Positions 1-64,000 of a stretch of DNA of 64,000 bases are shown here, in pieces. Source of the stretch: Dirinaria sp. TL-2023a (Eukaryota). Position numbers and translations under genes: made by a program. The stretch is from NCBI GenBank assembly GCA_051941275.1, contig JAVEBF010000005.1, positions 1 to 64,000 of the forward strand. Reading direction: 5' to 3'. The notes beneath the pieces were generated by a model. It saw nothing but the letters and a program-made list of their open reading frames with translations. It had not been told where the DNA came from and did not search any database. How positions within the stretch are numbered: the stretch's first letter is position 1; each line of letters starts with the position of its first letter.

Positions 1-745
1 GTTACCATGCAGGCTGTTTTGTGCAGGTTGTTCCACGGCGTGTAGATGATTGTGACGTTCTCTTTCTTGTTCCCTGTTTAAAGAACCCCTTAGAATTTTT
101 TTTCTCAATTTCCTCCCCCTTTTTTCTCTTCTTTTCCCTCGGCTTTTCTTGGGCTCAGAGGCGAGGGACGCGTGTATAAAGTAACCATACCTTCAATAGA
201 ATTCGCTTTCGTCAGCTGCACACAATCTTCCACCAGAGCCGCGGGCAATCGATCCCATTCCTGCCCCTCCTGCAACCGGAGGTAGATATGTGCGCTGGAG
301 AGGTTGTCGGCGTGGAACTATCAAAATTTCACCTCCCCACCTTGTCAGCTATTTTTTCTCTCTCTCCTCTTCCTCTTCCCCGCCCTCTCTCTAACCAAGA
401 TATAACCAAGAAACGTACGTACCCTAAGAAGAAGCACACCACGTCAGTTCTAAACCGGGGCCAGCAATAAGGCAGTGGGCGATTGGAAAAAAAATTTAAG
501 TAGTAGGCCTACGATACCATACATCCTCGTCCCAGCCGTATTTGATCAGCTCCTCGTCTTTTATTTTTAAAAAATAGTCGCCCGTGTTAGTTAATTAAGG
601 GGCCAGGCGTGGAGGGACATGGGGTTTGAGAGGGTGTTGTTTGTGGGGGGGGAAGGGAAAGGGAGCGCACACTTTCGAATTTGTCCTTGCCCACGTAGAT
701 TGTGGCTGGTGGGTCGACGGCCGTCGAGGTGAAGTAGTAGACCAT
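1..745 (-). CDS. JLP2: CCDC25/Jlp2-family NFACT-R (DUF814) protein, 5' part; runs off the window edge
   Basis: Not in the ORF track. Exons 745-673, 557-518, 423 (1 nt), 317-191 and 73-1 splice to [104 protein letters not shown], which matches the CCDC25/Jlp2 N-terminus as I recall it. All introns are GT-AG. Confidence 0.92.
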
Positions 746-1449
746 CCTGTGGACACGTTGTAGGTTGAGGGTTTACGGGTGACGGTCCGGAAGTTTGGAG
801 AAGTAGATGAAGCTGTCTTTTCAATATATGAGGTACCTTATGCTGTACCTTACGAATGCTCGGCTTCGAAGACTCTGGGGTTAAAGTAGGGTTCAGAAGT
901 ATCCGTTAAAGTACCTTAACTACCTTAATGGATGCGAGCGGATGAAAAATTGTTACTTTGGGTTGTCTTCGAAACCGAATACCCATCTCATGTAGCGAAT
1001 TATATGATAGCCAAGTTATGGTTGTAGTAAAAAACACTGAAAAGGCCTTTATTAGGATGTTGCATGTATTTACATTGTGAGAACATCCCATCTAAGACAC
1101 GCAGGCAAGCAAATATCTATTATCTTGTACACAGCAGCAGCAATAAGCTTCGTACATATCCCGAGCTAGAAGCTTTCTAGTTGTCCATCTTTTGAATATC
1201 GGAGAGCTATTAGGGCCTTGCCGATTCTATTACCCTAGTGACCCACTGACTCAGGCCGCTAAGCCAATACCGAATTTTTTTTTTGGATGATTGTATCTGT
1301 TCATGTACGTTTCTTCATGGCCCAAAGGATTTGCGGGGTTGCACAGCAACCAAGTGTATGCACGTGTATGAAGGAGGATTGATGCCGAGATGTCTGCTAG
1401 GTGAGCAGGTGGATTGCTCATTAGTCCAATGAAAGTAAACTTGACGGGC

Positions 1450-3814
1450 CTATCGATTAAGATCCCACTGGGGTTTCAATGTTTCCGAGAAATCATGCCG
1501 GGTCCCGACCACTTCTTTAGGTATCCGACTCACTCGGTAGGCGCCAGAGCGGATGCTGTAGAGCTGGCGCTCCGACATAGCACTGCGGTTGCTGCGAATA
1601 CTTCCAGCATCGGAAGCTGTTGCGCTGCCGGGGAAGCGGGGTGGAGGCGCGAAGTCTAAAGAGGTGAAAGTTCCTGACTTCCTCAACATGTGCCTGAAAG
1701 CAAGGTCAGCACTGATTATAAGTTTCTAGTAGGATTGAATAAGACTCACGGACTAGGCATGACCGAGAGATCATCGAATGAGGACACCAACGGTAATTGA
1801 GCTGGCACCCTCGGCGAGTAGGGTCGGAAACCACCTCGAGGACTGTCTGCCCGGCCATTCGCACGATCGTTAGAATTCCCAGGAGGAGCAAAGTCGATCG
1901 GCAAGGCGAAGGCGTCTTCCTTCAACATGTGGGGTGAAGGTAGTGCCTTCAAAGGTTGCGGAAGAGGTGGAGGTTTTTGCGGGCCACGGCCACGGTTAGG
2001 GCCGAAGCGACCGGATGCAGACGAGAACGCGCGAGGCACAGGGGCGAACCCACTACCGGACATTGTTGCGTGATGGCGTGCCGCACCACGGAAGCGCGGT
2101 GGTGTACGCGGCGGAGGGGTCATTGCTCGGCGACCATAGGGTACAGCATAAGGGGCATGGGCTGTCACGAATTGGCCACTTGCCGGGTCGAATATAGCCC
2201 CATCGCCAAGGTACCCTCCATCGTAGTCTTCGTAGTATTGTCCAGCACCTTGTGGCCCTGCTTTGCTTTCGTCGAAGTACTCTTTGTAAAATGATCTGAT
2301 GCGATTTGCTCGTTGCTCTGGGTTGTCGTGCGGATCATCGGGTGGTAAGGGCCGGACCCCCATTGATAGTCTTCGGATATCGAACCCAAGCTCCTGCTCA
2401 CCCAGATTCTCCCCTACATGCTCTGCGACTGGAGGTAGGCCCCCTTGATCAGGTACACGAGCGGTAACTGATGGTTGTCGTGACCTAATATTCTTGGGTG
2501 AAGGAGGGGTGACTTTAAAGCCATCACCGTAATCGCTCTCGTCATCAAAGAAGTTCAGTTCCTGGCTCGAATGAGAGGCAGCTTTAAGGGATTGAGTCCT
2601 AGGTGGTCTGGAGAATTCTGCAGATGATTTGGCTTTTACTGCTACAGGAGGTGACTTTCGATTTCCAGACTGCTGAGATGAGGACGAAGCACTGTGGAGG
2701 GAGCCGCTTTGAGACTGGATCGGACTCTGCCTTTGCGATTGACCCGGGGTCTGGGAAACAACATCTGCAGATGGTTCCCGACTATGAATGAGCGGCCCAA
2801 GATAGTTGTTGCTTTTGCGAAGATCGACACCATCCTTGCTCGTGGAAGAATCACGAGGATCAGCAGCTGCGGGTGGTGCGAGGCCAGCACTGACAGGTTT
2901 GGGCGGCAATCCTTTACGAGGAACTCCCAAAGCTGGTTGTGGAGGACGTATCTGAGATACACTGTCGATGGACACAGGCGAGCGAGATGTCGGGGGGACC
3001 GATCTTGACATACGTTGGGCGTTTCGTAAGAGGTTTTGATTCATGCCGTCGTTCTTCCGACCACTCGAACCAGAGCCCGTGTAGCTCGAGGAATCGTCCG
3101 CAGCTCGGCGGGAAGGGTAGGAATGCGTGGAGGCGGTATCATTCGTTTGAAAAATGGTAGCTGGGCGGTACCGATCATCGCCACTGTGGATCGTACGGGA
3201 CATAGAATGCAATGACTCACGAGAGCCATGCAGGCCAGGCGGTAAGACGTAGGGGCTTCCAATATCCATGTCCATCGAAAGACCGCGAGGTCGCTGATGA
3301 CCTATCCCTTGGCCGACTTCTTTCATTGTCATCTCTGGCTCGCCCTTTCTACCTTTCCAAATCTTCTTGGACTGCTTTGATGCTGGTCCACCGGCATCCA
3401 TGCCAAAGTCTAAAGACCTATGGGGGTCATTGGCGTCCTCACGATAGAGTTTTCTAACGTGTCTGCGATGAAGATAAATAAAGATTAGGATCGCAATAGC
3501 AAGAGGGATCCTGCACGGATTGTTAGCTTGACTCAAGGAAGCCATGGACCTCATCAAACATACAATAGACCACACAGGACTGGTAAGGTGACGCTGCTTG
3601 AATCGGAAGACTTTTGACATTTGTCATTAGAATCTCCGGAAGTACAATGGTTCGAATCGTCGGAAGCTCCTCGTTTCGCTATATTCGACAATTGAGTCTT
3701 GGTGGTTTCGAGGAACCTCGCCAGAAGTGGTGGCGCGGGTTTGAAACCAGTGGTAGGTACTGATGCACGACCTCTGAGGTGAAGAAAGCCATGACTGTGG
3801 TGTAGTCGACCCAT
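1450..3814 (-). CDS. Single-pass membrane protein with a long Ser/Pro-rich cytoplasmic tail (Skg6/Tos2-like fungal family)
   Basis: Exons 3814-3564, 3510-1750 and 1693-1450. Cys pair (CTSGDSNDKCQK), then TM helix IPLAIAILIFIYL, basic HRRHVRK, and conserved-looking blocks RANRIRSFYKEYF and LDFAPPPRF. Confidence 0.75.
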
Positions 3815-6134
3815 CTTGCGGAGCAACGACAATTGCCCGATGGAGATGAAGGTCAGAAGTATACTTTGATGCAAATTACAATATTCGGAAGAGCACCTGT
3901 ACGAGTAAGGTGCGCGATGTTTGTACTGGCTATTTCATAAGTAAGGTATTCTGCAAACAACCGAGGAGGTATGCAAATTAAGAGAGTGTGTTGATGAGGG
4001 ACCGGCACGGTGCACAGGCTACTGTAAGTAAAGAACGACTGTGGTGAGAAGAAAAGAACGTGGGAGTGATTGGTGGTAAGGAAGGAAACGGCCCTGGCGA
4101 AAGCCTGAGGGGCTTGGAAGTCTTTGTCCAAGAGCAAAGTGGGAGTGGGAAGGAGAGTGAGTGACTGAGTGGAAAAAGGAATGGAGGCACGTTTGGGAGG
4201 AAGGCGGTCGCGGAGGAGCGAGAGAGCCTGCCGCCGTCGCTTGCTCCTAACTTCCCACACGCTGGACCGTTCAGGCTAAACCGCAACGGGGCGGCTAGGA
4301 CGGCTAGCTCAGGTACCAGATCAACATCCCGGTCATCGCAATTTCAATCTGGGGCTGATCCCACACGCAAATCGCGTCCTGGACTCCTGGTGCTCCTGGC
4401 AGTAGGCTGGCAGTAGGCTGGCACACAGCCGGCAAATGACGAACTCCACTTCTTTTTGCATCTGCCGGCTTCGAGCTACGCTAGAGCTATCGGAGAGTAG
4501 GAAAAGCATGGAGTGAGTCCGTTCAGGGGAAGGCTTGGCAGCATAGCATCGCGATTCTCAAATCCTCGACCTCGAGCGCGAGAAATGACACAATCTCTAA
4601 AAATACAGATCATGTGTGTAGAAGCATCTCCATCCATGGCTAAGACACCTCGCATTGTTCGAATTGTTATATGCTCGGGTTCAATATCCTGCATCTTCGC
4701 TGTCTGGCTTGTGAATCCACACTTGACCGGCACAGCTCGAGGGGTGTGAGTGAGCATGCTCACAGTTGACCACTTGAGACAGCGACCCCTGCATCTGTAC
4801 GCACGTTCAGCCCGAAGTCGCCCGTGTAATTGTATTTTCCTACCGAGTCTATGATTGCGCTTTGTACCCTCTCAACGTTCATAATTCGTAGGATTTCAAG
4901 CAGGCTCACGATGAATGGGAATCGACGAATCATGATGCGTGTTTTATTAATTATGGCACGCAGAATCAAACCATGCAGGATCCATGTACAATTTACTCCT
5001 TCGGTAAACATCATGATGCAAGTTGATCTTCTGCCAGCGATGAACCTATCCTTTTTCGGATCAAGAGGATGCTGACAGTGGGTCGCGCCCGGAAAGATAG
5101 CTCGCGAATCACTTTTTGTAGGCATATCTGTAGCTTCAACCTGGGAATAAGAAATATGGGATTTTATTTAAGCTACCCTGTGTACTTTGAATAATTTATT
5201 GTTGAGCCACTGGTTGGAAAGCGGACGCATCTTTTTGTTTAAGAAATTACTCTTTGCACAGCCAAGCTCTCACTCTGATTTTGGCTACGGGCCTGAGTCT
5301 GCAATATGCTCGTCCTGGGGCTCGAAAAGTGACAGTATTAAACTGACTTGTAGGTACCTCTTGATCAAGGGTTTTGCCGGGTGGCCGAAATACCTTGAAT
5401 TTGGCTCCAGATAAGGTAAATCAAGGATCCGCTTCCTGGTTGATGATAGTCCTGCTGCAACCAACTCCTCCGTACATTAAATAATGCGGCGGCACAAATG
5501 GCAAGGGACGAGCGATGGCTGCATGCAAGCGATCAAGGCACATGGGCGCTGATATCGCTGTGCAATGGACAGCAAGTTCGACAATAGTAATCATAGCTGC
5601 TTGGGAACATGCTGCAATGGAAAAGCCCACAGACTCCATGTGCAAATGGGGAGAAGATTATGATTCAATTGTTGCAACGCTGGTTGGCTGGCTCGGCTGT
5701 GATGTGGCCTGGGACCGGCTGTGGCGCGGGTTGACCCGTAGGAGCCAGAGCCCAGAGTTATGTAGAGTGAGAAGTGAATTGATCCACAAGGAATCTGGGG
5801 TGCCAGTAGAGGGTCCTCGACATGGCTTTTGATCTTTCGATTACCTTGCGCCGAATGTTCGATGTGCCAGTCCGATGAGATGGAAGAGCTTCAAGCATTG
5901 ATTTTTCGAGGAACGGGCCGAGATGCATCCCGAAGTCAACTCCACCCTCCACCTCGACCTCGTGACGTGGGGGGAGGCAAATTTGTTGAGGGAAACTCTT
6001 CTTCCCAATTGAAGACACTCAGAACATTAACATAATCGTAATTATTTTCTTAAATTGACAAAATAGTAACAGTCCGAGACACTCACAGTCTTAATACTCC
6101 TCAATCTTTGGCACCGTTTATCTATTCAATTAAG

Positions 6135-7126
6135 ATGGCACCGCCGTCAGCTATCGAACCTGAAGCCAACGGGCACACGACACCTTCTACCTTAGCCCCA
6201 CATGAGCCTGGATTGAGTGAGCCGAAGGCGAAAGTGCAGATGCCCAAGTTTCCTGGCCCACCCACGTTCAGTGACAAGTACGAAGAGAGGGAATACCTTA
6301 AAGGGCGCCTTGCCGCGGCCTTCCGTATCTTCGGTACTGCAGCCACGACATCAGATGTTCCAGAGAAGGCTGTTAACGCTGATGGCAGGCAAGTACGGCT
6401 TTGACGAGGGCGTTGCGGGCCACATCACATTAAGAGATCCAGTCGATCCAAGCACATTCTGGGTCAACCCCTTTGGCGTCGCTTTCTCGCTAATGAAGAG
6501 GAGCGACTTGATACAAATCGACGAAGATGGAGAAATCATCGACGGTGGCAAAGTCCGCTTGCTCAATTCTGCTGCATTCATGATCCATTCCGCAGTCCAT
6601 CAAGCACGGCCTGACGTTATGTGCGCAGCCCACAGTCACAGTATTTACGGTCGTACCTTTTGCGCTTTGGGTAGGACGCTTGACACAATCACACAAGACA
6701 GTTGCTCTTTCCATAATGTACGTTACGGTTTTCATTTGTCATGAGCGAATGTGGGCCGACTGCTGCTAGGACCATGTTTTATACGAGAGTTTCAACGGCA
6801 TTGTCCTCGCCGAGAAGGAAGGTAAGGACATTGCCGCTTGTCTCGGGAATAAAAAAGCTGCTTTGTTGCAGAATCACGGTCTATTGACGGTGGGTTCCAC
6901 CATCGAGGCTGCAGTCTTTTGGTTCATTAGCTTGGAAAAGTGCTGCCACGCACAGCTCATGGCAGACGCTGCTGCGGGCGGACGCGGCGGTCAGACCGTC
7001 AAAATCCACGATGATGATGCGGTTTACACCTACAAAACCGTCGGTACGCCGAGAGCAGGATGGTTCAGTGCAAAACCGCTTTTCGACGTTATCGAAAAGG
7101 AGTGCAATGCTGAGTACTTGGACTGA
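6135..7126 (+). CDS. Class II aldolase/adducin-family protein (mug14-like)
   Basis: Three exons. Motifs GFDEGVAGHITLRDP, AFMIHSAVHQARPDVMCAAHSHS and LQNHG carry the metal-binding histidines. Confidence 0.9.
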
Positions 7127-8377
7127 GGGCAGGCCAATAGTATGAGGAGTAGAGAAGAGGCCTCGCTCGCCGAGTTTGCAGATTTGCTTATGGCTCTCTG
7201 TGCGTACACAAGGAATTGAAAACACATGCCTAGGGAATTCGAATACATACCAGCGATTGCAAGACAAAGGGTTGGAAGTCTGGGGCACATATCAGGGATT
7301 GCAAATCATACCAAAGGATGGAATACAGATCAAGGACCTGAGAGGTCTGCATTCTGTTTCGTAGCTTTCTAGCCTGACTTCATTCCTTTTATACCAGTGC
7401 TTTCAGACTTGATTAACTTGCATCAAGCGTATTGAAGCATGTGACACCGGGCACGCACAGTGAAGAGTCAAATGGAAGAGCAATCGAGGAATGTTGCGTG
7501 ATCTTGCTATGAGGACTGGGCTGCTTGGTAATTTGTACCGTACGTGTGCGAGCTCAAGGTTTGCGCTCGAGAAAAAGACCCAAAAGCCGCTCAGCCAAAG
7601 TCAGAGAAGTGAAAGAAGCAGTGAACCAAGCGTATACTTAGATGCTAAGAATAATTGATAGAAGCAACTGGAAACAGAAATCGGCACAGGAGGAACAATT
7701 TTTGACGATGCAATGAGCGATCGTTCTCCCATGTCAGTAAGGTGGCCATATTTACAGAGTACTGCTAATGCGATTGAATACCTATCGTGTCCTGAGCACA
7801 GAAAGGCCTTCCAAGCTGCAGGTCACGACGCGTATGATCAGAGAAGGGGTGCAAAGTTGTTGCTGCGGCCCTCTGTTTGCCACGATGTGAAGGAGACATG
7901 TCTCGCTATGTTGATGTTGAGCATCTACTTTATCCTTCTCTATCATACCCAGACGCAAAAACCTAAGAGCCGAGTGGTCCTACACAGAATGGAGCTGTTA
8001 GAGAGCTCGTACCTTACCTGCACAACGGCTCGCTTGTGCTAAGGTACGATACGCAACTGTTCAACTGTACTTTACCTTAGCTTGTTTTAAAAAAAAAGAC
8101 GTTGCTTGGCGTGCCAGGAGAGTAAAGTAGGCTAATCTAAGGTAGTCAGAGGTACTAGAGTACATACTTTACTGCTTTTCAAATGTGAAGCCTCAACTTC
8201 CAACGCCTTCCTAACTCTAGCCCACCGCTACTCGCCTGACAGCGATCCGGCTGCGCAAAGCTGCGGTATCGAAGCTGTTGGACTAGGCTTTGAGCCCAGG
8301 TCAAACCCTTCCCTGTCGAGAAGCCCTCGTTTACATGAGATATCGCGAGCTGTTCGCCCCCAGCTGCTACCACCGAT

Positions 8378-9927
<1,550 letters not shown>

Positions 9928-10843
9928 AGGCGCTCCCCCTCCCTCTATTTTCCCATTACGCCATTACAGACCCTTCCCTTAATTGAAACAAAACTCGCTG
10001 AGCATGCAGACGAGAAGCAAGATACACCTCCCTTTACCCTACCTTAGATCTACATCACGAGCGGGCCTGCTTTACCTTTACATTTTCCGTTTCTCCCCTT
10101 CTCTTTTTTGGGAGGGGGTTTCCGGGTTTTTCTGCTACCAAACTAGGTACGAAAACCAACATCTACCGGCGTTGCGGGTGAGCTTTGCTCTGCTCCATGT
10201 GTAAAGATTAGTCCAATGTTTCCAATTCCCTTTTTTTTTATTTTTGCACCCCTCCCTCTGCTTGCTTGCTTGCTTGGTTGGGAACGTGCAGCAAGCATTA
10301 TATCAAACACGCGGTGATGGACTCGAAAGGAAAGAATGGAGGGAGGAGGAAAGACGGCAAGGGAAGGGAAGGAGGAAATTTGTATGCCCCTTTGCATCGT
10401 GTACATAAATCAGTCTTTCCTTTTTCTCTTCCTGAACTTCTTTCGATTGAGGGATAGATGGAGGGATGAATGGATGGATGGAACATGCCACATCTTTTTT
10501 ATCCGGCAGGAATCGGTTGCTCCCAGAGGCAAGGAGAGCGGAGAAGCGCAGTACTATCCAAGCCTCTTTTTTCCCTACAATCGGATCGGATTGTTCCTGT
10601 TTCGTACACAGTAATAATAATTCATTGCTTTGGGATCGTCTGGGGGACGGAGGGGCCACAAATGTTCAAACATGGAGAGCGGTCCTTCAGAACCGGTCAA
10701 CATGGTTTCCGTCCTCACTCATTAGTCAGATAAACGATAGGGCTTGCTGGGATCAATTCCTTAATATAATCAATAATATCCATTTATTATTGGGGAGGGG
10801 TTTTTTCTCTCTCATATAGCTATAAGCTATAGTCCATAAATAG

Positions 10844-12794
10844 CTACCACGAATAGATCCCATTCTCGAATTTCTCCGTATCATAGAATCTGGCGACGAT
10901 GTTGTTGCCGTTGAAGATCCGTCCTTCGAGAGCATTGACTGCCTAGAGTTTCAAAGAAGAAGAAACAGAGGTTAGTTGTGAGTAGTTTGAGAATATTATG
11001 GAGGGCTGCTCAAAGGTGGGGGAACAAGGGGATTTCTTACTCTCAAAGCTGATAATTGACTGGTGAACTTGACGAAGACTGGCACTGCAGAAGGGGCAGC
11101 TCGATCGATGAATACTCGTTCAACACGGCCGTACTTTTGCGATGTAGGTATGAGTTCAATGCTTTCCCCATGCGTCGTGTGAAGAGGAGAAGGGGGGGGA
11201 AAGGAGGCTTACTTTCTCCGCACATTCTTCCCCAATCTCTTGCATCAAGCCCCCTTCTCCAGCGCCTTCCAGCTCAGCATCCAAGTCCATGCCGTCGATC
11301 ATCCCTCGTAGCACGATGACCTCGCTCATGGCGCCGAATTTACCCTCACCCTCATCTCCTTTTCCGCCTTTCTTTTTCCCGCCTATGATCTTGCCCATAC
11401 CTCCCGGTCCCACGAAACCGCCCCCTTCCGAGTCCGGCTTTTTCTTCTGTTTGACCACCTGAGCACGCAAGGGATTGACAATGCCAGTGTTGTTAGCACC
11501 CAAGCCGGAGCCTTTTGTCCAACCGTATTTAGACATCAGGCGCTCGGCGAAACCTTTCTGGCCGGGGCGCAAGGAGCGGGGAGCATCTGCTGCAGGTTCG
11601 GGCGAACGGTCCTCCGACTCCTCATTTTGTAGGGCGCTTTGGAGCTCTGCTTCGGATTCGGGAAGTTCAGATGGCGCAGGTGGCAGTTGATAGCGGACTG
11701 GAGCGCGGGAGATTGTTGGTGGTGGAGGTGCCGCAGAGGTTGGCTGCGAAGAGGGTTGGGCTTGCACAGTCTCAGTGGCCGGAACTGATGGAGGAGGTGG
11801 AGGTGGAGGTTCGAAGGGCTGCTGCACTGGCGAGGCAGGACGGTCGGGCGGAGCGCCTGGTTGGGAGAGACGCATACGACGCATGTATGCATCTTCACCG
11901 GTGGGGTCATTAGGTAGTTCAGCCGGTGGTGGGGGTGGAGGAGACGGATTATCTTCCAAAGATTGCGGTGGCGCAAAAGACATAGCTGGAGGAGCGAATT
12001 GCTCTTTGTAGGCGGTCAGCCTCTTTTTTTTTGGACTGGGATGGTCTTGCCACTTACTGCTCATCTGGGGTCTGTAATTCTCCTCCTCGCTATCACTGCT
12101 GCTCCTGCGTTGAATGCGATGGGCATACAGCCTGTCTTTCCACTCTCTAATCTCTGAGATCTTTTCATCACTGTGCTTGTATTCTTCGTAGTTGTTTGGC
12201 CTTGATGGATCGTAGATGTCGTCCCAGTTCTGAGGGATCTGCACCTCCTCTTTGTTCTTCTTTCTCTTCTTACGACCCCCTCTCTGACGCTTTTCTGCGC
12301 CATAAAATCCATTAATATCGTCGTCGGCGTCAGCTGTCCAGTCGGCAAGTGTATTCTTGGGAGGCGGTTTAGCAATACCACCTACTGCATCCGGTGGTGT
12401 AGCGGCAGAATTGCCGACGACTGATGTTTGAGAAACGGGTTTTTGTCCTGCGGGTTTGGCCTTCGCTTTCTGTGCAGACAACTGTGGCCGCTTTGTAGGC
12501 TGAAATCTTAAGGAAGCTGTTTAATGCAGAGCAAATGCCGAGCAACCGTGAGCCAATGCGAATCGCACAAATTTAACGACCTCAACGAGGGGCAGAAGCA
12601 TATCTACCGGCACTTATCTGTTGCTTCTGAGCAGAAGACTCATCTTGCTGAGGTTGCTCTCCGCCAGATTTGTTGAAGACCACGGGACCGCGTGATATCG
12701 TACCTGGCGCGGCTGAATTGCTGGAGGACGGATCGAGTAGATTTGCATACAGCGAAAGTCCTGATCTAGCTGGTTTGGGCCCGTTAGATGTCAT
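10844..12794 (-). CDS. SPF45: G-patch plus UHM/RRM splicing factor (SPF45/DRT111-like)
   Basis: WDDIYDPSRPNNYEEY; G-patch FAERLMSKYGWTKGSGLG; C-terminal UHM EECAEKYGRVERVFI...AVNALEGRIFNGNNIVARFYD, rebuilt across introns. Confidence 0.88.
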
Positions 12795-13482
12795 GGTTTA
12801 ACGATTTTCAATGTGAGCAGGATCATCGGCAATTCAGAGCTTCAGGTGCTCAGTGCATGCCCAGCGTGAATATGTATGTAATGTAAAGTCAGATGTTCGT
12901 ACTTTACAGTAGCTTGAAATCCTAAAGTAGTACCTTAGATCCCTTAGCGCCCGGTGGACAGAATTACTGGAACGGTAGGCCTAACCGACCCCTTATCAAG
13001 CCTTCCCACTGACAATTAATACCATGATCTGTTTCTCATCTGGGAAGTGGGTAGAAAGTGATTTGGTCAAATCTCAGTCGAAATTTTAAGAGTAAAATAC
13101 CTTTGGCAATCGGTAATGGCAGACTTGTGCACACGCATTTGAATCGTCCACTCCAAGCTTTAATACCACAGGGAGACCTCATTCATATCATATTGATCTA
13201 GGGCTTTATTAGGGGTTTATTAGGGTTTTCACCGGGACTCGAACGCACACATTCATCAGGGGGGCTCCGGAATATTATTAACCGTTGCCAAGTCCCGATG
13301 CATCGACCCAGATACAGCTAGGTACCTACCCGAGCTGCCGTGAGAACGTCATAACCTTGCCTCAGCCCTCATTCCGCCCGATACTGCCTCTCAGGTGCAG
13401 GCGCAATGGTGGAAAGGTGGCCGGACTTGATCCTTATTCCTCAAGTAGGAGACTTGAAGCTCAGGACGCTGCAACACAAGAA

Positions 13483-15184
13483 ATGGCGACATTGGCGAAT
13501 GCAATTGAACCCCGTGGGCAAAAGACAGCTATCATTGTACCCGGCAAACCCAGTCCTCTCATTGCGTCTTATGAGCAGCTTCATACTCAAGTATCCGCGT
13601 TCCAGAAACAGCTCGCTTTTCTAGGAATTACACCTCAAGCCGCTGTCTCAATTGCATTGCCTAATTCCTACGAGTTTATTGTTGCCTTTCTCGCAGCGTC
13701 ATGGCAGCGTGCCATTGCTGCCCCGCTGAATCCCGCTTACAAACAGGATGAGTTCGAGTTTTATATAGATGACCTGCGATCTGCGGTCGTACTGGTGCCC
13801 AAAGGATCTGTGCAGCAGAACGGTCCAGCTGTCCGCGCTGCGCGCAAATACAAGGCTGCAATTGCGGAAGTATATTACAATGGCCAAGAGGTGGTTCTGG
13901 ACGTGAAGGATGCAGGAAAGCTATCTGCAATGGGTGTTAGACCGGTTGAGAAGCCGCAGCCAGACGATATTGCCTTAGTATTACACACAAGTGGTACGAC
14001 AGGACGGCCGAAAGCCGTATGTGCAAGCCAACCTCTTACTACGCATTCAGTGATTGATGACCGCAGGTGCCATTGACTCATAAGAACTTGACTCGGTCGA
14101 TGAGTAGGCTCACGATTGCTCTGGGTATTATGCTCGCTGAAGATTTGCAGAGAACATACGAATGACCTACCAGCTTACGCCCGAAGACAGGAGCTCCCTC
14201 GTCATGCCACTGTTCCACGTCCACGGGCTCCTTGCCGGCTTTTTATCCCCATTATCATCTGGTGGCTCTGTCATTGTGCCCTTGAGATTCTCAGCCTCCG
14301 AATTCTGGGATCATTTCATCACCTACAAGGCCAATTGGTACACGGCGGTCCCGACTATTCATCAAATCCTGTTAAGAAGCCCACCGCCAAAACAATTACC
14401 TAACATTCGATTTATCCGCTCTTGTTCCTCGCCCTTGTCGCCGAAGACATTCCATGAGCTGGAAAAAGCATTCAATGCTCCTGTTCTTGAAGCTTACGCA
14501 ATGACCGAGGGTGCACATCAAATGACTTCCAATCCATTACCACCTGCCAAGCGTCTGCCGGGTAGCGTTGGCATCGGTCAGGGGGTGGAAGTCAGGATAC
14601 TCGATCAAGATGGTAAGGAAGTGCCACAGGGCTCAGAAGCTGAGATCTGCATCCGCGGCGAGAACGTAACGAAAGGCTATTTGAACAACCCTGGAGCGAA
14701 CAAGTCCTCGTTCACACAAGACGGCTTTTTCAGGACAGGTGACCAAGGCAAGCAAGACAAGGACGGATATGTCATCATCACCGGAAGGATCAAGGAACTC
14801 ATCAATAAGGGCAGCGAGAAGATCAGTCCAGTGGAGCTCGATAACGTAGTCTCTCAGCACCCTGCGGTTGCAGAAGCTGTAAGCTTCGCTATTGATGACG
14901 AGATGTATGGCCAGGATGTTGGCCTGGCTGTGGTCATGAAAGACTATCAAACCATTCGGGAAGATGAGCTACGTCAGTACATTGCTCGCAAGGTCGCAAA
15001 GTTCAAAGTGCCGAAGAAGGTATGCTTACATGGAACGTCCTTTCTTGCCTAGTGCTATCTGGCTGACAACGAATCCAAGGTGTTCTTCACAGACTACATG
15101 CCAAAGACTGCGACTGGTAAAGTGCAGCGAAGGATGGTAGCACAAGAGATGCTCAAGAAAGATCAGCGCAAAGCTAAGCTATAG
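13483..15184 (+). CDS. PCS60: Peroxisomal acyl-CoA synthetase (oxalyl-CoA synthetase type)
   Basis: AMP-binding motifs LHTSGTTGRPK, EAYAMTE, FFRTGD and GRIKELIN, plus PKTATGKVQRR. Ends in AKL* (PTS1). Three introns. Confidence 0.9.
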
Positions 15185-16205
15185 GTTCAACATAGTTTAC
15201 TTGCCCTCGTCTGCTTGAAGGGCAAATGTGTGGATCACACTATAATAGAGTGTATCAATTTGTAAAGCGCGGTCGTCTTTGGCTAGGCATGGATCTGAAG
15301 TGAACTGAAAGTCGCTGGAGGTTAGTGGGTGTTCTTCAAAAGATCTTGGGATTCTTCCTGTATTTTAAAGGCTGCTTGCCATTCGAGTGTCCCTTTGGGG
15401 CCAGATCTGTGTGCTATGATTGTGTCCGTCCAATGTATAGCAAATATGTTCCAGCAAAATTTGTCTTTTATTCGCATTAAGTATTATCGCACCATTAGTG
15501 CTCGCCCTCACATAGCCTACCATTATAGGTCCCCGTTCATCTGGCACGCAAATTCTATGTGCGCAAGCCAACTCTTAAAAAGAAGGGCTGCCTAAGACGA
15601 TAATCCATCTTCAAGGAGTTCAACATACACCGACAACCTTCAACATTGGCATGTCCCTTGTGCTGGATGGAATGGAAGCATACAATACTATTTATTAGAA
15701 AACAGGCTGGCAAGATCGGTACATGTAGGATGGCAGATGTTTTCGTTGAGCGAAGCGGAAGGAGCGCAGCGCCTTCGTGGACCCAGAACAGGATGGGGGC
15801 TATTTATGATACTGCCTTGAATACGAAATCACGTTGCTCCACGTTCTGAATACCGAAGCCCGCCTTTTTTTTTTTTTTTTTTTTACTGTGCTGGTGTTTA
15901 TGGATTGAGAATGTGTATCAGTGTCGTTGTTCCCATCACAAAAGCAATTGCGCGCTACGGTCAGTGAGTCAGGAGCAGAAGGCAAGGAGGTATGTTTTCA
16001 TTTAATGGAGCCTGTCAACTTTTGCAACTGAAGGCTAGCGGGTCTGGCGTTGATTTGAGAAAAGTAGCAATCGAGCAATACAATACACCTCTAATCACCG
16101 CTACCTAGCTGCGAACATGAGGTTGATCCTGCTGAGATCGGACGCTATACTTGGATTCCTGGCCTTCTTCGAGCCAGAGAAGGCTTTTTCACTATATAAC
16201 ACCTT

Positions 16206-18404
16206 TTAAGGGCACTCGTTCTCAGGATCGATCTCAACGACAGGCCCGGAGAATTGCTTTCGACCCCTGACAGCGTACTAGACCAAGCTCAAGAGAATCT
16301 CGCCGCCAAACACCAGGACGCTGAAGTTCATCGTCGGCGGCGTAACCGGCGTAGCGGGTGGTCAGAAGCTCCAAAAGAGGATGAGAACGAGGTAGAGGCA
16401 TGCGAAAGCGTTGTTGAGCGTACCGAACGGCTCGACCAGTCGCCAAGGGCCCCAATGGAGATTTCCGGGTCCCACTGCTGTGGTCGTGTTGCTGTACTGT
16501 TTCATTTCCCCTTTGATGCGTCTCCAGAGGAGTAAGCTGTTCGATAGCAGGTAGGAGGAGTAGAGCCCAACAACGCTCAGGGAAACGATGTTGTTGAAGG
16601 CGACGGAAGATCCGAGAACTATCAGTGAAAGCAACATAGAGATAATCGTAGTGACTGCTGTGGCATAGCTTGGTATAGAGGTACGTGAGCTGAGCTAATG
16701 CGCGCATAAGAGATTGTTCGCAGGCAAAAAGATACGTGGGGTAAGGATAGGACGGACCTTGGATAGAGTATGCGAGAAAGGTGTGCCCTTGTCCCGAGCA
16801 AAGGACCACAGCATACGTGTGGCAGCTGTAAATACCCCAATTTGGCAGGCAAAACCCAGCACAATAATTATGCTTACCATCAGACATGTGCCTGCGACTG
16901 ACTTGACAGCTTGTCGGAAAATCTCCAGGAACGGATATCCTAGAGTCTCCTGAGCAGCGAGTGCGGCCTGTACATCACCAATGCAGAAGATCAGGCCAAG
17001 CACCATGCCAAAGCCTAGGAGACCGTTAATCAGTGTGCTTAGTATAATGGTTCGGGGTACAATAATGGACGCTCGCTGGATCTCTTCAGACATCTAGGTA
17101 AAGTCAATACTCCAGCGTAGAAAGCCACTTGGGACAGGGCTTACATGAACAACACTATCTGCTCAATATCCTGTTAGTGGCACGTCTATTTGGGAAATGC
17201 TGAAGATGCCCATACCCTAAGTAAAGCTTGGTTTAGCATGGTTTAAGGGAGCAGAGAATCTTCGCACAACGTTCAGGAACCGATAGAGGATGCTTGGGAA
17301 ATTACCTACCACTAGGCTGAAGACTGCTGCTGGAAGACCGACAAAGAACGAGAGTGGTTGTGTGGGCCATGCGCCTTCGTTCAGAAACGTGGTAAACACA
17401 GACCCATCTCCGTGTGGACCCAAGCATACTAATGGAACCAAGACGGCCACGAACCCGGCCAAATGAAGAATCAAGATCCCACGTTCCAATCTTGCAAGAG
17501 CCTGATTGGTGAAACAATTGATGAATACAGCGGAAAACAAGACTGCCCAGAATAAAAGCATCGTCTGCCATGGCTTTGGAACGAACGTTGGATGAGTCAA
17601 AACGACCAGCCCTTGTATCTGTGTTGCAGTGAGATAGGCAACCGAGGCTGTAACGGCTTGCCAGCCAGCCATCGTTGTCCAAGCTACACGTGATCAGCCA
17701 GCCGCCACAGATATGCAGATTGCAATGGTATTTCACGAACCTGTGACGTAGGATAGAATATTGCGGGCAGAAGACGGAGCAAGCATAGCGACCCAACTAC
17801 AGCCTCTATTTAGTTTTGGGTTTCCGACGTTCGCAGGAAAGGGCACGTACTGGTACTGACCACCGGAGGTGGGTGCCCTTGAAAGATTAGAATTTGGTCC
17901 AAAAGTTCAAATTTCCTACCGACATGGATGCAAGCTCCGCAATTGTCGCATAAGTTGAGCATATGCCAACCCAGTCGATGAGAAATCCCCAGATGACGCC
18001 CGCAGGTCCGCCACTTGCATGCAAAAGTTAGCCATGGTGGTATCGAACCCAAAAGAGGACGACACACTTCACGAAGGCTTGGGTCGCTAGACTGGGTTTA
18101 TGTCAATTCACCGTAGGTACTCGGCCACATAGAGAACGTACGTTAATATGCCTTCCCATGTGACAAGAACAGTGCACGAGAATCCAAGGATAGAGAAGAA
18201 GCCGAAATTTCGCTTCAATCCCTAAAATCAGCCAAAAGCTCGATTCATGAGAAGTGGGACTTGGACCTTGAGCACAGGTTTCTTGCCCAACCGGAGCAGT
18301 GCCCTGTCATCATCGAGCACATGTTTTGGCGTAGTTTGAGACTGGTCGTTGAGGTTTCCTGTGGTATTCTCGATGCTCTTCGCTTGACCCATATTGCTGG
18401 ACAT
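16206..18404 (-). pseudogene. APC-family amino acid/choline/GABA permease (Hnm1/Uga4-like) with two in-frame premature stops
   Basis: Multi-exon model: RLGKKPVLKRNFGFFSILGFSC, ELASMAPTSGGQYHWV, HMSEEIQRA, TRMLWSFARDKG, GPWRL. The frame continues through TGA (16364-16362) and TAG (16280-16278) into a normal-looking last helix and GRKQFSGP, ending at TAA 16208-16206. Confidence 0.7.
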
Positions 18405-20159
18405 CGGATGGAAAGGAGACAATGAGAGTAACAAGAATTGAGCGCTTGAAGCTTGCTCTACAAGAAATGCGTGTTACACAGATTCGTTCCAAGAACGGAA
18501 GGGCCAGAAAGAAGATCACCAAGCAGGCTGGCGTAGAACTATGAGGTACGGTGTGTTGGCCCGTTATAGAATTCACTGCTGCGGATTCTCATGGAAGTTG
18601 GCGCGTCTATTTATGCAGTGCAACATACTAAGGTAGCTTAGTCTCTTCATTATGCAGACGAGGTGAGTGAAGGATGTGAAAGAGACCTAGACCTGTTAAA
18701 GCCTGGTGCTCTTTGCCCATACTACATGTATGTAAGTGGTATCTTTCTCCAGTAATATCTTCGTCCGGCAAATTCAAAACATCAAGGTATCAGACTTCCA
18801 CAGCCTTTAAGGCCTCAGATTGATGCAGAAAGGCACTTCGTGGAAGAAGTCACCGGCTAACGCACGAATTTACAGTCTCGCAAACATCAGTAAAAGTGCC
18901 TGGCTGACATATTGATGCGACATTTGGGCGAAGCATAGACATTGGGATTGGCGAGCATCTCCGTAAGAGTAAAAAAGGCAGTGTAATGGATGCATGTCGT
19001 GCTGTTGCTGCTGAATGGCCTCCTCAAGCCGCAAGGATCCGATGAAGGGCACCATATCTTAGTCCTGGCTGGCGCAGCCAGCGCTACTAACACGCTGGTT
19101 ATCTGGAGATCGCCTGGGGGGCCAGTCAAAACCCAGCTGTACTCACTACCTACCATTGATACTCTTTAGACGCGCTGTCAGCACACTACTCGCGCTGATC
19201 GCGAATTTTTGGTGTGGTCGCGGTAGAGCTTACTGTAACCCAATAGCCCCTAGCATCCCCAATCTACCTCAAATCAACAAGGTTCTAACCAACAGCTTCA
19301 TTTCGAACTGAATTCAGTAATAGCATAGGTGGTCGTCAATATTTTGGCTAATGGCACATCGAGCGTTGCAATTCGTCAACGCGAGAGGGGAATGGAGAAC
19401 CACATGGGTGAAGATAGTTAAATAGGATTGGGCGCCATGCCAGCGAGCTCACTCGCTAGGAAACCGAGACTCCAATGATAGTTCCTGGCGCATATTCAAA
19501 AGGTACGAACTATCTCATGAACGCAGCTCAGCCGGAGGACAAGGCCACTGCCACCGGTTATGGGGAAGGGCCTGTAACGATCATGGCTAAACAATATTTG
19601 ATCGCCATCTAGCTGTCGAGCCGGAGGACTCCGGCTCTGAGGATGTAGCGAGGACTCTTATTGATGAGGTGATGTGGAAACAGAGTTTTGGCGAAGCATC
19701 CTTTTAAGGTGCATATTGGGACCCAGCCACGTGTTGTTAATTCTCTTTGCTCGGAAGAGGGAACAGACGGCGAGGGGCATAAAGCCTCGGGATATGGTTT
19801 TGCCGTGGGAGACCCAGAGCGTTAAGTATGTAGTCTGACATCTGGTTGTGAGCAGTAGTTTCTCCAGCTGTAGCTCCACTGAAAGGAAAGTACGTTCGTC
19901 CGATATCTAATACTTTCGCTCCTCCCCATCGCTCTGAGTGAAACTAGCTCGTAGCAGCACCATCACTTCTAGGGATTCCCGTAGTTCTGAACGCTATCCG
20001 GCTGTTTAGAGGGATAGGTGGGATGTGGAAGCAGAAGCCTACAACCATGAAATGTTTTAAGGCTACCTTATCTCTTTAGCTTGTCAACATATGCGACCTG
20101 TGAAATAGCTCGATTGTCATCCCTCCTCGCCTTGCCTTGATCTCTATTCCCGTACCATC

Positions 20160-21069
20160 TCACAGTTCCTTCCGAACTGCAGTCTTAAACTAAACCAATC
20201 GTCAACTTAATTTTCCAAATCCCTGATGTCCCAAACCGCAAGTTCGCTTCTGGTAGGAGAAAGGGAACAACCCACAGGTAATATCTGCACCTTATCCCAA
20301 TCCCAAACCCCAGACTTGAAGTATGTATCGCGTTGCAACTGCTCCACGACCTCGGCTTCGGTGTCCGCGCTCGCGAGCATGACACTGCCTTTGATCTTGG
20401 GGCCTTCGTTTTCGCGCAGAGGCTCGGCTAGTACGGCGCCTGCCGGTGTAGTATGAATATCAATATCAATGGGTATGGATGTATTTTAATGCCCATTGTA
20501 GAAAGAATCAGATAGATAAACTCGTGCAATAGATAGAGGATCCCGTGGACATGGAAGTCAGAAAGTATTATCTCCGTAATTACATGTCTCTACCCCGGGC
20601 CAAAAAAGAAGACCTTCGAGTTCAGGATATACCAAAGGAGGAAGGGACGAATGAGTAGTGAGTTTGCGATGAGAAAACCCATTAATAAGCAAGAATACTG
20701 TAGGTATGAAGGAATAATAGGTACCTCCCAACGTCCAAAACCCCTCATCAACCTTCGGTTGTAGTTCCTTGAGATGATTGCTACGTATCTATCAGTACAT
20801 ATCCAACTCTGTCGCCACCATAGTTCTGCTTCAGCATACGGGCGCACACTCATCCTCTTCTCTAGAATGCCTTCGTGGTCCGGCACGATGACGAGCCATT
20901 CATGCTTAGAGCGTGGTGGAGCCTTAGTAGTCGAGGTAGTTGTGATGGGCATTTTTAGGACGTAGGGGCTTGATGATTCGGATGACATCTTGAGCACTGG
21001 TGGGGTTGTTTGCCGAGGTAAACGAAGAAGTGGACGGGTTTTGAGTATGGAGATTGGAGAGCGATGCAT
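20160..21069 (-). CDS. YCII-related domain protein
   Basis: Four exons give HEWLVIVPDHEGILEKRMSVRPNHL...GGAVL...IKGSVMLASA...RDTYFKSGVWDWDKVQILPFKTAVRKEL*. Start is uncertain (ATGs at 21156, 21069 and 20988). Confidence 0.8.
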
Positions 21070-21351
21070 TGGTTTGGAGGGGATGGGATGGGCGATTGGA
21101 ATTTGCAGATTTGCAGACGGAGGAAGGATTGACGCTTCTAATGTTTGGCTATGCATGTAAATTTAAGACTGCTTTGCGTATTCTACATATCTATTAAGGT
21201 ACATGTAGTCTGTGCCGATGTTTTAGCTCAGATGTCAGCGTGAGTTTTATGACAGAGCTATCTGATCATTTCCGCAACTTGGGGTATCTTAGTATCGTAC
21301 TACTCTGTCGTTGCCGCCGACTAGATAATTACCATTTGCGCCGTATCCAAT

Positions 21352-22348
21352 CTAATTCATCCACTCGGTTTCTACTCTCTTTCTGTCCACAACGGCTTGA
21401 GCCCTTTCATTATCGACAATATCCACACAATTTTCCACACCTTCCTGGATTCCATTAGAAATTTCCTGCATCCACCACACCCAGAGCGCTGCAACGACTT
21501 GGATCGCGCGCCCATTGCTACTTTTCAATATGCATCTCAAGATGTCGATACCAGCCTTACCAACATTGTCAATAGCCGAAACGCTTGCTGCCAACGCACG
21601 CTCCGCAACGTGATTTGTGCGCTCATAGTCGTAGATGGCCCTCAGGAAAAGTCGCAGATAAGGCAGGAAAATCTGGAGAAGTAGGAAGAGCTGGACTGTG
21701 ACGGATGCAAGCGCTCGGTGAGGTAGCGACCGGTCCTTCTTGTGTCCCTTTGCCGTTTCTCGCGCATCTATTTCGCTCGGTCGTTGAAGGGTAGAGGGTA
21801 ACGCGTTCTTGAGTGTTGTCGCTTCGTGCTCATTGAGATCCTGCGGGAGGCCGTGCAACAAGTACGCCAGCGCGCGGACATACTGCTGTCGGGAGAAGGC
21901 CTGATTCCGTTGTTCGGGATAACCAGCTTCGGCAATCACTGTCTCTAGGAGGTTGATGCCTGGAAGCCGGTCAATTTTGAGGTGTGGAAGGTGTGCGACT
22001 GGAGGTACCATGAGTCGCATAGCTCAGCTCACGCTCCCCTGTATGTGCAGCCGGTCTCTTACTAGGCGGTATCGAAGGCGTAGATGATCTTGATGACGAC
22101 GGTCTAATATCCTCCGAGACAGAGACCGAGTCGGGCTCTACGAAGCCTACATCGAGGATGCCTGTCCAGCTGTGCCTAGCGACAAACGAATCTTGTTGTC
22201 GGAATTGGAGGTTGTAAGCGCTCAATGAACGCCGCAAGGACGGCAATTGCGGAATGCGGGTTTGTACAGCAGATGGGAGGAAGTTGTAGATCATGGACGA
22301 TTGCGGCACGGTTTCATTCGCTGAAGAGCAGTACTGAGGACGAGTCAT
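21352..22348 (-). CDS. Fungal hypothetical protein
   Basis: Two ORFs joined in frame by intron 22008-21960 (HG|INLLETV). Helical C-terminal domain FSRQQYVRALAYLLHGLPQDL...YERTNHVAER. Start at 22348 or 22294. Confidence 0.65.
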
Positions 22349-23131
22349 TGCAAGGCTGGATTTCCGGGCGCGCTGCATTATATGGTAGCAAAAAACGCTG
22401 GTGCAGCAAGCGACGCACCACTGAAAGCTGCGTTTCAAGATTCATTTTCAACCAGTGGAATGTTGAAGTACTCGCACGAGGAAACGGTTATTATTGCATG
22501 TGAAAGAAAATACTCGATGTATTTTTGTTGAGAGGCGCCGAACGGAACGTTTCCGCACACGGCACACGGCACACGTCAGGGCCAAATCCAGGAAAGTCCA
22601 TTGATATTGACTTGAAATATACATCTAAGATTAGTGGAAGCATCAAATCACAGCCAGCGCAGGCGATCGGCAAGCGATGATAATCTTGTGGGAAAATATC
22701 ATTACATCTGAGTCTGCGTATCGAGCATTCACAACATTCAACATTCTCGCCCAGCTCTGGAGTAGATTTTCAAAAACCCATCTCGCTTCTGCGGTGAAAG
22801 CAACGACCGACAACCCGTGGGAAGAATGAGGGATTGAAAGATCACTGGCCTCGCTAGAGTAGAGATATGCTTTAGATTTAGAGATCTAGAGTATTTCCAG
22901 CCTTGCTTACCGCATTCAGCCAAGTGCAGTGTCACTGGCCACCACTAGACGATACGTATCACAAATCCTCTATCCGATATGAAGAAATAACACTACTATA
23001 CAGCGCCAGAGTAGGAACTCTAGACGGCATTATACGCCGTGAAGACCGCTTTCTTGTGCTCAGCGGCGGAATGGCGATTCTCGCTTGCTCCAATCTTCAT
23101 CAAGTTTGGAATGCAGACTGCCTGGGAACAC

Positions 23132-25268
23132 TCAAAATGTCCGCCTGTTCGGTGGGCTACGTCCATAGCCTCCATCGCCAGATCGGAAGTCAGAGTCGTA
23201 GCCGTTGCCTCGACGATTAAATCGATCAAATTGACGATCGCCATACGCGGTTGGCCTACCTCCACCACGGAAAGAGGGTCTTCTTTGCCGGTCGTAGCTC
23301 GAGCCTGCCCTTCGCGCTCCGTAGCCCGAGCCGCTCTCTCGGGACTCCGAAGAGCCAAATCCTCGCATGTCACTTCGACCCTCAAAAGACCTGATTCCTG
23401 CGACGCGCTGAAAGCCGAGCTTCTGGATCAGTGCAGCAGGTACCTCTGGTGTTTCTTCCAAGCCCCAACAGTACCGAGAACGATCGTTCAGTGCATCCAC
23501 AAGTTTTTGCTTGTTGCGTACGTTTGCATAATAGCCAAGAGTGGCCAGGTAAGCTGAGCCTTTTTCCCTCATGCGGATTGTCCTGGTAGCGTCAACGATC
23601 TGTGTGAGTGTGCTCGCAACATGTTCAGGTAGTCGAGCATCTTTAGACATATCGACGATTGCTGTCTCCAGCGATTCGTTTTTTGTGTTGGGCATATCAT
23701 GTAGTACTTTATGAGCGTCATCGCTTTCATAACCAGCGGTAAAAATCCAGCCTTCCCCCGGCTTGTCACCTCGGCCAGTACGACCTATCCGGTGTATGTA
23801 TGTTTCTTGGGTTTTGGGTGCGCCGATCTGAATGACGTGCGTAACATTAGGAAAGTCCATACCACGAGCTGTCACATCTGACGAAAATAGGATTGCAGAC
23901 TTTGCGCGGCGAAATGACTCTGCTGCATCGGTTCGTTGTGCTTGAGTTAAACGGCCATGCATCGCTATTATACGCGCTGGATGAAGTGGGTGAACATGGT
24001 TCTTAGCGAAGATGTCGCTAGAATTAGGAGCACTGAGATTATTGAAGGTGTCGGCTGCCAGGGTAACTTCTGCAGTGACATTGAAGTAGACAATTGCCTT
24101 GAAGGGCATGTCTCGGTCCTTGCGTGCCAGCTCTCTCTTGCACAACTCAAGGAGGGCTGGCAGCGTGTTTGCGAGCCCTCGAACAACGACGTGCTCCTGT
24201 GGCACTTTCTCGTGTGTCTGTAGTTCTCCCTGTTTTACAGTTCGAACGAATTTGAAGTCTCGCTTCATAGTTTTTTGGACGATGCCCATTACTTCTGCGG
24301 GTACTGTCGCGGAATAAAGCATGGTCTGACGGTCCACGTCTCTTTTATCTGGAAGCAGACCTTCAATGTTCTTGATCTCGGGTGCGAATCCATCATCCAG
24401 TAACCGATCGGCCTCATCCAGCACAAAGGCGCTCAAACTGGGTGCCTGCACGCCACTTCGAGGATCTGATAATATATCATTGAGCCTACCGGGTGTGCCC
24501 ACTAGGATGTGGCAGCCATCTCGTTGCATTAAGGATAAGTGATACCGCTTGGCAGATCCGCCGACAGCGGTTTGAACCACAACACCTGTGTTGCGTGTCA
24601 ATTTTCGAGCCTCGACGGCTATCTGCTCGGCTAACTCTCGGGTGGGCGATATGATGATAGCTCGAATGTCTTGCCGCGACGCTTTGCCTCTACTTCGGTG
24701 TTGCAAACTCGGATCGTAGTTGATAATGTTCTGCAATACCGGGATAAGAAAAGCCAGGGTTTTGCCTGTGCCGGTGCGCGCCTGGGCAAGCCTAAATTGA
24801 GTGTCAGTCTTGTAAGGCCAGAGGTAGTCTACGTGATATCTTCGCTCACAGATCGACTCCTTTCAATGCCTCATGGATTGTCATGCTTTGGACCTCCGTC
24901 ATAGTCTCGAGGCCCATGTCCTTTGTAAGCGTCTTGACGACGGTGTCACAGACGAGACCGCGGTCCAAAAGATCATCGAACCGTGTAATTGGACCATTTT
25001 GAGCTTCTCCTGGACTTTGCTTGTCAGACGGCGGGGTTTGAGCCTCTAATTCAGCTTCAAGATCGCTCTCGACATCGTGAGCCGGCGCCGGAGCAGTCGA
25101 TCCGTGACGGAGGGAGTAAGTAAGAGCCCTAAACGCAGAAGGCGACCTTATCTGTATCCTTGACCGACTCCAGCAGAGGAAAGGTGATTCGATACCTCGG
25201 GGTTTCGATGTACATAGACGTGAAAACCTTGCGATGGAGGCAGGGCCTCTTCGCAATGGATTCAACAT
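23132..25268 (-). CDS. MSS116: Mitochondrial DEAD-box RNA helicase (Mss116/CYT-19)
   Basis: Arg/Ser-rich presequence, Q motif MTEVQ, ARTGTGKT, PTRELA, TPGRL, DEAD, SAT, ARGMD, HRIGRTGR and an RG-rich tail. One intron near 24850-24792. Confidence 0.92.
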
Positions 25269-27172
25269 TAACGGTTATAGTGGTGGAGAGGAGAGAATTA
25301 TGCTCTATGGTGCATCCGAAATGCGGTTCTGGGGGATTGGCAAATTGTCTCGGGTTGCAATGATGGTTTGTCGCGCGACGCTCTCTCACACCTACCTTAC
25401 TGTCACAACCGTCTGGAAAATTTCTCAAGTAATGAGCGTCACCTTATCCAGACGAGGGAGGCTAGACTTCATTGGTCCTGGCGGCCAACGCGCCGCACGT
25501 GGGAGGCTCAGGGGCTCGACACTTTGACATCGGCAACTTCGAACGACTACTAACCTCGTTATTCCAGTCTTTGCACATATGTGTCTTTTATATAATCAAA
25601 TACTAGCAAGTTGCCCCTGTCAGCGCAAGTATTTACAACCGGACTACGACACATTATTCTGTTTAGGCCGGCCTTTTTGGGTGGGTGCACGCCCAGAACC
25701 TCGATCGCTGACAGACCATGCGTTTGCGAGATTCGCATTTAAATAATTCTTGAATGCCCCTGCCACATCTCTGAGACATCCCGCGGCTTCTTGATATAGC
25801 AGTCTAGAAATCCTGATCGTTAAGATGCGCGGTAGTGTTCTATTCTCCGAGCTTGCCTCACCACTATGAGCTGCAAGACCGCAGCCAGGTTATTAGTTGA
25901 TCGGTCCCACTAATCCGTGAACAAAAGTAGAGTACAGCAAGCAGATTTGAAGAAGTCGCCAACCAGGAACTTGATGCAACATAATGTAGATAAATAATGG
26001 TAGACTTTGTCCCGAGTTCGTTCACAATAAACCATATCAGGCTTCACTATAAAACTACCGTAAATGATAATGATTTCGAGGCGCACTTTGCCTCATCAAT
26101 CCCTCATCAAAACCAAACGCAGCTCGTTAGTACGACAAGACTCCCACTAAAATTGAGCATCCCTTGCCTCTGGTCACGCCGAGCAGACTCCTTTCTCAAA
26201 TTATAGAAACTGTTATGTGTCCACTTTGCAACTCCGCAAATCTGCAACATCAAGCGTAAAGTACGGAGACTTGGAGAACCAACATATTTTTCGGCGCCTC
26301 TCAGTGCACCTTACATAAGATAATAGGAGATAGTTAGGTCTATAAAAAGGAGACTAGCAACAATGGAAGGCATTCACAGAGTCCAATAATTGATCCGGAA
26401 TATGCCCATCGAGCAATTGCTTAAAAAGTTAGACGTCTGCTGGGCCATCATCCTGCATTCCCCACCTTATCATTGCTACGAATATAGGCCGTCAGGGTAT
26501 CCGTACTCGCATTGGCTGCCTTACATACTGTGCCGACATGTGATTAGGCAATGCGACAGATCTTGCAAGGCACATATGATAGACTGGAAATGATGTTGGC
26601 TGGATGAAAGCAAAAGCAGACTGTGAGACAGGACAGGGTATGGAGTGAAGATCTTTTTATCAGTGGAATTCTAAGGGTTCAAGCGGGGTTTGCCTGCGAG
26701 AGCTCCCTGGGGCTTGTTCGGATCATCCGCGAATCCACCTCGCCAATGCAATGCATGACAGGGATAACGTAAAGAAAGCTTGACCTCGATTTACCTTATG
26801 CTTTATACCGTATGTGAGCTACCTTAATTACATGGATACCAGGAAAAAATGTGCAGAGCATCCTCAAGAGTGCCGTCCACATAACAGCAATAAACAGGCG
26901 AAATGATAGGATCGACCCACTGCAAGCTAAATATAGGCCAGCTCGCTACCTTACTCTTTCTAACGATTGACGATTCCATACCTGAACATAACCAAAATTT
27001 GGTACATGACTGAAAACATGTATCGAAAGGTCGTCATTAAGGATAAGAAAGCCCAGATCCGGACTACTGCATGGGCTATGTATTAATGAGTTGTTGGCGC
27101 AAAGGTGTACAAACGGAATAGCTCGTAGCCGACGTAGATGTAACGCCTGTTGACTGGGTGATGATGGGTAAG

Positions 27173-28076
27173 TTAAGGTCGTTGCTTCTTCTGATCCGTA
27201 AAGGGCGATTCCTGAGCGTTAGAGCTAGTGGGCGACGGCTGGTTGCTCGTTGTTGGTGTAAGGACTCTGGGATGGCTGTAAAGGATGCCCAGCACACGCT
27301 CGATTGCGTTTGCAGAAGCCGAATTCACCGAATCCAGCGTCTGGCAGTGCTTTTGGAACTTTGTGAGTTCGGGCAACAAGATACAAAGCGCTGTCAAAAG
27401 ATCCCAAAACTCTTTGATGGCGTCCACCGATCCTTCGAAAATCTTGTTCCTTTCCACAGTGTTCCTCTGGCCCTTTTCAAGAGTGTAACCTATCTTTTCT
27501 GAGAGCAAAGTATGAAGTTGGTTGACAAGATTGCTTTGGACGATTCGCCGTAAATGCTCTTTCTCTGCGTGTTCAGAACGTTTTTCTGCTTTGAGGTCGC
27601 TGTCGGGCTGCAACCCATCTTGGTGTATATCTTTCTGCGCAAGAGTATCGTCCAATGGCCCGCCAGCCGAGCGCGTCTTTCTTGTGACTGAAGCGATCTT
27701 CGACCGGGTGGAAGTTGTGGCTACATAGGCATCCTGGGTGTCGTTATGGATGTTTTCACGCAGTGGAAAAGACTTCTTTTTCAACCAGCCGGGGGGGTTC
27801 GCAAAAGCGTGTGGTGGGTCTTGTGTTTCCGCTGTTAATTTCTCCAAATATTGGTGGATTGGTGGTAAGTTTCTAAGCAGAGTACTGTGAACAACATACT
27901 CTAGAGATGTGATAGTGGTTGACTCACGTAACCTCGATAGTGCCTGGCCCTATTGTAGCAGATGTCGTACATAGGTCACGAGATCTCGACGAGTGCTCTT
28001 GCGTTGAGAAGCTGCAACGGGAGGTCGCGTAGTCGATGACGCTGTTGTGTCCTCGAAATCCGTGATAGCTGGCCAT
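27173..28076 (-). CDS. Divergent bHLH transcription factor-like protein
   Basis: Intron 27927-27873 (GTGAGT...TTAG) joins two ORFs in frame. KRSEHAEKEHLRR has H5/E9/R12/R13 spacing, followed by helix 1 (NLVNQLHTLL) and helix 2 (RNKIFEGSVDAIKEF). Confidence 0.6.
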
Positions 28077-29275
28077 TGATGGGAGATCAAGTGGGAGTAT
28101 GACAGCCAGGTATGTTATTGTACACACGGGAAATGAGTGATCAGGATACCAGAATATATAGGTCCCAGATGCTTAAGCAGCTCAAAAGCCATCATATCTC
28201 CTTGACAGCCAGCAAAGTACTGCATGATGCAACTCAGACGACAGCCTCGCCTCCACAAAAGATATCTGACAGCCAAGAAAATGATATGGCATAGTCATCC
28301 TTCGCCTACTCGAAAGTAACAGCCGCGATTGAAACTGCGCGTCCTGATATTTCCCTCATCACAACTCCACTGGCCAGCGGCACAATTGATTAAACGTGCA
28401 TAAAAGGAGGTGCCCTTGCTCAAGTCAGCTGGGGACTGCCTGCAGGTCCAAGTTTCTCCAGATGGGGCGTCCGAAGTGCCAGACAGACATGCAGATCTAT
28501 CATATGTGCATGTAACGGCTGTAACTCAACTTATCCGCGTGTGCTGGAGCAATGAGTTGTAAGGTAATGAAGGGAGGAAGCTTTGCAACCGGATGCTGCC
28601 GTAAGGTAGTCGATATGATCCGTGGGATCTCCGTGTAACATTGCCTAGCGCAACATGAGCATATGGATCGTGCTTAAGGCTGCAGGGAGAGTTCGACCTA
28701 AATTCCTTACAGTGTAAGCCTTGCAGATTCTGCCACCGTGTCGCCGACCAAATCCACACTCAAACATTGACCATTGTGACGGATCACGCCAAAGTGAAAA
28801 AAGGATGGACCCGGTGCACGTCGCTACATCGAAATTTGGACAACATTGGAGAACGACACAAGCATGCATGAAAATGATATTATGCCTCCATCTGACCTTT
28901 AGTATGACAGAGGGAGGCTTGTGCTTAACATACACGAAGCCAAAGCAATGTGAAACACGAAGCCATGAAGAACACCGGTATTGATATGCAACTGAAAGCT
29001 GATCCTGCTTTTGATCTACCATGAGAGAATGAAACCGCATTGCCTAGTCCCATCGCTCTCTAACATTAAGAAAATAATGCTTGTGGGAAGCATGCGCCGT
29101 ACAGCTCCAGCCAGTCTGTGCTTCGACCTCCATCGCTCACAACCAGTCAGACAATTATGCCATGCTTGCAGGCGTGAGTTCGACGAATCTTCAAGCCGCA
29201 ACGGTGTAAGATTCATCAAACCACGCTTGCAGGCGGCTGCTCAAACGCGAACATAGGAAACCAAGAGACCCTGCT

Positions 29276-30650
29276 CTACAAGACGAACTGCAACAAGCCA
29301 GCCAGGATAGAAGTTCCACCCAGCATGGTTGGGTAATTGATGTCCATGTGACCAGCAGCGCTTGATCCTGAGGGCTTGGACCCTTTCGATGTTGTTGATG
29401 GCTCTGTACCCGCGCCACGCGGCTTGGACACACCACCAGAGCAGACGTAGCTGCCTTTGATGATCTTGTCGTCGTGGTATTTTTTGAAATCATCGCAGCT
29501 GAAGTTTGACGAAGAAGTCTGCATGTTGAAAGCTCCAGCAACCCGGGTCAAGGCAGGCAGATCAACCCTAGAGATGATTAGCAGCAATTACAAGAAGCCA
29601 CCATACTTTGCAGAGCTTACTCGCTAAAGTTGCCGTTGAAATCAAGAGCCCCAGTGACAACAGATAGCTTGGGGAAGCCACTGATCTTGTCCAACTCTGT
29701 GTTGTTAGCAATCTGATAAGTTCCATTGACCGACGTCAGCTGAGGGATGGAAATGTTGGTCAATTCCGTGTTGTCAACAAAGATGAGACCACTGGTTGTC
29801 GTAAGGTTAGGAGCAATCAATGACTTGATGGCATTGCCGTAAAAGCCAAGATCAGTCGTAACGTTCTTCAGCGCAGGGAGAAGGATCGTGTTGCAGTTAC
29901 GGAAGGTCATGTTCTGAGCCGTCTCCAGCATGGGGAACGATGTCGTGAGACCAGTTACGGTGCCATCGTTGGCTTCGATATCGAGCGAGCCGGAAATACT
30001 AGTAATATCCAAGCTGATATTGGTCAAGCCGCCGTTGTTATTGACGTTAAAGACATCAATCTGCTTCAGCTGGTCAATACCTTGAAGCGATGTAAGCCCG
30101 GTATTGGTGATCAGAATGCTGGAAGCCTGCGTAATGCCGGTGTCGCCGAATGAGAGCTGTTGGAGTGCAGGTAGAGCATTCAAAGTCATGGCATTGACTC
30201 TCGACAATGATGGCGCGCTGAGTATGGACAACAGGGTAAGCTCGACCAGATCCAGGCCACCCACACTCTGAAGGCCACTGAACGACAAGCCCGACAAGTT
30301 TGTAACGTTCGTTGCGGTGATGTTACCTGTGACCTTCGAGAGTTTGCCGTCGAAGGAGAGTGATGTATGCCCATTCTGATCCGTAACACCAGCCACACCA
30401 GTCTCAATAGCGATTGAGCCACTATATGTTGAGCACGAGGCTACGGCGGATGCATCAGAAGCTGCAGAGATTGTCGTTGTACCAGAGGTGCTGCATGCCT
30501 GGCCTGAGAAGATACTGTCAACTCGGGTCCAATGGCCGTCGGTAACAATACGGAAATGCACATGAATGACGAACGGGGTCAAGGTGACAACTTACCAAGG
30601 ACAGTGCTCGCCAGAGCCACGGTGGATAGAAGATAAATAGTGATGGCCAT
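29276..30650 (-). CDS. ECM33: GPI-anchored cell wall protein, Ecm33/Sps2 family
   Basis: Signal peptide MAITIYLLSTVALASTVLG, receptor-L-type leucine-rich repeats, VITGA-like VVTGALDFNGNF and IIKGSYVC, then a Ser-rich linker and hydrophobic GPI signal. Two coding introns. Confidence 0.9.
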
Positions 30651-32780
30651 TGCGTAAGCTCTCTGTAGACTTTATCTGATACAACGGACGATGGTCAGCA
30701 GCAGCTTCTCATTGCCCTTCTCGGGATGACTGATAGACTAAGGAGCTCAAAATAAGTTGAGGACTGTTGGTAGGTCGCGAGTGTGCGTGGGCAGCATACT
30801 GGACCCGTGTTTACAGTTATGGTTGGGAGGGGAGCGTTAGCATGGAAGATGCCACGACTTACTGAAGGTAGAGAGATTAACAGTCTTAGCTGGATGGATG
30901 AAGATGGATGCCGGTATCACTGATGGGTAATGTTGGATAACAGGCGGAGTGGTTGGTAGATGTTTTGGAATGGAGTTGTAGCGAATGTGAAGGAAGAAAA
31001 AAACAGGGAAGGTTATTAAAAGCTGTAAATATTAGCCTACGCTAGCGGACTCGAAAGGCAAGAACACCCCGAGGCGAGGGCACAAAATGTGAATAGGAAG
31101 TGATGATGGGGACGGTGATGATGGGTGTAAGAGCGAGTGACAGTGAAGGTTGATGGGGAAAAATCGAAAAAATTCCAAGGCAAGAAGGAAGCGACCAAGG
31201 GAAAAAAAAGGAGCCTCCCGCCGTTCCACCTCCACCTCGACCTCTGACACGCAATATGGAAGACCCCGGTCGCGGCCCTGCATACCTTACTGCTTCAGTA
31301 TCGCTGCTATCGCCTGGTGGGACGCTGGCTCATTATCGAGCTGCTTTGATTGGCGAATCGCACATAGACTATCCTTGGCTCGCACTACTTAACATTACAC
31401 ATCGTGGCCTGTATCTTACATGGTAGGATACGGCTGCCCTTTGGTGCTTGAACCTCGGTCCTCGCAATAATAAATTGAGGGTAAGGTAAATAATGATCTC
31501 CGTGCATGCATCTTTTCCTCTGGCAGCAGCAGCTCCCTGTCAACCCCTTGGTCATTATACTATGCATCGAAATTATCATAGCTTCGGATTAAATACTCTG
31601 TATATGATTGATTAAAGCACTAGTACTGTGCATCCGTGTGCCGGGTGGTTATCTGGCCAATCTAGGCCTCCATACTTTTTTACTTGCCACTCTATTTTGG
31701 CAACGTTAGGAGGACTCGAGGACTAAACTCCGTTCTTCACGTACAATTTTAAGCGCACGCTTAATTGCTATTTTCTCTGCTCATGCAATCCGATAGCATC
31801 CCCTGCACACTTGTTGCTGTCCCCTCCCCCGAAATACGGGTTGTGTGCATGCAGCCGAATCAGTCACCGTTTTCTTCCAGTCATGGCGCACGGCTAACGG
31901 TTGAGAGCAAAGGCTTGGCTTCCCGGCTCAATCCGCACAGTCTCGACTGGCCCCAAGACACCCAATGGCAGAGCTCAATCCTTACGTGGCGCTCGAGCTT
32001 CGTCATGCACCACAACATGCTACATGCTGAGCAGCTGCGATAGCTCCCCAACTCTGCTGTGATACGACTAGTCTTTTTCCCGTTTTGAAAGACTGTAATT
32101 ATATTCCCTAGCTCATTGTATCTTATGGACAGCTACCTTACTTTACTGATTGGAATTGGTGAGAACTGAGAAGTCCTTGTTTTATCTAGGCACTAGTATG
32201 TCGATCTCACCTAAGGGGTACCTTAGATAAAGTAATCTCTCTTAATATGTTAAACGACCGAAATCATTGAATATCAATTTCCCAGTCTGAGCTCGTGAAT
32301 TCATTGTCTGCAACCAGCAGTGCATGGCAGTGTTGACGCGAGCGTACGTGATGATAGTTCCCAAGCCTGTGGTGGCATTGAAGATGAGGTACACAATAGC
32401 ATAGAAGAGTTGGTTTCAATGCTTAATGCACATTATGTACCTAGCAATCGTTAGAAAATAGTCCCTGTGAAGTAATTTTTACGACCGGCGCCACTGCCAA
32501 AATAGCTTGAATACCTCATCGATGTGAAGTCCAAGGTAAGGTACCTTAGATACACGTTTTGGCTACATGTAGGTACTTTGAGTGATTCTTATTTTCAGGG
32601 CTAGTAGTAGAGAAGGAGAAAATAGGATTAAAGCGAGACTAAGCAACGCATCTGTTTGAGATTTGGAACTACTGCAAGGCTTAACGACCAAAGCTATCAT
32701 CTACAACAACATTTACAACTCGCGACAGAACGCTTCTTTAAAATCTCCGCTGGTTGGACACCTTTACTCTAATGCTCATA

Positions 32781-34068
32781 ATGTCTTTACGACGGTCACT
32801 ACGGAATCCTACTGCCGTTCAGGTGGAGCTGTCTAGCAAGCCCGAATACGATGGCAAGCTGTATGGGAAACGAAAAATGTCCGCAAAGCCGAAGTCTCAG
32901 CTGAGAAGCAGAGCTGTAAGAGGTGAGTCACCGGAGTTGGCCGCATCGTCTGATGCACCATCAACTCCCCCAGCAAAGCGAGCAAGACGGGCGTCAACTT
33001 CTGACCAGTTACCCAATGGAGCTGTGACGAGCGAGGACAGCTTGCCTTCCCAGCGACCTGCTGAACCACATCGAACAAATGCTACACTGAAAACCCCTGG
33101 AGGGACTCGTCTTGTGCCATATTCGAAGGAGGTAGTAGACTCTTCTCCTTCCAAAGCCGGCCTGCCTCGGGCCACAACGACAACGAGTCATCTATTAGGG
33201 CAAGCATGCGCGCACCTGATATCCGTGGACGTCCGAATGAAGCCACTTATCGAGAAGTATCATTGCCGTATGTTCTCCGCCGAAGGCCTCGCTGAGGAAA
33301 CAGATCCATGGGAATCACTTTGCAGTGGCATCATGTCCCAGCAGGTCTCGGGCGCCGCAGCAAAGAGCATTAAGAACAAATTTGTCAACCTATTTGATGA
33401 TGGAGCGGCTCAGGAGGAACATTCTTTGAACTCATCGAAACCATTTCCCAAGCCTAGCCAGCTAGTTGGCTCCAGTATCCCCTTTCTTCGGACAGCAGGA
33501 TTGTCAGAACGAAAGGCAGAATACATCAAGGGTTTAGCAGAAAAGTTTGAGAGTAAGGACTTGAGTGCCGAAATGCTCCTCAAGGCTAGTGACGAGGAGG
33601 TTTTGGAGAAATTGGTCGCAGTCCGGGGTTTAGGACGGTGGTCTGCAGAGATGTTTGCTTGTTTTGGCTTGAAGAGAGCGGACGTATTCTCTACAGGAGA
33701 TCTTGGGGTTCAGTCCGTCTCCATAAATCATCTCACAAGCATTTGCTGGATTTCATTGCTCATTTTACTTAGGCGAGGAATGGCTGCTTTCATCGGTAAA
33801 GACGTGAAAAAATTAAAGAATAAGGGTGGAAAATGGAAATATCTATCGGTATATCTACTTCGAAAAAGTTTTCCAGGTTTTCAGCCGTCTGACCATTTGT
33901 AGGAGAAAGAAATGTTGGATTTGTCTGCACCATTTTCACCCTACAGGTAAATAGTATCCTTTCGCTCTATGCTTGTTACCTGCGCTTAAAAACTTTCCTA
34001 GGAGCGTCTTTATGTGGTACATGTGGAAAGTGGAAGATACTGATGTAGACGCTTTCGGAAGTGTGTGA
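32781..34068 (+). CDS. MAG1: DNA-3-methyladenine glycosylase (HhH-GPD)
   Basis: GIMSQQVSGAAA, GLSERKAEYI, HhH motif LVAVRGLGRWSAEMF, GDLGVQRG and PYRSVFMWYMW. Three introns. Confidence 0.9.
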
Positions 34069-34258
34069 AAAAACCAAGTATCAATGTCTGTTCGCTCTCG
34101 GTATGGCTCTGAGCTCTGCAATGCAGAGCAAAAAGGAAAAGACAATTTGGCGGTTTGGTATATGATGGGCCTTTGAAATTGTACATAAGGATGCACTTCA
34201 AAGATATTCGAAAATATGGACGCTACCGGATACAAGAAAGACGTGGAAATCTTTGGTT

Positions 34259-34854
34259 TTAATGGGACCCATGTGCGTCCTCTGCTGGCTTGTTCGCTTG
34301 TCTCTTCTGTATCACCATGGACTCCAGATCCCCGCGCTCCCTCGACTCTGACTCGATCTCCTTAATGATTGGTGTTAAATATTCATAGTCCTACGTATAG
34401 TGTAAGCCAACATTTCCCGAGCCTACAATACATCGGGGAACCTACATCTTCGGGCTTGGTCTGCTGATCCTTCGGAAGCAATTGATGAGCGAGAGAGCAC
34501 TGAGCGGCATTAGCAATTACGGTTCTGCTCATATTGGACTTCAGCGCTTGCGTCTGACCTGGAAAGCCCTTCGGAGTCGGAACACGCGATCGTACGCTTC
34601 TTTGGGTGGTAAACGCTTCAGCGCCAGTAGTACGGTGTCTGATTCTTCGGGAATCAGATCATCAGCCCTGTGTTTTACTGTATCAGTCTTGATCGTTCTG
34701 CAATGATTTGCAGTCGCTATGGTCCATAGATAATCTACCTCAGGCCAAGCTTCCTGTATCCTGCTGCATCGGTATACCAGTTGGCGAACGGCACCATCCA
34801 CCGCCTCAACCACGGCCGCTTCGTGATGAAATTCGTCAGTGTTGGAGCTGACAT
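34259..34854 (-). CDS. QCR7: Cytochrome bc1 complex subunit 7
   Basis: Four exons: MSAPTLTNFITKRPWLRRWMVPFANWYTDAAGYRKLGLRADDLIPEE...ALKRLPPKEAYDRVFRLRRAFQCSLAHQLLPK...YLTPIIKEIE. Confidence 0.95.
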
Positions 34855-35392
34855 AGTTGTTTGCCAACAATGGCTAAGTGCCGAGTGGAGTCTCTTCTTC
34901 AAGGAATGGCAGCCTCGGTGATGTGAGTCGAAGTCCAGCTAAGATACCTTGCTCACAAAGCTTGAAGGTCACCTTAGCTACCTGCTTTATGTACATGAAG
35001 GTACCTTAAGGTACTTTAAGTGCGGATAAATTACATACAGCGCTAACAAGGCCGAGCTCGGGTAGATAACCAACGAAGCACTCGAAGGTTGCTTACATCT
35101 GGACTTCCAAGGCACATAGCAGTAGGTCTTACTTCACACCGCCCGTCTTCTTTAAAGGTGTTGACAGTGAGAGCGGCATCTACCAACTATCAATTGTTTG
35201 ATCATGCGCAAACACAGCGGATTTCCTTTATGAAGGCGATCAATCTGTGAGAGCGAGCTGCGGGGTATCCCCGACCCTGCTTTGGAAATCAACAGTTCTG
35301 TGAAAAGACGATTTTGTTGGATTAGGCCGACCACAATTCGCAGCCATAAAAATGCATACCCTATAGCTAGCTACACCCCATCTCTGCCAAGG

Positions 35393-36632
35393 ATGTCTTT
35401 CGATCGAAAGCCAGCATCACCAATTGCCGACCCGGATGATACTGCCTCGAAGCTGGACGGTTCGACTGCAACCCAGGACTCACAAATCACCTCTTCTGCA
35501 AGGCCCTTTGAGTACTACGTAGCCCGATTACCCCAAGAATGGGTGGTTCCGCTGTCCGGCGCGACAGCTGGAGCTCTCGCTGGAATTGTCAGCTGTCCAC
35601 TCGATGTTATCAAGACCAAATTGCAGGCACAAGGCGGCTTTCAACCCCGGCAAGAAGGCGCCAAATTCCCTAAAGCGGCATACCGCGGTGTGCAAGGTAC
35701 AGCTGCGATGATATGGAAAGAAGATGGCTTGCGAGGCATGTACCGAGGGCTTGGACCGATGCTGCTGGGATACGTGCCGACCTGGGCTATTTACTTAACA
35801 GTCTATAACAAGACACAGGCGTACTTTCGCACCAAGACAGGTGAGTCACAGTAAAACGTTTGGACCAAATAAAGTTACTGATCTGTTTTTGATAGACAAT
35901 TGGTTCTTTGCCAATATCTGTGCCTCGTTAAGCGGTGGCGCCTGTTCAACAATGGCTACCAATCCAATTTGGGTCGTTAAAACAAGGCTTATGTCACAGT
36001 CGAGCGCAAGTTCATCCAATTCTTCTTCGAGAGCTCCATGGCAGTATCACAGCACCTTCGATGCAATCCGGAAGATGTACAGGGCGGAGGGCATAAAACC
36101 GTTCTACTCCGGTCTCACGCCGGCTATGCTCGGTCTAACCCACGTCGCAATCCAATTCCCCTTATATGAAGTATTTAAAAAGGAGTTTACGGGACTTGGG
36201 GGTGCTTCATCCGAGCAAGACAAAGCGCATCATTTCTACGGCTTGTCGCTTGCCGTATTCTTAAGCAAGGTATGCGCGAGCACCGCTACCTATCCGCACG
36301 AGGTAGTCAGGACACGATTGCAAACACAGCAGCGACCGCCACCAAGTCACTCGGAGGAGAAGTTCGCTGATCGCGGACGACCTCCTGGTGGATCTACGCC
36401 GAAGAAGCCGGTCACTGGAATACAGTATCGAGGAACCTTAGATACCTGTAAGGTCATACTGGCAGAAGAAGGCTGGAGAGGTTTCTACGCTGGGTTGGGC
36501 ACTAATCTCATCAGAGCGGTGCCATCCGCAATGACGACGATTCTGACATTTGAGTATTTAAAGAAAACGCTTTTCCAGATCCAAGACGAAGCGCGCTCGA
36601 GAGGCGACGGCTTTGGATCTGCTGTAGCGTGA
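35393..36632 (+). CDS. NDT1: Mitochondrial carrier, NAD+ transporter type
   Basis: Three carrier signatures (PLDVIKTKLQ, PIWVVKTRLM, PHEVVRTRLQ). GYVPTWAIY and GLTHVAIQFPLYE resemble Ndt1/Ndt2. One intron. Confidence 0.82.
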
Positions 36633-37421
36633 AAATATGCATTGACATGGTTACTTAGGAGGTTTGCAAATGCGCGTTGCATCATAGTGCAGCATGTTCT
36701 GTTGATGATTTCTACCTGACTGGATGTCAAATGAGCGTTGAAAAGGCGGGCATGGTCGTTGGAGGCGTTTGGTCTTTCACCAGCAGTCGGCTGGTGGAAG
36801 CTTCGAGCTAGGGGTCTCGGAATATGGTGTTTGAGGTGCTCTCTGATCTTGAGGTGCAGTTCACAAGGTCCGGCGTATTTGAAAGGAATCTCATGATACC
36901 CTTCCGAAGATCTAGGACTGCGTGCACCCAAGAGTACGTTAAAGTAAGGTCCCTTTCTGTGGTTTATCTTGCCTTTGCAATATCTCAAAGGTCCAAATCT
37001 GTCGAATTCAATGGCGGTATATTGCCAGCCAGCATCTTTATGCTCGCATAGTTGCACCAAATCTATTATCAGACACCTGGATTGTTTTCCTGTTCCAAAC
37101 AGAGCGTAGCACATACTGCCCAACAACACTGAACCCTTCGCTTTGGATGTCGGAGAAGGAGCGGATTTTTTCGTGTCGGTCGACAACTGTCTGCCCACCT
37201 TCAACTTGGCACGTCCTGATACTTCTTTGGTTTCATCGTATGAGTGAGCCAGTCTAATTACACTCAAGACACGACCTATGGCAAGGCTGTCAGAGTCTGG
37301 ATTGCCGCAGCAAAAACCATGCCGAAGAAAGCTGGATATTTTGGAATTTTCCAAAGTCTCGCCCACGCCGAAAAGAGCAGCGCTGGCTCGACTTTGTTTT
37401 GTAACACGATCCCTTAGCCTT

Positions 37422-37848
37422 TCACTGATCTCTCCTCTTTGCAATCGCCCGTCTCAATCGGTCCTCCTCTCGACCCCTTCCCTGTGCTACCTCGGTCGTG
37501 TTCTGAGCCTTTGACTGTGTCCCCAAAACGAACTGGGCCAAGGTGGCTTGGTCCTCAGGCCGTTCAAGCTTACCATGCCTGCGCTGGTTCTCATTATCCC
37601 AACTGATCTGGCCGCCATCGGCCATGCGATGGCGCTCGGCATTCCTTTTCGCGGCCTTGATTGAAGTGTGAGAGTAGACGAAGAGTATGCCGGCCATGGT
37701 GACCGCAATGATGGGGGCGGACCGAGAGTTGAATTTGATCATCGAGGTAGATGGGCTGAACAAACAGGCGTTGCTTGGGAAAATTGGATGTTGGCTTTGG
37801 CGGACTTTAGGCTCTCTACTCCAGCAGCTAGTCGTACATGCTGGCCAT
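37422..37848 (-). CDS. Small single-TM fungal hypothetical protein
   Basis: An 11-nt first exon (ATGGCCAGCAT) splices across intron 37837-37756 to give MASIPSTSMIKFNSRSAPIIAVTMAGILFVYSHTSIKAAKRNAERHRMADGGQISW. Confidence 0.7.
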
Positions 37849-38232
37849 CGGGAGCTCAGGACTGCTAGAGTAAGGTATACAGAAATGGTGGAAAGTTTTT
37901 ATGTAAGGTCCCTCGGGTGGACCTCGAACTCTTGAACTACCTTAGCTCTGACCCTGCTTCTTCCCGTAAGGTAAGGTATTGCAAACAATGATATCACGAT
38001 ACCTAAAGGTAGTGCCTAAGGTACTTTAGTACCTTACCTTATTATTGCTTCAAAAAATCTTGGCAGCCCATGGACCCTGTCTCTTATGGACGCGATTTGT
38101 TTCTTTAGGGCTATTTTCAACAACCACAATACCTAAATCAGGTAGTTCATTTAATGTAGGGATTTGCTGAGAGTAGTCTGCCACACCCTCCAGCATTTCT
38201 GATATCGATATGCGCTGCTACCAAGGAAAGCT

Positions 38233-40116
38233 ATGAGGAGGCTAGGTCTGGGTACTAGTCTCGTTAATGATGCAGCCTGGACATGTCCAAGCTGTTTACG
38301 GCAGCAGAAAGTCTGCTTACGAAAGGCTTCTTTCAGCACCAAAGGCAGACGGACCCGTCCAGCGAACAGAAAGCGCACCGTAGTCCTCGCCACTGCAGGT
38401 GGCGGCCTAGGTGCTGCAGCTCTGATTACAGCCGCTTCTGATGATGTGAAGCATGGATATGCAGCTGCTGAAAGAACGGGTCGGGTAGCTAATACACTCT
38501 TCGCATGCATCAATGAGTGAGCTGTGCCCTATACCAAGCGGAGGCGTAATGCGACTTCTAATTCTTACCCCTCTAGCTATCGAGTCACTCTGAAGAGAAG
38601 ACCAGCGAATACAGACGATTGGTCCCTGCTACTCAAAGCATGCCACCAGCGCTGCGCCGACCGAACCCTCCGCGCAATAGAACAGAACGGTTCTATATTC
38701 ATCAAATTGGGCCAGCATCTGAGCAGTATGGGCTATCTGTTACCTCTTGAATGGACGACGACTTTCGTGCCGTTACAGGACAAGTGTCCAGTATCATCTT
38801 ACGAGTCGATAGAAGAGATGTTCATCTCCGATACAGGATCGTCAATATCTGATCATTTTGAGTACTTCGAAAGAGAGCCGATTGGAGCAGCTTCCTTGGC
38901 ACAAGTGCACCGCGCGAAATTGAAGGACACAGGCCACGAGGTGGCTGTCAAAGTGCAGCATCCGGCCTTAGATCAGTGGGTACCGCTTGATCTGGCCTTG
39001 ACAAGATATACATTTCGGACATTGAATTATTGGTTTCCTGATTATGATCTGTCATGGCTGTCGGATGAGATGGAATATTCCCTTCCTCAGGAACTGAATT
39101 TTGCTGTTGAGGGAGGGAATGCAATGCGCACCAAGAGGTACTTCGAGAAGATCCAGGGGTCACCGCTTATAGTTCCTGATGTGAAATGGGGCACACGACG
39201 AATCCTGGTTATGGACTTTATCACTGGTCACCGGACGGACGACCTTCAATACATCGACTCCCAAGGCATTGACCGCGATGAAGTATCAGCTGCTCTCGCG
39301 AGGATATTCAACGAGATGATATTTGGCGATACACCGCTTCACTGCGATCCGCATGGGGGCAATATCGCTATCCGAAAAAATGTTTCAAGGCGGAAGCTCA
39401 ATTTTGATATCATTCTCTATGACCATGGTCTGTATAGAGATATACCGAAGAGTCTGCGGCGAGATTATGCGAAGCTGTGGCTTGCAGTCATTGACGCTGA
39501 CGAGGGTCAGATGCGCAAGTATGCCCATGCGGTGGCTGGTATAACAGATGAACAATTTCCACTGTTTGCGAGTGCTATCACGGGACGAGATTATAGGGCT
39601 GTAACAAGCTCAGTAATTTCATCCCGGACTGTTCAGGAAAAGGAAGAGATATCCGGTGCTATGGGAGAGGGTCTGTTGCAGCAGGTATGAGGGTCCCATG
39701 AGTCATTGACGGTCTGTCATTTCATACTAAGAGGCCTCAGCTTGTACAGCTGCTGGGCCAAGTACCGAGGGTCATTCTGTTAATTTTGAAGACCAACGAC
39801 TTAAGTCTGGACCCGAACCCAATCAATTCGGGCTTTGTACTGACGACCATCAGCACGTAATCTTGACGAAAACCTGCAAACTCGGCAAGGTCCAGTCCGT
39901 ACCTTTCTGATACTGGCACGTTATTGCAGTAGGACCGTCTTCCAGGAACAGATAGAACTCATCCAGGAGCATGGAAGTACATTGCGGCCAGTAAATCTGT
40001 TTCGATTCCTCCGCGCTTGGAGCTCCTACATGCGAGTCGAGCTCAAGCTTTCCTTGTATGAACTCTATATTTCCATTAGACGGCTAACCGGTTTTCCTGT
40101 TACAATGGGCATCTAG
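38233..40116 (+). CDS. ABC1/UbiB atypical kinase (ADCK1/Mcp2-like, probably mitochondrial)
   Basis: FIKLGQHL (KxGQ), AASLAQVH, VAVKVQHP, HCDPHGGN and YDHG. Three introns. Confidence 0.9.
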
Positions 40117-40755
40117 CGCGTGGTGTGTTCGCGGAATTTTCAACCGGGTTTCGGTGCATCCAATAGAGGATCTTGGGAGCATGATAGAGGGGCTTAGTAA
40201 ATAAGTCAGGTAAAGGAAACAGGCATTTCCTTCTGGCTTGATACCATCTGAAACCAACTTAAGAGGTCCTGACTTGAATTATTTCAATTCTCATGTTCGT
40301 ATTCTGTGTCTTCGTTACTCTTGCTGAGCTTGGTTGTTCATGCAACGATCCTGTTTCTCCTCTCGGGCTACAGTTTCGGACTAATTTTCCCGTCATGATG
40401 AGTACTCCTGTGTTCTTATCGCACGTCTTGTAGCTCCGTGGAGATTTTCGCCACACTATTCTTCCAATGGCATCAATTTTCATTTATTTTGAAAAGCAAA
40501 CCCCGCAATGAGCAGGCGCTCTCGGCGCTATCTACAGTAGTGCCAGGGTCCCTCAAAAAAAGGCGTGGGGCGGGAGCTAGCAAGAAAAGTAGGCGCCAGC
40601 AGCCCGGACCGGGCTGCGGGGTGACCTGGCGGCTTGTGCTTTTGTTCGTGGGAGTCCTTGAGTAGCTCTATAAAGAGTCAAGTAAGGTACTTATCTGCTT
40701 CAAGACCAACACCAAGCCAAGCCATGGTCTGTACAGAACAGAATCTTTGTACACG

Positions 40756-41623
40756 ATGGAAGAGCAAGTCAACAGGCTGGTAGACAAAGTGTGGGGTGAG
40801 CATTGCATTTGCCATCATTCTCAGTTCCCGCTAACAGAGGCGCCCTCCAGTCAAGTATAAACAGCTCCCAACCTCCAAGCGCCTATTGATCGCAATCGCC
40901 GGAATCCCTGGCTCAGGTACGGTGATCAATCCCCTTCCGTCTCTCTGCTACCGGCACAGAAACAAGACCATTCCTCTTACACACACCTCACCACCAGGCA
41001 AAACGACCCTCGCCTCCACGCTCTCCACCCGCCTAAACTCCCTTCACAAAACCGAATCCCCCGCCTGCGCCTCCACGCCGATCGCAGCCTTCATCCCGCT
41101 CGACGGGTACCACCTCTCTCGCGCACAGCTCTCTGCGCTCCCAGACCCGACCACAGCCCACGCCCGCCGCGGCGCAGCATTCACCTTCGATGCGGCCGCA
41201 TACCTCTCGCTCGTGCGCTCCCTGCGCGCGCCCATCCTGCCCGAGACGAAAACGATCTACGCGCCCAGCTTCGACCACGCAGTCAAAGACCCCTTGGCGG
41301 ACGATATTCCCATCGTGCCCAGCGTCAAGGTCTGCGTCTTCGAAGGCAATTACGTCGCCCTGGACGAGGCGCAATGGAAAGAGGCCGGGGAACTGATGGA
41401 CGAGATCTGGTTCGTGCATGTGGAGGACGCGGTGGCGAGACAGAGGCTTGTGGCCAGGCATGTCAAGGCCGGCATCTGTAGGGATGAGGAAGAGGCTGGC
41501 CGCAGGGCCGATGAGAATGATTTGGTCAATGGTAGGCAGATCACGAATGGGGTTTGGAGGGTTGATGAGAAGATAGTGAGTCGGGAGGATGAGAATTGGA
41601 GGCCGGAAGCGCAGGGAGTGTAA
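40756..41623 (+). CDS. YFH7: P-loop kinase of the PRK/URK/PANK family
   Basis: IAIAGIPGSG|KTT (Walker A split by an intron), LDGYHLSR, ARRGAAFTFD, PSFDHAVKDP, FEGNY and ENDLVNG. Confidence 0.82.
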
Positions 41624-42062
41624 ATTGGGAGATGGAGGGGGTAGGATATTTCTCACTATGTGTTCGAGGAAGGCAATCACATTGCATGCTGATAGGAAAG
41701 AGCTACGAGTGAGACTTTTTTTGGATTAGCAAAGGTTTTCTTTGAATCATAGCTAAGAAGTAAAGTAATGGAGGAATAAGCAAGCCTATGAATACATGGC
41801 AAAAAAAGCCGTCGGCAAGCATACCGATATTGCAGGCTAGCTATGCATCTAGAATGCACTGCTGATGTAGCCAACCCTTTTCCAGCCGCGGCTGCACCAG
41901 TTTCAGATAAGCCCGATCCTTTCCCTTTCTCTTGGGTTGGGGGCCAGGTATGATATTAAAGAAAAAATTGTCAGAATAATGCAAGCGTGATTTTCGAAAG
42001 AAAAAAAAAAACAACAATAAAAAAGGGCAGAAAAGCAAGGCTGGATATGGTATGTGAAAGCC

Positions 42063-43791
42063 CTAAAGCCTCTCCCTCGCAAAGGTGCGTTCCGTGCCCG
42101 TCTCCTCCGACAATGGATGCTCAAACGACTGGTTCAATCTCTCCAGCTCGGCGCGGATACGCTGCAGCTCTGCGTCGCGCTCCTGGAGCGTTCGGAAACG
42201 AGGCGGGGCGCGCTCTGCGTCCTGGCTCACAAGCTGCTCCGCACGGTCGCGGTCGCTGGCGCTGGTCGGATAGCGTCGAGAATATATAGGACGGGGCGGT
42301 ATGGATCTAGATAATGGCTCGGGACGCGAATCGTCCTCGGGCAGCGATGCGAGCGAGTCTTCGGAGTCGCTGTTCTCGCAAATCGTGGGGTAGAGATCCG
42401 CGGTCGAAGTGTTGGAAGACGGCGCTATGACCAAGGTGCCGTAGGAATTGGTGGCGGAATTGCCGGCCAGCGATGAGACCGCCGAGGCCGACGCTGTAGC
42501 GGAAGTGAAGGATGAGTTAGCACTTGGCATGCGCTCATCGGGTGTCATGGTGGAAAAAAGAGTGTCCCACGCATCCTCATCGGGACTGAAGCTTCGTGAG
42601 CGGTCGCCAAGACCGTCCACCGTTGGCCGAGAACGAGCTGTTCCGGATTCGTTGGCTGGTGGACTAGGAAGATAATGGCTTCGGCGTGCCATGCGCCGAA
42701 GGTGAGGAAGCTCATCGAGAGCTCGGTCGGCCGTCTCCATTGCTCTATCAGCTGTCTGCATTGCTCTGTCGATCTCCTCTCGGGTCCGAAGGACTTGTTG
42801 CCTCGTTTCTGCAATTTCACGCAGCATTGCCGCGCTTGCGGGACCGCTAGGGATGGAAGCTGGGTGGATTCTTGACTGTGCTTCGGAGGAATTGAGACCA
42901 TTAACATCGAAATGATCATATCTGTGAGCTGGGGCAAAGCCAGAGGTGTAGTCCGGAGAGCCCGTAGGCGGGTCAGCTGCATGGCGAGGAGATCGCTCCG
43001 AAGGTTCCTCAAACGAGTACGGCGGCGTCAGAATGGACCTTGCAGCTGCAGCATGTGTTCGATTCTCGAAAAGCTGTCTTTCGAAGGGGGTTACGGATGG
43101 GAAATTGCCATTGCTGCCACTGGTACCCTGTGGCCTGCGTAGGATTTCGGAATACGAAGCACGAGCCGAGTCGGATACTGGGATCAGATCGGGCACAAGG
43201 GTATCATCGCCACTTTCGTGCACAAGCCTCATGCGCTCTCCGGGCCGCTCATAGCTCAATGCATCGCGAAGCAGAGCGCGGCCATGTCGCATGCGCTGAC
43301 GCTGGCTGGCTTCATGACGCTCTTGTTCAGCACGGAAGCCTTCTATTTGTGCACGCATCAACATTGAATCGGGTTGATTGGGACCGCGATCGCGTTCACG
43401 CTCGCGCTCGCGGTCGCGCATCTGCTCGCGACCACGGTGCATGGCCCATTCAACGGTGTCGTGCGCATTGCGGTGTCGTATAAAGTCTCGGAGCCTTCGA
43501 GGTTGATGTAGCTCTCGCGATAGAGTATCTGACTGTGCGCGCGATGATGGGCGATCGCGGCCATGAGGGGTGTACCTAACAGTTCGCTGCCGGCGAATGG
43601 CGGAGCGCGCCGGAGCAGAGGGATCAGCCTTGTTAGCGACTTTGGACTCGGCAGGCTCGGGTTCGACGAATATCCTGCGCGCACGACACGAGTCAGTATC
43701 GACTTATGGCCTGAGGAATTGACTTTTGAGCGATGAGGCAACCTGGCAGAGACGCGATTAAGCGCGGAAGGGATACTTACGGTAAACCCAT
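42063..43791 (-). CDS. Arg/Ser-rich, largely disordered fungal hypothetical protein
   Basis: An 11-nt first exon (ATGGGTTTACC|gtaagt) splices to IFVEPEPAESK...ARSAIRRQRTVR, in frame with the 459-aa ORF. Contains the block VDGLGDRSRSFSPDEDAWDTLFSTMTPDERMPSANSSFTSA. Confidence 0.72.
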
Positions 43792-44346
43792 GATTGTTTG
43801 GTAGCGAAGTAGGTGGACCCGAGTTTGCAGGAGTAGTGTTGTGAAAGACGCGTGACCACAAGCTTGATGTAGAAGAAAAAGTAAAGTGATTATTGATGGA
43901 TGCAACGGTGAAGTTCAATGCAAAGTGAAGGTGAGGCTACTTGGGCGACTGAGATTTGAGGTTGGGGAAAAGTTTGCGACAGGCGGAAGGGGCGAGTCGG
44001 GGGCTCGGGGCGACAGAGCGAATCGATCAGGCAAAAGCGCTAAGCCCCAGCTAGAAGTCGGGAATAATGTTTAGCCTCGAAAGGCTGCAGGGGGGTTGAC
44101 GCTACACTAGCGGTTTCGAAGCTCATCCGCAAGCACAACCAATCGTTCCCCCGTCACAGATCCTGCTCCAGACTCACCGAGATCTGCCGATGACTCTTTC
44201 GCTGCTTACTTTAGCAATGGTCGAGGGTTTGCGATTTACTGAGTGTAGATTGCGTCCCTCCTCAACGACGTGAGGGAGGCCTATGTCGCTTGACACAATG
44301 TTGGAGATAGCTGTCTTGAGGCTAGGCGTATCTGTTATAAGCGACG

Positions 44347-45588
44347 ATGATAAACCTTGGTCTTGCACGCATATCGCGGTTGCTGGCTGACACTCGACTT
44401 ACATGGAGGGCTATTCACGTTGCAGGTACCAATGGGAAGGGCTCGGTCTGCGCTTACGCTTCGGCCATGCTTCGTGCTGCCTCAATCGCTCATGGTCGGT
44501 TCACATCTCCACACTTGATCGATCGGTGGGACGGCATTACAATCAATGAGAAGACAGTGGACAAAAGCAGGTTTCTAGAAATTGAAGAGGAGATCAAGCG
44601 ACGCAATAGGTTTCTGGCAATTGGGGCATCGGAATTTGAGCTACTCACTGCCACTGCTTTCACACTTTTCACTCGAGAAAAGGTCAGTCTCGCAGTGGTC
44701 GAAGTTGGATTGGGCGGTACGGAAGACGCTACCAACGTGCTGCAAGATCCACTTGCCACAGTTATTACAAGTATCAGCAGGGACCATGAATCGTATCTTG
44801 GCAATACCCTCACGTCCATTGCGGAGCACAAGGCCGGTATAGTAAAGCCTGGAGCGCCATGCTTTATCGACGGTACAAATTCGCCAGATGTTGTTGAGGT
44901 CGTGAGAAGAAATGCCAAAAACCTTGGTGCTGGAGAAGTCATATGTGTTCCACAGCAAACCAAGGAGCACGAAAGATACATATGGAGCGTGTTGCCAGAG
45001 GAAAGCTTTGTACCACATCAGCGAACTCTGGTCTCATTAGCATATGAAGCCGTCAGGCATGCTTTGCAGGCTGATCACAACGCGCACAAAGTGATAGACT
45101 TACTACCCGCTGTCCGAGAAACAGTCTGGCCTGGCAGACTTCAGACTTTGAGCATCAAAGGCCTGACTGGCCGACAGGAGAGTGTTCTCTTGGACGGGGC
45201 TCATAACGTGGCTTCCGCAGAAGTTCTTGGATCTTATGTCAACAGCAAGTATCGTCTGAGGAACATCCCAGTGACATGGATTATTGCAGCTTCAAGTGGA
45301 AAGAATATCGCTGAAATCATGTCACGCCTAATCAGACCCTACGATGATGTGGTCGCAGTGCAATACGGCCCAGTAGAGGGCATGCCCTGGCTGAAAGCGG
45401 CCGAGACAAGTGAAATTTTGTCTGCCGCTAAGGAGATTGGTGTGCAGGATCAACGACTTGTCACCTCGACCACCGTTCGAGAAGCTCTTTGTATGGCCGA
45501 TCAGATTTCAAACGGTCGGCCGGTGGTCATTGCTGGAAGCTTGTATCTTGTCTCGGATGTGCTGCGTCTGCTACGGGAAACCACATAG
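44347..45588 (+). CDS. FOL3: Dihydrofolate synthase (FolC family)
   Basis: Intronless. IHVAGTNGKGS, FTSPHL, SEFELLTA, VEVGLGGTEDATN, WPGRLQ, LDGAHN and AGSLYLV. Confidence 0.88.
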   Translation: MINLGLARISRLLADTRLTWRAIHVAGTNGKGSVCAYASAMLRAASIAHGRFTSPHLIDRWDGITINEKTVDKSRFLEIEEEIKRRNRFLAIGASEFELLTATAFTLFTREKVSLAVVEVGLGGTEDATNVLQDPLATVITSISRDHESYLGNTLTSIAEHKAGIVKPGAPCFIDGTNSPDVVEVVRRNAKNLGAGEVICVPQQTKEHERYIWSVLPEESFVPHQRTLVSLAYEAVRHALQADHNAHKVIDLLPAVRETVWPGRLQTLSIKGLTGRQESVLLDGAHNVASAEVLGSYVNSKYRLRNIPVTWIIAASSGKNIAEIMSRLIRPYDDVVAVQYGPVEGMPWLKAAETSEILSAAKEIGVQDQRLVTSTTVREALCMADQISNGRPVVIAGSLYLVSDVLRLLRETT

Positions 45589-46197
45589 ATTTTGCATGTT
45601 GATAGATACTGTAGGTTTGAGCAACATATGTAGCAAAGCAATAAATTTCTATGCCAGCATTATCAGGAACCCCATAGCTTGGGTATTGTGGTAAATTCTC
45701 TGGTGAGTACCTGGAGAAACATTGCGCCATGGTGTCTAATGCAAAGCTGTTATTGATTACTGTGGTGGTGTTATGGTTGGGCAAAGCGGGCACGCGCGCA
45801 ACACCCAACCTCAAATTCGAAGCGAATTTGGTATCTACCTAATGCCGCGCAGAACAACCGATCCGGCCCCATATTTCCAATGCAGGTACAGCGAGACCAG
45901 TCCCACTACTGGAAAATACTGCACTAGTCTTGTTCGAAATCGTCACCCCCACCCGGTAGTGTACTCTGTGATATCACAGATATCGACGTACCTGATTTTG
46001 ACGATTATTACCCAGGGCAGGATCTCTTACGCCTACGGTATGGCCGGCCGCTTGACGTACTAGTGCCTCGATGATCCCCGAAGAGAATCTCCAGAATCTG
46101 CGAGTTTGTCAATCAAAGGCATGCTCCAAAGATCATGAAGCAACAAGCTCGCGTCGTCCAATCCGAAGCGTAGTCTGGCGTAAATGATTCTTGTCAG

Positions 46198-49100
46198 ATG
46201 ACGAAACCACCAAGCCTGCCACGGGCGGACAATGGGTTGGAGGAATATCAGAATAATGGAGGAAAACAGAAGAATGCCACGGCGTCAATACACGGAGCGA
46301 AAGCTCCAGCAGGGTCTGGCACACCACGCCAAACACAAAAGGAAGTGCCCAATCCCAAAGCACAAGATGCTACCGAGCTCAAAGACTACCAATTGGGAGA
46401 CTGCCTTGGCAAAGGAGCCTTCGGCTCTGTCTTTAGGGCGCTAAACATGGGGACTGGCGAGACAGTGGCCGTGAAGCAAGTCAAGCTCGCGGACCTGCCT
46501 AAAAGCGAGCTCCAGGTTATTATGCTGGAGATCGATCTCTTGAAAAACCTGGACCACCCCAACATTGTCAAATACCGTGGGTTTATCAAGACAGCCGAAG
46601 CACTGAACATCATCTTAGAATATTGCGAGAATGGATCGTTGCATTCGATATCAAAGAACTTTGGCAAATTTCCAGAGAATCTTGTGGGGCTCTACATGTC
46701 TCAAGTGCTACATGGCCTGCTATACCTCCACGAGCAAGGTGTCATCCACCGGGATATCAAAGGAGCAAATATCCTCACGACCAAACAGGGCTTGGTAAAG
46801 CTTGCGGACTTCGGGGTTGCTACGCGGACAACAACGCTGCATGAGTCAAGCGTCGTAGGAACCCCTTATTGGATGGCTCCAGAGGTTATCGAGCTCTATG
46901 GGGCTAAAACAGCCTCAGATATCTGGAGTTTAGGCTGTACTGTGATTGAGCTTCTGGATGGTAGACCACCGTATCACAAGCTGCAACCTATGCATGCCTT
47001 GTTTCGTATAGTCAACGATGATCACCCCCCTATTCCTGAAGGCGCTTCTCCTGTATGCTTCCGAAAATGCGCGGTCTCGACAACACTTGCTGACTGATTC
47101 TTAGGTAGTCCGAGATTTTCTGATGCAATGTTTCCAGAAAGATCCGAATTTACGTGTCTCTGCACGCAAGCTTCTAAAACACCCATGGATTGTCAATGCT
47201 CGCAGATCTGACTCTGTCGTGCCAAAGAAACCCACAGAATATGACGAGGCAGTCAAAAGTGTACAGGAGTGGAACGAAGCCTTGAAGTCTCCTAATGCAG
47301 GTTCTCTGAGACGAGCGTCTCGTCCTATGTCATCAAGTCCAATCCCCGGCTACCGTGATCAGGTACCTGGTTTGAAGACACCATCAAAGGTTGCACCCAG
47401 TTTGACCAAGCCTCGCGTGAATACAGAAATTTATCGGTCTCCAGAGAGCACAACAGATGATAATTGGGATGACGACTTTGCCTCCGCGATATCCCCAAGT
47501 GCATTGCAGCTACCACACTTGAAACCACACGACAATTATGGTGGTATGCTGTCTTCAGAAAAGCTCAAAGCATACGCATCTTTCGAGGCTGTGACCGAAG
47601 AGGCTAATTGGGATGACGAGTTTGAGGGCGAGCTCACAGTGAAAAGTCCACTACAAGTGACTAAGTCGGATCCGTTGCAGACCATCCGGCCTCATTATAC
47701 CAAAAATGCCGACACCGCCCAGATACAGCATACTGCACCAACGAAGTCTCCGCCGTCCAAGGGTCGCAAAGTCAAAGTCGATCCATCTTTATACAATAAG
47801 AAAATATCTCCAAAGCCTGCTAAAGTGCTGCCGCCGATTATGTCTTACGGCGAGGACTCTGCTGAGGACTATTCAGATCTTGTGGTATTGGAGGACACTG
47901 ACTTCAGCCGCCGAAAGGTCCTGAGATCCTAAGAGCATTACGCGCTATCCCCCGGTCATGATTTTTTACTGACTTGGTACATAGGAAACCGATTCGCGTT
48001 CGCCAAAGCTATTTCACCCCTCTGACTTAGGCAGTACAGCACGGTCGATGCACCCTCATAAGGTTGGCGGTAGTTTGAGACGCCAGCCTATTGCATCAAA
48101 GCAGCCATTGATGCGCAGGACACGCTCATCTGTCGAAATTCAGAAATACGCCGAAAATGAAGACGAAGACTTTTCCGACATATTCGGGAAAGGCAATGCA
48201 ATACCCAATAAACCAGAAAGCGACAGAGATTCAGAAGGAGGTACACTGATGCTGACATCAAGAATATCGAACAATTCCTGGTTGGGTGAAGACGAAGAGG
48301 AGGATGATCCATTCGCAGAGCTCGAGGAAGGGTTCGATGAGATGGATCTTGAAGCGAATGCCGCCCGCGACAAGTATGCTCGATTATGCACGCAGGTAGA
48401 AGGTCTTGTAGGCTCGTTAAAGACCACGCAAGAAGACGACCTACTCGCAGACATCTCCGAGCAACTGCTGGAAGTGCTGATCGATCTTCCGGACACTAAA
48501 AGAGTCATCATCAGTGCTCACGGGATGCTTCCGATATTAGAGATTCTGGAAACTTGCCGTCACCGTCATGCTATTTTCTTCCTCCTCCGGATCGTCAACA
48601 CTACGATACATAACGAAGTTGAGACTCAAGAGAACCTATGCTTCGTAGGAGGCATTCCTATAATCACGAAGTTTGCATCTAAGAAATACTCAACCGAAAT
48701 TCGAGCTGAAGCTGCAGCCTTTGTCCGTCAAATGTTCCAAACCTCGACCTTGACTTTGCAAATGTTCGTTAGCGCGGGTGGTCTGAAAGTCCTTGTCGAG
48801 TTCCTAGAAGAAGACTACGAAGAAGAAAGAGATCTAGTTCTCATTGGAGTTAATGGTGTATGGAGTGTATTTGAACTTCAAGGTCCTACTCCTAAGAACG
48901 ACTTTTGCCGAATCCTCTCAAGGAACTCCGTATTAGATCCTCTTTCATTAGTGCTCAGCAGAGTGCTTGATGAAGAAGGAGAACTAGCTGAGCTATGTGA
49001 AGGTCGTATAGCAAATATTTTCTTTCTATTCTCGCAGGCCGAGAACCATGTCAAGGAACTAGTTGCTGACCGTACAGTACTGCACCGTGGGTCGTAGTCC

Positions 49101-50448
49101 GCTTTCTTGGACAAGAATGCCATTACTGATGGACTGTAGGTGTTTTGAAAGAATTGAAGCGCATGTCGCCGACTCATCAGATTACCATGCTCAAATTCAT
49201 CAAGAACCTCTCAATGCTTTCAACCACCCTAGATTCATTGCAAAACTCGAATGCGATAGACGTCCTGACCGATTTGCTCCGGAATTCTTCAAAGGAGCTT
49301 CACTTCCGAGAAATCTCAAACCAAGTTCTCAATACCATTTACAACCTATGTCGACTCAACAAGTCGAGGCAAGAAGATGCCGCTCTGAATGGGATAATAC
49401 CAGTACTACAGCGCATAATTAAAACGGAGCGACCTTTGAAGGAGTTTGCTCTTCCAATCTTGTGTGATATGGCGCACTCGGGCAAGGTTGGCAGGCGTGA
49501 GCTTTGGCGCAATAAAGGCCTACCGTTCTATATATCTCTGCTAGCAGATCCGTACTGGCAGGTCACGGCTCTTGACGCTATCTTTGTCTGGTAAGTCCTC
49601 TTAGTCGGTTGAAAGAATCCAACTTACCGCTCGCTAGGCTCCAAGAAGAGACAGCGCGGGTTGAGGAACACCTCCTTGACGGCTCCTTCACTCAGGGCAT
49701 AATCAAGTGCTTTACTACTTCCAAGGCAAATGCGTTTGAAAACTTACTTGAACCTTTGCAAAAGCTCCTACGCTTGAGTCCTCCCATCGCCCTGAGCTTG
49801 GCGCATCCTGACCTCTTTGGCCGCATTTTGCAGAAACTCCAATCTAGCAAAGCCGTTGTCAGATTGAACCTTCTGCGGATTATTCGCAGTATCTGCGATG
49901 CAAGCGATGAGCCGGGAGGCCTGCTTACCCGCTATGACCTCTATGACACGATTCAAAGGCTTGCAGATCTTGATGGGGCGGTCCTTGTCAGAAACATGGC
50001 GGGCGAGCTGCTTAAGTCGAGCGAAGCCAATGATAAGCTGGGCATCAGTAGCAGCAAACGGAGACCCGGCAGACGTTCTAGCTCCTCGACTACCCCTCCC
50101 GGTCTGGTATCGAGTCAATCGATGCCTTCAACCCCAATGAGCGGCCGGTCTGTGCACTCCAATAATTACTTTCTTGACCGGGAACCAAGGGAGAGAACTG
50201 CCGTCAACGGCCGGATGTCTTACAGGCCGGTCAGTAGGGAAGGTTTTGGACCTAATGGCACTCCGGTTGTCGTCAACGGAAGTGGGCCCGCAACCAAAAG
50301 CCGCTTGCCACGGACCACCTCCGGACGCACGCCTCAGCACTCGATGCTCGCTTCGCCAAGGAAAGAAGAGAACATCATACCGGCAGCGTCAGCTCAACGT
50401 GCAAGTCCATTACCTGCGCCAAACTCTAGAAGACGGAGAGGCATGTAA
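46198..50448 (+). CDS. sepH: Septation initiation network kinase (SepH/Cdc15/S. pombe Cdc7)
   Basis: Kinase domain [29 protein letters not shown] and GTPYWMAPE, followed by a long helical-repeat C-terminal region. Four introns. Exact start uncertain. Confidence 0.9.
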
Positions 50449-51091
50449 GAGGAGAGATTAGGGAGACAGGGCGGCAATGGGAAATTTAGAGCGCGGCGTG
50501 TGGGAATAGGTTTACATTGGCTTTACAGAGCAGGCATAGGAGAATAGGATGCATGGTGGGTCCGGACAAAGCATAGTCAAGGCGTTCATTCATGGGTCCT
50601 CGTACAGGGGGCTACGCATGGCAGGGAACTGTGAATACTCGAGAAATTTGCATTGCTTGCAGCATTCTTCAAAACAGAGTAAATATGATTAGGGTAACGC
50701 TCATAAGAACAGTACATTTTGCGGAGCTGTGACCTGAGTTACTGGCGCCAAGGTGTCTGATCGAGTGTGCCCTAGAGCGTCGAGGACAATTACTTTGAGG
50801 TATTTCACAGCACCTCAACCAACATGTGGATACTGGAAGAATCAATAATGACTTCCATTAAATTATTAAGATACCTTTAAATTACCGATCATGTTACGAA
50901 CCTTCCCTGTTTGACTGGCTTTTAGATTACATGCGGTCATCGGTCCTTGATTGGGTTTAGGTCGAAGGGTTAAAAGTCACTTCACTCCTCATTGCTTTAC
51001 CCTCCCACCCTCAAACATCAACAACCATTACATACACCCATACTTGGCTTCACGACCGAACAAAACTCGAAAGTCCTTCAAAAAATCCAGA

Positions 51092-51921
51092 ATGGCTACT
51101 CTCAACTGTGAGCTTCCCCATTTGACATGCCTTGCAACTGTACAGCCTGTTGCACAAGGAACGCTCAAGGGAATTACACTCCAATCACGTTCGCGTTCCG
51201 GATGACGGGATCTCTGCTTGATCGCAGCCCATCATCCTGCGTACATCGGAGGCTGTGGTTCGGTTTCACTATCACTGCAACGCATGCAACCTGCATATTT
51301 ATCTCTTTCGTGTCCATCGACCAGAAAGTGATCATATCTTTACAGACGTCAGCTGACCCCACGGCACAGATCTCCCTCCCGTCAAGCCCTCGGCCATCGC
51401 TATAGGCACCGTTTTCAACCACGGTGTCTCTCTCGCATTGCTTGCGCCCGTTTTCGGTGACACCTACCACCGCGCCCAAGCCGCCAACTCCAAGGAGGAA
51501 TTTCTCAAATCGAAGGAGGCCGCTAGCGCTGCCGCTGCATGGGGTTCTTCTCTAGCTGGCAGTGCCCTCCAGACATACGGCGTTGGCGCTCTTCTGGTTG
51601 CGACTGGCACTTTGAGCTACAAAGGAGCTGCTTACTTGGGAGGCCTGGTGTTCTTGGCCAGTTCGGCGCCTAGCGTGAGTGTGGCTTTTTTTTTTCTGTC
51701 CGAAGTTGCTACCAACATGCATGGGATCATCGAAGCCTTTGCACGCCAACAAGCATGCAATACAAATAGCTGACCTAATCATTTAGTTCATCTCCCAAGT
51801 CTTCACCGAGAAGCGTCCGCTCGACACCGTCGCCGTGGGTGCTCTCGCCCGGGTCTTTGAGACCGTCGGCCTGAGCTTAGCCCTCAACTACTGGGGCGTC
51901 CGCCAAAATCCGTTTGATTAA
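51092..51921 (+). CDS. Small multi-TM fungal membrane protein (DUF1761-like)
   Basis: Three exons: MATLNYLPPVKPSAIAIGTVF...QTYGVGALLVATGTLSYKGAAYLG...FTEKRPLDTVAVG...WGVRQNPFD*. Confidence 0.72.
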
Positions 51922-53121
51922 ACAGTTCGCTGCGTGCCAAGGCTCAGATTGTCAGGAGGAGATTGTGATAGTTAGAGGGGGCCAGGACGACGGGGGAAAG
52001 GGAAGGTGGCAGTAGCAAGCTTTGCAGTAGCTAGTCTCCCAGTCAAACCAGTTCAGCTCAATTCTGTATCATTAGGAAAGTTGTTCCTCCGACTGTCCTT
52101 GCTTACGCCTCCTTGTTGATCCTATTTCTCCGCAACTCGACTCGCCTTCTAAAGAAGACCTTGAGGTGCATATTTTCTAACGGTCTCCATGCATCGATCA
52201 CCTTCCATATCCATATCATGTCCGTGGCTCCTTTAATAGTGTCCTCATTGACAAAATTTTACAGACCCATTTTCATTGAGCTCATGCGCATAAGCATGAC
52301 CGTGGTGAATGAAAGAAAGTACCATCTCTCCCATCCCTTGATATTACATCATGAACTCGGAGGTTTTAACACAATATCCTTCCCTCTGTCTCTGTATAAA
52401 ACCCCCCCGTATTTAACTCGAAAAGAGAAGAGAAAAAAAGAGAGGGAGAAGTGAGAAATATGCACGCACCTGTTCTCGAGATCTAGACAAGAAGAGTGTG
52501 GGGTTGTTTCGGCCTGGATTATATAGTTCAATGAGAAATTTTTCTTTTCTTGGTTTTACATGTTGGGTGTTTATTTGTTGTGTCAGTCATTACAGTCGAG
52601 CCCCGGTCTTGATGAGTTTTGATTATTTAGTGGAGGATGATATTGATGATGATGAGGGGTCTTTATTCGTGAAATAAGAGGAATTGGTTTATCAGCATTT
52701 TGTTGACACGCTTATAGCGTATGCGCGCTTTTAGGAGTATGGGTTCCATAGTACGAAGGTTGGAGGATAGCGAGGCGGATTTTGATGGTGGAGGAATTGG
52801 GGGAGCAAAAGGGGAAAAGGGAAGGGGAGATAGCGGTGGCAGGTATGGAAAGAAGCTATAAGACTACGTATTTTGTGATTTTGTATTTTCGTCGAGGAGT
52901 GTGAGATCAGATTAAAAGCAAATTTTTGTTTTCATTCTGGGTGTGATCGTTGCTGGCTAATACTAATGACTGATGTGCTGCAGCCCCCGATCCTTGAAAT
53001 AAGGTAGGGGTATTGTGCTTGCTTGCATGATGAATTGCGTTCTGTTGTAATCAAATCCATGTAGAACTTCGCTAAGGAAAGCTACGCCATTGTTTCCAGT
53101 AAGCTGCGAGGGCTGTTTGCA

Positions 53122-55109
53122 TCAGCGACGTGCCCTCCTTCTTCCCCCCCTCGTCCCCATTGAGTTCTCATCAAATCTCCCTTGTTGGCCGAGGTACGAC
53201 ACTTCGTCGTCAGATGCCATGCTGGTCCCCTGACGCTGTGAGCTGGCTTGGTGACTAGCGGGTTGAGCGAGTGAAGCGAACGCAAGACGTACCGGTGGTG
53301 GCCCCTGGAGATGTTGAGCTATGCCGTGTGTTTGTCGAAGGGCCGGAAGCTCAGGGCTCGGGTTGCGTGACGTAAAGTACGGACTCTGAGCGACAAAAGG
53401 ACTGGCTGAGCCGAGCTGGCCGAGCTGCTGGCGGTGGGTAGAGCCGCTCTGAGCACTGAAAGCGTCGGAGAAGAGGCTGCCCTGGTTCAAAAAAGGGCGA
53501 CCGCCAGCTTGCCCGCCGGTGTTTGAGGAATGTGTGTTGCGTGGTGTTGGCGGTAGAGTGATGCGACCTCGGGTCGGTGAGATAGCCTGATGACTGAGTC
53601 TAGGTCGTTGAGGAGTAGGTCTATGGAGGACATGGTCCAATTCGCCGTCATTGTTCGGGCGTGCAACACCCTGTCCATGGACGAAGTCAATCATGGTGCC
53701 GGGTACGTGTGGCGTCCTTGGGACTATTGGTGGAACCCATTGTCTCGCATCGAAGACCGATTGACCTATCGATTTGTATTGGGTTGAGGCCTGCGCATGC
53801 TTCGGGACTTTCGCTGCCCTCGACTGACCGTCATAGCTCGGATACTGTAGGTAGTCAGAAGTACCTTTGAGACCTGAAGTGGCTTCATGTTGGCTATTGA
53901 AAGGTCGATTCGATACTGAAGGCGTCCATGCCATAATACTTCCATCGCTACTGGACCGAACAGGGTGTATATGAGTCGGAGGAGCTTGCACCGGCATGGT
54001 GGCGCGTGCTGGTAGTTGCGGTGGAGGCATAGCAGCTCGGCTTACGTTCTGATTATTGCCTCCGAGGTCATCATTAATGGAAGGTGTTGGCTTATGGCCA
54101 CCACTGGTTGCTAAGCGCTTTCTCTTATCAGAGCGGCTTTGGGCAAAATGCTGCGCCCGTGGATTCGCTAGTTGCTGCGGGAAAGAGTGCAAACCTGGAA
54201 AAAAGACGGGCTGATTTAGATTTGCCAGATCAATAGGCACCCCATGCATCAATGGGCTTGCGGTATAAAGATTGTTAGTGGTAGTCGAGCGCTGCTGACT
54301 ACCAGTAGTTGCACTTGACCCATTTCCTGTCTCCTTCGTGTTTTCATCCAACAAGGCTTCATCGATCCATATTACATCTTGGCCCAATTGCTGGAGCATG
54401 TCCCTCGCAGCTTTAAGCTGGCTGGTAGTGGTTAATATGCTGGATCGGAGAAGATTTACTCCAGACTCACCTATCACGCAACTTCAACTTGACATGGGTT
54501 CCTCGGGCAAAGCGTAGGATGGAGTCATATTGGAACTGCAGTCAGGTCAGCTGTTGAAGAGCTTCCGTATCGGTTGTACTATACTCGCACGGCCTCCATG
54601 CCCCGATGATCGATTCCTTCAGCGGGTTCGTTGAAGCATTCTTCTGGGATGTTAGGGTCATGCTCGCCCTGCCCAAAGCCACGGATTGCAAAGAGTGGCT
54701 TCAAACTATGGTCTCCATCCTCAATTCTGCAAAGCGGACAACATGCTTTTGGTGACGTATTTTCTGGGTGGAAGGGAACGCCTGCAACAAAAGTTTTAGC
54801 ATTGAGAGATATGCAGCGTGTTTCTTTTGCTTAAAGTAGATACATACCGCCACCATCAAAATGCTTGGCACAGATGACATGACCGCAATCGGTCAGGTAG
54901 AGCTTGGTGATCGGGGCCTGGTTGAAGCCAAGGGATTGAGCTTCATCACCATAGATTACTGAAGGACAAGCCTGGCAGATGTGACAACTGAAGACTATGT
55001 CGTTGAAACTCGAAGATGCGTCGAGCATTGTATCTATGAACGGGCTACCTACTTCGGATTCAGTAAAACTCATAGGTCTTGGCCCACTCGGCACATGAAA
55101 TTCTGGCAT
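53122..55109 (-). CDS. N-terminal RING finger protein with coiled region and disordered tail (Zip3/RNF212/HEI10-like, putatively meiotic)
   Basis: Four exons splice in frame: CHIC...LYLTDCGHVICAKH...CPLC, then MEAVRFQYDSILRFA and a long Q/S/P-rich tail. Confidence 0.65.
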
Positions 55110-55372
55110 CGTTGTACTGCTAGAGCGAAGATGCAGCAAAACTAAGCGCATAAATGGGCAATACTACTTAGAAGCCAGCGATAGTCGGATGGATTCTTAC
55201 CTTTCAGAATGGACATGTAATTTTCCGAGTCCTGTCTAGCCTGTAGAATCATCAGGGCATTGTCCAACTGTGTGCTTTTGTGATCAAATACCCACCATAG
55301 ATAAGGATCCAAAGTGAAAAGCAAACCGCGTAACTATGTAATCGAGAGTCCTGGTAACGAACTGTCCTGATG

Positions 55373-55467
55373 AGCCCTGACGAAGAACAGCCCTGACGAA
55401 GAACAGCTTTGACGAAGAACAGCCCAACGGGCTCTAAAAAGCCCTGACGAATCATGACGAGCCCTAG
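55373..55467. repeat. Tandem 16-bp repeat AGCCCTGACGAAGAAC (3 copies plus degenerate copies)
   Basis: Copies at 55373, 55389 and 55405 (AGCTTTGACGAAGAAC), with a partial copy at 55440. Confidence 0.85.
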
Positions 55468-55688
55468 TGAAGTGGTTTTCCTTTTGGCAGCAGCATTGAA
55501 ATAGATCGCCAATGAAAAGTTACTGGTTCAAGGTTCCTTTACTAGGCAGTCTTCAGGAAGTTTAAAGAGGAGAATAAGAGAGAAAGGCTGAAGAAAAAGT
55601 CGAAGGAATTGGGGAACCAGCAGTGTATCTTTTCAGCACATGGTATGCTAGAAACAAGCAGCAACAAGAGAAGGCTATGCTAATTTGC

Positions 55689-56405
55689 CTAGGTAAAGGT
55701 TCGACAAGGATACCTGGATGAGACTGTCAGCTACGACCCTACAGCCTGCGAATTCCATATGAACTTACTCTGGCGGGAATCCTTCATACCCATCCTCATC
55801 CATAACATACTTCCGTCCCCCTTCCGGCTTCGAAGGGTTCATACCGGTAGGGAAAGGTGGCATCCCGTTCGGCCCAAAGATACTTGACACGCTCTTCTTG
55901 TCCTTTTCAAAAAGTGCTGAAAGTCCTTTTTGTTCTCCTTCCTGCTTCACCTGCACCAGCTGCTTTGCTCCCGCGTCCCCAATTTGCAGTATGTCTTCCC
56001 TGGGCTTCTCTGCACTACCTACAGACAGTAACCCTACTACATCTGCTTGCTTTACTACGCTTAGCCGAGGATAGGAACGTCGAATATCTCGTCTATAATA
56101 AGGATTCTCTGCGATATCTCCAGACGGTACCGTCACTGGGTCGTCGTATGCCTCAGGAGGATTAGCACCGGGTGGCGGATTTCGATATTGAGGATTGAGA
56201 GGTACGCCGGAAGAGCGGTCTGGGTCAACAGCAAGTACTCTTCTTATCCGATCCCAGATGCCAGTCGAGCGTACAGTGTATTTCTAATCTGGCTTCAGCA
56301 TCGGCCCTAATAATTCATTGTAGTATCCATTACCTTCATATAAGACGTCGCCTTCGTAGCCGAGGCAAGCTGCTTCGAAACCCCAGCAGCAGCATTGGTA
56401 GCCAT
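55689..56405 (-). CDS. NADH:ubiquinone oxidoreductase 21.3 kDa accessory subunit (NUZM/nuo-21.3a type)
   Basis: KYTVRSTGIWDRIRRVLAVDPDRSSGVPLNPQYRNPPPG...DIAENPYYRRDIRRSYP...YPCRTFT*. Two introns. Confidence 0.88.
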
Positions 56406-57184
56406 GGTGTTGACTGGGGTCTCAGTCCTTTGAAAGCCTGATCTGGCGCAGAACCCTGATGTATAGCTGACTCCTCGCGCCGCGGCGGAGCAATATCTGG
56501 GTCGAGGCTGCCTAGGTAGAGATATAGTCAACGAGAAGGAACCTAATTAGAGATGAGCCAGCTCTTTGACTCCAAGTAATGTTAGATGTTGCTCAGTGAC
56601 GGTTACTTCCTGAAGCATGCGGTTACATTGCTTTAAGAATAGGACGAATATCTTAAAGTCACGACCGTAAGTCGAAAAGTCACCCAAAACACCTTCTCCG
56701 GTACGAGGAAAATCGAGCACGGTAAGAGTATAGAGTCGATTTTGGGCATCTCAACGGTGTGCTCCGTTTCTCTTTCCGACGAGTTTGCAGGGCGTAATAC
56801 CTACACACAATGCTGAAGGTATTGCTCAGTCGTGGCCTTGGCAATGCTCACCACATACATGATCCTACCAATCATGTAAAGCCATTGTCTGGTCATGGCT
56901 CTATAGTATAATCTGAACAAAAAGCTACGCTACCAATGAGTGACGTTGAGAGGACGGAATATTTCACTATATTATGATATGTGCTCAATGTGATAAAGAG
57001 CCGTCTTTCATCTCATGTCTTCGAGGCTATCTCGAGCATTGAAATTGTTTTGCTGCAGTATTTAAAAGTATGCCTTCAATGATTCTTGTCATAGCGCCTT
57101 TTCGAAACGTACGCCGTAAGGTAGCCTTGATCGCAGCGTACCTTACAGAGACGAGTTCTCGGCCACATGATCACTCAAACTTTT

Positions 57185-58156
57185 CTAGGCTGGCGTTGGC
57201 GTGGCAGCAGCAGGAGTGCCACCAGCAGGCGTGCCATCAAGCTTCTTCGCTGTATCGGCTACTTGGGCTGCAACTTCGGCTGGGGCTGTAGACTCCCTTG
57301 CCCCTGCCCCATTTGAAGAGGCAGGCTCCTCCACAGCCGGCGCAGGCGGTTGCGCTTGCTCCACTTCCTGAGCGCTCGTCTTGCCCTCTTCGACCTCCTT
57401 TTCTACCTCGGAACCCTCCACACCAGTGCTCACACCCTCCATTGGTACATCTGCGGGAGCAGCTGCCTCTACACCAACAATCTTTTTCACAACTTCCACA
57501 GTAGCCGCTGGTCCCTGTGACCACAATTAGTCCTTTTATTTCGGGTCATAGACAATTGAACATGGTGCCCACCCCCGCTTCAGCAGCTAGCACCTTTCCC
57601 TCCTTGTCAACGATGAATACTCCCCTCGTTGTTCCCTTCGGAGGCTTTTTCATGCCAATAACCCCGATCAGACTGGCTGCAGGATCGCACAGCAGCGTAT
57701 ACGGCAAATTTTGCTTGGTTTTGAACGTGGTGTTCGACTTGGGCGAGTCGCTTGACAAGCCGTATATCGCGAAACCCGTAGCGGTCAAGGGGCTATAGGA
57801 GTCGCGAAAGAGACAAGCTTGAGTGGTACCTGAAGCATCATATTCAGTACGGTTTGACAGAGATACTTGTTGTCGCGGAACGCACATCCGGGCGTGGAAG
57901 CTTTAGGATACGTGAAAATTACGACTCCCTTCTCACTCTTGTCCACCAGCTCTTTCAATGTCGTCTTCTCGCCATCCTGCGTTTCAATTTCGCCTCCAAA
58001 ACCTTCTAAAGTGATAACATCGCCCACGGCGAGTTTGGCATTAACGGAAACGGAGCCATTGGTTTTCGACGACGTGGATGACTTGACCGAGTTCGACTTC
58101 TTGGGCGGCGGAGGTTGCGCAGCGGGCGCCTCTTTACGTTTGCGGAGTTCAACCAT
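57185..58156 (-). CDS. DOT5: BCP/PrxQ-type peroxiredoxin, probably nuclear
   Basis: FTYPKASTPGC|TTQACLFRD (peroxidatic Cys and CxxxxC), LLCDP and RGVFIVDK. N-terminal LRKRK looks like an NLS. Confidence 0.88.
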
Positions 58157-58706
58157 TTTTCATGTATTCCTTGCTTATGGGTGCATGAGAGATGAAGAGT
58201 GTATTACGAGGAAGGGTTTCGGGGGCGCTACATCTTTCAATTTGTGGCTGGAGTTGCTGTGAGGGGAAGTGGAGCGCGGCCGCAGATCTTGAGATCGGTA
58301 CAAATGAAGGGAGGTTGGTTCGTGGGGGGGGTCTCGTACAGATGCTTCCTACGTAAAATTAGGTAACTCGCTCGGAACCTTACCTTACCACACCCCCAGG
58401 TGCTTTATGCTTTCCTTTCAAAATTTGTTCAATTATGAAGCCAAGTATTGACTGTTCCCTGAAAATGGCGATTGGGTTCGTTCTCGTCAACGGACTGTCC
58501 GATTATGCTACAGGATAAGGTAGTCCATTAATATTGCGGGCCGACTGTGGTGCCCCTGCTGGAGCAAAACATACTTATGCATGTAGATATCAACCTCTGG
58601 TCCTCCGTTTTTATGTACATGTAGCGCCGATGATTGTCGATGCGAGAATTTCAAAGTGAAGAGCGATATCTGCTCTAAGAAAAAAATTCTGTACACAAGA
58701 AATAGC

Positions 58707-60860
58707 CTAGTCATCGCTACTAGTTTCTAATGTTGTAGCCGGTTTAGGCAAGGTAGGAGCAAACTTTGACCTCCCCCGGATCTTATGCCCATATCTATAG
58801 AAGACGATCGGTATCGGTACCAACACAGCAGCAACACAACCAAGTAGCGTCCCAGACCAATTGACGCCAATCGCCTTGAACATGTACATCGAAAACAGCG
58901 GAAAGACCGCCCCTGCAATTGAACGCAGAAAGGTGTTGGCTGCAATGGCAGAAGCAGCACTGATAAAGGGATTAGCCAAGATAATCAATCACAGTGTGTC
59001 CGGAGGTAGATGACGTACAACATGAGATAGGCATCCACCAAGTAGTTGAGAGCTTGCAGGAAAATAGCCAGCAAGCCGAACCCAGTGAACAAACCAGACA
59101 GCGTTGGCACAATCCACTGCCACACGTTAGCTTCGTTTCTTTCCACGATATGACAGGCTGGAGCCATACATGTACGTCAGCCTTGTATCCAGACCATCCA
59201 AACCAGAACAAACCACAGGTGAACGCCACGCCACCCATGATCACTGGCGGAAGACGCCACTCAGGTACCGGAATGCCGTTGTTCGCTTCCAGCTTTCGAT
59301 TGTACCCTGGCTGGGTGAAGACGATAAAGACACCTGCCAGCAACATGCCAAGGATCATGCCAAAGTAAGGCAGGCCACCGACCCCGGGGTTCATGTGATG
59401 GACCTGCTGGAAAACTATCGGGTAGGCCGTCAAAAATAGATAAAGCAAGCCGTAGATGAATGCCATGTAGATGCTGAGCAGAAGTACGATCGGTTCCGTG
59501 ACAAGAAGTCGAAGAGGTCGGCTAAAATTTTTGGTGACCAATTCTCGGAAATCGACTTCGATTTCTTCTTGTTTGGCATGAATGCCCCAATTTTTAGTCC
59601 TCCGACGGAGTTCTGCAGCTTTCTCAACTAACACAACGGGTGGATATGTCTCTTCCAAAAAGATCAGGTCGAGCCCAAAAGCAAGGAAGCCCATAAGCGC
59701 CACGATGTATTCAGTCCACCGCCATCCCATGTTTGGATTCATGACTATGAAGCCTCCAATGAAGGGCGCTAAGTTAGGCCCAGTGAATACTGTCATCGAG
59801 AAAACTGTGATCGCAAGTCCTCGAGTACGATTGTCAAACATCTGATGCCCGGTCAATGAGCTTAAATGCAGAATCGGCATGGAAGTGTTAACTTACGTCC
59901 GAAAATACAGCAGCAACGACAGCAAGCGGACAAGACCCAAATACGCCACCAAAGAATCGGCAAATCAATACGGTCTGTAGATCCTTGCCGACTGCGACGG
60001 CGATCTGGAAGATGGAAAAGCCAAACATAGCGACGACCAAGGGCAGTCTTCTCCCTCGCAGCTCAGATAAAGGCGCCCACCTCCATGTCGACAAAGTCAG
60101 CACTTCTTTTCGGTTAAACTTCTACCTTTTGTGGATTGTGATTCGCGAACGCCAATCCAGGTCTCTGCCCCACATTCCTTCGAATTTTCATCGGCGAGAG
60201 GGTCAAAGAAAAATGAGAGCTTACAGTATAGGGCCCGTTGCGAAACCAAGCACGTATAACGAGAGGCCGAGGAGGCCAACCTCGGTACCTACCCCAAAGA
60301 AAAGCGAAATTTGGGTTGTGGCGGCAGAGAAGATACTGCTAGCGAATGCGGACACCAGAGTCGTGTAACCCAATATGAATGCGAGGAAAACCCTACATCG
60401 TCGCTTAGCCGCAGATTTGAGTCAGTTCTAAGAAAGCGCCTCGGTACTTTTTCTTCATTGACCAATTCTGAGGATGCAATGGATCATGCGGGCCGTCAAA
60501 CTCCACCACGTATTCTTCCATGGCAGGAAGAGGTGGTGGATATGGCTTTCCCGCTCCAAAATTAGGTAAAGGCTTCCTCGACTCCCGCGAAGTAGGACTT
60601 CTTCCGACTGTGGTGCTGTGCTGAGTTCGTTGCGTCTCGATTCGGCTGAGAGCAGTAGGATGCCTCTCAAGGTCGCGTGTTGTGTTCACCCTTGACATAC
60701 CCATCTCTTCGCGTACTATTGCTGAAGACGAGGACGATGATGAGCCGGACGAAGCCGTCTCGATTCTTTGGATGTTGCCTTCTTCATCTTTCGCTTCAGG
60801 AAACCTGGTTGGGCTCGCCTCAGTCTCCGCCTTCTCGACGTCGCGGTCGACAATGTCCAT
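58707..60860 (-). CDS. MFS drug:H+ antiporter, DHA1 family (Tpo1/Flu1-like)
   Basis: [47 protein letters not shown] and NYLVDAYL. Five introns. Confidence 0.9.
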
Positions 60861-62249
60861 ACTGCCGATGGAGTCGATTGCGCGAGATAAGAGACCAGAA
60901 TGATGGATCGGGATTTAAGAGATCAATTTTCTGGAGGCGGGGTGGGAGGATCATAAATAAAGTATTGACTTTGATAAAGTGGCGGCGGCTTGGCAATAGC
61001 GGGATACCTCTAGCTGTACGGACTACGGAGTACTGTAATCCTCCTTCGCTCCTTAGCGCTCCTGCTAAGGTACTCGCTGAACGGCTGAACTGAACTCTAC
61101 CTTCCCTTATCTCCACATGTGTTTGAAAGTCGGATTGTGCGTCCCTACCTAGGTACTCCGTACTTCCGTGCCTTCCTTCGTGTGCTTTATGGCGCCAAAC
61201 AGTCTAATTCAGGCGTACCTTTGGGAAGCTGCTTGCGTGTTGTCGCCCACATGGCTTTAGATTTAGACTAAGCGAAACATGGAGATTGGAGAGCCGGGTT
61301 GGGAGTTTCGCGATACTCATATGGCAGTGAGGTAATTCCTTTGAGGACCTATGTAATGAATAATGAAGCTTTTATTGGCTGCTGACTCATGACGCCAGCC
61401 GCTTACTACTCCCTTAGAATTGAAGTCTAGCAAATAAGGTAAGGTACCTTAGTACAGTAGTAGGGATGTATTATTAATGATCCAGTGTTCTCAAATCTCA
61501 ACCCATGTAAGGGCCTACCTACGGTACTTGCAGAGAAAAGCTTTGCTACTGCTGGCACCGGCTCATGCAAGTCATCCACTCGCTAATTGTCGCCCATGCT
61601 CACAGAGCCTTACTGCGAGACATGGCTCTCATTGTCGGCATGACATCACACATGGTATTTTTGTAGAGACATACCTAAATGAATTCTTAAACTTTCAACC
61701 AAATATCGGCACCTCGAGAGATTATGGATACTTGACTGGCCGCTTAAGGAAGCGTATTAACCTTCAATGAAGCAACGGTGGATGGGGAAGTAGTCAAATG
61801 TATATAGGTGTCATTATGAAGCACTGGGCACATAAATTTGTATGCTAATAGCTTGCAATTACATGCTTGAGCGTACACTCTCTAAATCACAGCAATCTCC
61901 ATGCGTGCACGCACACCATTCAAGCCTCCTCAGCCAACCCGTCTGTCTTTTCTCTTCCACTTTCTCGGCTAGCATCGCCAGCGAGCCCACAACTTACCGC
62001 CCCCTCAACAATCTTTTCTCTGTCCAGAGTGGGCAGCAGGTGGTGGTCCCAAACAGAGGCCACTCACAGTGTATCCTGGCCCACCTTGAACGCCCTCGCT
62101 AATGCCGCGGGTATTATGATGCCGCTAAATCCATTACAGATAAAGAAAAGGCTACTGCATGCGTAGTTAAGAGCGCGCCTTTCAACTGCCACTCCTGCCG
62201 ATCCATACCACGACGAAGCTCCACAGTTACCACAGCGAGTGATGTGCTT

Positions 62250-64000
62250 TTACTTCGCCTCTTCGCTGTGCTCGACCGGAACGTTCGGCGCTGCATGATG
62301 CATGGGCTGATGGTGGTGTTGATGCTGTGCATGTGGAGGTTGTCCGTAGCTTGGGATGCGGTGTGGTTGTTGAGGGGGATAATGGTACTGTGGTTGAGGA
62401 CTCTGCGCGTAATGGGGCTGTGGAGAACCATATGCTCGCATGGGCATCACTAGAAGGCGGTTAGTTACGCTATTAAACCTACAGAGGGCATTTCATTTGA
62501 CTAACTATGAGGAGGTTGCTGTTGAGCATAGACAGGTTGACCATATTGACTGGGAGTCATATACATGGGTTGTTGACCTTGATGAGACCCCTGATGTGCC
62601 ATCATGGGAGCTCCTCTGCCAGGGCTAGGATACCCACTAGGTGGTTGCGACTGGCCGTACGAAGGGCCTTGGCCAGGAGGGTACATTGGTAGTTGCGGAT
62701 TGAAGGGAACTGCCATTGAGTGTGGTGGGCCCACGAAGCCACCCTGAGAGGATTGTTGCACCATCATTGGGGCAGCTATTTGAGGCCCTTGTGTAGGAAC
62801 CAGCTGCTGGCCCCCTGGAAATTGCCGGAAGTGAGCTGGTTGCGGCCCACTCGGAGCCATAACATACTGTGGCACTGGCTGACCGAAAGCTAATTGCGCT
62901 GGTTGTTGCATAGGAGACGGATATGCCATTGCATTGTTTTGCATCCTTGGTGAAGGATATACCGAAGGATTCGAGGTTGAGAGGTGCGCTCGGTGATCAT
63001 CATAGGGATGCTGTCCGTGCTGATAATGCTGAGCCTGCGTTTGAACAGAGAATGGCGCTTGATGAGGCGGAGCGTGGAGCTGAGGTGTTCCGTGTGACGG
63101 CTGCTGAAGGTGTTGGGGCAATTGGTGCTGATGTGGCACTGTCTGGCTGACTTGATGCACTGGCTGTGGCGAAACCTTTCCAGAAGCCGGGGCAGGCCCA
63201 TCGAAAATGTCTTTGTATGAGCGTTGATCGTTCTCGTCTTTGATCTCAGTCCATACAGGCGTGGTTGTGTAGGCGTACTTAATGCCACCGTTTGCGGAGT
63301 AGTCCTTTGCTTTGCCTTCTTCCTCCGCTCTCTCCTTTAGCCTCTTGATGGGATTGAAGTTTTGAAGGATGGAGGGGCGCTCTGTGGCTGGTAAAGGTTT
63401 GCGTTCCCCAAAGAAAGCCGTAGGTGTTGGTGCACGAGACGCGGGCCGTGCCCCCGGTGTGGAAGTCGGGCTGGAAATTGTACTCGGAGCGCCGACAGGT
63501 TTGAACGAATTCGCCGCTGGATTGGGCTTAAATTCCGCTGCTTTGATGTTGAATTTGGAAGAAACCGCAGAGGTAGGTGTGCGGACACTACTTGGTGTTT
63601 GTGAGGTTGAGATTGGGGCAACATTCGCGGTAGAGCGTGTAGATGACCTCGAACCTTGATTGATTGGCAATGGATGTGGCACAGAAATTTGCATTCCGGC
63701 CTTATGCTGCCGGTGGCTATCAGCTAGGCGATGGCTGAGGAGTCCCGAACCCGATTTGGGAGGAGTCAGCGGCGTGTTATGAAGCTGTGGTTGCCCGTCT
63801 CTCATGGGTAGAGAAGCCTGTGTACTCTGTGAAGGGTACGCATGGTGGGCCAACGGGTAATCCCGGCGGTCTCCAGGCTTTGCTACGTGCTGGGAGCTAT
63901 CACGGGGCCCCTCGGGCACCGCTTTAAGCGATTTTTGCTCCGAATCTGTAGGCGTGGGCTTCGAGACGGCGTTGGACGGCTTTTGTGCGTTTCTCTGTGC
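62250..64000 (-). CDS. PBP1: Ataxin-2/Pbp1 homolog, C-terminal part; 5' end lies outside the window
   Basis: PAM2 motif SKFNIKAAEFKPNP followed by a Q/P/M-rich low-complexity domain. Last intron near 62507-62450. Confidence 0.75.

Follow-up and report, generated by a model that had tools for sequence, protein, structure and literature searches.

Single-nucleotide exons have been described in both plants and fungi. The closest fungal case concerns the P450 gene CYP621A of Fusarium, where a single-nucleotide exon was found in 20 orthologues of one genus and confirmed by SRA reads (Nelson & Syed 2026, PMC12940212). The authors present it as the second example of such an exon and the first in a fungus (PMC12940212). 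In Arabidopsis, reporter constructs with the base mutated provided proof of the one-base exon of APC11 (Guo & Liu 2015, PMC4674806). The same authors argue for intron definition with a successive, recursive-like removal of the two introns, and recursive splicing is raised in their Discussion (PMC4674806). The exon is not conserved in rice, where both APC11 genes are intronless (PMC4674806). A long-read annotation of Coprinopsis cinerea contains 13 such exons, spread over 13 genes (PMC12230235). A related arrangement is the stwintron, an external intron with one of its splice signals split by an internal intron, of which no base between the exons is retained (Fekete et al. 2017, PMC5587772).

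Here, we analyzed the first 64,000 nucleotides of contig JAVEBF010000005.1 of Dirinaria sp. TL-2023a, hereafter the window. The 5' part of a small gene lies on the minus strand at the window start. Sequence comparisons indicate that the G at position 423 is a true, constitutive one-base exon completing the Trp codon of a conserved D-[VI]-W-F-H motif, a reading to which we assign a probability of roughly 0.85. As in Fusarium CYP621A, a fungal one-base exon with an AG-G-GT core is located inside a conserved motif, reconciles exons that are out of phase across a gap of about twice the usual intron length, and was missed by annotation. The Fusarium exon supplies the middle base of a Gly codon, whereas the base in the window is the third base of a Trp codon in a CCDC25/Jlp2 gene. 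The Fusarium exon was described in one genus and is read-confirmed, whereas the layout of the window is found at loci placed near four Pezizomycotina orders and is known from sequence comparison. The Arabidopsis exon resembles the one in the window by being constitutive, frame-essential, flanked by two GT-AG introns and wrong in the database model. Unlike the window, APC11 is a plant gene and the base is an A. Recursive splicing at AG/GT ratchet points (slashes mark splice sites) creates what are called "zero-length exons". Such a ratchet point also sets a 3' splice site directly against a 5' splice site and leads to stepwise removal, yet it keeps no base, whereas the window keeps one coding base and both introns are short.

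The Coprinopsis exons show, as the window suggests, that splicing in fungi can cope with exons of one base and that gene models break when these are left out. They stem from a basidiomycete, though, and the passage reporting them gives neither gene names nor conservation (PMC12230235). The window shares with stwintrons the presence of two adjacent U2 introns in Pezizomycotina (PMC5587772). Stwintrons also resemble the present case in outcome, a 1-nt intron shift (PMC5587772). Losing one of the two introns or the other would leave orthologues with phase-2 and phase-0 introns that disagree by one base, and this pattern occurs among the related loci examined here. In contrast to a stwintron, each intron in the window is complete and the one base between them is kept. 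A one-base exon in CCDC25/Jlp2 was not described among the matches listed in the open full-text literature searched, with subscription-only papers and supplements outside this scope. One-base exons are hence already known, and the CCDC25/Jlp2 case is apparently new, ancient, situated in a housekeeping gene and uniformly misannotated.

Results

Two GT-AG introns, each with its own donor, branch site and acceptor, are separated by exactly one base in the minus-strand gene (GTATCG...CTGAC...TTAG / G / GTACGT...CTGAC...ATAG; Table 1). A branch-like CTGAC is found in intron A (447-443) and in intron B (348-344), and its A precedes the 3' end of the intron by 20 nt and 27 nt, respectively. Intron B carries a purine-rich tract at 392-352. 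The intron A donor GTATCG is without the usual G at +5. The 3' end of exon 2 provides the first two bases of the Trp codon, and the encoded residues, an Asn followed by 12 others, match those of relatives. At exon 1, the donor A/GTGTGC is a predicted one.

Table 1. Features of the CCDC25/Jlp2-like gene at the start of the window.
Feature	Position	Strand	Details
Start codon ATG	745-743	minus	5' part of a small gene
Exon 1	673..745	minus	24 residues and the first base of an Asn codon; N-terminus like that of relatives
Intron 1	558..672	minus	115 nt; GTGTGC ... ACTAAC (branch site) ... AAAG; boundaries predicted from the frame and the protein of relatives
Exon 2	518..557	minus	AC GAG GAG CTG ATC AAA TAC GGC TGG GAC GAG GAT GTA TG
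Rival in-frame donor GAT/GTATGG	517..522	minus	Val-Trp codons as 5' splice site; overlaps the first base of intron A
Intron A	424..517	minus	94 nt; donor GTATCG, acceptor cttcttcttAG
Single-nucleotide exon G (predicted)	423	minus	third base of Trp (TGG)
Intron B	318..422	minus	105 nt; donor GTACGT, acceptor ttttgatAG
Exon 4	191..317	minus	TTC CAC GCC GAC AAC ...; 42 residues and G
TGA met on direct 518-317 join	212..214	minus	end of the ORF 212..328 (...KIVCS*)
Intron 4	74..190	minus	117 nt; donor GTATGG, purine-rich at ~150-94, acceptor aaacAG; boundaries predicted from SIEG/NKK of relatives
Exon 5, partial	1..73	minus	GG AAC AAG ...; 22 residues; gene continues past the window edge

An initial annotation of the window had proposed this layout, and the coordinates of both introns and of the G all proved right against the sequence. 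The two translations given there hold as well. Including the G completes Trp (TG+G) between the GAT GTA TG of exon 2 and the following TTC CAC, which restores D-V-W-F-H, and skipping the G shifts the frame to ...CSTPTTS...KIVCS with a stop at the TGA. The initial annotation was also correct in stating that the layout does not fit a [D1,2] or [A2,3] stwintron as defined in PMC5587772. Both types were rejected: the A-G-G-G-T at 425-421 puts no internal intron inside a G/T donor or an A/G acceptor, and removing the whole 517-318 span shifts the frame.

Judging from its sequence, the gene is of the CCDC25/Jlp2-like NFACT-R type. Exon 4 alone matches the Pfam domain NFACT-R_1 (PF05670) with 34.7 bits (cut-off 29.8, E 2.8e-8), and exon 5 shows a weak match to the same profile (E 0.0064, profile positions 78-97). 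The best database matches of exon 4 are CCDC25-like proteins of Teloschistaceae lichen fungi, with 88% identity. The protein of a relative matches structures of human CCDC25 (PDB 7eof, 8woh, 7eoe) with an E of 7e-53 over ~190 residues. The segment DIWFH...LSSAH of this relative aligns residue for residue with human CCDC25, and the D-[VI]-W-F-H motif is kept from fungi to human. Human CCDC25 and yeast Jlp2 belong to the same protein family as the window gene; the likeness is at the protein level, with gene structure outside the comparison. The N-terminal 102 residues are recoverable from the window and the C-terminal half of the gene lies beyond it. In a quick tree with SH-aLRT support only, the product falls inside the Lecanoromycete CCDC25 clade (SH-aLRT 99), with the window row filling 48% of the columns.

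Metagenome contigs were scanned with an alignment of relatives, which recovered 80 related loci. The motif [VILM]WFH is contiguous in 70 of these and interrupted at this point in the other 10. Half of the interrupted loci (L006, L042, L056, L066 and L069) are complete and have the phase mismatch of the window, with a TG/GT donor in the Trp codon (phase 2) and a YAG/TTY acceptor before Phe (phase 0). The initial annotation had suggested inspecting orthologous loci for a conserved AG-G-GT. The element is present inside the gap at all five, and it leaves halves of 53-62 and 57-109 nt, sizes typical of short introns in fungi. The claim at the core of the initial annotation, a one-base exon completing the Trp codon, is hence well supported by comparison. 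The intron B donor of L066 (gtacgt) is the same as the one in the window, and L068 is a 5'-truncated near-copy of L066. Among the other interrupted loci, L047 and L049 have a lone phase-0 intron after TGG, and L044 and L045 have a lone phase-2 intron (TG/gt...ag/G). Intron sequences are not alignable between loci, as blastn found identities of at least 80% in introns nowhere except between L066 and L068. The AG-G-GT layout is kept across orthologues while the intron sequence diverges. A blastn search for a genome-transcript pair from one species among the 80 loci found none; the only pair with at least 90% identity was L066 and L068, which are both genomic contigs and 97% alike.

Chance occurrence was assessed with composition-preserving shuffles by counting AGGGT elements leaving two halves of at least 40 nt. 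In the window, such an element appeared in 4214 of 20000 shuffles (0.21), a high frequency because intron B is purine-rich. The shuffle frequency was 0.007-0.057 at each of the five metagenome loci. The product over the six loci is ~9e-10 if the loci are independent. The window alone is weak evidence, and the comparison carries the support for this locus.

We enumerated all single GT-AG introns around the site that keep the frame, both in the window and at the five other loci. The window has one such solution, from the donor GAT/GTATGG (522) to the acceptor at 318, with the product ...GWDED-FHADN.... This donor sits 5 nt upstream of the intron A donor, and represents an alternative left out of the initial annotation. 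GTATGG looks at least as good as the GTATCG of intron A. A single canonical intron of 205 nt (522 to 318) could thus be the main splice, with the junction GATTTCCAC, a protein without V-W and the AG-G-GT unused. We consider this very unlikely, even though it is the sole in-frame option with a single GT-AG intron and GTATGG is a good donor, being also the predicted donor of intron 4 in the same gene. At five of the six loci, the removal of V-W is likewise the only single GT-AG solution in frame. The exception is L056, where the residue before Trp is Ile (ATA) and a single intron removing the two residues is impossible. The one-base exon is the only canonical reading of L056 because no single GT-AG intron keeps the frame there. 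A single intron would also leave unexplained why AG-G-GT recurs with intron-sized halves at all five other loci. Furthermore, where introns are short, splicing from the donor at 522 would probably favor the closer acceptor at 424, which results in a frameshift.

Existing gene models also speak for a protein without V-W and give this alternative serious weight. We performed a census of the motif state in 213 proteins. The motif is intact in 120, 37 are without exactly two residues, 48 are otherwise disrupted or are pieces of genomic ORFs, five start at FH and three lose FH. Among the 50 named Lecanoromycete models, the motif is intact in none: 25 are without exactly two residues, 20 are otherwise disrupted, two start at FH and three lose FH. 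The expectation of the initial annotation that gene models miss such exons was thus borne out. Twelve further two-residue deletions were found outside of Lecanoromycetes, in Phyllosticta (3), Wilcoxina, Sarcosagium, Lichina, Neoarthrinium (2), Verticillium (2), Cladophialophora and Myotisia. However, the models with the two-residue deletion are software predictions. Proteins of 213 and 211 aa were found within the same species in both Phyllosticta citriasiana (P0064/P0065) and Verticillium dahliae (P0125/P0206), therefore the difference in V-W reflects annotation and not biology. Skipping V-W is the choice of gene predictors in many fungi, yet the Trp is kept by every one of the 120 intact sequences as well as by human CCDC25. 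The window reads TGG TAT CGT at the Trp, and the corresponding W-Y-R occurs in three read-through models (P0001, P0123 and P0184) of other Teloschistaceae genera. This suggests that the intron A donor is conserved, consistent with TGGTATCG.

Intronless sequences of relatives also argue against a protein without V-W. Five ORFs from Logan assemblies are uninterrupted at all intron positions and probably represent spliced transcripts, judging from the lack of introns. All five read [VI]WFH, and were placed beside models lacking the two residues. In the quick tree, from which the placement of all five is taken, the ORF P0028 is sister to Gyalolechia; it is 87% identical to the Gyalolechia model P0014, which is without exactly V-W. 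The divergent C-terminus of P0028 looks like a retained last intron. P0099 and P0035 fall among Lecanorales-like sequences. The Pseudevernia model P0112 has a 37-residue insert after the Trp, and on either side of it the model is identical to P0099. The insert begins with V-R-T, as would be translated from a retained intron B starting with GTACGTAC. P0130 is next to Trapelia and P0126 groups with Cladophialophora, and the models of both genera (P0072 and P0203, respectively) have a two-residue gap. Given the donor at 522, an isoform without V-W or a frameshifted one could nevertheless be substantial in this species, or mis-splicing could be appreciable.

Explanations without any one-base exon include a single non-canonical intron (GT...TA or TA...AG), a U12-type intron suggested by the GTATC start, a pseudogene in decay or an indel in the assembly. 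Formally, one intervening sequence of 199 nt would do, with the G of Trp assigned to one side of it or the other. But the bases following TGG vary by locus (TA or TG), and no non-canonical boundary is consistent across loci. U12-type introns have donors of the GTATCCTT or ATATCCTT type and a branch site of the TCCTTAAC type close to the 3' end. The GTATCG of intron A resembles the start of the U12 donor consensus GTATCCTT. We tried and rejected a U12-type intron A: the donor reads GTATCGTA, no TCCTTAAC-type branch site is found near and upstream of 424, and the intron A donors at other loci (GTAAAT, GTATGA, GTGAGC, GTGACA) are not U12-like. A local assembly error is ruled out by the same phase mismatch in five independent assemblies with unrelated intron sequence. 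A pseudogene is at odds with intact exons that are 88% identical to relatives. Taken as a group, these explanations are extremely improbable.

In the quick tree, the five loci with both introns and the intervening G were placed near sequences of Pezizales, Eurotiales, Chaetothyriales and Lecanorales. L056 is nearest to Kalaharituber (Pezizales; SH-aLRT 99), L042 falls among Aspergillus, L006 and L069 are nearest to Cladophialophora (96), and L066 is nearest to Lepraria, Puttea, Cladonia and Usnea (98). Among the loci with one intron, L047 (phase 0 only) is nearest to Corynespora, and L044 (phase 2 only) is nearest to Coemansia on a long and unsure branch. The taxonomy of six genera was spot-checked; the remaining named genera in the tree and the census presumably belong to the classes to which we assign them.

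Discussion

The most plausible reading of the locus remains a constitutive one-base exon. Removal of introns A and B, both U2-type GT-AG introns, would join the GAT GTA TG of exon 2, the G and the TTC CAC of exon 4. We infer that the mature mRNA of this species carries the G with the junction GATGTATGGTTCCAC, and the splicing order and the age of the layout are likewise inferred. Base 423 is needed for the frame as well as for the conserved Trp, and no ordinary single GT-AG splice yields the same protein. The base must be a G both for coding, as TGA would be a stop and TGC or TGT would encode Cys, and for the splice-site consensus. Intron definition is the usual mode of recognition for short fungal introns. 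Each of the two introns might thus be recognized alone through its own donor, branch point and acceptor, and the exon in between would not be needed. Because the acceptor of intron A and the donor of intron B overlap (AG/G/GTACGT), the introns are most likely removed successively, and the initial annotation was reasonable in proposing this. Two spliceosomes are probably unable to act on this site at once. Either order of removal would leave a usable site.

The one-base exon might additionally be regulated, as the initial annotation proposed. Skipping (518-317) or use of the 522/424 splice would create a frameshifted mRNA degraded by NMD, which could tune CCDC25 levels. Such a switch would be an add-on to a constitutive exon rather than an exclusive alternative. 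The predicted frameshift junction is GATGTATGTTCCAC. The skipped form does meet a premature TGA, two donors compete 5 nt apart, and in a potato invertase experiment, 33% of transcripts omitted an artificial exon of one base (PMC4674806). Yet the ORF of the skipped form was not seen among the 213 proteins examined, and constitutive use alone explains the deep conservation. We regard regulated skipping as very unlikely.

The distribution of the layout points to an old origin. It appears common to Pezizomycetes-, Eurotiomycetes- and Lecanoromycetes-like loci, which could be explained by an old two-intron state followed by losses of intron A, intron B or both. If one of the two introns was lost, this would account for relatives with a single intron, of either phase 2 or phase 0, at positions that differ by one base. 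A Coemansia-like locus has the phase-2 intron alone, and a Corynespora-like locus has the phase-0 intron alone. We propose, with slightly better than even confidence, that no single-nucleotide exon seen so far is older or more widely conserved. The G would have been kept since near the base of Pezizomycotina, covering Pezizomycetes, Eurotiomycetes and Lecanoromycetes, and probably also Sordariomycetes, Dothideomycetes and Lichinomycetes based on the signature of two-residue deletions. The same proposal includes the two-intron state as a stable intermediate, which would explain the one-base "sliding" of introns through the loss of either neighbor.

Gene annotations of fungi are directly affected by the one-base exon. 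None of the 50 named Lecanoromycete models is right at this site, and other classes contribute wrong models from at least seven genera. What is lost is a Trp conserved up to human CCDC25. A simple repair rule would be to seek AG-N-GT wherever neighboring exons disagree in phase across a gap about as long as two introns. For splicing research, the loci would supply many naturally occurring variants in which to examine how a 3' and a 5' splice site that overlap are used in turn. For intron evolution, the two-intron state together with its one-intron relatives may provide a route to intron positions one base apart that is distinct from the stwintron route. If the proposed age is true, a one-base exon has been kept for maybe hundreds of millions of years, and intron definition would work with essentially no exon.

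Intron positions around the tryptophan codon

Orthologous metagenome loci related to the CCDC25-like gene carry discordant introns at the tryptophan of the D-[VI]-W-F-H motif, at positions a single base apart. The Coemansia-like loci L044 and L045, which sit on a long branch, have a phase-2 intron alone (TG/gtttgt...gaag/G TTC), whereas the Corynespora-like loci L047 and L049 have a phase-0 intron alone (TGG/gtatgg...cacag/TTC). Such discordance is as expected if a one-base exon loses either of its neighbouring introns. The tryptophan codon is intron-free in L051, L058 and L062, and the intron lies instead about four codons upstream (GWPE/gt...ag/D IWFH), which is a third position within the same short conserved stretch.

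Intron length and gene neighbourhood

Introns of the CCDC25-like gene in the window span 94-117 nt, roughly twice the length of those in its metagenome relatives, where most of the introns flanking the one-base exon (A and B) measure 53-62 nt and a single one, in L066, reaches 109 nt. Two of the introns in the window contain long purine-rich tracts (see table). The database holds one model from Teloschistes hypoglaucus (P0019, 952 aa) and one from Villophora (P0024, 745 aa) in which a homologue of the upstream Ser/Pro-rich ORF is fused to CCDC25, so the order of these neighbours is conserved and annotation at times merges them in error.

Features in and upstream of the CCDC25-like gene
Feature	Position	Strand	Location
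Long purine-rich (GA) tract	352-392	minus	inside intron B
Long purine-rich (GA) tract	about 94-150	minus	inside intron 4
Ser/Pro-rich ORF, 625 codons	1746-3623	minus	directly upstream of the CCDC25-like gene

Variant protein sequences among relatives

The intronless Logan ORF P0028 departs at its C-terminus after ...KKERKD to read VWVRERREG..., consistent with retention of the last intron, with GT at its start, in an otherwise spliced transcript. Three near-identical protein pairs (P0064/P0065 of Phyllosticta citriasiana, P0125/P0206 of Verticillium dahliae, and P0084/P0086), with members from one species or from sister genera, comprise a 213-aa version with the Val-Trp of the motif and a 211-aa version without it. 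The one-base exon, or else a non-canonical join, may already be present in some public annotations.
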